From Nitrospinota bacterium (GTDB lineage Bacteria > UBA8248): a DNA stretch of 47,067 nucleotides. The DNA is taken from the NCBI GenBank assembly GCA_046581755.1, contig JAYGFR010000338.1:1-47067 (forward strand), given 5' to 3'. The notes under the pieces are model-generated. The model was not told the DNA's origin. It made no database searches and saw only the letters and a list, made by a program, of their open reading frames with translations. Both the position numbers and the translations under genes were made by a program. Below are positions 1-47,067 of this stretch, piece by piece (within the stretch, counting starts at the first letter, position 1; each line of letters starts with the position of its first letter).

Positions 1-186
1 TCCGGGGGATCGCCCTCACCGGGCTGAAGGAGTAGAGAATCCATCCGAGCATCAGGTTCGACAATGGGGGACTTCGATGCGCGAAGGCTTCCGGGTAGCC
101 CTTGGCGCATTTCACTTTTACCCTTGGTTTCGATTTTTTAGAGTAGCCCCGCCTTGGCGAGAAGAAGCCATAAAACGAATTCCCCG

Positions 187-278
187 TGCTTACCTACTGC
201 TTACCCCAAAAAAACAACGGGTCAGGGATTACCAGTAACCAGTTGATTTATTTGGTGGAGGCGAGGGGGCTCGAACCC
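187..278 (-). mobile_element. att-like site: 3' fragment of tmRNA (ssrA)/Ala-type acceptor end with IHF box and direct repeats
   Basis: 253-278 reverse complement reads GGG-TTCGAGC-CCCCT-CGCCTCC-ACCA (T-loop, acceptor 3' strand, CCA); T-stem pairing fails beyond 278. 236-248 reverse complement is AATCAACTGGTTA (IHF consensus WATCAANNNNTTR). TGCTTACC occurs at 187-194 and 198-205. Confidence 0.75.
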
Positions 279-375
279 AGGCGACGTGGACGAATACCTC
301 GAGGCCATGGTCCGCGAGAAGCGCCACCTCATCCGCCTCCGGATCGAGAGAATGTATCCCCTCTCGGAGTATGGC
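274..375 (+). pseudogene. C-terminal remnant resembling PPOX-class F420-dependent oxidoreductase
   Basis: Reads NPGDVDEYLEAMVREKRHLIRLRIERMYP, like the DWDEYRAAMVxxRRLVxRLxxERxY tail of that family; no 5' part; begins at the att core. Confidence 0.4.
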
Positions 376-381
376 CCGCTT

Positions 382-1196
382 CTACAACAACGCCTCCAGC
401 CGGCGGCAGACATCGGGAGGGATGGGGTTTCCGTCCGAGACGGCCGCGTTTTCCGCCACCCGCTCGACTTTGTTCGTCGCCGGTATCACGGTCGAGACGG
501 CGGGGTCCGAGAGAAGGTACTTGAGAAGAGCCTGGCCCGGCCTGCGGACGCCGTAGGGCTCGAGAAACGACAAATTCGCCCTGGAGAGCGGCCCCAAGAG
601 CAGGTTTCGGTTAAAATCGGAGCAACCGGCGTCATGACGATAACGCCCATATCCAATTCCCGCGCCAGGGGCAGTATCTCTCTTCGGCAGGTTCTCTCCC
701 CCAGGTGATAGGAAATCTGGATCGTGTCGAACTCCCCTGTCCGCATGGCCTCGAGCATTTCCGGATATTTCGACACATTGTATTCCGTGATTCCAATAAA
801 GCGGATCCGCCCCGCGTCCCGGAGTCTTTTCAAGACCGGCGTGACCAACCGCCAGGACGCCAGGTTGTGAATCTGGAACAAATCGATGACATCGGTTCTT
901 AAAAGCTGGAACGAGCGCTCGATGCTGGCCAGGGCCGAAGCCTCGCTGTGCTCGAGCACCTTGGTGGCGATGAGCGTTTCGGCCCGGCCGCCAGCCAGCG
1001 CAAGGCCCAGGACGCGCTCGGCATCGCCGTACATGGGGGCGGTATCGAAAAAATTGATTCCCAGCCGAATCGCCTCCCCGGCGATGCGGGCGCAATGGGC
1101 ATCTCCGGCGGCTCCCCGGACGTCGAAGGTCTGCCAAGTGGCCATACCGAGTTCGCTGACCTGGAGCCCGGTCCGTCCCAGCCTGCGGTTCTGCAT
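382..1196 (-). pseudogene. Aldo/keto reductase, frameshifted at the A4 run 613-616
   Basis: N-part MQNRRLGRTGLQVSELG, DTAPMYG, IATK, IDLFQIH; C-part ALLKYLLSDPAVSTVIPATNKVERVAENAA is in another frame; one extra base in the run joins them. May be a sequencing error. Confidence 0.85.
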
Positions 1197-1329
1197 TTGA
1201 GATTTCCGAAATTGTGATCCTGATTTCTCTTTTTTCCTCAGCCGGATTGCGGCGGCTTACCCAAACCGCCTAAAATGAATTCGACCCCCAAATTATGCAC
1301 CCCTACCGCAGGTTCTCATATTACTTCTC

Positions 1330-1359
1330 TTGACATATAAGCATATACTTAAATATAAT
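1330..1359 (+). promoter_or_regulatory. sigma70 promoter with overlapping ArsR-type operator; probably leaderless transcript
   Basis: TTGACA(1330-1335)-N18-TATAAT(1354-1359); ATG follows after 6 nt with no RBS; inverted repeat TAAG-CATATA-CTTA in the spacer. Confidence 0.75.
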
Positions 1360-1365
1360 TAAATT

Positions 1366-1689
1366 ATGGCCTCTTCGCAAAAAGAATCGACGGTATTCCA
1401 TGCGATCGCCGACAAAAACCGCCGGCGCATGATGGACCTGCTTGTCGAGCGCGAAAGGCCGGTCAACGAGATTGCCGCCCATTTTAAAATTTCGAAGTCC
1501 GCCGTTTCGCAGCATCTAAAAGTTCTTTACAAGGCGGGTTTGGTCCAAAGGAGGGTGGAAGGTCCGTTTCGCTTTTATCAAGCCAGTCCGCACGCGTTGC
1601 GCGAAGTCTATGACTGGACCTCGCGATACGAGAAATTCTGGATACAGCGCCTTCAAAAACTGGGCGATTACCTGGATTCGAAAAATTAA
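1366..1689 (+). CDS. ArsR/SmtB family transcriptional regulator
   Basis: FHAIADKNRRRMMDLL, ISKSAVSQHLKVLYKAGLV, YEKFWIQRLQKLGDYL; paired with an SRPBCC gene. Confidence 0.92.
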   Translation: MASSQKESTVFHAIADKNRRRMMDLLVERERPVNEIAAHFKISKSAVSQHLKVLYKAGLVQRRVEGPFRFYQASPHALREVYDWTSRYEKFWIQRLQKLGDYLDSKN

Positions 1690-1746
1690 ATCCTCTCAAT
1701 AAAAGAGTGGCCACTTCTTTAACCGTATCGAAATGGATTTTCTTGA

Positions 1747-2154
1747 ATGAACTTCTCTTTGATATTTAAAAAATTTTATCCTCACCCGATCGAGAAGGTC
1801 TGGGCGTTGGTACCGAATGCGTCCGCCTTATCGCAATGGCAAATGCCGACCGAATCCGAGCTCAAATTGGGGCAAAAGTTTTTTCTCTGGGAGGATTTTT
1901 CATCCCGCGAAATCGGCCGCGTCGAGTGCGAACTGATCGAGATGGCCGCGCCGCACCGGATGGTTTGGTCCTGGAAGAGCCAGGGCCAGGAAAAGCCCTC
2001 CCATCTGGTGTTCGAGCTGGAATCCACCGAGGGCGGAACAAACCTTACGCTGAAGCACGCGAGCGAATCGGGCGGCGTACCCAGCGAACTGGGAGAAAAT
2101 AAATGGCCGGGAAAACTGACGAACCTCGACTCATGGTTCGACACCTCGTTTTGA
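1747..2154 (+). CDS. SRPBCC/AHSA1-like domain protein
   Basis: YPHPIEKVW...LSQW...PHRMVWSW...VFELESTEGGTNLTLKH; usual ArsR partner. Confidence 0.88.
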   Translation: MNFSLIFKKFYPHPIEKVWALVPNASALSQWQMPTESELKLGQKFFLWEDFSSREIGRVECELIEMAAPHRMVWSWKSQGQEKPSHLVFELESTEGGTNLTLKHASESGGVPSELGENKWPGKLTNLDSWFDTSF

Positions 2155-2211
2155 GCGGGGCATCGCGGAGGGATTCCGGCTTGTCCTCACTTGCGCGCGA
2201 AAAATATGAAC

Positions 2212-2406
2212 ATGAGCTCATATACCATTCCCGGTCCCGGCGCGCCTCCGGACGACAGTCGCAACGACGCGGACGAGCCCCCGGAAAAGGAACCCGAGGG
2301 CGGCGGCCCGAAGGCGGAGGATGGCCCCGGCCGGCCCTTCCTGGATGACTTACCTGATCCGGAGAAAGAAAATCCGGGAATCCGAAAAAGAAAAGGAAGG
2401 CGCTAA
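2212..2406 (+). CDS. Small acidic/Pro-rich hypothetical protein
   Basis: Open frame filling the gap; low complexity; start uncertain. Confidence 0.35.
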   Translation: MSSYTIPGPGAPPDDSRNDADEPPEKEPEGGGPKAEDGPGRPFLDDLPDPEKENPGIRKRKGRR

Positions 2407-2434
2407 AGCGGCCGCCCCGGCGTGGATTGCGGTG

Positions 2435-3142
2435 CTAGATTTTTTCCAGGACCAGGCGCATGAGCTTTTGGGCATCCTCGAAGCCGCCGTCGAGTTCGAG
2501 CGAGGTTTCGAGAAATTTTTTTGCCGCGGCGATTTGTTCCGAATGAAATAGCGCGAGAGAAAGGTTGTAGTAGAGGATGGGGTCGTCGGGGTCGATCTGG
2601 ATGGTCCGGTTGTAGTTCTTCACGGCATCGTCGTACATTTCCTCCTTGCGAAGAGCGATGCCCAGCCCGTTGAAGGTGTGCTTATTCTCCTCTTTGCAGA
2701 TGTCTTCGTTGTCCCCGAGCTTCGAGAAAACCTCTCTCGCATCTTCAATCCTGCCATGGCCCGAAAAGGATTGACCGAGCCCGAGGGTCGCCCTGACATT
2801 GTTTTCGTTTATTCTCAGCCCATTTTCAAACTCGTATTCGGCGCTGTGAAATTCCTTATTCTCCAGATGAATCTCCCCTTGACGCACGACTTTCTCCTGC
2901 CGGATCTCCTCGGGCGTCTTTTCCTCCTCGGGGGCCACCTCGGGCGTTTTTTCGGAGCGCTTTTCGAAATCCTCGGCCGTAAGGCGCTCCGCTTCCATCC
3001 CCGTCGATGCGCCGTCGAGCCTCAAATATTCGAGAATGAACGCCTCGCCGTCCTTGCGCATCCAGTACTTGATATTTTCCCGCAGGCCACCGGTCAGAAT
3101 TTTCTCTTCGTGGAATACGCCCTCGGCGAAATCATCCGTCAC
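2435..3142 (-). CDS. Tetratricopeptide repeat protein
   Basis: TPR-like units such as FNGLGIALRKEEMYDDAVKNYNRTIQIDPDDPILYYNL; GGAGGT RBS before GTG. Confidence 0.85.
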   Translation of the reverse strand: MTDDFAEGVFHEEKILTGGLRENIKYWMRKDGEAFILEYLRLDGASTGMEAERLTAEDFEKRSEKTPEVAPEEEKTPEEIRQEKVVRQGEIHLENKEFHSAEYEFENGLRINENNVRATLGLGQSFSGHGRIEDAREVFSKLGDNEDICKEENKHTFNGLGIALRKEEMYDDAVKNYNRTIQIDPDDPILYYNLSLALFHSEQIAAAKKFLETSLELDGGFEDAQKLMRLVLEKI

Positions 3143-3198
3143 GGCATTTCACCTCCCGTATGAGGCCACCGGGCGGTATCCCCCTCCGGCGGAACGGA

Positions 3199-3882
3199 CT
3201 AGGCCAGCGCCCGCTTCAAAATATCCCGAAACCCTTCGTACACGGCCTCCCCGTATGCGGGAGGCGGATGCACCTCGGTGATCTTGCCGTTCTCAATCTT
3301 CTTCTCCGAGGCGTAGGGATTGTGAATCACCTCGCCCGATTCGAGGAACAATGTCGGGCTCGTCATCGGAACCCCTTCCTCGTCCCGGAGGCGCATCGCT
3401 TCTTTGTAGTCAGCCACAACCGTTTCCTCGTAGGTCCTGGCTTCCAAATCCTTGCGCATGGACGCGGGGTCGAGCCCGGACTCACCGGCGATCTCGCAAA
3501 TCACCTCCGGATCGTCGATCCTGCGGCCCTCCCAGAAAAAAGCGCGCCGGAGCCCCAGGTCGAAAACGCGCGCCTTTTCCGGATCCTGCCGGAAGGCGCT
3601 CTCGTAGGCCTCGAAGGCCAACAGCGTGGTCCGAAGGTACTCCTCGTGCGGCCAGCCCTTGCACCGGCAAAGCGGCTCCTGGACGGCGACGAGGGGCCAT
3701 TCCTGATCCACGATATGGCGCGGGGCCGGGCGCTGGTTGATATGTTCGAGCGGATACGCCCGGTAGCGCAATACAATCTTGCCACTGGCATCCCCGATGA
3801 CATGATCCAGCCGCGCCGCGGCCAGGTATGCCCAGGGTCAATGATATTCGTGAAAAATTTCAATTACAGTTTCATCGGTCAT
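3199..3882 (-). CDS. DsbA/FrnE-like thioredoxin-fold selenoprotein (Sec15, TGA at 3838-3840)
   Basis: ATG 3882 gives MTDETVIEIFHEYH-TGA-PWAYLAAARLDHV, in frame with ORF 3199..3771 (later GVPMTSPTLF cis-Pro loop); TGA occupies the Cys of the xxCPWxY motif. Confidence 0.85.
3793..3837 (-). promoter_or_regulatory. SECIS-like hairpin after the Sec codon
   Basis: Upper stem CTGGCCG/CGGCTGG (+13..+31) around loop CGGCG; lower stem GGCAT/ATGTC. Confidence 0.6.
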
Positions 3883-4143
3883 TCCGTCCGCCTTTCGTTT
3901 CTTTTTTCAGGGCCACGGCGCCCCTCGAAAAATTCTCCGCCTCTCCGAAAAAACCGGAGCGACGCATGGATATTAACGGACCCGGCGAAAAACTGACAAC
4001 AACGATAGCGCCGGTTTAAGGGAAGGATGTAGAATTGGAACCCTGGAAGGATTGAGTTGTTGCATGAGGGACCCACCGGCGGCGGCGCCGGTTTCCCCGA
4101 AAGCCGGTGAATTCAGAGCTCACCGGCCCGCGAGGGCAAGGCA

Positions 4144-4980
4144 TTGCATCGCTATGGGCGGTTCCGGCACTTCATTATTTATATTATTCTAGCGGCTATC
4201 TTGATGGGTCTATTCGGGTTTCTCGAAAACTTTCTTCTCTACCAGCCATTCCGGACAATCGACCTGACGCCGGCTGCCTACAAGGTGCCCTTCGAGGATG
4301 TCCGCTTCGCCGCCGCCGACGGGACCAAGCTCCACGGCTGGTACGTCCCGCCCGTCGAGCCCGGAGGGCCGGTGATCCTCTGGGCCCACGGAAACGCGGG
4401 AAATATCTCCCACCGGACCGAGAACATCGCTCTCATCCGCACACAGCTTGGCGCCGGGGTGTTTTTGTTCGACTACCGGGGTTATGGATTGAGCGCCGGG
4501 AACCCGGGCGAGGAAGGCCTCTACGCTGATGCCCGCGCCGCCTACGCCTGGCTGGGCGGGCGCGTCCTCCCCGAGCGCATTTTCCTCTTCGGCCGCTCCC
4601 TGGGGGCCGCCGTCATGGTCCAACTCGCCTCCGAGGGGGTACGGGCGCGCGGCCTGATTCTCGAGTCGCCCTTCGAGAGCCTGCTCGCCATGGGGCAAAA
4701 TTTGTTCCCCATTCTGCCGGTGAGCTGGATCGTCGAGCAAAAATTCGACCTGGCCGCTCTCATACCCACCGTAAAAATGCCCGTCTTCGTCCTCCACGGA
4801 AGCCAGGACGAGGTCGTCCCCTTCTCCCAGGGGCAAAAAGTATTCTCCCTCGCCCCCCGTCCGAAGCGCTTTTTCAGCATCATCGGCGCCGGCCACAACA
4901 ACACCTACACCGCCGGAGGGCCGGAATACTGGAAGGCCTGGCGGCGGTTTCTCGCCTCGCCCGGCGGCGGACAGCCGTAG
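4144..4980 (+). CDS. Alpha/beta hydrolase (YfhR/ABHD13-like) with N-terminal membrane anchor
   Basis: HGNAGN, FDYRGYG, GRSLG nucleophile elbow, HGSQDEVVP, GAGHN. Confidence 0.92.
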   Translation: MHRYGRFRHFIIYIILAAILMGLFGFLENFLLYQPFRTIDLTPAAYKVPFEDVRFAAADGTKLHGWYVPPVEPGGPVILWAHGNAGNISHRTENIALIRTQLGAGVFLFDYRGYGLSAGNPGEEGLYADARAAYAWLGGRVLPERIFLFGRSLGAAVMVQLASEGVRARGLILESPFESLLAMGQNLFPILPVSWIVEQKFDLAALIPTVKMPVFVLHGSQDEVVPFSQGQKVFSLAPRPKRFFSIIGAGHNNTYTAGGPEYWKAWRRFLASPGGGQP

Positions 4981-5007
4981 GGTCCGGGGAATCTCTTCCG
5001 TGTAGCT

Positions 5008-5790
5008 TTACGGATTCGGCGGAGCGGACTTTCGGCGGAATTTCGATTGTCCGTGGTCGAAGGAGGCGAAAAAATCCGCCACAAACGCATCGGCCTGCGC
5101 GCTCAGGATGCGATCGGTGGTGTCCAACTGGAGGATTCGCCCGTCGCGCATGACGGCGATGCGATCGGCGAGGAGGCTGGCGTCGTTCAGGTCGTGGGTG
5201 ACGAGCAGGGTGGTCGAATCCAGCTCATCGTGTACGCGGCGAAGCTCCTCGCGCACCTTGCGCCTTGCGACCGGATCGATGTTGGCCATGGGCTCATCGA
5301 GGAGAAATACCCGGGGCGGGATGGCGATGGCCCGTCCGATGGCCACTTTTTGCTGCTGACCGGAGCTGAGTTGCCCCGGATAGCTCTCGCTCAGATCTTC
5401 CTCGATCCCCACGCGGGCCATCACGCCGCTGACCCGCTCTACAATCCGCTCCGGGAGCCAGCGGCGGATTCTGGGCCCGAAGGCCAGATTGCTCCACCGC
5501 CGCATGCTGAAAACAGGCATGTAGGGCCAAAGGGCGTAGCTCTGGAAAACGAGTTGGATCCCCCGGCGGCCCACCGGGACATCGTTCATCCGCTCGCCGC
5601 CGAGGTAGATATGGCCCGCGTCGGGCCGCTCCAGGCCCGATATCAGCCGGAGCAACGTGCTCTTCCCGCAGCCGGTCGGCCCGACGAGTACGACGAACTC
5701 CCCGTCCTCGAGGGCGAGCGATACGCCCTTCACCGCCTTCACGGGGCCGTAGGATTTCTTCAGGCCCGACATGGTCAACTCGTTCGACAC
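5008..5790 (-). CDS. ABC transporter ATP-binding protein (MalK/PotA-like, short)
   Basis: Walker A GPTGCGKST, signature LSSGQ, Walker B FLLDEP, H-loop VTHD. Confidence 0.9.
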   Translation of the reverse strand: MSNELTMSGLKKSYGPVKAVKGVSLALEDGEFVVLVGPTGCGKSTLLRLISGLERPDAGHIYLGGERMNDVPVGRRGIQLVFQSYALWPYMPVFSMRRWSNLAFGPRIRRWLPERIVERVSGVMARVGIEEDLSESYPGQLSSGQQQKVAIGRAIAIPPRVFLLDEPMANIDPVARRKVREELRRVHDELDSTTLLVTHDLNDASLLADRIAVMRDGRILQLDTTDRILSAQADAFVADFFASFDHGQSKFRRKSAPPNP

Positions 5791-5817
5791 GCCTTCTTCC
5801 CCGCTCGGAAGCCGGCC

Positions 5818-6162
5818 TCAGGGTTTTTGGGGCGCCATCTCGTTCAGCCGCTCCACCCCCGGGGCAAAAATTTCCTCGACGAACAACTCCTCGCCGGCCA
5901 CCAGTTCCGTGCAATGCACCTCGTTGGGCGGAAATACGACCACCCCGCCCGGACCCATCACCACCTCCTTGCCCATGCAGGTAAACTTTGCCTTCCCCTC
6001 GAGGACGATGCTCATCTGCTCCCAGGGATGGCTGTGCGGATTCGGCTTCATGTTGGAAAAGAGACGCTGCTGGAGGACGGTCATATTCTGCCCGGCCACA
6101 ACCCGCTGAACGCGGTCCTCTTTTTTGTGGCCGGGAAGTTCGTTCCAGTTATAGGTTTGCAT
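5818..6162 (-). CDS. Cupin domain protein
   Basis: PHSHPWEQMSIVLEG...FPPNEVH; GGAG RBS before ATG 6162. Confidence 0.88.
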   Translation of the reverse strand: MQTYNWNELPGHKKEDRVQRVVAGQNMTVLQQRLFSNMKPNPHSHPWEQMSIVLEGKAKFTCMGKEVVMGPGGVVVFPPNEVHCTELVAGEELFVEEIFAPGVERLNEMAPQKP

Positions 6163-6356
6163 GGCGGTCTTCTCCTTTTGGAAATAATAACGAAACGAAG
6201 TCGAAACGGCGATAAAGATTTCAATAAGGCACTTTCCCAATCTTATCGCAGCGGGGAATGTTTGGCCCACCGCGATCCCCATCCGGCCATTTTTATCGCG
6301 GCGGTGCCGATTTTAGGGTAGCCTGCCGGAGGGGAGTGAAAAAGGAGGAAAACCAC

Positions 6357-6881
6357 ATGAAATCGCGCCTCTTGAGAATAGCCGCCGTGGCCGGCCTGGG
6401 CATCCTTGCCGCGGGATTTTTCCATGCGCGCGGCTCGGGCATCGGGCTGGGCTCCCCCGCCCCCGAACTGCGGGCCGGTCCCTGGCTGAACAGCGAGCCC
6501 CTCAAGCTCAAGGACCTCCGGGGCAAGGTGGTTCTCATCAACATGTGGACCTTCACCTGAATCAATTGCATCCGGGAGATCCCGGCGGTTCGCTCGTGGC
6601 ACGAGCGCTTCAAGGACAAGGGGCTGGTCGTCATCGGGAACCATTCCCCCGAATTCGAACTAGAGAAATCCGTGAGCAACGTGAAAAAAGCCATCGCCCG
6701 GCTGAACGTCCCCTACCCGGTGGTGATGGACAACGATCACGTCAACTGGCGCGCCTTTAACAACCGATTCTGGCCCACGGTTTACCTCATCGGCAAAAAG
6801 GGCATCGTCCGCTACAAAACGATCGGAGAGGGAAACCACGCCAGGACCGAGGAGATGATCAAAACCCTCCTCGCCGAATGA
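6357..6881 (+). CDS. TlpA/DipZ-like redoxin selenoprotein, UxxC (Sec68, TGA at 6558-6560)
   Basis: AGGAGG RBS; N-terminal hydrophobic segment; PWLNSEPLKLKDLRGKVVLINMWTFT-TGA-INCIREIP...GLVVIGNHSPEF...NNRFWPTVYLI all in one frame. Confidence 0.92.
6561..6590 (+). promoter_or_regulatory. SECIS-like hairpin after the Sec codon
   Basis: CCGGG-AGAT-CCCGG (+12..+25) with lower stem AATTGC/GCGGTT. Confidence 0.7.
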
Positions 6882-6911
6882 GAAAACGCTTCCCCCTCTG
6901 CCGGAGATGAC

Positions 6912-7214
6912 ATGAATCCACCCGCCGAAACCGCGCACACGCTTCCCACGCGGATTGCGCGCCGCCGCCTGATCGCGGGGCGGCTCGCCGCGGGGGTGTT
7001 TTTTTTCAACCTCGCCTTCGCCCTCATCGGAGGCTGGCTGTTGAGCGGTCCCGCCGTTTGGATATCGAGCCTTCGGCTGGGGTTCTGGGGCTGGGCCGGA
7101 GCCCTCTTTCTCGCTTCGGCCTTGCTGGCGGTGCCGGTGGCGGGCGCCATGATTTTCAAACTCCTTCACCCGCCCCCGGAGGCCCCCGGCGAGCTATCCG
7201 GAGAGAAGTCTTGA
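6912..7214 (+). CDS. Small membrane protein (2 predicted TM segments)
   Basis: GGAG RBS; two hydrophobic stretches; directly follows the redoxin. Confidence 0.6.
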   Translation: MNPPAETAHTLPTRIARRRLIAGRLAAGVFFFNLAFALIGGWLLSGPAVWISSLRLGFWGWAGALFLASALLAVPVAGAMIFKLLHPPPEAPGELSGEKS

Positions 7215-7240
7215 CAATCCGGCGAGCGGCCACCTATAAG
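7211..7240 (+). promoter_or_regulatory. sigma70 promoter for tRNA-Asn
   Basis: TTGACA-N18-TATAAG followed by a GC-rich discriminator. Confidence 0.6.
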
Positions 7241-7283
7241 GCGGTGGCGCCGTTTACTGTGGGATTCGGCGTCCAGATTGCGA

Positions 7284-7359
7284 TCCGGCGTAGCTCAATT
7301 GGCAGAGCAGTCGGCTGTTAACCGACTTGTTGTAGGTTCGAGTCCTACCGCCGGAGCCA
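7284..7359 (+). tRNA. tRNA-Asn (GTT)
   Basis: 76 nt: TCCGGCG/CGCCGGA acceptor, GTCGG-CTGTTAA-CCGAC anticodon arm, GTAGG-TTCGAGT-CCTAC T arm, encoded CCA. Confidence 0.98.
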
Positions 7360-7370
7360 GGATATTTCAA

Positions 7371-7402
7371 AGGGCCGCGTCGAAACCCGCGGCTCTTTTT
7401 TT
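7371..7402 (+). terminator. Rho-independent terminator
   Basis: AGGGCCGCG/CGCGGCTCT hairpin followed by a T run. Confidence 0.8.
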
Positions 7403-7435
7403 CAGGCGCCCCTTTTTTCCAGGAGGATCGGAGCC

Positions 7436-7804
7436 ATGCCGCTTTTCTGGGCGTACTCGGTAAAAACAGATTCCGCCACGGTCGAAGAGATCGCCGCCGC
7501 GCGGGACGATCACCTTCGCTGGCAATTCGAGAACGAAAAGCTGGGCAACCTCCTCGGCGCCGGGCCGGTGTTCGATCCCGATGTGGACGGGCCTCCCGTC
7601 GCGGGGATATACATTCTCGTCTGCAACGATGCGGCCGAGGCCCGCGCCCGCGCCGACACCGACCCCTTCCATGCCCGGGGCCTCCGCGAGTACACCATCT
7701 TGCGCTGGCGCCTCAACGAAAGCGCCTACATGGGCGTGGGCCTGCGGGCGGCGCTGAACGGAGACGAGCCGGACAATCCCCATTACTACCCTCCGGCCGG
7801 CTGA
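7436..7804 (+). CDS. YciI family protein
   Basis: RDDHLRW, LLGAGP, EARARADTDPFHARG; GGAGG RBS. Confidence 0.85.
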   Translation: MPLFWAYSVKTDSATVEEIAAARDDHLRWQFENEKLGNLLGAGPVFDPDVDGPPVAGIYILVCNDAAEARARADTDPFHARGLREYTILRWRLNESAYMGVGLRAALNGDEPDNPHYYPPAG

Positions 7805-7982
7805 TCGGAGCCCTCTTCCCCCCCTCCCCCCCAAAATCCGCGGGCGCACTCGTGTCCGGCGGAACTCCGTTTGATCCCCATATATCCGGGTGATAGGGTC
7901 TCTCCATCGTTCCAATTTCGCCGCATTCCGCCCGGCCCGAACAGCGTGCCAGCGGCATGTCATCTTGCCGGGAGGGGCCTCT

Positions 7983-8570
7983 ATGCCGCCCAAACTGAAC
8001 CGCCTCCAGCACATCGCTCTCAAGGTCCGCGACCTCGATAAATCCCTCCGGTTCTACGAGGATATTCTGGGATTTCGGGTCGTCGAAGTCCTCGACCAGA
8101 CCGATCCGGCGAAAACCACCTACGGCTATACCCGCCGCGTGCGGTTCATCTCGTGCACGAACGAGCATCATGTCATTAACCTGACGGAGATCGCGCCCGA
8201 ATTCGTGCCCGAGAACCAGCCGCCTCCCGAAAACTCGCGGACGCGGACCGACTACGGACTCCACCACTTCGCCTTCATCGTGGACGGAAAGGAGGAGTTC
8301 AACGAATGGGTCGAATTCCTGCGCTCGAAAAATGTCGAGTTCACCCGGGGCCCGCTCCTCCACAGCCCCACCCATCCCGAGGGGGACGGTTCTCCGGGCG
8401 AGAACCGGGCGGTCTATTTTTGCGATCCGGACGGGAACGCGGTCGAAATCTGCTGCGACATGATGCTCTTGGACGAAAACAACGAGGTGGACCGGGCCTG
8501 GCACGCCGGCCGCATCCGGCGCGACGGTTATGACCCGGAGGAGGTTCCCGTTCCCACCATAGTCCGATAG
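7983..8570 (+). CDS. VOC/glyoxalase family protein
   Basis: LQHIALKVRDLDKSLRFYEDILG, GLHHFAF, VYFCDPDGNAVEI; GGAGG RBS. Confidence 0.9.
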   Translation: MPPKLNRLQHIALKVRDLDKSLRFYEDILGFRVVEVLDQTDPAKTTYGYTRRVRFISCTNEHHVINLTEIAPEFVPENQPPPENSRTRTDYGLHHFAFIVDGKEEFNEWVEFLRSKNVEFTRGPLLHSPTHPEGDGSPGENRAVYFCDPDGNAVEICCDMMLLDENNEVDRAWHAGRIRRDGYDPEEVPVPTIVR

Positions 8571-8862
8571 GCGGACCCGCGTTGCTCTTTCCACATCGTG
8601 TGGATGAAAGCCGCGGGCGAACCGGGCCGGGCCGATTCCCCAGCCCCCGCCGAACCCCCCACCGAAGAGACCTCGACCGAAGAAGCCCCGGCCGATGGAT
8701 GAGCCCCCCGGCCACCCTGATTGCCGGCTGCCGATGATTGAATAAATGGCGCTCCTCCGCCGTTATCCCGAATAGCGCCCCGGAACCGGAACCGCACAAA
8801 AATCATCGCCGGGCAGGGTGCGTTTGGAACTGCGGTTGAAATTGCAGTTGCGGAGGGCCTCC

Positions 8863-18072: not shown

Positions 18073-19782
18073 ATGCAGGGCTACCGCAAGGGCCTGACCC
18101 AGTACGGGGACCCGGAATTCAGCGCCTTCATCCGGGGGGCTTACGCCCGGGGTTTCGGGCTGACCCAAAAGGATCTGGATCGCCCCATCGTCGGGATCGC
18201 GCAGACCTGGAGCGAACTCAACCCCTGCCACCGCAACCTCCGGGAGATCGCCGAGGCCGTCAAGCGCGGCGTCTGGCAGGAGGGGGGGCTGCCCCTCGAA
18301 TTCCCCACCATCTCGCTCGGCGAGATCTATCTTTCCCCCACCGCCATGCTCTTCCGGAACCTTCTGTCGATGGACACCGAAGAGATGATTTCCGGTCAGC
18401 CCCTCGACGGCGTTGTCCTCCTCGGGGGGTGCGACAAGACCCTTCCCGCCCAGCTCATGGGCGCGGCCAGCGCCGGCGTCCCCGCCCTGGCCGTCACGGC
18501 GGGCCCCATGATCGGGGGCCGCTTCGAGGGGAAAACGCTGGGCGCCTGTTCGGATTGCCGCGGTTTGTGGAACGAGTTTCGCGGGGGCGCGCTAACCCAG
18601 GAAACCCTCGAGGAGGTCCAGGGCGAACTCTTCCCCTCGGCCGGGCACTGCATGGTGATGGGAACGGCGAGCACGATGGCCTCGCTCGCCGAGGCGCTGG
18701 GTATGATGCTTCCGGGCCTCGCCGCCGTGCCCGCCGTCCACTCCCGCCGCCTCCGCCTCGCCGAGGAGAGCGGGCGCCGCATCGTCGCGATGATCGGCGA
18801 GGGCCTCACCCCCGCTAAAATCATGACGCGCGAAGCCTTCGAGAACGCGATCCGCGTCCTCATGGCTGTGGGCGGCTCGACGAACGCCACGGTCCACCTC
18901 TCCGCCATCGCGGGCCGCCTAGGGGTCGGACTTCCGCTCTCCCTCTTCGATGCGCTCTCGCGCACAACGCCGCTGATCACGGGCGTGCGCCCCTCGGGAG
19001 ATGAATTTCTCATGGAAGATCTCGCGGCCGCGGGCGGGATTCCCACCGTGATGAAAGAACTCGAACCCCTGCTGAACGGGGGCGCGATGACCGTCACAGG
19101 GAAAAGTGTCGCCGAAAATCTCGCAAGCGTGAAACACGCCCAGCCCTGGCAGGAGGTGATTCGCCCGCGCGAGAACCCCTTCGCCCACCAGGGCGGAATC
19201 GTCGTTCTCAATGGAAGCCTCGCCTCCGAGGGCGCCGTCCTCAAAATATCGGCCGCATCGCCCGACAAACTCACCCACACCGGACGAGCCGTCGTCTTCC
19301 GCTCCCCGGAGGACATGATCCGGCGGATCGACGATCCCGACCTCGGCGCGGCGGCGGACAGCGTATTCGTCCTCCAGAACGCGGGCCCCATCGGCGGTCC
19401 GGGCTTCCCGGAGGCCGGGTTCCTCCCCATCCCCAAAAAACTGCTTGAGGCGGGCGTCCGGGATATCGTCCGCGTATCGGACGCGCGCATGAGCGGGACG
19501 GCGGGCGGAACCACCGTTTTGCACGTATCCCCCGAGGCGGCCATCGGCGGCCCGCTCGCCCTCGTGCGCGATGGCGATTCGATCCGCCTCGACGTGCCCG
19601 CCCGCGCCATCGATCTGCTGGTGGCGGATGAAGAGCTGGCCCGCCGCCGGGCCGAGTGGCGGCCGCCCGACCCGCCCTGGAAGCGCGGCTACCGGCGCCT
19701 GTTTCTCGATCACGTCCTTCAGGCGCCCGAGGGATGCGACTTCGACTTTTTGCAGCGGGACCTCATGAGCAAACGTGCCTGA
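18073..19782 (+). CDS. IlvD/Edd family dehydratase (sugar-acid dehydratase-like)
   Basis: SELNPCH, GGCDKT, GHCMVMGTASTM, GGSTNA, SDARMSGT, HVSPEA. Confidence 0.93.
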   Translation: MQGYRKGLTQYGDPEFSAFIRGAYARGFGLTQKDLDRPIVGIAQTWSELNPCHRNLREIAEAVKRGVWQEGGLPLEFPTISLGEIYLSPTAMLFRNLLSMDTEEMISGQPLDGVVLLGGCDKTLPAQLMGAASAGVPALAVTAGPMIGGRFEGKTLGACSDCRGLWNEFRGGALTQETLEEVQGELFPSAGHCMVMGTASTMASLAEALGMMLPGLAAVPAVHSRRLRLAEESGRRIVAMIGEGLTPAKIMTREAFENAIRVLMAVGGSTNATVHLSAIAGRLGVGLPLSLFDALSRTTPLITGVRPSGDEFLMEDLAAAGGIPTVMKELEPLLNGGAMTVTGKSVAENLASVKHAQPWQEVIRPRENPFAHQGGIVVLNGSLASEGAVLKISAASPDKLTHTGRAVVFRSPEDMIRRIDDPDLGAAADSVFVLQNAGPIGGPGFPEAGFLPIPKKLLEAGVRDIVRVSDARMSGTAGGTTVLHVSPEAAIGGPLALVRDGDSIRLDVPARAIDLLVADEELARRRAEWRPPDPPWKRGYRRLFLDHVLQAPEGCDFDFLQRDLMSKRA

Positions 19783-19810
19783 TCGTTCTTTTCGTTATGG
19801 AGATTTTTTT

Positions 19811-20857
19811 ATGCCGATCCCCCGTGCAGTCATTTCCTATCACCCCGCGTTCGGATCCACCCGGGGCCGCCCGATCTCACCCGAGCACCAGAGCCGAATC
19901 GACGCGGCGATCTCGCCCGGGCGCGTAGAATTCATCATGGAGCCGGACCCCGAAAAACGGATGAAAGCGCTGGAGGAGGCCGAATTCTACCTGACCAAAA
20001 ACGCCCCCCTGCCGGCGGGGCTGTTCGATAAAGCCAAGCGCCTGCGCCTGATTCAGGTGGCCACCGTGTTCGGGGAAAAAGTGGATGCCGAGGCCGCCGC
20101 CCGGGCCGGCGTCGCCGTCTCGTTTTGCGGCCGCCCCATCGTGGATTCGGTCGCCGATCACTCCCTCGCTCTCCTTCTCAACCTGGTGCGCACCATGCCC
20201 GAATCCGCCCGGTCGCTCAGGGAGGGATCGAATAAACCCCTCTCGCCTACCCGGCCCGACGGCAGCGCCTACAACTGGACCCAGATCGAGGGCGTCCGCC
20301 CGCTCCGGGGGATGCGCCTCGGCCTGCTCGGCATGAGCGAAATCTCCCGCGCCGTTTCGATCCGGGCGAAAGCGTTCGGGATGGAGGTCCGCTACTGGAA
20401 CCGCTCCCCTCTCCCGGAGTGGATCGACCGGAAGACGGGAGCGAGCCCGGTCACCCAGGACGAGCTTTTCCGCACCTCGGACGTCATCTTTCCCGGGTTG
20501 ATGCTGAACGAGGATACGCGCCACATCGTGGGCGAGGAGGCCCTTCGCGCCATGCCCGCGGGCTCCTACATCATCAACATCAGCCGCGGCCCCCTCGTCG
20601 ATCTGAGTGCCCTCCTCCGCGCCCTGGAGGATGGCCACATCGCGGGCGCCGGGCTCGATGTTTTCGATCCCGAGCCGTTTCCCACCGACCATCCGCTCCT
20701 CGATCATCCCGGCGTCTTTCTGACCCCCCACCTCGCGGGCGGGGACAACGAGAACCTGGTCCGTGAACTCGAATCCTGGATGGCGAACGTCCACCGCGTC
20801 ATCGACGGCGAGGAGCCGATCGATATCGTGAACGGCGTCGCCTGGCGGGCGGACTGA
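19811..20857 (+). CDS. D-2-hydroxyacid dehydrogenase family protein
   Basis: VADH, AKAFGM, INISRGPLVD, AGLDVFDPEP, TPHLAG; Rossmann glycine motif degenerate (GMSEIS). Confidence 0.9.
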   Translation: MPIPRAVISYHPAFGSTRGRPISPEHQSRIDAAISPGRVEFIMEPDPEKRMKALEEAEFYLTKNAPLPAGLFDKAKRLRLIQVATVFGEKVDAEAAARAGVAVSFCGRPIVDSVADHSLALLLNLVRTMPESARSLREGSNKPLSPTRPDGSAYNWTQIEGVRPLRGMRLGLLGMSEISRAVSIRAKAFGMEVRYWNRSPLPEWIDRKTGASPVTQDELFRTSDVIFPGLMLNEDTRHIVGEEALRAMPAGSYIINISRGPLVDLSALLRALEDGHIAGAGLDVFDPEPFPTDHPLLDHPGVFLTPHLAGGDNENLVRELESWMANVHRVIDGEEPIDIVNGVAWRAD

Positions 20858-20860
20858 GCC

Positions 20861-21532
20861 ATGTGCGGGCGCTTCACCCTCATCGCGCCCAAGTCCATGC
20901 TCGAGGAGCTTTTCTCGCTCACGATCATGGGCGAGCTGCCCCCCCGCTTCAACATCGCCCCGAGCCAGCCGGTGGCCGCCGTCCGCGCCGCCACCGGCGG
21001 GGCGCGCGAGTTCACCCTCCTCCGGTGGGGGTTGATCCCCTCGTGGGCGAAAGATCCCGCCATCGGCGCCCGGATGATCAACGCCCGCTCCGAGACGGCG
21101 GCGGAAAAAACCTCCTTCCGGGCCGCCATGAAACGGCGGCGGTGCCTCATCCCGGCCAGCGGGTTCTACGAGTGGGCGAATACCGGCGCGGCGAAACAGC
21201 CCTTCTTGATCCGCATGAAGGACCGGCGCCCCTTCGCCCTGGCCGGTATATGGGAAGGGTGGTGCGGCGAGGACGGCTCCGAGCTTGAAACCTGCGCCAT
21301 CCTCACCACCTCGCCCAACGAGAGGGTGGGCGAAATTCATCCGCGCATGCCCGTCATCATCGCGCCCGGGGACTACGGCGCCTGGTTGGACCCGGCCAAC
21401 GAGAAACTCCGGACGCTCGATCGCCTGCTTTGCCCCTATCCGGCCGGGGAGATGGAGGCCCATCCCGTCAGCCGCCATGTGAACGACCCGGGCAACGACG
21501 ATCCCGCCTGCATCGAGCCGGCCGGGGACTAG
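20861..21532 (+). CDS. SOS response-associated peptidase (SRAP, YedK/HMCES family)
   Basis: MCGRF N-terminus, RFNIAP, RWGLIP, INARSET, RRCLIPASGFYEW, IHPRMP. Confidence 0.96.
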   Translation: MCGRFTLIAPKSMLEELFSLTIMGELPPRFNIAPSQPVAAVRAATGGAREFTLLRWGLIPSWAKDPAIGARMINARSETAAEKTSFRAAMKRRRCLIPASGFYEWANTGAAKQPFLIRMKDRRPFALAGIWEGWCGEDGSELETCAILTTSPNERVGEIHPRMPVIIAPGDYGAWLDPANEKLRTLDRLLCPYPAGEMEAHPVSRHVNDPGNDDPACIEPAGD

Positions 21533-23751
21533 GGCGGAAACCGCTTTTTCAGGTCCCCGCTTCCGAGTCCCACCGGAAAAAGAAGCGAGGCCGCGGCCTT
21601 GAAAAGCTCCTCCGCGTACCACTCGGCGTCGTAGCCCCGGCTGCCGTCCCAGAGGGCGAGCGCCTTCGCCCGGTCGCCGGGAAACTTCGCCCGCGCGTCC
21701 GTGAAGATGAGTTCGATCTTCTCCCCGGCGCGGAGCTTGACCCCGAGCGAGAGCATCTCTCCGGCCGCCAGGGCCGCCGCGCCCGCGGCCTTGTATTCAT
21801 GCGGCTCGCGCGAGAGGCGCCGCGTGACGGCCAGCTGGCGCACGTCCACCCGCCCCTCGCGCAGGCCGATGAGCTCGCCCTCGAGCATCTCTAACAGCCG
21901 GGGCGCGAGCGCCCGGTAGGCCGCCGCGTCCGCCGCCCCGAAGAGGGCGCCGAGCATCTCCTCTTGAACGCGCCGGATGAGGGGCGCCGTGTCGGAGCGG
22001 CGCAGCTCGATGCCCCGGATCTTGGTCTCCCCGTCCCCGAAGACGCCGAAGAAGCGGTTGGGCACGCCCACGCGCGAATTCCCCCGCGAGGGCACGAAGG
22101 CGAGCCAGCGGTAGACACCCTCGAGTTCGGCGGCGATGCCCGTCGCCCGCGAGATATCCCTCGAGAGCGCCCGGTAGTCGGCCTCGCTCGCGCCCTCCTT
22201 CGCCACCCAGATGCAATCCGTCAGGGCGTGGAGCATCGCGTAGCCCCGCGCCTCGGCGACCTCTTTCGCCTGGAGGAGCTTCTCGCGGCCCAGCGCCGTC
22301 GTCGCCTCGTGCGCCTCGATCCGCCCGAAGCGCGCGTTCTTGTAGCCGAGGTAGCCGAAGCAGGTGACGAGGAGCCACTTGATCCCCCTCTGGCGGCGAT
22401 CGAGCGTCTCGCGCAGCGCCGGGTCCGCCGCCCGGCGCATCCGGCGCTTGTAGTCCAGCCGCTTCTCGAGGAGGGGCGCGATCGTCCGGGGGACGAAGCC
22501 GCGCCGCCGCCGGCAGGTGTGATAGCCCGCCTCGGGGACGGTCCCCGCGCCTGCAACCGGGGCGCAGCAGGCGCAGTTCATCGTCTCGGGCGAAAGGTTG
22601 TACTCGGACATGAGCGTGGGGTACATGGACGAGAAATCGATCTCGCCCACGTTCTCGTAGAGGCCCGGCCTCGGCTGGTAGGTCAGCCCGCCCTTGTCGA
22701 TGGTGAGCAGCTCCTCGGCCGTCTTGGGCTCCTCGACCGTCCCCTTGCGCCAGGGCACCAGGCAGCCGTCGCCGATGACGACCTCGAGCTGCATGGCCGA
22801 GATGATCGAGCCCGTGCTCAGCCGCGCCGCCCGCTGGACCGTCTTTTTGCTCAGGCGGGCGAGCTCGAAAAGACCCTCCAGGCCCGACTCGTGCACGACG
22901 AACGAGCTTCGCCGGTCCAGGTGCCACCTGCCGCGAAAAAAATAAGAGGGCGCGCTGTAGACCACCTTGCCGTAGGTGTAGTAGCTCCGCGCCCGCCCGC
23001 GCCGCGCGAGCGCCCCGCCCCCGCGGTGAAAGGGGATTCGCCCGAAATCCGGAAGCCGCGAGAGCGCCGCCAGGAGATAGTCGTCCCCCCACTCGGTGAG
23101 GATGACGTGCGGGTCGTGGCGCTCGATGAGGCGGGTGAGCTCGCGCGCCTCAAAACCCGGCTCGATGACGTACTCGCGCCCCTCGATGCGCACGCTGAGT
23201 CCGCCCCTCGCTCCCGAGCCGCTTCCCGCGGCCAGCTGTTTGGGATGCGCGGCCGCGTCTTCGAGGCCCAGTTCCATGATCGTCAGGGGCGGCAGCGCGT
23301 AGGCGGGCGACCAGGGATCGTCGCGCATCTCCCAGGCGAGGAGGCGTCCGTCCGCGCCGGCCTCGGCCTCGATCCGCGCAAGGGGAAAGAGCCCGGTCTC
23401 GTAGAAAAAGAGCGATTCCACCTCGATGTCGCAGGTGAAAAAATCCCGCTCCGGAAAACGCCGCTGAAGCGAGGCGACCACGCCCGCATAGAGCGGCGCC
23501 TCGCCCACCTTGACCTCGGCGACCGAAACCTCATCGCCCGAATCCAGATGGCGCCGGCGGCTCTCCCGGATCTCGGTGGGCACGCCGATCCGGGCCAGGT
23601 AGCGGAGCAGGCCCTCGGGCGCGGCGTCGAGGTAGAACGAGGGCGTGAAGGGGACATGAAATTTGCGGCTCTCTCCCGCCTCGCCGACGAGCCAGAGGGC
23701 CATGCCGCCCGGCTCGGGATAGACGTCGAAAACCCAGCCGCCACTGTGCAT
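21529..23751 (-). CDS. Family B DNA polymerase, PolB2/Dpo2-like
   Basis: Motif A DFSSMYP; motif B KWLLVTCFGYLGY; motif C altered to HALTDC; KIRGIELRRSD; exonuclease motifs degenerate. Confidence 0.9.
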   Translation of the reverse strand: MHSGGWVFDVYPEPGGMALWLVGEAGESRKFHVPFTPSFYLDAAPEGLLRYLARIGVPTEIRESRRRHLDSGDEVSVAEVKVGEAPLYAGVVASLQRRFPERDFFTCDIEVESLFFYETGLFPLARIEAEAGADGRLLAWEMRDDPWSPAYALPPLTIMELGLEDAAAHPKQLAAGSGSGARGGLSVRIEGREYVIEPGFEARELTRLIERHDPHVILTEWGDDYLLAALSRLPDFGRIPFHRGGGALARRGRARSYYTYGKVVYSAPSYFFRGRWHLDRRSSFVVHESGLEGLFELARLSKKTVQRAARLSTGSIISAMQLEVVIGDGCLVPWRKGTVEEPKTAEELLTIDKGGLTYQPRPGLYENVGEIDFSSMYPTLMSEYNLSPETMNCACCAPVAGAGTVPEAGYHTCRRRRGFVPRTIAPLLEKRLDYKRRMRRAADPALRETLDRRQRGIKWLLVTCFGYLGYKNARFGRIEAHEATTALGREKLLQAKEVAEARGYAMLHALTDCIWVAKEGASEADYRALSRDISRATGIAAELEGVYRWLAFVPSRGNSRVGVPNRFFGVFGDGETKIRGIELRRSDTAPLIRRVQEEMLGALFGAADAAAYRALAPRLLEMLEGELIGLREGRVDVRQLAVTRRLSREPHEYKAAGAAALAAGEMLSLGVKLRAGEKIELIFTDARAKFPGDRAKALALWDGSRGYDAEWYAEELFKAAASLLFPVGLGSGDLKKRFPP

Positions 23752-23758
23752 CGGAACC

Positions 23759-24049
23759 TCAAAAATCGAGGCGCTGCTGCGCGCCGTCCGAGGGGGCCTC
23801 GCCCTTGGGCAGGCGCTCCTCCACCTCGCGGAGGCGCTTGAGCATCTCGATGAGCATGCCGACCACGATGGGCTCCATCGGGTTGGGGCGGCTCGCGTAG
23901 GCGGCGGGCGCGGCGTGGAAGCGGGCCATCTCGAACAACTCGTCGAGAAGCTGCTGGTCCTCGCGGCGGAGGGCCCGGCGGAATTTGCCCCAGTCCTCCT
24001 GCTGCAGGTGGCGCACCAACTGGTTGAAGGAGGTGATCGTCCTGCCCAC
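23759..24049 (-). CDS. Small helical protein of PolB2 operons (arCOG07300-like)
   Basis: MGRTITSF...WGKFRRALRREDQQLLDELFEMARFH...PNPMEPIVVGMLIE; ends QQRLDF, a beta-clamp-binding-like motif. Confidence 0.82.
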   Translation of the reverse strand: MGRTITSFNQLVRHLQQEDWGKFRRALRREDQQLLDELFEMARFHAAPAAYASRPNPMEPIVVGMLIEMLKRLREVEERLPKGEAPSDGAQQRLDF

Positions 24050-24052
24050 GGC

Positions 24053-24775
24053 TCACCCCACCTTCCAGAGGGCGCCGAGCGCGCCGCTTCCAGCGGGGGC
24101 GGGGGCAGGCTTGGGCTTAGCGATGCGCAGCCGCCAGCGCCCGTCCTCCCCCTGGCGGCAGTCCACCGCCCGCCCGGCGGCCCCGGTGAGGGAGCGGCGC
24201 AGGGCGCGCTTGCTCTCCATCGGATGATCGGGGCACACGGCGAGGATCAGGAATCCCTCCCCGGCCAGGCGGCGCAGCGCATCCAGCGTGGCCCGCCAGG
24301 TCCGGCCCACCTCGCGCGCCGGCACCGCCTCGTCGTAGTAGCTCTCGAGAAGCCCCGGCAGGACGATGACCCGCGCCCGCGCCCTTCGGGCAAACCCGCC
24401 CAGGCGGCGGACGAGCGCCAGCATCTGGTGGCAGGTGAAAGCGCGCGAGATCTGAATCCGCCCCAAAAGTTCGCCCGGCGGGCGGCCGGCATAGGCCGCG
24501 ATCTCGGTAAAATCGTAGGGGTTGAACGAGTTCCCCCCATCGGCGATGAAAATACCCTCCCCCGCCAGCAGGGCGGGGGCCACGAGCCAGGGGTAGAGGC
24601 GCAAGATCCCCCTCGGGCCCGCGAGGGCGCTCAACTGGCCCGGCATCTTGCCTCCGGGCCATTCCAGTGCAAGGAGATCGCTCCCAGCCCCGCCCGCCCC
24701 GGGAGCATGGCCTATGGCCCGGATATCGCTTCTAGAAGATTGATAAGAAAAGGAATATGGCGCCGCGTGGTTCAT
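24053..24775 (-). CDS. Inactivated RecA/RadA-like protein (ImuA analogue)
   Basis: DGGNSFNPY and ISRAFTCHQM RadA-core motifs; Walker A degenerate (GPRGILR). Confidence 0.82.
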   Translation of the reverse strand: MNHAAPYSFSYQSSRSDIRAIGHAPGAGGAGSDLLALEWPGGKMPGQLSALAGPRGILRLYPWLVAPALLAGEGIFIADGGNSFNPYDFTEIAAYAGRPPGELLGRIQISRAFTCHQMLALVRRLGGFARRARARVIVLPGLLESYYDEAVPAREVGRTWRATLDALRRLAGEGFLILAVCPDHPMESKRALRRSLTGAAGRAVDCRQGEDGRWRLRIAKPKPAPAPAGSGALGALWKVG

Positions 24776-24808
24776 GAGAGAGTCCTCGGGTCGTGCTCAG
24801 GGAGGGGA

Positions 24809-24837
24809 AGAATAGCGAATATAAAACGAAAATGCAA
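24809..24837 (-). promoter_or_regulatory. sigma70 promoter with LexA-like repeat in the spacer
   Basis: Minus strand TTGCAT-N17-TATTCT; plus strand 24817-24831 GAAT-ataaaac-GAAA resembles the GAAC-N7-GAAC SOS box. Confidence 0.6.
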
Positions 24838-24872
24838 GGCAAAAATTCGCCCTTGGGGGGGGGATTTCGAGC

Positions 24873-26501
24873 CTACCTCGGGATGAACGGCGCGAGGAGG
24901 TAGGAGCCACCCTCACCGGTGTGAACGGTGTTGGTGACGATCCGGGGCAGGGGCTCGTGGGTGTAGATGAGGTCGGTGTCCGGATCGCAGGAGGATATCT
25001 CGACCCGGAGGCGGTGGCCTTCCAGGAAAAGGTTGCAGGCCGGGATGATCTCGATGACGTACTCGACTGCCTCGCCGGGGGGTACGGGTTCGGCCCCGGT
25101 GTGCGGGTGCCAGGGCCGCCAGGGCCGGCTTTTTTCGGGATCGAGGGCGCGGTGGGTGGCGCGCAGCATCCCCCGCGTGAGGAGGCGCAGCAAGCCATCC
25201 GGCGACTCGTCCCTCACAAAGACGAACCAATCGGTGTTGTCCGCATCAGAGGCGGCGGTGAGGTAGAGCGCCATGGGTCCGGTGATCTCGGTCGGCGAGG
25301 AGAAGGCTTCGGTCCTGAAGACGAGCTTGGGCTCCCCGCGCCGGGCCTCCCGGGTTCCGGGGGTCATGGTGTAGACGCGCTCGCCCGGGGGACCCGCGTT
25401 TTCGGTGAGGCTCTCGCCCGTCAGGGAGAGTTTTCGCCACTCGGTGCGAGCGAGGGGCCATTCGTTCTCGCCGCGCCAGGTGTCCTCGCCCTGGATATAC
25501 AAGTTGATCGGCGCCCCCTCCCAGACGCCCGAGTCCATCCCTTTCAGGTAATGGTCGTACCAGCGCAGGGCCTCGCCGTGGTAGAGGGCGAAGGGACGCC
25601 TCGGCCGGGACTCGGGGCCGATGAGCATCTTTTTTGGCGTGGCCTCGGGGATGCCCTCCCAGCCCATGAACGCGCCCCGGAGGTGGAGGCCGAAAAATTT
25701 CCAGTCGCACCCGAAATAGGTGGGCACATCGACCTTGTGGAGATTGGGGCCCGAGGAGCGCTCCTGGTAGTAGGTGCAGTCGAAGGGGTCCTGACCGCTG
25801 AGGACCCGGTGGAAGTGGTCGTTGAAACCCGAGAGGTCGGCGACGCGCCCGCCCGTGTGGTTCAGGAACATGAGGCTGGTGAACCAGAACCGGCCCCAGG
25901 CCGAATAAATTCCGCCGTGGTAGTAGGCGTCGCGGTAGAGGTCGGTCGCGGCGTCGTAGGGGAAGATGGCGGCGAGGCCTTCGGGCTGATGTTCGGCGGC
26001 GAGAAGCTGGCTCATGCCGAAATAGGAGTAGCCCACCATCCCCACCTTGCCGTTGCACCAGGGCTGGGCGGCGATGAACTTAATCATTTCGGCCAGATCG
26101 AGCTGCTCCTCCGGGCCCCAATGGTCCCAGGCGCCGCCCGAATCGTTCGAGCCGCGCACGTCGGCGATGATCTGGACATAGCCGCGCGGGACCCAGAATT
26201 CCGTGAGGCCCGCCTCGTTCTGGCCCAGGGGGGCGAGGGTCTGCTGAAGCTGGCGGGTGTAGGGCGACCACGAGAGGAGCGCGGGGAACTTCTCTCCCGG
26301 CGCGAAGGGGCGGAAGATGTCGTAGGCCAGCTCGACGCCGTCGCGCATTTTGAGGCGCCGGGCGCACTCCGAATGGATCGCATAGCGGACCTCGGACTGT
26401 TCGGGTGTGCGCGGGGGGTCGTTGTAGGGGTACTGGGGCCAGGCCGAGGGATAAGCCGTCCGGATGCTTTCGGGGTTCACATGCTCCGGGGCAAGCGCCA
26501 T
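24873..26501 (-). CDS. CocE/NonD family hydrolase
   Basis: MRDGVELAYDIFRP, SPY, DVRG, WCNGKVGMVGYSY, C-terminal PepX-like domain; GAGGAG RBS. Confidence 0.92.
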   Translation of the reverse strand: MALAPEHVNPESIRTAYPSAWPQYPYNDPPRTPEQSEVRYAIHSECARRLKMRDGVELAYDIFRPFAPGEKFPALLSWSPYTRQLQQTLAPLGQNEAGLTEFWVPRGYVQIIADVRGSNDSGGAWDHWGPEEQLDLAEMIKFIAAQPWCNGKVGMVGYSYFGMSQLLAAEHQPEGLAAIFPYDAATDLYRDAYYHGGIYSAWGRFWFTSLMFLNHTGGRVADLSGFNDHFHRVLSGQDPFDCTYYQERSSGPNLHKVDVPTYFGCDWKFFGLHLRGAFMGWEGIPEATPKKMLIGPESRPRRPFALYHGEALRWYDHYLKGMDSGVWEGAPINLYIQGEDTWRGENEWPLARTEWRKLSLTGESLTENAGPPGERVYTMTPGTREARRGEPKLVFRTEAFSSPTEITGPMALYLTAASDADNTDWFVFVRDESPDGLLRLLTRGMLRATHRALDPEKSRPWRPWHPHTGAEPVPPGEAVEYVIEIIPACNLFLEGHRLRVEISSCDPDTDLIYTHEPLPRIVTNTVHTGEGGSYLLAPFIPR

Positions 26502-26605
26502 GGCGGTACTCCTCTTATGATGCCGGTGAAATAGGGTGGGAACACCACTTGGGATATTATTCACCCAGCGGGCGAGCAAGGCGCGTGCACCCGGGGAGAA
26601 GCGAC

Positions 26606-27559
26606 GTGGAGCCTTCCATCGAACGGGCGATTGAGAAAATCGCCTCGGACAAGACGCACGGGGCCGCTCAACTGGCCGGGATGGGCCTCGATCTGATGGC
26701 ACGGGCGTGCGCCACCGCCACCGCTACCGCCGGGGCGGCGGATGAGGCCCTGGCCGGAATCGCGCGGCTGGCCCGGCGCCTCGATGGCCTGCGCCCATCG
26801 ATGGCGGCGCCCGGAAACTGGGCGCTGATCTTCCTCGCCGAGTTGAGGGAGCAGTTGAAATCCGCGCCGGGGGGAAATATGGAGGCCGCCGGCCGGGAGC
26901 TCACCGAGGCGCTGAAGGCGCGCCTTTCATCCCACGCCGGGCGCATGGCGGATGCGGCGCGGCCCATGCTCGCCGGGGCCGGGGCGATTCTCACCCTGAG
27001 CGATTCCTCCTCGGTCGAGGAGGTGATCAAAACCGCCGCGCCGGCGGCCTGTACGATCTTCGCCGCCGAATCCCGTCCCCTCCTCGAGGGCCGCCGGCTC
27101 ATCGAGCACCTGAGAGAAAGCGGGCGCGACGCGCGCTGCGTCACCGACGCCGGGGTGGGCCTGATCATGCGGGAGGCGGACGTGCTTCTCCTGGGCGCGG
27201 ATACGATCTGCCGCGATGCGGCCATCGTGAACAAGACGGGTAGCCTTCCGGCGGCGCTCGCGGCCCGGCGCTTCGGAAAACCCTGCGCCGCCGTGGCGGA
27301 TACGTTCAAGATCAGCGGGCGCGTCTCATCGGGTGATGTGGTTCTGGAGAGGGGGCCGGGCGGGGAAGTGTGGCCGGAGGCGCCCGAAATCTGCGAGAAC
27401 ACCGTCTTCGAGACGGTTCCGGCCGATCTGATCACCTGCTTCATCACCGAGAAGGGGATTTTGGCCCACCACCTCATCCGCGGGGAGGCGAAAAGGTGGC
27501 GGAGGATTTGGGAGAGTTCGGGAGAGTTCGACTCCGGGGGAGCGGAGGAATCGCTTTAG
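26606..27559 (+). CDS. eIF-2B alpha/beta/delta family protein (MtnA/R15Pi fold)
   Basis: DKTHGA, RPSMA, ESRPLLEG, GAD, VNKTGS, FETVP, ITEKG. Confidence 0.88.
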   Translation: MEPSIERAIEKIASDKTHGAAQLAGMGLDLMARACATATATAGAADEALAGIARLARRLDGLRPSMAAPGNWALIFLAELREQLKSAPGGNMEAAGRELTEALKARLSSHAGRMADAARPMLAGAGAILTLSDSSSVEEVIKTAAPAACTIFAAESRPLLEGRRLIEHLRESGRDARCVTDAGVGLIMREADVLLLGADTICRDAAIVNKTGSLPAALAARRFGKPCAAVADTFKISGRVSSGDVVLERGPGGEVWPEAPEICENTVFETVPADLITCFITEKGILAHHLIRGEAKRWRRIWESSGEFDSGGAEESL

Positions 27560-27584
27560 GCCGGACCGGGCGGCCTCCCCCAGC

Positions 27585-27983
27585 CTAGAGACCCTTTAAA
27601 AACAGTCTGCGGATGGAGTTGATATTCAGGTCGGCGACCGAGCGGCCCAATTCTTTTATGCCCTTGAAAACCATCAGCGTGGTCTGCCACCGGACCCTGT
27701 GCTTGTGGAGAAAAGTTTTGTCATCGTCGAAACTGACCCGGTAGGCCACCGCTTCGTCGAATTTTTTCTCCTTGATCAGGCTCTCCACGAGAGGCAACTG
27801 CCTCTGGCAGGTCGATCACCAGTCGGCGTGGACGAAGATGAGGATGGTCTTGCCCGCCTTCTGGGATCGGGCGAACGCATCGAGGCTGTATGGCTGCCAT
27901 TCGATGGCCCGGGCCGAAACCGGCATCAACAGGGCGGCGAGCAGCGCGGCGGCGGCCATTATTCGTGCCATTGGAATTCGCAT
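27585..27983 (-). CDS. Exported thioredoxin family selenoprotein, WUSTC (Sec56, TGA at 27816-27818)
   Basis: Signal peptide ending SARA, then IEWQPYS...GKTILIFVHADW-TGA-STCQRQLP, in frame with ORF 27585..27797 (QTTLMVFKG.KELGR). Confidence 0.9.
27785..27815 (-). promoter_or_regulatory. SECIS-like hairpin after the Sec codon
   Basis: AGAGGC-AGTT-GCCTCT at +11..+26. Confidence 0.7.
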
Positions 27984-28010
27984 ATGGTGTTTCTCGTTCC
28001 GGCGGCCTGG

Positions 28011-28760
28011 CTAGACGCCGCTCTTGAGAGCGGCGCGGATAAATTCGCGGTTCATCTTGGCGATGTGGCTGATGCTGATCTCCTTGGGGCAGACGGCCTC
28101 GCACTCGGCATGGTTGGTGCAGCTGCCGAATCCCTCCTCGTCCATCTGACTCACCATGGCCATGACCCGCATGGCGCGCTCGGGCGCCCCCTGGGGCAGG
28201 TGGGCGAGGTGGCTGATCTTCGCCGCCACGAAGAGCATAGCCGAGCCGTTCGGGCACGAGGCCGCGCAGGCGCCGCACCCGATGCAGGCGGCCGCATCCA
28301 TCGCCACGTCGGCGTCTTCCTTTGAAATGGGCAGGGCGTTGCCGTCAACCGCGGTCCCCGCATTGGCCGTGATGTAGCCCCCGGCCTGTATAATCCGGTC
28401 GAAGGCGGAGCGGTCCACGGTGAGGTCCTGGATAATCGGAAAGGGGGTGACGCGCCAGGGTTCGATCGTGATGGTTTCCCCGTCGCCGAAACGGCGCATG
28501 TGAAGCTGGCAGACGGTGCCCCCCGCGTCCGGGCCGTGGGAGATGCCGTTGATGGTGAGCGAGCACGTGCCGCAAATGCCCTCGCGGCAATCGCTGTCGA
28601 ACGAGACGGGTTCTTCGCCTTTTTCGATGAGGGATTCGTTCAGAACGTCCAGCATCTCTAAGAACGACATATCCGAATCGACGCCGGTCACCTGGTAGGT
28701 CTCGAACCTGCCATTTCCCCGGGCATGAGCCTGTTTCCATATGCGCAAGGTCAGGTTCAT
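28011..28760 (-). CDS. sdhB: Succinate dehydrogenase/fumarate reductase Fe-S subunit
   Basis: [34 protein letters not shown]. Confidence 0.96.
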
Positions 28761-30667
28761 TACTTATAACTCCTCACGGCCAGGTGGACTTCCTCGAATT
28801 CGAGTTCCTCTTTATGGAGAATCGGCGTTTCGCCGGTGTACTCCCAGGCGCTGACGAACGAGAAATTTTCATCGTCGCGCACGGCCTCGCCCTCTTCGGT
28901 CTGATGCTCCTCGCGGAAATGGCCGCCGCAGGATTCCTCCCGCGTGAGCGCGTCGTTGACCAGGAGTTCGCCGAACTCGAGGAAGTCGGCGACATGGCCC
29001 GCCTTTTCGAGTTCGCGGTTCATATCGTCCCCGCTTCCGGGGACGTTGACGTTCTCCCAAAACTCCTCGCGCAGGGCGGGGATCATCTCGAGGGCCGATC
29101 GGAGCCCCTCGGCGTTGCGCGCCATCCCGCATTTGTCCCACATCAAAAGGCCGAGTTCGCGGTGGAACGAGCTTGCACTCCGCCGTCCCTTGATCGAGAG
29201 CAGCTTCCGGATTCGGTCACTCGCCTCCACCCGGGATTTCTTGAGCTCCGCGTGATCGGCCGATACGGCGCCCGCCTCGGTTCCGGCCAGGTATTCGGCG
29301 ATGGTGTAGGGGATGATGAAGTACCCGTCGGCCAGCCCTTGCATGAGGGCGCTGGCGCCGAGGCGGTTCGCGCCGTGATCCGAGAAGTTGGCCTCCCCCA
29401 GTACGAAGAGGCCGGGAACGTTGCTCATGAGGTCGTAGTCCACCCACAGGCCGCCCATCGTATAGTGGATGGCCGGATAAATCCGCATGGGAACCTTGTA
29501 GGCGTTCTCGCCCGTGATGCGCTCGTACATATCGAAAAGGTTGCCGTAGCGCTGGCGAATGACGTCCACGCCCAGCCGCTCGATCGCATCCGCGAAATCG
29601 AGATAGACGCCCAGGCCGCTGGAGCCCACCCCCCGGCCCTCGTCGCAGGCGTATTTGGCCTGGCGCGAGGAGATATCGCGCGGGGCCAGGTTGCCGAAGC
29701 TCGGGTAAATCCGCTCGAGGTAGTAGTCGCGCTCGTTGGCCGGAATCTCGCCGGGCGGGCGCTTTTCGCCCGCCTTCTTGGGAGCCCAGATGCGCCCGTC
29801 GTTCCGCAGGGACTCGGACATGAGGGTCAGCTTCGATTGATGCTCGCCGCTGACGGGGATGCAGGTGGGATGAATCTGGGTGTAGCACGGGTTAGCGAAC
29901 AGGGCTCCCTTTTTATGGGCCCGGAACGCCGCGGTGACGTTGTTCCCCATCGCGTTGGTGGAAAGATAAAAGACCGGCCCGTAGCCGCCCGTGGCCAGGA
30001 TCACCGCATCCGCCGCCCAGGTTTCGATCTCCCCGGTGAACAGGTCGCGGGTGACGATCCCCTTCGCCTCCCCATCGACGAGGACCAAATCGAGCATCTC
30101 GGTGCGTGTATGCATCCTGACCTGGCCCGCATCAATCTGGCGGCTCAGCGCGGAATAGACGCCCAGCAAAAGCTGTTGGCCCGTCTGGCCGCGCGCATAG
30201 AAGGTGCGCGAGACCTGCGCTCCGCCGAACGAGCGGTTAGACAGGACGCCGCCGTACTCGCGGGCGAAGGGAATGCCCATGGCGACGCACTGATCGATGA
30301 TCGACGAGCTCACCTCGGCTAGGCGGTAGACGTTGGCCTCGCGGGAGCGGAAGTCGCCGCCCTTGATGGTGTCGTAGAAGAGGCGGTAAACGCTGTCGCC
30401 GTCGTTCTGGTAGTTCTTGGCGGCGTTGATGCCGCCCTGGGCGGCGATGCTGTGGGCGCGGCGGGGGCTGTCCTGGAAACAAAAACATTCCACGTTGTAG
30501 CCCAACTCGCCCAGCGAGGCCGCCGCGCCGCCGCCGGCGAGGCCCGAACCCACAACGATGATCTTGTACTTGCGCTTGTTGGAGGGATTGACCAGCTTTC
30601 CCTCGAACTTGCGTTTTTCCCATTTTTCGGCCAAGGGCCCCGAGGGAATTTTCGCGTCCAATTTCAT
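28760..30667 (-). CDS. sdhA: Succinate dehydrogenase/fumarate reductase flavoprotein
   Basis: [37 protein letters not shown]. Confidence 0.97.
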
Positions 30668-30686
30668 CTGGTGCGCCTCCTCGGGG

Positions 30687-31364
30687 TCAGTGAATCCTGC
30701 CGGCCAGAACGGCCAGGGGAATCGATGCGAAGCCGATGAAAATCACAATAGCCACCGCGGGACCCAGCTTGCCCGCGAAGGGCCTGAACTTGGAACCGTG
30801 GAGGCCGAGCGTCTGGAAGAAACTGGTGAGGCCGTGGCTCAGATGCAAGGCCAGCAAAATCATGGCGGCGATATAGCTCACGGCGACGATCCGGTTCGAG
30901 AAGCCCTGAACCACCATGGCGTAAATGTCCGGGCGGTTCTTCGCATCGATCAGTTTAAAATATTCCGGGTTCGTCACGCCCAGCGTGAAATGAAGCAGAT
31001 GATATATCACAAAGGCGAGCACGATGAGGCCGCTCACAAGGATAGTGCGCGAGGCGTAGGTCGCCGCCAGGAAGTTCGAGACCGCGTAGGCGTCCGGGCG
31101 GGCCGCCCGGTTCATCCGGTTGACTCGGAGGGCCGAGGCGATATGGACGGCGAACACGATGAGAATACCCAGCCGCGCACCCCAGAGAAGCATGCCCTTT
31201 TCCTTGAGCCATGCGGCGTAGGTGTTCATGGCGTCGGGACCCGCGAACATCAACAGATTGCCCGCCAGGTGGCCGATCACGAATCCGAACAAAAGCGCTC
31301 CCGTGACGGCCATCACCAACTTGGCGCCGATGGAGGACAAATACCACTGGCCGAAGTTTTTCAT
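30687..31364 (-). CDS. sdhC: Succinate dehydrogenase cytochrome b subunit
   Basis: [18 protein letters not shown], conserved His residues, HLSHG..S.FQTLG; hydrophobic. Confidence 0.93.
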
Positions 31365-31472
31365 TCCGCCGGTTTCCGTTTCTGGGGCTCGTTTATGCAA
31401 AATTAGAAAAAAAAAGGACCCGTGCAAATGTAAATGGTATTGTAGCTGGAGGTCAACCGAACCCGGGAGCCA

Positions 31473-31532
31473 GTGCGATTCGTGGTGCGATTCCCGGCGG
31501 GGATCGCGGCAGGGTTCACGGCGCGATTCGCT
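31473..31532 (+). repeat. Five degenerate 12-bp tandem units upstream of sdhC
   Basis: gtgcgattcgtg gtgcgattcccg gcggggatcgcg gcagggttcacg gcgcgattcgct. Confidence 0.55.
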
Positions 31533-31553
31533 TGCAATCCGGACCTTGCGGGA

Positions 31554-32507
31554 TTAATTCGCCCCGGCCCGGGCCGGAGCGGAGGGGGCGAGATTCAGGC
31601 GCCAGTCGTATTCGTAATCCTCGATTTCCGATGTCCGACCGAGCCGCTCGGCCAGCGCGGGCGAAGCGTATTTTTTCAGATGACGGATGACGCCCGCATC
31701 CGTCCCCCCGAAATCCACCCGGTACCAATCGTATATGCTCGACACGATGAGTCCCTCCGTGCTGAACAGCCCCGAGGCGCCAAAGCGCGCCCCGCGCGGG
31801 TGGTTGATGTAGGCCCGCGCCGCCTTATTCAGTTGGGCATCGTAGCGCGCGGCCGCATAGGGTGCGGCGTCGAGATTCGGGCAGCCGATCGAGGCGCAAT
31901 TCACCGCGTAGTGGATCCTCGGGTCCCGCCAGATGGGGCGCAGGATGCGGTGCTCGATATCGTTCAGGCTGATCTTCTCACCCTCGACGGCGAGAAGTTT
32001 TTTGTCCCAGGGGCCGAAGGAGAACCAGCCCGGCGAGATACTGATATCGAGAATCGATTCGGTGGGGAAATGCTCGAGGACGGCCTTCACCGTAAGCGCG
32101 TTGTAAAGATTCACCCAGTAGGCGAATTGCTCGGCGCGGCGGAGGCGGCTCACCGGAGCGGTGGCCAGGCGATCGATATAGGCCCAAAGGCGGCGGCGGT
32201 CCCACTCCTTCACGGCCCCGTAAATCAGGCGGTTGACGCCGTCCGGTCTTTTGAGGATGAATTTTTCTAAAAACGCCGCCCAGGCGGAGTGATCGATCTC
32301 GATGGTCGAGCGCGGATCGTGCGCCTGCCAGCGGGGCCAGAGGTCGGCCTTGGGCGCGGCGGCATGGGCGGAAAAAGCGCCGGCATGAAGGACCGCCGCC
32401 AGGGCCAGCGCGGCCACCGCCACTACCACCACCACTGGGCGGAGCAAGACCCGCCTTCCCGCCTCGGTTCGAATTTTCAGAGATGAAACCCGCATAACGA
32501 AAACCAT
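31554..32507 (-). CDS. DUF547 domain exported protein
   Basis: QFAYWVNLYNALT, SLNDIEHRILR, DPRIHYAVNCASIGCP, YDWRLN; start uncertain. Confidence 0.9.
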   Translation of the reverse strand: MVFVMRVSSLKIRTEAGRRVLLRPVVVVVAVAALALAAVLHAGAFSAHAAAPKADLWPRWQAHDPRSTIEIDHSAWAAFLEKFILKRPDGVNRLIYGAVKEWDRRRLWAYIDRLATAPVSRLRRAEQFAYWVNLYNALTVKAVLEHFPTESILDISISPGWFSFGPWDKKLLAVEGEKISLNDIEHRILRPIWRDPRIHYAVNCASIGCPNLDAAPYAAARYDAQLNKAARAYINHPRGARFGASGLFSTEGLIVSSIYDWYRVDFGGTDAGVIRHLKKYASPALAERLGRTSEIEDYEYDWRLNLAPSAPARAGAN

Positions 32508-32995
32508 CTCTTTTATAAAACCATCCCTTTTCATACCTCTTTTAATATAATCGCCGCCCCCCTCCCGAAATTCCCGCCGGCGGTGGCCAACCATCCTCTC
32601 ACAATTCGTCCCGGCGCCGGATTTTGTCCTTACAGGAAAAAAAAGCGATATAATTTTTTATCAACCCGAACGACTTCTCGTAATTCAGCACAAACCCCCC
32701 GGCCTTCTCCGGTATCACGGCAAACACCAGAGCAACCGGAACGGTGACGACAAACAATACCTTTTTAATGACCCCCGGCTCTTTGCGGTTGAATTTGTCA
32801 ATCGTATCTTTATCCGGTCATAATGTTTGCTGGGAACTTTGGTCGAAAATCGACTTTCAAATTTGACCCAGGACATGCGAGACTCTCCCTCCCCGTTGAT
32901 AGCCCCCGTTGATGGCCCACCGGCTTACGACCCATCCATCATCATGTAATGACTCAATAACATGGTCATCCCCCCGGCGATAATGCCGCCGCTTG

Positions 32996-33409
32996 TTATT
33001 TCGCGCCCAGGGCCTTGACCGCCCGGGCGTAGTCCTTGGCCTTCACCCAGAAAATCGCGCCGTAACGCCCTTTTCCCGCCGCGAGGCCGGTGACGGCGGT
33101 GACGTTGATGCCCTCGGCGGCCACTTTGTCGAGCACCGAGACGAGGCCCCCGGCGCGGTCGCTTCCTTCGGCGAGGAAGGCTTTTTTCTTTTGGCTCAGC
33201 CGCATGCCCGCCTTCTGGGCGACGCGCAGGAATTTCCGGCCGTCCTTGGGAACCAGATCCACCTGCATCCCCTTCCCGGCGGGAAAAGCGTGGACCGCCG
33301 CGAAGCTCACGCGCTCTTTCTTGAAAACGGAGAGAATTTTCCCGCCCGCTCCCGGCTTGTCGGGGGTTCTGAGGACGTAATAATCCACCTGCCGGACCTG
33401 ATCCGCCAT
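32996..33409 (-). CDS. Tandem ACT domain protein
   Basis: PDKPGAG...GSDRAGGLVSVLDKVAAEGINV; AAGGAG RBS. Confidence 0.85.
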   Translation of the reverse strand: MADQVRQVDYYVLRTPDKPGAGGKILSVFKKERVSFAAVHAFPAGKGMQVDLVPKDGRKFLRVAQKAGMRLSQKKKAFLAEGSDRAGGLVSVLDKVAAEGINVTAVTGLAAGKGRYGAIFWVKAKDYARAVKALGAK

Positions 33410-33585
33410 GATCGTTCTCCTTTTCGGAAACGGCCGCCCCGGAGGCGGCGCCGAATACCCGGCTCAATCGAATGAAGGTAACTTCGGTTAATGTAACCCC
33501 CGGAGGCGGGCTCGCCAACAAAAATTTAGAGACGGCGGGGACTGCGGCAAAAATTTGGCGGCAAAATTCAGAAGTGCGGCGGACC

Positions 33586-34359
33586 TCAAACCAGGCGGAT
33601 GTAGGCGCTGGACACCCAGCCCTCGAGGCCGTCCCCCCCGGTGACCCGGACGCGGCTCCACCCGCCCCGCTCTTCGAGGAGCCGCAGGCGCGCGCCGCGT
33701 GGGAGCGGTGCGTCGGCCAGGGGGAAGCGGGTGCCGGGCCCTATCCGGATGTTGAGGGCCGGAGGCGCGACCTCGCGGAATTTTTCGATCGGAAAGGCAG
33801 GATCAATCTCCGCCGCCCGGTCCAGAATGGCCGCGCGGATTTTTTCGAGCGGAAAGGCGGGACCGGGATCGGATTTTCTTCCCGGCGAGATGTCCTCGTG
33901 CCCCAGAATGTCCGCGAGCTCGTAGGCCGCGGCGAGACAGCGGGCGAGGTCGAGGGCCCGTTCGAGCTGGAGGGCGGTGTAGGCGTGCCAGTAAGCGGGC
34001 GCGTCCTCGTGCTTATGGCGCGCGCGGAGGGCCTCGCCGTCCGGGACCGTGGCCCCGTACCAGGTCCGCAATGCCCCACCCGATCGGACGAGGCGCCCCG
34101 CGTTGGCGATTTCGACCCCGATAGAGCAGCCGTTGAGGCCCGAATGCCCGGCCCAGCGGCTTTGGCCGGCGTGCCAGGTTTCGACGTTGAACGGGGCGAG
34201 CTGCACAATTTGGCCACCCCCCGGCCCAGGACGATGTGGGCCGAGGCCCTGGCCGCCGGGCCGCAGAGCCAGCGCACGGCGCTCTCGGCCGAGGCAGAGG
34301 CGGTATAGTGGAAGATGAGGTAGCGCGGCGCCCTCGATAAGATGATCGCGCACGTTCAT
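33586..34359 (-). pseudogene. N-acetylmuramoyl-L-alanine amidase (Amidase_2) plus SH3, with compensating frameshifts
   Basis: TWHAG, SIGVEIAN, GHEDISPGRKSDPG and SH3 are in the main frame; PRYLIFHYTA...ASAHIVLGR (about 34220-34330) is in a shifted frame. Confidence 0.8.
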
Positions 34360-34573
34360 GGGCGGTCCTCCAAAGGCCATGGGCGCAAACGGCGCCCGGC
34401 GGAGAAACCCTATCCCGCCCTCCCGGCGGGCCAGCGGCCGGAAATGCGGGGAGGATCGCACACGCCGCCGCTCCTCCTCCTTCTCGCGCGGTTGACCTGA
34501 CCGCCCGGGTGGGTGAGCATTCCGGTGCGCTTCTATTCAAATTATTCGCTCAATCGCTTGGAGAAAATCGGCC

Positions 34574-35704
34574 ATGACGCCCCCCTACGACTCTGAAAAA
34601 CTCGACCGGCTGATGGATGCGGCCGGGGTGGACCTGATACTGACCAACTCGCAACACAACGCCCGCTACCTGACGGGCGGGTATTTTTATCACTTTCACG
34701 AGCGCTTCGATGCCATGGGCATTGGCCGCTACATGGCCCTGATCGGAGTGCCCAAGGGCGGGCCTGAGCGCGCCTTCCTCGTCGGCGAGAGCAGGGAAAT
34801 CGGCCAATCGAAGGATCAGAATCTGTGGATCCCCGAGTTGATTCCCTCCGAGCGCCTTCCCGCCGCCGCCGCGCGGGATGCCGCCCGGGCCATCCGGGCG
34901 CGCGGGCTCGAGGGAGGCACCATCGCTGTCGAGATGGATTTCCTCCCGGCGAGCTCGATGGATGCCCTCTCGAAAGAGCTGCCCGCCGCCCGCTTCACCG
35001 AGGCGCGCGGCATCATGGAGGAGCTTCGGGCCGTCAAGACCCCCGCCGAACTCGACATTTTCCGCCGGATCACCCAGGACGACGCCGAGATCATCGGAGA
35101 GGTGTTCACCTCGGCCGCCCCCGGCGCGACGACGCGCGATGTCGCGCGCGGCATCGAGGAGGGCATGACCGTCCGGGGGATTCATTTTCTGTGGGTGTTC
35201 ACCTGCGCGGGCAGCGCCATGCTGCGCTCCCCCTCGGAGAAGGTCTGGGAGCCGGGCGAGGTGCTTCACATCGACGCGGGAGGCTCCTTCGAGGGCTACC
35301 TCACCGACGTCTGCCGGATGGGGGTGCGCGGCGAGCCGTCCCGCCTGGCCGATGCGCTTTTCCAGGCCTGCCTCGCCACCCAGGACAAGGTCCGCAAGGA
35401 GATCCGCGCCGGGGCCGTTTGCGGCGAAATCTACGAATCGGGCTTCCGGCATCTGGCCGACACCGGACAGGGCGAGTACGGCATGTTCATCATCCACGGC
35501 GTCGGGCTAGTCTCCCACGAGCTTCCCCGCTTCGGGAAGGGAGTGGAGACCAAACTCGAGGAAGGAATGGTCGTCTCCATCGAGACCGACATCCGCCACC
35601 CCGAGGTGGGCTACGTGAAGATCGAGGACACCGTAGCGGTGACGGCGGATGGATGCGAGGGCCTGGGCGATCTCGGGCGGGACGCCTGGTACGCCGCGGA
35701 ATAA
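34574..35704 (+). CDS. M24 (Xaa-Pro peptidase-like) family protein
   Basis: RAVKTPAE, IDAGG..EGYLTD, HGVGL..HE, GMVVSIET, KIEDTV. Confidence 0.9.
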   Translation: MTPPYDSEKLDRLMDAAGVDLILTNSQHNARYLTGGYFYHFHERFDAMGIGRYMALIGVPKGGPERAFLVGESREIGQSKDQNLWIPELIPSERLPAAAARDAARAIRARGLEGGTIAVEMDFLPASSMDALSKELPAARFTEARGIMEELRAVKTPAELDIFRRITQDDAEIIGEVFTSAAPGATTRDVARGIEEGMTVRGIHFLWVFTCAGSAMLRSPSEKVWEPGEVLHIDAGGSFEGYLTDVCRMGVRGEPSRLADALFQACLATQDKVRKEIRAGAVCGEIYESGFRHLADTGQGEYGMFIIHGVGLVSHELPRFGKGVETKLEEGMVVSIETDIRHPEVGYVKIEDTVAVTADGCEGLGDLGRDAWYAAE

Positions 35705-35713
35705 CCGGGAACC

Positions 35714-35878
35714 CGCCGCGCCCTGCTGGTGTTCGAGGACAAGTCACTCCGGTTCGTCCTCTTGCGCCCAGTCGGAACGATTCTGATCCTGGTCGTCCTC
35801 TACACGTTCTACGACGGGATATTCAAGCGGGCGAAAGAGCGGAAAACCCAATCCGAGGGATCGCCCCAGACCGCTTAA
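35714..35878 (+). pseudogene. C-terminal remnant resembling tripartite tricarboxylate transporter TctA
   Basis: RRALLVFEDKSLRFVLLRPVGTILILVVLYTFY...TAA with no start; matches the RRAL...RP + TM tail pattern. Confidence 0.5.
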
Positions 35879-36000
35879 CGCTCGGGCGGCGGATACGCGT
35901 TTTTTGAAACAACGGTTCGGCGATTATCATTTTGATGATGTTCCAATGGATGCGGTGGACGCAGAAAACTCATGGCAAACCCGGGCGAGGAGATAAACGC

Positions 36001-37140
36001 ATGAAGCGCAGCACGGAGAGAATTCTCACCACCCACACGGGCAGCCTCCCGCGCCCGCCCGAGGTGGTCGACCTGCTGGTGGCCGAGGAAGAGGATCGCG
36101 GCGCGCGGGCCGCCGAGCTCGAAACCGCGGTCACCGCCGCCATAGACAATGTGGTGGAAAAACAGGTGGCGGCCGGAATCGACATCGTCAACGACGGCGA
36201 GCAGGGCCGGCCCGACTACACCTCCCACGTCAAAGACAGGCTGACCGGCTACGACGGACCCAGTGCGCCACCGCTGGGCACCGGCGAGGAAGGCTTTCCC
36301 GAGCTCTCGGAGATGCTCGCGCGCTTCGCCTCGCCGCTCCAGAACCGTCCGGCCTGCTCCGGCCCGGTCGCCTGGAAGGACTGGCCGGCCGCCGAAGCCG
36401 ACATCGCGCGGGCGAAGAGCGTGCTGACCGGCGCCGGCACCGAGGAAGCGTTCATGACCTCCCCCTCGCCGGGCCAAATCGCGCGTTACCTGACGAACCT
36501 CCATTATCCCACCGAGGAGGGATATATCTTCGCGCTGGCCGATGTGATGCGCCGCGAATACGAGACGATCGTCGAGGCGGGCCTGATCCTGCAACTCGAC
36601 TGCCCCGACCTGGCGCTGAGCCGCCACACCGTGTTCCGGCACCTGAGCCTGGCCGACTTCCGCAAGGAAATCGAGATGCACGTGGAAGCGCTCAACCACG
36701 CCGTCCAGGGCATTTCACCCGACCGCATGCGCATGCACATCTGTTGGGCCAGCACGATGGGGCCGCACACCGAGGACGTTCCGCTCAAGGATATCGTCGA
36801 TATCGTGCTCAAGGGGCGCCCGGGCGCCGTGTCGTTCCCCGGCTCCAATCCGCGCCACGAGCACGAGTGGAAGGTTTGGCGCGACGTCGATCTGCCCGAG
36901 GGCAAGATCATCATTCCCGGCGTGATCGACTCGACCTCGAACTTCGTCGAACACCCCGAACTGATCGCCGACCGCATCGCCAACTACGCCAACATCGTGG
37001 GCCGCGAAAATGTGATCGCCGGCGTCGATTGCGGCTTCGGCACCTTCGCCGGCCGGGTCCAGGTGGACCGCAATATCGTTTGGTTGAAACTGGCCTCGCT
37101 GGCCGAGGGCGCCGCGCAGGCCTCGGAGCAGCTTTGGTAA
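36001..37140 (+). CDS. Cobalamin-independent methionine synthase II family protein
   Basis: ILTTHTGSLPRP, DGE, QLDCPDL, HICW, DCGFGT; GAGGAG RBS. Confidence 0.93.
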   Translation: MKRSTERILTTHTGSLPRPPEVVDLLVAEEEDRGARAAELETAVTAAIDNVVEKQVAAGIDIVNDGEQGRPDYTSHVKDRLTGYDGPSAPPLGTGEEGFPELSEMLARFASPLQNRPACSGPVAWKDWPAAEADIARAKSVLTGAGTEEAFMTSPSPGQIARYLTNLHYPTEEGYIFALADVMRREYETIVEAGLILQLDCPDLALSRHTVFRHLSLADFRKEIEMHVEALNHAVQGISPDRMRMHICWASTMGPHTEDVPLKDIVDIVLKGRPGAVSFPGSNPRHEHEWKVWRDVDLPEGKIIIPGVIDSTSNFVEHPELIADRIANYANIVGRENVIAGVDCGFGTFAGRVQVDRNIVWLKLASLAEGAAQASEQLW

Positions 37141-37395
37141 GCGGCGGCGCGAGGGGCGTGGACCACGGCCGATGCCGCGACCGGGCCGATGCGGGACAAC
37201 AAATTCGATACCTTCCCGCGGGGGCTTCCCGCCAGAAAATTCTTCCGAATCGCCAGGTCCTTTTTTTACAGAGTGTTGGGATGCGGCGACGACGCTTTTT
37301 TAATCCGTTTTGCCGCGAAATCCCGCCTCAAATGTTTCCCGTATGCTAATCTGGACTTTGAAAGTGGGCCGATATGAAACGGGAAACGAGCTGGC

Positions 37396-37596
37396 ATGAG
37401 TAACGAAAAACAAGAACAGTGCAAAAAATGCAACGGTTCCGGATGGATTCAATCCGGGACAAGACAAGAAAACGGGGTTGAGGTTCCCGTTTCGATTCCA
37501 TGCGATTGCCAAAAAAAGGGGCCGGACTCCGCCGATAAAACATCGGATTTTATCGGAAGAGTTGTTTTGGATTCGCCCCAACAATTCAGAAATTGA
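37396..37596 (+). CDS. Small putative zinc-ribbon protein
   Basis: CKKCNGSGW...IPCDC; lower GC than neighbours. Confidence 0.55.
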   Translation: MSNEKQEQCKKCNGSGWIQSGTRQENGVEVPVSIPCDCQKKGPDSADKTSDFIGRVVLDSPQQFRN

Positions 37597-37843
37597 AGGT
37601 CCCCCCCCCGCTCCCTGCGTTCCAAATTTTTATCCCAGGCTTCCCCCCTCTATCCGGAAAATCATCCCGATTCCGATCCCTCCGCCGATGGTTGTGATGC
37701 GGCGAAGCGCCCCCGGCCCGGAAAAGAACCGTGGCCCGGAATGGCCATTTGAGGCTAAAATGTTTCTACTCAAGGGACCCTATGAAAAATGCCGGCCTGA
37801 GGAGAAACCTACCTTCCGGGCCAAAATTTTCAAGGGGCGGTAA

Positions 37844-38533
37844 ATGAACGCGCACTCGAACCTGGACGGCATGATCGCCGAATATATGCAGCTAGCGACA
37901 ACGAATGTGTCCGATGCCCTGGATCGCCTGCGGCTCGACGGGGCGCCGCAGGGTATTTTTCCCCTTTGGCCCGGCTGCCGAAAGATCGTGGGCCCGGCGG
38001 CGACCATGAAACTGGTTCCGGTGGGCGAGTCTTCCGCATCGCCGGTGAGCGGCTCCCTTGAGGCCGTGATGGCCAGACGCCCCGGCGATGTGCTCGTCAT
38101 CGATCACGGCGGCAACATGGAGGTGAACAGCTACGGCGGAATCGTCGGTTTCACCACCCACCACCGCAAACTCTCGGGCTGCATCATCGACGGCGTGGCG
38201 CGCGACGTGGATGAATACAAGGAACTCGATCTTCCCGTTTACGCACGGGGGATCGTTCAACAATCCATCCGGAACCGGTGCGCATTCGGGGGCTTCGGCA
38301 TCGAGGTCCAACTCGGCGGCGTCAGGGTCCGGCCGGGGGATCTCGTCATGGCGGACGGAAACGGCGTCGTCGTCATCCCAAAAGAGAATGCCGAAGAGGC
38401 TCTAACAATCACCAAGGAATGCAAGACAACCGAGGAGCGCATCGTCGAGGCGATTCGTGGCGGCGAAAATCCGGTCGACGCCCACGAGAAAGTCCGATAC
38501 GACTCGATGACCTCCCCGCCCCGGCCCGGTTAG
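37844..38533 (+). CDS. RraA/HMG aldolase family protein
   Basis: TTNVSDALD, PGDVLVID, IDGVARDVDE, VRPGDLVMADGNGVVVIP. Confidence 0.92.
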   Translation: MNAHSNLDGMIAEYMQLATTNVSDALDRLRLDGAPQGIFPLWPGCRKIVGPAATMKLVPVGESSASPVSGSLEAVMARRPGDVLVIDHGGNMEVNSYGGIVGFTTHHRKLSGCIIDGVARDVDEYKELDLPVYARGIVQQSIRNRCAFGGFGIEVQLGGVRVRPGDLVMADGNGVVVIPKENAEEALTITKECKTTEERIVEAIRGGENPVDAHEKVRYDSMTSPPRPG

Positions 38534-38539
38534 CGCCCG

Positions 38540-39125
38540 GGGCGCTTTGACGGCGCGCTCGTAGAGGCCGGGCATCCTGATACACCAATGGAGCAATTAG
38601 CGTGAGAGCGAAGGTGCGCAAACCGAGGGGAGTTTCAGGAATTCGAAAATTTTCAATATCCTTAATTTTCATGGGGGCGTTTCTCGCGGGTTGTGCGTCG
38701 CTCCCTCCGGTGAAAGCGATTAAAAGTCCTGCGGATATCGCGGGCAAAAGGAAAGGCACGCTCCTGTTGTATAGCGGCAGAGAGATCCCCGCGACGCTTC
38801 ACATCGATGCGGACTTGAACTACTTCTTCAAAGGGCCGAAATACAGCAAGACCAACACATTCATCATTGAAGGCGGCAAGGTCATCATGGGAAGGAACCG
38901 GGACGGCACGATGACCCTCCATGCCGGGGAGGGAAACCGGATACTGGCCACTCAAAACGAGTGGGCAATCGGGAATTTACGTTGGCGAAATAAGGCCCTC
39001 ATACCTATCTGAAATTCAAACCGATCCACTGCCGATTTTCAAGCGGTCGGGCGAACCGGCCCCCATCGTCCCGGCCCGGTGCCAACGCCTAGGGCGCTTT
39101 GACGGCGCGCTCGTACAGGCCGGGC
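38540..39125 (+). repeat. 34-bp direct repeat pair (38540-38573 and 39092-39125)
   Basis: gggcgctttgacggcgcgctcgta[g/c]aggccgggc, one mismatch; ccggcccggt also lies just upstream of each copy (38521, 39071). Confidence 0.9.
38602..39012 (+). CDS. Hypothetical lipoprotein
   Basis: LAGC lipobox after basic plus hydrophobic N-terminus; AT-richer than flanks. Confidence 0.65.
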   Translation: MRAKVRKPRGVSGIRKFSISLIFMGAFLAGCASLPPVKAIKSPADIAGKRKGTLLLYSGREIPATLHIDADLNYFFKGPKYSKTNTFIIEGGKVIMGRNRDGTMTLHAGEGNRILATQNEWAIGNLRWRNKALIPI

Positions 39126-39772
39126 GCTCCGTAGGTGTTCCCGGCCATGACCCATTCCTTGGAATTTCGAAGCGCCTTCCAGACAGCGTCCTCGTAAAAA
39201 GAGCGGTCCTCGAATTCGTGCAGGATAAAATGCCGGGGCGCGCCCTCCATCGACAGATAGCGCCGCACGCGGACCAGGCCCCGGAGCTTGGCGCACCAGG
39301 ACAGGTACTCGTTCACGAACCAGGCGTTGAACGCCCCGATGTCGTCGGGGCGCAAATCGAAGCGGTCCACGTAAACGACGGGGGCGAGCTCCCCGCCGGG
39401 GGCGGGCGAGGGTCCCGCCGAGGCGAGGGTGTAGCGCTCCAGCCCCATCATCCGCTCGTGTATGGCCGTGTCGCGCTCGTCCCGATCGCGGCGAAGGCTC
39501 TGGTAGGCCTCTCCGTACAGGTCGGCCACGGTGGCGGTCTCATAGAGGGTGAGAAACTCGGGGACGGTCGCCTGGGTGCCTCTTTCGATGTCCGCTACGG
39601 CGTCATAGGAGGCACAGGCGAAGAGTCCGGCCTTCAGGCGGGCCGGGAACATATCCTCGGCCAGCCAGGCGCGGAACTCTTCGCGCCACTTCTCTTCCAT
39701 ATCGCAGAACAGGGCGAGCAGGCCATGGCTTTGACCCGCCGCCGCCTCTGCCTTGGAAGATTCTGGATTCAA
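39089..39772 (-). CDS. Hypothetical protein with two EthD/DUF4286-like alpha-beta barrel domains
   Basis: EEFRAW...FLTLYE and AFNAWFVNEY...VRVRRY...FILHEFED; TTG start with GGAGG RBS. Confidence 0.7.
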   Translation of the reverse strand: MNPESSKAEAAAGQSHGLLALFCDMEEKWREEFRAWLAEDMFPARLKAGLFACASYDAVADIERGTQATVPEFLTLYETATVADLYGEAYQSLRRDRDERDTAIHERMMGLERYTLASAGPSPAPGGELAPVVYVDRFDLRPDDIGAFNAWFVNEYLSWCAKLRGLVRVRRYLSMEGAPRHFILHEFEDRSFYEDAVWKALRNSKEWVMAGNTYGAPGLYERAVKAP

Positions 39773-39928
39773 GGGAACGCCTCCCATCCGCCATGGCGCT
39801 TGGGCGCGGCGGGAACCGGGCGCGGGCGGCCGGATCTTCTGAAAATGCCCCCGCGCGGCCGAAAAAGCGCCCGCGGCTGAAAAAGCCCCCACGGAGAATA
39901 CCGGCGATTCATGATGACACCCGGACGA

Positions 39929-40957
39929 TTATCCGGGCATGCGGCCGGGGCGGTCAAACGCCGCACGGATCGCGGCGGCGGCACCCGCGAGGGCGTCCCA
40001 GCCCGAGGTGTGGCCGATGGCATCGACAGCATCGAGGCAGGCCGTGAGGCGGTCCCGGCGGTCCAGGTGGGGCCCGGGGAGAGCCATGGCCCGGATCGTG
40101 TCGTGAAGCGCGCCCGCGCCCTCTCCGGCGGCGGCGCAGGCCAGGTGCGCCCGGCTGATGCGGCTGGTGCGAGTCTCCGCCAGGGGGAGCGCCCATCCGG
40201 CCAGCCGATTTGCGAGACGGTCCATGCCCACCATGCGGAGGGCGATCATGGCCCCGCCGATGAAATCGTCTCCCGAGGGGGTCAACCCCGGCCCCAGGCC
40301 GATCAGATCAGCGGCCTCGCCGGGAGGCGCGCCCCCAGCGGGGGAGGCGGAATCCGCCGAATCGCCCTGAACCGCGCCGTTACGCGCCGCCTCTCCACAA
40401 ATCGCGTCGCCATGCGCCGCCTCATGGCGCAGCCAGCCCGTCAGGGCGTGGGCCGCCCGCGAGCCTGCACGCAAAAACGGATCTTTGGGGGCATCTCCGC
40501 CAAATCGTTTCGAAATATTCGCCCCAGGGGGGGAGAGCAGCCGCGCGAGGCCCTCCACGGGTCCGCGCCAGTCGGCCTTGACGGCGAGCCCGGAGAGGGC
40601 GTCCATCAAATCCGCCCGCCACCAGCCCTTGGGCAAACCCTCGGGGCGCCAGATCCTCGCTCCACCCGCCAGGAACGAAAACCCTCCCGCGCGGATCGAA
40701 CCGCCGCGCAACCAGGCCCGATCTCCGGGGCGCAGCCCACTCGCCTCCCAGTCCCAATCCCCGGGAAGGGCGCATTCCGCGTTCATCGGTCCCGCCCCGA
40801 TGGCCGCGGGGCCGATGCACACAAGGCCGCCCGCCATCTCCAGATAAAAGCTCCTCTGGAAAACGGCGAGTACCCTCCCCGCAGCCGCGCCATCCGTGCC
40901 ATCCACACCGACCGCGCCGGCCGCCAGGCCCAGCGCGCGGCGCGCGGCCCCGCCCAT
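39929..40957 (-). CDS. DUF2877 (AllH-like) protein, 5' end uncertain or truncated
   Basis: LIGLGPGLTPSGDDFIGG, RTSRIS, IGHTSGWDALAG. Confidence 0.82.
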   Translation of the reverse strand: MGGAARRALGLAAGAVGVDGTDGAAAGRVLAVFQRSFYLEMAGGLVCIGPAAIGAGPMNAECALPGDWDWEASGLRPGDRAWLRGGSIRAGGFSFLAGGARIWRPEGLPKGWWRADLMDALSGLAVKADWRGPVEGLARLLSPPGANISKRFGGDAPKDPFLRAGSRAAHALTGWLRHEAAHGDAICGEAARNGAVQGDSADSASPAGGAPPGEAADLIGLGPGLTPSGDDFIGGAMIALRMVGMDRLANRLAGWALPLAETRTSRISRAHLACAAAGEGAGALHDTIRAMALPGPHLDRRDRLTACLDAVDAIGHTSGWDALAGAAAAIRAAFDRPGRMPG

Positions 40958-41014
40958 GAGGGTAAGGGGAAACCGCAACTCCCCCGGGAAGGAGGCAGGG
41001 CTCCCTCCTCCGCC

Positions 41015-41245
41015 GGAAACCCTCTGGATGGATACGCCCTCCGCAGCCGCCATGGGGCCACCCTCCTTCTGAGTTGTCCCGCCTGGCTCGAATGCCGCCT
41101 CGAAGAGGCCGTCGAGAAAGGAGACCATTCCGTCTTCATCGGCCAAATCACCGCCGCCGGCGTACGCAGCCAGCCCGATGGCCGGCCCGACGAGGCCACA
41201 TTGTGGCTGAAAGATCTGGGCAACAACGTATTTTTCGGCGGCCGA
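41015..41245 (+). pseudogene. C-terminal half of a flavin reductase family gene
   Basis: CPAWLECRLEEAVEKGDHSVFIGQITAAGV...LKDLGNNVFFGG followed by CGA where a stop is expected; no N-terminus. Confidence 0.72.
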
Positions 41246-41307
41246 CCCAGGCGCGCAAAAAAGGGGGCGGCCCAGAGCCATCCCCCTGAATTGCCTCCCC
41301 GCCCGGC

Positions 41308-41646
41308 CTACTCGCAGCCGGGGCCCTTGACCTGCGCCGGGGCCACATCCGTGGGCAGCAACGATGACGCAAAGCCCTCCGGGTCCGCCCGGAAACCCTC
41401 CACCAGCGCCCGGAGCTGATCCAGCACCATATCCCGCTTCGCCAGCCCGATGGCGTAGATTCCAATCGGGTTCACCAGTTTCATATAAAATTCGTTGCCC
41501 GCCGCCTGCTCCACGACGCAAGCCGACGGCTTCTCGGCAATCGCCAGCTGCGGCCCGAACGCCTCCGCGAACTCCGCCAAAACAGGCTCGCCGTGCAAAT
41601 CCGCCGGGATCTCGGGAAACCGGGCGGCCAGTTCTTCGATAGTCAT
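41308..41646 (-). CDS. Hypothetical protein
   Basis: GAGGAG RBS; 112 aa with plausible codon usage; ends KGPGCE. Confidence 0.7.
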   Translation of the reverse strand: MTIEELAARFPEIPADLHGEPVLAEFAEAFGPQLAIAEKPSACVVEQAAGNEFYMKLVNPIGIYAIGLAKRDMVLDQLRALVEGFRADPEGFASSLLPTDVAPAQVKGPGCE

Positions 41647-41985
41647 GGGAAAAACTCCTCTCGCTCTCAAGCCAATTCACCAAAACCGCCAAAGCCAATT
41701 TCAGCTCAATGCGTCACTTTACCACACAACCTTCCCTTCTTCCTTTCCTTGATTCCATTTCCGGTTCCCCCCGAAATCGGAAAACCCCCTCCTTGCCCGG
41801 CTACGAATCTCCGCGCATTTTCTGTCGTGGTCATTTCACCGTTCGGCTGTATGTTCATCGCGCTGGTTGCGGATGGGCCGGCGCGGTGAGCGGTTGCGCC
41901 GGGCGAGGACGGTTTCCGGGGATTGAGGGAGTTTGCGGCGAACTTTTTCACTATAGGCAGCCCACGCCGGGAGGGGGACCGGTTT

Positions 41986-43947
41986 TCAAATGTCCCGGAT
42001 GAACCGCGAGGCGTAGGAGCGGACCTCCCGCCCGTTTAGGACGTGAAAGCGCCGGATGCGCTCGACGGTCTGGTGCGAGAAACGCCCGAGGGGGATGTGG
42101 ACGAGGTGTTTTTTGTTGAGGCGGGCGATCTGCCGCCAGCGGGCGAGGGGCGGGCCGGGGCTGACGAGGGCGACGGCGCGCTCGCCGGAATGAAAGCAGG
42201 CCCCGGCAATGAGCCGCTCTTCGAGCGTGCGCGTATAATCGAAACGCGGATCGCGCCAGATGTCTTCGATATAGCGGGGCGGGAAGAGAAAGAAGGCACC
42301 GCCGTAGGTGGACTGGGCAACGCCGGGGCCGATGACGTTCTCCTCGAAGGGAGTGGCGTACATGCAGAGGGTGGATTCTTCCTCGTGTTCGGCAAACCAC
42401 ATGGTGCGCCAGGCGTATTTTTCCGGGTCGGCCGGGGTGTCGAAGAGGAAGATGACGATCTCGAGGGTGCCCCGCGCGGGGGGAATCTCTTTCACGTAGA
42501 GACCGCCCGTGTGCCAGTTGCGCAGGGTCTCGCGCATATCGATGCCATCCTTGATGGAGGTGGTGAATTTTTCACTCCGGGCGAGGTCCTGGCCGAGGAG
42601 GGCCTTGGCCTGTTCGCGCACGTGGGTGTGGAAGCTTTCAATCTGAATGTCCTCGGGTGGCCAGGAGCACTGGGTGAAGGGGTTCCAGCGCTGGCGCCAT
42701 TCCTGTTTGCGGATGGCGGGGGGGTTGGGCTTGAGGGAGATGTTCCTCCAGACGACCTCGGAGCCGCCGAGGCGGTTCTTGATCGTGGCGAGGCCGCTGT
42801 CTGGAAATTCGACCTCCCCGATTCCGGCGCGTACGCTGTCGATCCGGCCGTCTTCCTCCTGGTAGGGATACTGGCGGGCAGTTTCGGCGAGGGTCAGAGC
42901 AAAAGCGTCGCCGGCGATCTGCTTGGCGGCGAGGACGAGGGTGAACAGGTCAGGGGTGAGGCGGCGGGACTGGAGGGTGAGGTTGCGGACGTACTGGAGG
43001 AAAATCTGGATCCGCTGGGGAGTGATCCAGTTCAGGGCGGGCTTGTACTCGCGCAGCCACTCGGAGCGGGCCTCGAGGATGAGCTCCTTCACACCGTCGA
43101 TGGACAGGTTGCGGTCGGTGCGGAGTTCCTCGCGGCATTTTTCGTAGAGAGCGGTGATGAAGGGAAGCTCGCCCAGGATGAAGGCGAGGGTGGCGCTCTC
43201 GACGGGGTAGCGTTTCGGAGCCGGAGGCGCGGCCCCGGTATCAGGCGGGGGGGCCTCGTCCAGATAGGCCTGGCGCACCCAGGGCCAATCCAGCGCCGGG
43301 CAAACGAAGGCGATCTTTTTGTAGCCCTCCTCTTCCAGCCCGCGCAGGCGGGCCGCCATCCAGCGCAACCGGTCCTCCCGCTGGCTGCCCGGGACGGGCC
43401 TCGGCGCGGCAGTCAGGAGAGCGGCTGCGAAGGCTTCGGCCGGCACTTTTTTCAGGGCATAGGGGTCGGGGAGGATATTGGTCTCGGGATGGAAAGAGGC
43501 GACCTCGATATCCACCCAAGCGCGAGGGATTCGCTCTTCCATCACCGTGCGCAGGGCCGCGATGACAGGCTGGCAGGGATCGATGGGCACGAAATTTATT
43601 GTGTCGGCCGTCTCCTCCTCCCAGGCAGGAGAGTCTTCTTCGGAGCGGGGGGGATATTCTTCATCTTCTTCCGAGGGCAAATCATATTCTTCATCTTCAA
43701 AGGCTCTATCCCACGAGGCATTCATCTCCCCGGTGAATATCCTCTCCTTGGCGGCTACGATAGAGACGGCGGGAAGGTCCAGGACGCCTTCCTCGACATC
43801 TTTCCGGAACGATTCGGGCAGCGGCAGTGCGATGCAGTCCGGCTCCATGCGCAGGAGACGGTCCCGCACCTCGACGGCGAAATCACCCGAGCCGTGGATG
43901 ACTGGCAGGACGAGGATTTTTTCCGAGATGGAAAGAAACGAGGTCAT
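41986..43947 (-). CDS. Large uncharacterised protein coupled to the MoxR ATPase (TraB/TIKI/YehM-like N-terminus)
   Basis: 653 aa, starts 4 nt after the ATPase stop; LPVIHGSG...PDCIALPLP, RED..MAARL. Confidence 0.75.
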   Translation of the reverse strand: MTSFLSISEKILVLPVIHGSGDFAVEVRDRLLRMEPDCIALPLPESFRKDVEEGVLDLPAVSIVAAKERIFTGEMNASWDRAFEDEEYDLPSEEDEEYPPRSEEDSPAWEEETADTINFVPIDPCQPVIAALRTVMEERIPRAWVDIEVASFHPETNILPDPYALKKVPAEAFAAALLTAAPRPVPGSQREDRLRWMAARLRGLEEEGYKKIAFVCPALDWPWVRQAYLDEAPPPDTGAAPPAPKRYPVESATLAFILGELPFITALYEKCREELRTDRNLSIDGVKELILEARSEWLREYKPALNWITPQRIQIFLQYVRNLTLQSRRLTPDLFTLVLAAKQIAGDAFALTLAETARQYPYQEEDGRIDSVRAGIGEVEFPDSGLATIKNRLGGSEVVWRNISLKPNPPAIRKQEWRQRWNPFTQCSWPPEDIQIESFHTHVREQAKALLGQDLARSEKFTTSIKDGIDMRETLRNWHTGGLYVKEIPPARGTLEIVIFLFDTPADPEKYAWRTMWFAEHEEESTLCMYATPFEENVIGPGVAQSTYGGAFFLFPPRYIEDIWRDPRFDYTRTLEERLIAGACFHSGERAVALVSPGPPLARWRQIARLNKKHLVHIPLGRFSHQTVERIRRFHVLNGREVRSYASRFIRDI

Positions 43948-43951
43948 CTCT

Positions 43952-44911
43952 CTAGCCATCGCCCCGGTCAGGATGAAGGGGGCTGTCGCCGCCGAAGAAG
44001 ATGTCTCCAAAGTTCATCGGTGGCAGCTCGTCCCCCAGCGCCTGGCGGCGGTGCCGGGCAAGTCCTCGCAAATCGAGGGCCTCATCGCCCAGGACTTTTC
44101 CGAGCGATTCGCGCCAAGCCTCGTCCCGGGAAAGAGGATGCGCCGGGTCCTGAGCGAGGCGCTTCAGGGCGTACTGGAGGATGTGGAGCCCATCGCGCGG
44201 AGAGTAGTCGAGATCGAGGCCGTGGGCCTCCTGGAGGAATTCCACCGTCATGGCAAGCATCTCATCGCCCGCGAAGGGAAGGTGGTAGCGGAGGATGGCG
44301 AGCTCATCCTCCCGGTCCGGGAATTCGAGCAAAAGGGTGGGCTGGAGCCGGGAGAGGATATAATCGGGCACCTCGTAGGTCGAGGCGTCCTCGTTCATCG
44401 TCACACAGCAGCGGAACTCGCGGTGGGCGGGGATGGTAATCCCGGCGACGATGGACTCGGTATAGCGCCGGTGATCGAGCAGGGGGGCCAGCGAGGCCCA
44501 GCTTTTCTCGCTCATTCGGTTGCCCTCGTCGATGACGCAGATTCCGCCCCGGATCATGGCAGTCACGAGGGGCGAGGCGTGGTAGGCGATGCGTCCCGAT
44601 TCGGCAAGGACGGGCGTCACGAGCAGGTCCTCGGGCCGGGTGTCGGCAGTGGCCTGGAAGATATAGAGCTCTTGGCCCCTGTCGCGGGCGGCGGCCATGG
44701 CGAGGGTGGTCTTCCCGATTCCAGGCGGACCCGTGATTCGGGGCGAGAGGGGGAGGTCCTCCTCGGCCACGATCAGCCAGCAGGCCTGGAGCTGATCGAG
44801 CGCCTCGCGCTGGCCGATCCACTCCTGGTCGGCCCCCGCCGGGCGGCTGAGGTGTAGATGGACACCATCGATCTCGGCGATGGCACCCACGGTTTTTGGA
44901 TCTTCATGCAC
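43952..44911 (-). CDS. MoxR-like AAA+ ATPase
   Basis: Walker A GPPGIGKT, Walker [13 protein letters not shown] sensor, ILSRL arginine finger. Confidence 0.9.
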
Positions 44912-44923
44912 GGTACGCTCCTT

Positions 44924-45287
44924 CTATGCCTTTTTCGGGCCGTAGTTCGATTTCACATCGAAGGCGGGTGTGGCCGCCGAAATGTAGGAGAGCATCTCGC
45001 TCCCCGAATTGACGATATAGTGAGGCACGTTTCCTGGCACATGAGCCATCTCACCTACCTCGAGTTCGCGGCTCTCGGCACCAATGTGCATCCTGCCCCT
45101 GCCAGCGATAACGACATAAACCTGCTCTGGTTCGTGGCGATTTTCCGCCTGAGCGGCGCCGGGCGCAACGTCCACCCACGTGATGGAAAGGTTGCTCTCC
45201 GCCGCGTCCCCCGCCTGCAGCAGAATATGGGAGCAAAGCCCGTCAAGCTCCCCCCCGGGGTGAATCGGCTTTGCCCCTGACGTACAT
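44924..45287 (-). pseudogene. Cupin domain protein, frameshifted at a G7 run (45250-45256)
   Basis: GGAGG RBS then MYVRGKADSPR; removing one G joins GELDGLCSHILLQ...HEPEQVYVV...VPH. May be a sequencing error. Confidence 0.78.
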
Positions 45288-45317
45288 GATTCGTCCTCCC
45301 CTGACGCCCGGGCCCCC

Positions 45318-46052
45318 TCAGCCCTCGCCCAGCAACCGGCTCGGTTTGAGCGGCTTGAACCGCCTCAGGCGGAATTTCTCCGCCGCATGCTTTTCGACAT
45401 GCGCAACGGCCTCATCGATGGAGTCGGTCACGAGAAAGAGATCGAGATCCGACTCCGATATCGTCCCCTCCTCGGCCATCAGCTCCAGAAAAACGATCAA
45501 CGGCCGCCAGTATTTCTCGCCCATGAGGACAACTGGAAAGTGGGCGATCTTCCCTGTCTGTATCAGGGTGACGGCCTCGAACACCTCGTCCATCGTTCCC
45601 ATCCCGCCGGGCAGGCCGATGAATCCATAAGAGTACTTGAACAGGAACACCTTGCGTATGAAAAAATAGTGGATGTCCACCCAGCGGTCGAGATAGGGGT
45701 TGGGGGCCTGCTCTATGGGAAGGGAGATGTTGCAACCGACAGACTTTCCCCCGGCCTCGCGCGCTCCCCGGTTGGCCGCCTCCATCAGGCCGGGACCGCC
45801 GCCGGTCATCACCGTGAAGCCCATCCGGGAGACCGAGGCCCCGATTTTCCGGCCGAGCTCGTAGTAGGGATGCCCCTCCCCGATGCGGGCCGAGCCGAAA
45901 ATGGTGATGCAGGGCCCCACGAAGTGAAACACCCGGAAGCCCTTGATGAAATCCCGCGCCATCCGGAACACGAAACCGAGCTCGCTTCTCCGCGAACTCG
46001 GCCCTTCCAGAAAAACCTGCTCGTGGTTCCCCGAGCCGAAAATACTCGCCAT
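45318..46052 (-). CDS. LOG family protein (TIGR00730)
   Basis: FGSAR, TGGGPGLMEAANRGA, YFFIRK, PGGMGTMDE. Confidence 0.93.
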   Translation of the reverse strand: MASIFGSGNHEQVFLEGPSSRRSELGFVFRMARDFIKGFRVFHFVGPCITIFGSARIGEGHPYYELGRKIGASVSRMGFTVMTGGGPGLMEAANRGAREAGGKSVGCNISLPIEQAPNPYLDRWVDIHYFFIRKVFLFKYSYGFIGLPGGMGTMDEVFEAVTLIQTGKIAHFPVVLMGEKYWRPLIVFLELMAEEGTISESDLDLFLVTDSIDEAVAHVEKHAAEKFRLRRFKPLKPSRLLGEG

Positions 46053-46234
46053 CGCTCCTCCATTCCCGCGTGAAACAGACGGGAGAATCTTTTCCGCCCC
46101 GCCGTGACGCCCTCATTATCCCAAACTTCGCCGGAGATTGCTCGCTGGGCGCAAAATGCACCTAATCCGGTACACCGTTTGGGATAAATCACATGTGATA
46201 TATTGAGCCCTGTTTTTCGCCCCATGGAGAGACG

Positions 46235-47067
46235 ATGAACCTGTTCGAGGACCTGAAGGGCCGCGGCCTCATTCACGATTATACGGACCAGCCCGAACTC
46301 TTCGACGCCCTCGGGCTCGGCGGGTTGACGCTCTATTGCGGTTTCGACCCCACGGCCGAGAGCCTCCATATCGGAAGCCTCCTGCCCATCACCGGCCTTA
46401 TACGCTTTCAGCGGGCCGGACACCGCCCCCTGGCCCTGGTAGGCGGGGCGACGGGAATGATCGGCGACCCCTCGGGCAAGTCCGAGGAGCGGAACCTGCT
46501 CGGCGCCGACGCCCTGGCCCGGAACATTGAGGGCATCCGCGCCCAGCTGGGAAATTTTCTCGACTTCGGGGCCGGCAAAATCGCCGCCAAGATGGTGAAC
46601 AACGCCGACTGGCTCGACGAAATGAACCTGTTGGATTTTCTCCGCGATGCCGGCAAGCATTTTTCCGTCGCTTACATGATGGGGAAAGAGTCCGTTAAGG
46701 CGCGAATTTCCAAGGCCGGGATCTCGTTCACCGAATTCAGCTACATGATTCTCCAGGCCTACGACTTTCATCACCTTTTCGGCGCCGAGGGCTGCACCCT
46801 CCAGATCGGCGGCTCGGATCAGTGGGGCAACATCACCGCCGGCATCGAGCTTATCCGGCGCAGCCGGAGAAAGACCGCCTTCGGCATCACCTTCCCCCTC
46901 ATCACCACCTCGGACGGAAGGAAGTTCGGAAAGACCGAGGAGGGCAGCATTTGGCTCGATCCCGCGAGAACGAGCCCCTACCGCTTTTATCAGTACTGGA
47001 TTCAGACGGGCGACAGCGATGTGGGCCGCTTCCTGCGCTATTTCACCTTCCTCTCCCTGGAAGAAAT
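46235..47067 (+). CDS. tyrS: Tyrosine--tRNA ligase (runs off the window end)
   Basis: [42 protein letters not shown]. Confidence 0.97.

Follow-up and report, generated by a model that had tools for sequence, protein, structure and literature searches.

The window (the whole 47,067-nucleotide stretch of Nitrospinota DNA that was analysed) carried a three-gene cluster that is probably a chromosomal, SOS-inducible PolB2 mutasome operon, filling the role that UmuDC has in sister genomes. Judged from its sequence, the polymerase is an archaeal-derived, proofreading-dead enzyme that probably copies past DNA damage, and the operon seems to stand in for Pol V, under control of the host SOS repressor. 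Re-reading of the sequence confirmed the first-pass annotation on all four open reading frames, on the motifs and on the overlap of the stop codons by 4 bases (Table 1).

Table 1. Features of the PolB2 locus and its SRAP neighbour (positions in the window).
Feature	Position	Strand	Detail
SRAP/YedK-family protein	20861-21532	+	223 aa; N-terminal CGRF; Pfam PF02586, E 1.8e-75
Shared CTAG	21529-21532	.	stop codons of SRAP and PolB2 overlap; read from sequence
PolB2 family-B polymerase	21529-23751	-	740 aa
Decayed duplicate of PolB2 N-terminus	23752-23769	-	three-frame comparison with L089, L052 and L057
PPB2 (arCOG07300-like)	23759-24049	-	96 aa; MGRT N-terminal arm
PPB2 C-terminal QQRLDF	23762-23779	-	beta-clamp-binding-like motif by sequence
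iRadA	24053-24775	-	240 aa; RadA/Rad51 ATPase fold
Inferred promoter	24809-24837	-	TTGCAT (24832-24837), 17 bases, TATTCT (24809-24814)
TTCG-N7-TTCG direct repeat, predicted LexA operator	24816-24830	-	matrix match, 20.0 bits

Polymerase, partner proteins and integrity of the locus

PolB2 had DFSSMYP as motif A, IDKGG as DK motif (residue 351), KWLLVTCFGY as motif B (residue 458) and HALTDC as motif C (residue 508), with LTD (510-512) in place of DTD. The alignment showed the Asn of motif B and the first Asp of DTD replaced, and the Asp of motif A, the second Asp of motif C and the Lys of motif B retained in the aligned PolB2 rows. Compared with Pol II and archaeal PolB, the exonuclease was degenerate (ExoI DIE to LGL, ExoII altered, ExoIII region deleted). 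NCBIfam type-B models gave PolB2 361 and 325 bits, against 68 bits for the Pol II model, and identity to Pol II was about 24% over one third of the length. In a quick IQ-TREE search of 19 rows, a set without any PolB1 or Dpo2 row, PolB2 grouped with haloarchaeal, Thermoplasmatota and Leptospira-phage rows in a 16-row clade (SH-aLRT 99), outside which lay Salmonella Pol II and two archaeal DTD PolBs. Model scores, tree and motifs were all against Pol II, in agreement with the earlier assignment of the enzyme to PolB2, and the LTD motif C, degenerate exonuclease and tree position were against a replicative DTD-type PolB.

The reading of the triad as the PolB2, PPB2 (arCOG07300) and inactivated RadA operon held, as both upstream genes matched the operon families. 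Among 59 candidates, 36 were PPB2 homologues, every one assigned to PF26485; the family search returned 1965 clusters (E ≤ 0.001), and MGRT was invariant (13/13 aligned rows). iRadA was without Walker A GKT and without the N-terminal helical domain (alignment A1); its profile hit RadA in the PDB (E 9e-9), and its model (pLDDT 64.9) had RadA/Rad51 as best Foldseek match (E 4e-8). The genes were separated by 7 bases (PolB2/PPB2) and 3 bases (PPB2/iRadA).

An assembly artefact was excluded by a metagenome contig (L096) with 99.7% identity to the stretch across 23369-24746, and by two loci at 80-85% DNA identity (L088, L089) in which gene order, SRAP overlap and flanks were all conserved. At least half of the sampled words of the stretch were present in 15 sequencing runs. 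The RNA runs were contigs with small shares of the stretch, which do not count as evidence of expression. A recent mobile insertion was rejected: GC3 in the operon (0.83-0.95) matched that of the flanks (0.79-0.90), with an out-of-frame dehydratase row left aside, the flanks were syntenic housekeeping genes, same-genus genomes carried a deletion scar, and the best plasmid or phage matches were only 29-37% identical.

Predicted LexA operator

The TTCG-N7-TTCG repeat occupied the spacer of the inferred promoter, the -35 of which was weak (TTGACT or TTGAAT at the aligned place in kin); a sigma-70 consensus scan called 0 promoter sites, that of the operon included. The operator matrix was trained solely on lexA and recA upstream DNA of relatives, with PolB2 loci held out. 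It ranked the lexA-dinB operon promoter 1, the PolB2-operon site 4 and recA 20 in the genome. It matched 6/7 PolB2-operon promoters (0/100 shuffles reached the score), and the L089 PolB2-operon promoter was matched too; the L056 PolB2 operon was without a good site by the matrix. Both umuDC promoters of kin with upstream DNA present were matched (22.8 and 21.2 bits), the other 3/5 umuDC loci lying at contig ends and hence without upstream DNA to score, and so were 7/7 of the 412-aa Y-family loci examined. Counts for recA (24/29) and lexA (26/30) upstream regions were circular, since these regions had served as training data for the matrix; recA row L062 was without upstream DNA, g4 recA sites were common to divergent umuDC, and only held-out loci served as operator tests.

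On the matrix match, its rank of 4 and its presence ahead of umuDC in kin, TTCG-N7-TTCG is probably the LexA box of this phylum, a candidate for a little-studied marine group. The earlier proposal of a damage-tolerance role, here under SOS control, gained computational support from the predicted operator. A literature search that covered few subscription papers returned nothing relevant on this operator, which may be a variant already described.

It is improbable that the repeat is the site of another regulator, or a plain promoter element, and that the operon is not LexA-controlled. The repeat is AT-rich and overlaps -35/-10 spacers, the genome encodes two further S24-domain proteins, and specificity was weak genome-wide: TTCG-N7-TTCG was not enriched (312 sites vs 270-603 at other spacings), and many high-scoring matrix matches preceded genes without an SOS link. 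However, the repeat recurred ahead of lexA, recA, umuDC, another Y-family gene and the PolB2 operon in several families of the phylum, and its 11-base period equals that of the alphaproteobacterial LexA box GTTC-N7-GTTC, as given in the part of PMC3323433 available.

The lexA gene of the own assembly had a frameshift. The missing base (G000 C208) was present in 3/3 covering runs, so the frameshift belongs to this one assembly or strain alone, and constitutive expression through a broken lexA was rejected.

Distribution in the phylum and the SRAP neighbour

PolB2 was present in 8/51 genomes of the phylum, and PPB2 in the same eight. UmuC or the 412-aa PolY occurred in 0/8 genomes with PolB2 vs 25/43 others (Fisher p = 0.004, with kin not independent); for UmuC alone the difference was not significant (0/8 vs 9/43; p = 0.32). 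Genomes with PolY belonged mostly to one genus (15/16), and 18/43 genomes without PolB2 had none of these systems. The own genome (96.5% complete) had a single Y-family gene (dinB, in the lexA operon and under the same predicted box) and a single dnaE, with neither UmuC, ImuB nor DnaE2. In two same-genus genomes (G001, G003) the operon was deleted with a 21-base scar left; one of the two carried umuDC, and G003 was among those without any system. In G026 a frameshift interrupted the operon in each of the two copies listed. The operon is dispensable, being deleted or frameshifted in these three genomes.

The first-pass annotation had proposed a counterpart of ImuA-ImuB-DnaE2. This comparison was not upheld: dnaE2, or a second dnaE, was not found in the 51 phylum genomes, so Pol V rather than ImuABC is the local analogue, and UmuDC alternated with the operon in kin. 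The same predicted operator as umuDC, together with this alternation in sister genomes, gives circumstantial support to a real mutasome role.

Membership of the SRAP gene in the cassette did not stand either. The gene is the last of a resident dehydratase/2-hydroxyacid dehydrogenase/SRAP cluster and lies outside the operon, since it occurred as a resident gene in 38/41 family genomes and had no box. A four-gene abasic-site module, in which PolB2 would take over AP sites shielded by SRAP and selection would act on the tail-to-tail link, is most improbable. Both proteins act on damaged templates, SRAP is enriched beside polB2 in general (134 SRAP vs 1823 PolB2 matches), and the stop overlap was also kept in L088. 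Yet PolB2 occurred in only 1/41 of the family genomes; SRAP followed the 2-hydroxyacid dehydrogenase in 24/26 distinct genomes and adjoined PolB2 in 0/26, was not found by tblastn at the 7 other phylum PolB2 loci, had no operator by matrix within 300 bases upstream, and remained after operon deletion in G001 and G003. The SRAP protein here was without the C-terminal QxxLF tail common to most kin. One published SRAP-polB2 neighbourhood is incidental, which calls for caution with guilt-by-neighbourhood counts.

Proposed function, known systems and the PPB2 tail

In the proposed mechanism, LexA on TTCG-N7-TTCG (a computational site, with binding predicted) would repress the operon, and DNA damage would turn it on through RecA-stimulated LexA cleavage. 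The three tightly spaced genes would be co-translated, and PolB2, iRadA and a PPB2 trimer would assemble as in published models (PMC11791011, in the part available), with the MGRT arm inserted close to the DK motif; both motifs were observed here, and their placement is that of the models. DinB, the sole Y-family enzyme of the host, would probably insert opposite the lesion before PolB2, lacking proofreading, extended mismatched or lesion-terminated primers, as suggested by Sulfolobus islandicus Dpo2. The operon would have settled beside the opposite-strand resident cluster that includes SRAP.

A PolB2 that is catalytically dead or nearly so, in a complex with a structural or regulatory part at stalled forks, accords with LTD for DTD, the lost motif B Asn and the 2014 view (PMC4104785, as far as available), but is very unlikely given the conserved motif A Asp, second motif C Asp and motif B Lys in PolB2 rows, and given that Dpo2, likewise without the first Asp and without exonuclease, is described in the accessible text of PMC8764526 as an active extender.

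The operon type is already known. This example does not extend the catalogue, and the novelty that had been implied was not sustained. Earlier work on PolB2 operons (Makarova, Krupovic and Koonin 2014, PMC4104785) was followed by a catalogue with the iRadA-PPB2-PolB2 operon as group 1a (Timinskas, Timinskas and Venclovas 2025, PMC11791011). The latter, in the parts available, already describes bacterial operons in this gene order, with the MGRT arm, and the enrichment of SRAP; the window shared with group 1a the only order seen in bacteria, the MGRT arm, LTD, DK motif, dead exonuclease and SRAP neighbour. A near-identical protein is tabled there (supplement 1, row 2007: HBK78396.1, Nitrospinota bacterium, 740 aa, as PPB2-PolB2-SRAP): the 400 residues given looked identical by eye to the window PolB2 (HALTDCVWV against HALTDCIWV). 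That row was filed without iRadA, whereas the window locus has it. The available text and supplement yielded no operator and no comparison with UmuDC distribution. In the literature found, bacterial PolB2 has been described computationally only; the search returned no experimentally characterised bacterial system, as the first-pass annotation had supposed.

Dpo2 resembled the window PolB2 as an exonuclease-less family-B enzyme with an altered motif C and the same operon type (available parts of PMC8764526 and PMC7390963); Dpo2 is archaeal, Orc1-2-regulated and experimentally tested, whereas the window PolB2 is bacterial, apparently LexA-regulated and known from sequence. Pol V (UmuD'2C-RecA) had the same predicted operator in sister genomes, alternated with the PolB2 operon among genomes of the same genus, and is analogous in architecture according to the accessible part of PMC11791011; it differs as a Y-family inserter switched on by UmuD cleavage plus host RecA, with polymerase and small subunit non-homologous to those of the PolB2 operon. 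ImuA-ImuB-DnaE2 is likewise an SOS cassette of three genes including an inactive RecA-fold protein, but its catalytic subunit is C-family and its scaffold an inactive Y-family protein. Bacterial Pol II, also an SOS-linked extender of family B, is a single subunit with intact DTD and exonuclease, in a separate clade.

The decayed duplicate read SIFEVP in the PolB2 frame, immediately ahead of the true MHSGGWVFDVYP, and by the three-frame comparison is what is left of an overlap between the PPB2 and PolB2 genes that kin show. The L-D-F/L-stop of PPB2 was dictated by PolB2 W-I-F-D codons, and QQRLDF may be a mere by-product of the old overlap. A clamp motif was not evident by eye at the C-terminus of PolB2 or iRadA, and the corresponding cells were empty in the PMC11791011 row; the clamp-motif search described in the available part of that source covered PolB2 and iRadA only, with the motif in a fraction of family members only. 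A clamp-like tail occurred in 5/14 close PPB2 homologues and in 2/150 family representatives, and the latter count rejected it as a feature of the family.

It is doubtful, as a joint reading, that the clamp motif moved to PPB2 and that the operon is a drop-in swap for Pol V under a TTCG-N7-TTCG LexA box. The tail would have been overprinted on the start of PolB2 and then retained once a short duplication parted PPB2 from PolB2, a PPB2 trimer would offer three putative clamp hooks, and the mutasome would have replaced Pol V by exchange inside one genus. The predicted box and the PolB2/Pol V swap, taken alone, are likely. The PPB2 tail in kin read QRRLGF, QQELDL, QQALDL and QQVLDF.

The PolB2 operon and its proteins

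The four open reading frames, both quoted polymerase motifs and the overlap of stop codons (CTAG) were all found at the coordinates given in the first-pass annotation (table below). The genome of origin (G000; 4.2 Mb, 96.5% complete), in which the window is contig C323, was compared within a phylum set of 51 genomes. Gene order and flanks were the same in relatives' loci L096 (99.7%) and L088/L089, the closest named relative by PolB was an uncultured Nitrospinae MAG (71%), and sequencing runs containing the stretch were marine.

Coordinates of features (G, genomes; C, contigs of G000; L, relatives' loci)
Feature	Location	Strand	Detail
iRadA	24053-24775	-	240 aa
PPB2	23759-24049	-	96 aa
PolB2	21529-23751	-	740 aa
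SRAP	20861-21532	+	convergent with PolB2
Shared stops	21529-21532		CTAG
Predicted operator	24816-24830	-	TTCG-N7-TTCG
Dehydratase/2-hydroxyacid dehydrogenase/SRAP	17677-21532; L097-L125		family-wide
RNA methyltransferase-like gene/lexA/dinB	C208:45393-48700; L023-L051		most of family
lexA frameshift	L018:1499 (C208)		one base, A run
recA promoter stretch	C188:55901; C122:2008		duplicated, with predicted operator
Repeated element, examples	C69:8464; C184:20832; C289:8192; C312:355; C317:3982		contains TTCG-N7-TTCG
Long PolB2 frame	L001:4983-8315 (= L052:7771-11103, G009)		1110 aa
Coatesbacteria operon	L003:3072-7358

Two NCBIfam type-B models gave the window PolB 361 and 325 bits, each short of the model's cut-off, and the Pol II model gave 68 bits. 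In alignment, motif A was intact, LTD replaced DTD, the DK motif was present and all three exonuclease motifs were lost. The proposed phylogenetic check set it apart from Pol II: in a 19-row tree (quick search only, long branches flagged, Dpo2 and PolB1 absent from the rows) it fell within a 16-row clade (SH-aLRT 99) that excluded Pol II along with two DTD polymerases from archaea. The RadA-like protein had no Pfam match; its 7-row profile matched RadA (E 9e-9), its predicted model had a fold like RadA/Rad51, and Walker A was missing from its alignment. MGRT was invariant in the alignment of the 96-aa protein, whose homologues formed 1965 clusters at 50% identity and which had the same distribution as PolB2 (8/51 phylum genomes). 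The evidence from all three proteins upheld the recognition of a PolB2-type operon.

The window operon is real, but the system is already known. A bacterial operon with the fixed order iRadA-PPB2-PolB2 and MGRT has been described, a heteropentamer of its proteins modelled, and lexA and SRAP found enriched nearby (PMC11791011). Supplement 1 of that paper has six Nitrospinota rows; its HBK78396.1, filed as lacking iRadA with PPB2 and SRAP as neighbours, looks identical to the window PolB2 over the 400 residues shown. Bacterial PolB2 copies with lexA were noted earlier (PMC4104785), and Dpo2 of Sulfolobus islandicus is an active extender without exonuclease (PMC8764526). By the mechanism proposed, the operon would likely encode an extender mutasome switched on by the SOS response. 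Three modest additions are made here: a predicted operator, a probable swap between the operon and umuDC, and an SRAP link that looks incidental.

By sequence, the PPB2 tail QQRLDF resembles clamp motifs, which also have a six-residue form. The clamp motif form QLxLF is published (PMC11791011), and QGSLF occurs in the host DnaE. The clamp-like tail fitted 5/14 close PPB2 homologues and 2/150 representatives only. The tail runs into the start of PolB2 at L052 and L057, its L-D-F/L-stop being the alternative frame of PolB2 W-I-F-D. A short duplication has moved the two genes apart in the window and in L089, leaving a decayed copy; both still have the Q, L and F.

Predicted LexA operator

Upstream of iRadA, where a promoter scan called none, the TTCG-N7-TTCG repeat fills the spacer from TTGCAT to TATTCT, and it recurs in relatives. 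With a matrix trained on lexA and recA upstream DNA of relatives (PolB2 loci left out), the window operator scored 20.0 bits, ranking 4th among 136 own-genome matches above 13 bits; the rlmD-lexA-dinB promoter ranked 1st and recA 20th, both boosted by same-genus training rows. The matrix matched 6/7 PolB2-operon promoters (L056 failed; 0/100 shuffles reached the score), 2/2 umuDC promoters with upstream DNA, one carrying 15 bases identical to the window operator, and 7/7 opened loci of the 412-aa Y-family gene. The repeat was not enriched across the own genome, and many high scores there preceded unrelated genes; another match stood before a radical-SAM-like ORF (family assigned by eye).

The LexA of this lineage presumably resembles the Acidobacteria type. 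The lexA frame, frameshifted in the own assembly, was intact in 3/3 independent runs covering the gene, out of four runs compared. The GTTC-N7-GTTC alphaproteobacterial box (PMC3323433) has a period equal to that of the window repeat; a literature search for TTCG-N7-TTCG, PMC8565304 included, found nothing.

In most of the family, lexA is co-transcribed after an RNA methyltransferase-like gene and before dinB, and about 1.45 kb separates lexA from its upstream operator. The second copy of the recA promoter stretch lies on a short contig. A repeated element of at least about 50 bases, on about 10 G000 contigs and often near contig ends, is probably an insertion-sequence end.

Other polymerases and the probable swap with umuDC

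In the own genome DinB was the sole Y-family gene, accompanied by a single dnaE and a single PolB, and no second full dnaE was found across the 51 genomes. UmuC occurred in 9/51 (class confirmed at two loci) and the 412-aa gene in 16/51 (7 opened, 9 assigned by score band and frame length). Either was present in 0/8 PolB2 genomes vs 25/43 others (p 0.004), in genomes that are incomplete and, as kin, not independent; UmuC alone did not differ (p 0.32), and 18/43 genomes had neither of these genes nor PolB2. Both kinds occurred in different genomes of one genus, in g1 (G000 vs G001, G002, G004) and in g15 (G031 vs G032).

The 412-aa polymerase, common in genus g8, carried the same predicted operator upstream; at L147-L150 and L152-L154 it had no adjoining umuD and fell below every NCBIfam cut-off. 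In genus g4 (L064, L065, L084), recA and umuDC were divergent and shared one operator-bearing region, and UmuC was the only Y-family match in these small genomes.

SRAP, operon history and unusual loci

The SRAP gene, tail to tail with the operon, appears to be an incidental neighbour. Present in 38/41 family genomes, SRAP was preceded by a 2-hydroxyacid dehydrogenase in 24/26 distinct genomes (29 loci, three genomes counted twice) and adjoined PolB2 in 0/26, with no operator within 300 bases upstream. Directly behind the SRAP stop in G001 and G003, 21 bases matched the final PolB2 codons (16/21 and 17/21; LKKWF vs LKKRF), and the next housekeeping gene started almost directly beyond. This remnant indicates that an ancestor shared by part of the genus acquired the operon at this site and that both genomes lost it afterwards. 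G001 has umuDC, and G003 neither umuDC nor the operon. In G009, SRAP adjoins the same housekeeping gene and the PolB2 operon lies elsewhere. A QxxLF tail ended 20/30 SRAP rows. It was absent from the SRAP of the window, L088, G001 and G003, possibly cut when the operon arrived, but also from some unrelated rows.

SRAP closes the dehydratase/2-hydroxyacid dehydrogenase cluster, an unusual setting for an abasic-site protein. In G009, the PolB2 frame continues stop-free into zinc-type alcohol/formaldehyde dehydrogenase-like sequence (family assigned by eye), which may reflect read-through, a chance fusion or an error of assembly. In G026 (its own contigs C8 and C11; L013-L016, L057), PolB2 is broken by a frameshift around residue 400-425; since two identical copies lie on different contigs and lexA is duplicated too, the segment is probably an assembly duplication. 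About 1.5 kb separates PPB2 from PolB2 in the Coatesbacteria operon, where iRadA had no match. PolB2 also occurred in four Leptospira phage records (L136, KF114879.1) at 32-35% identity.
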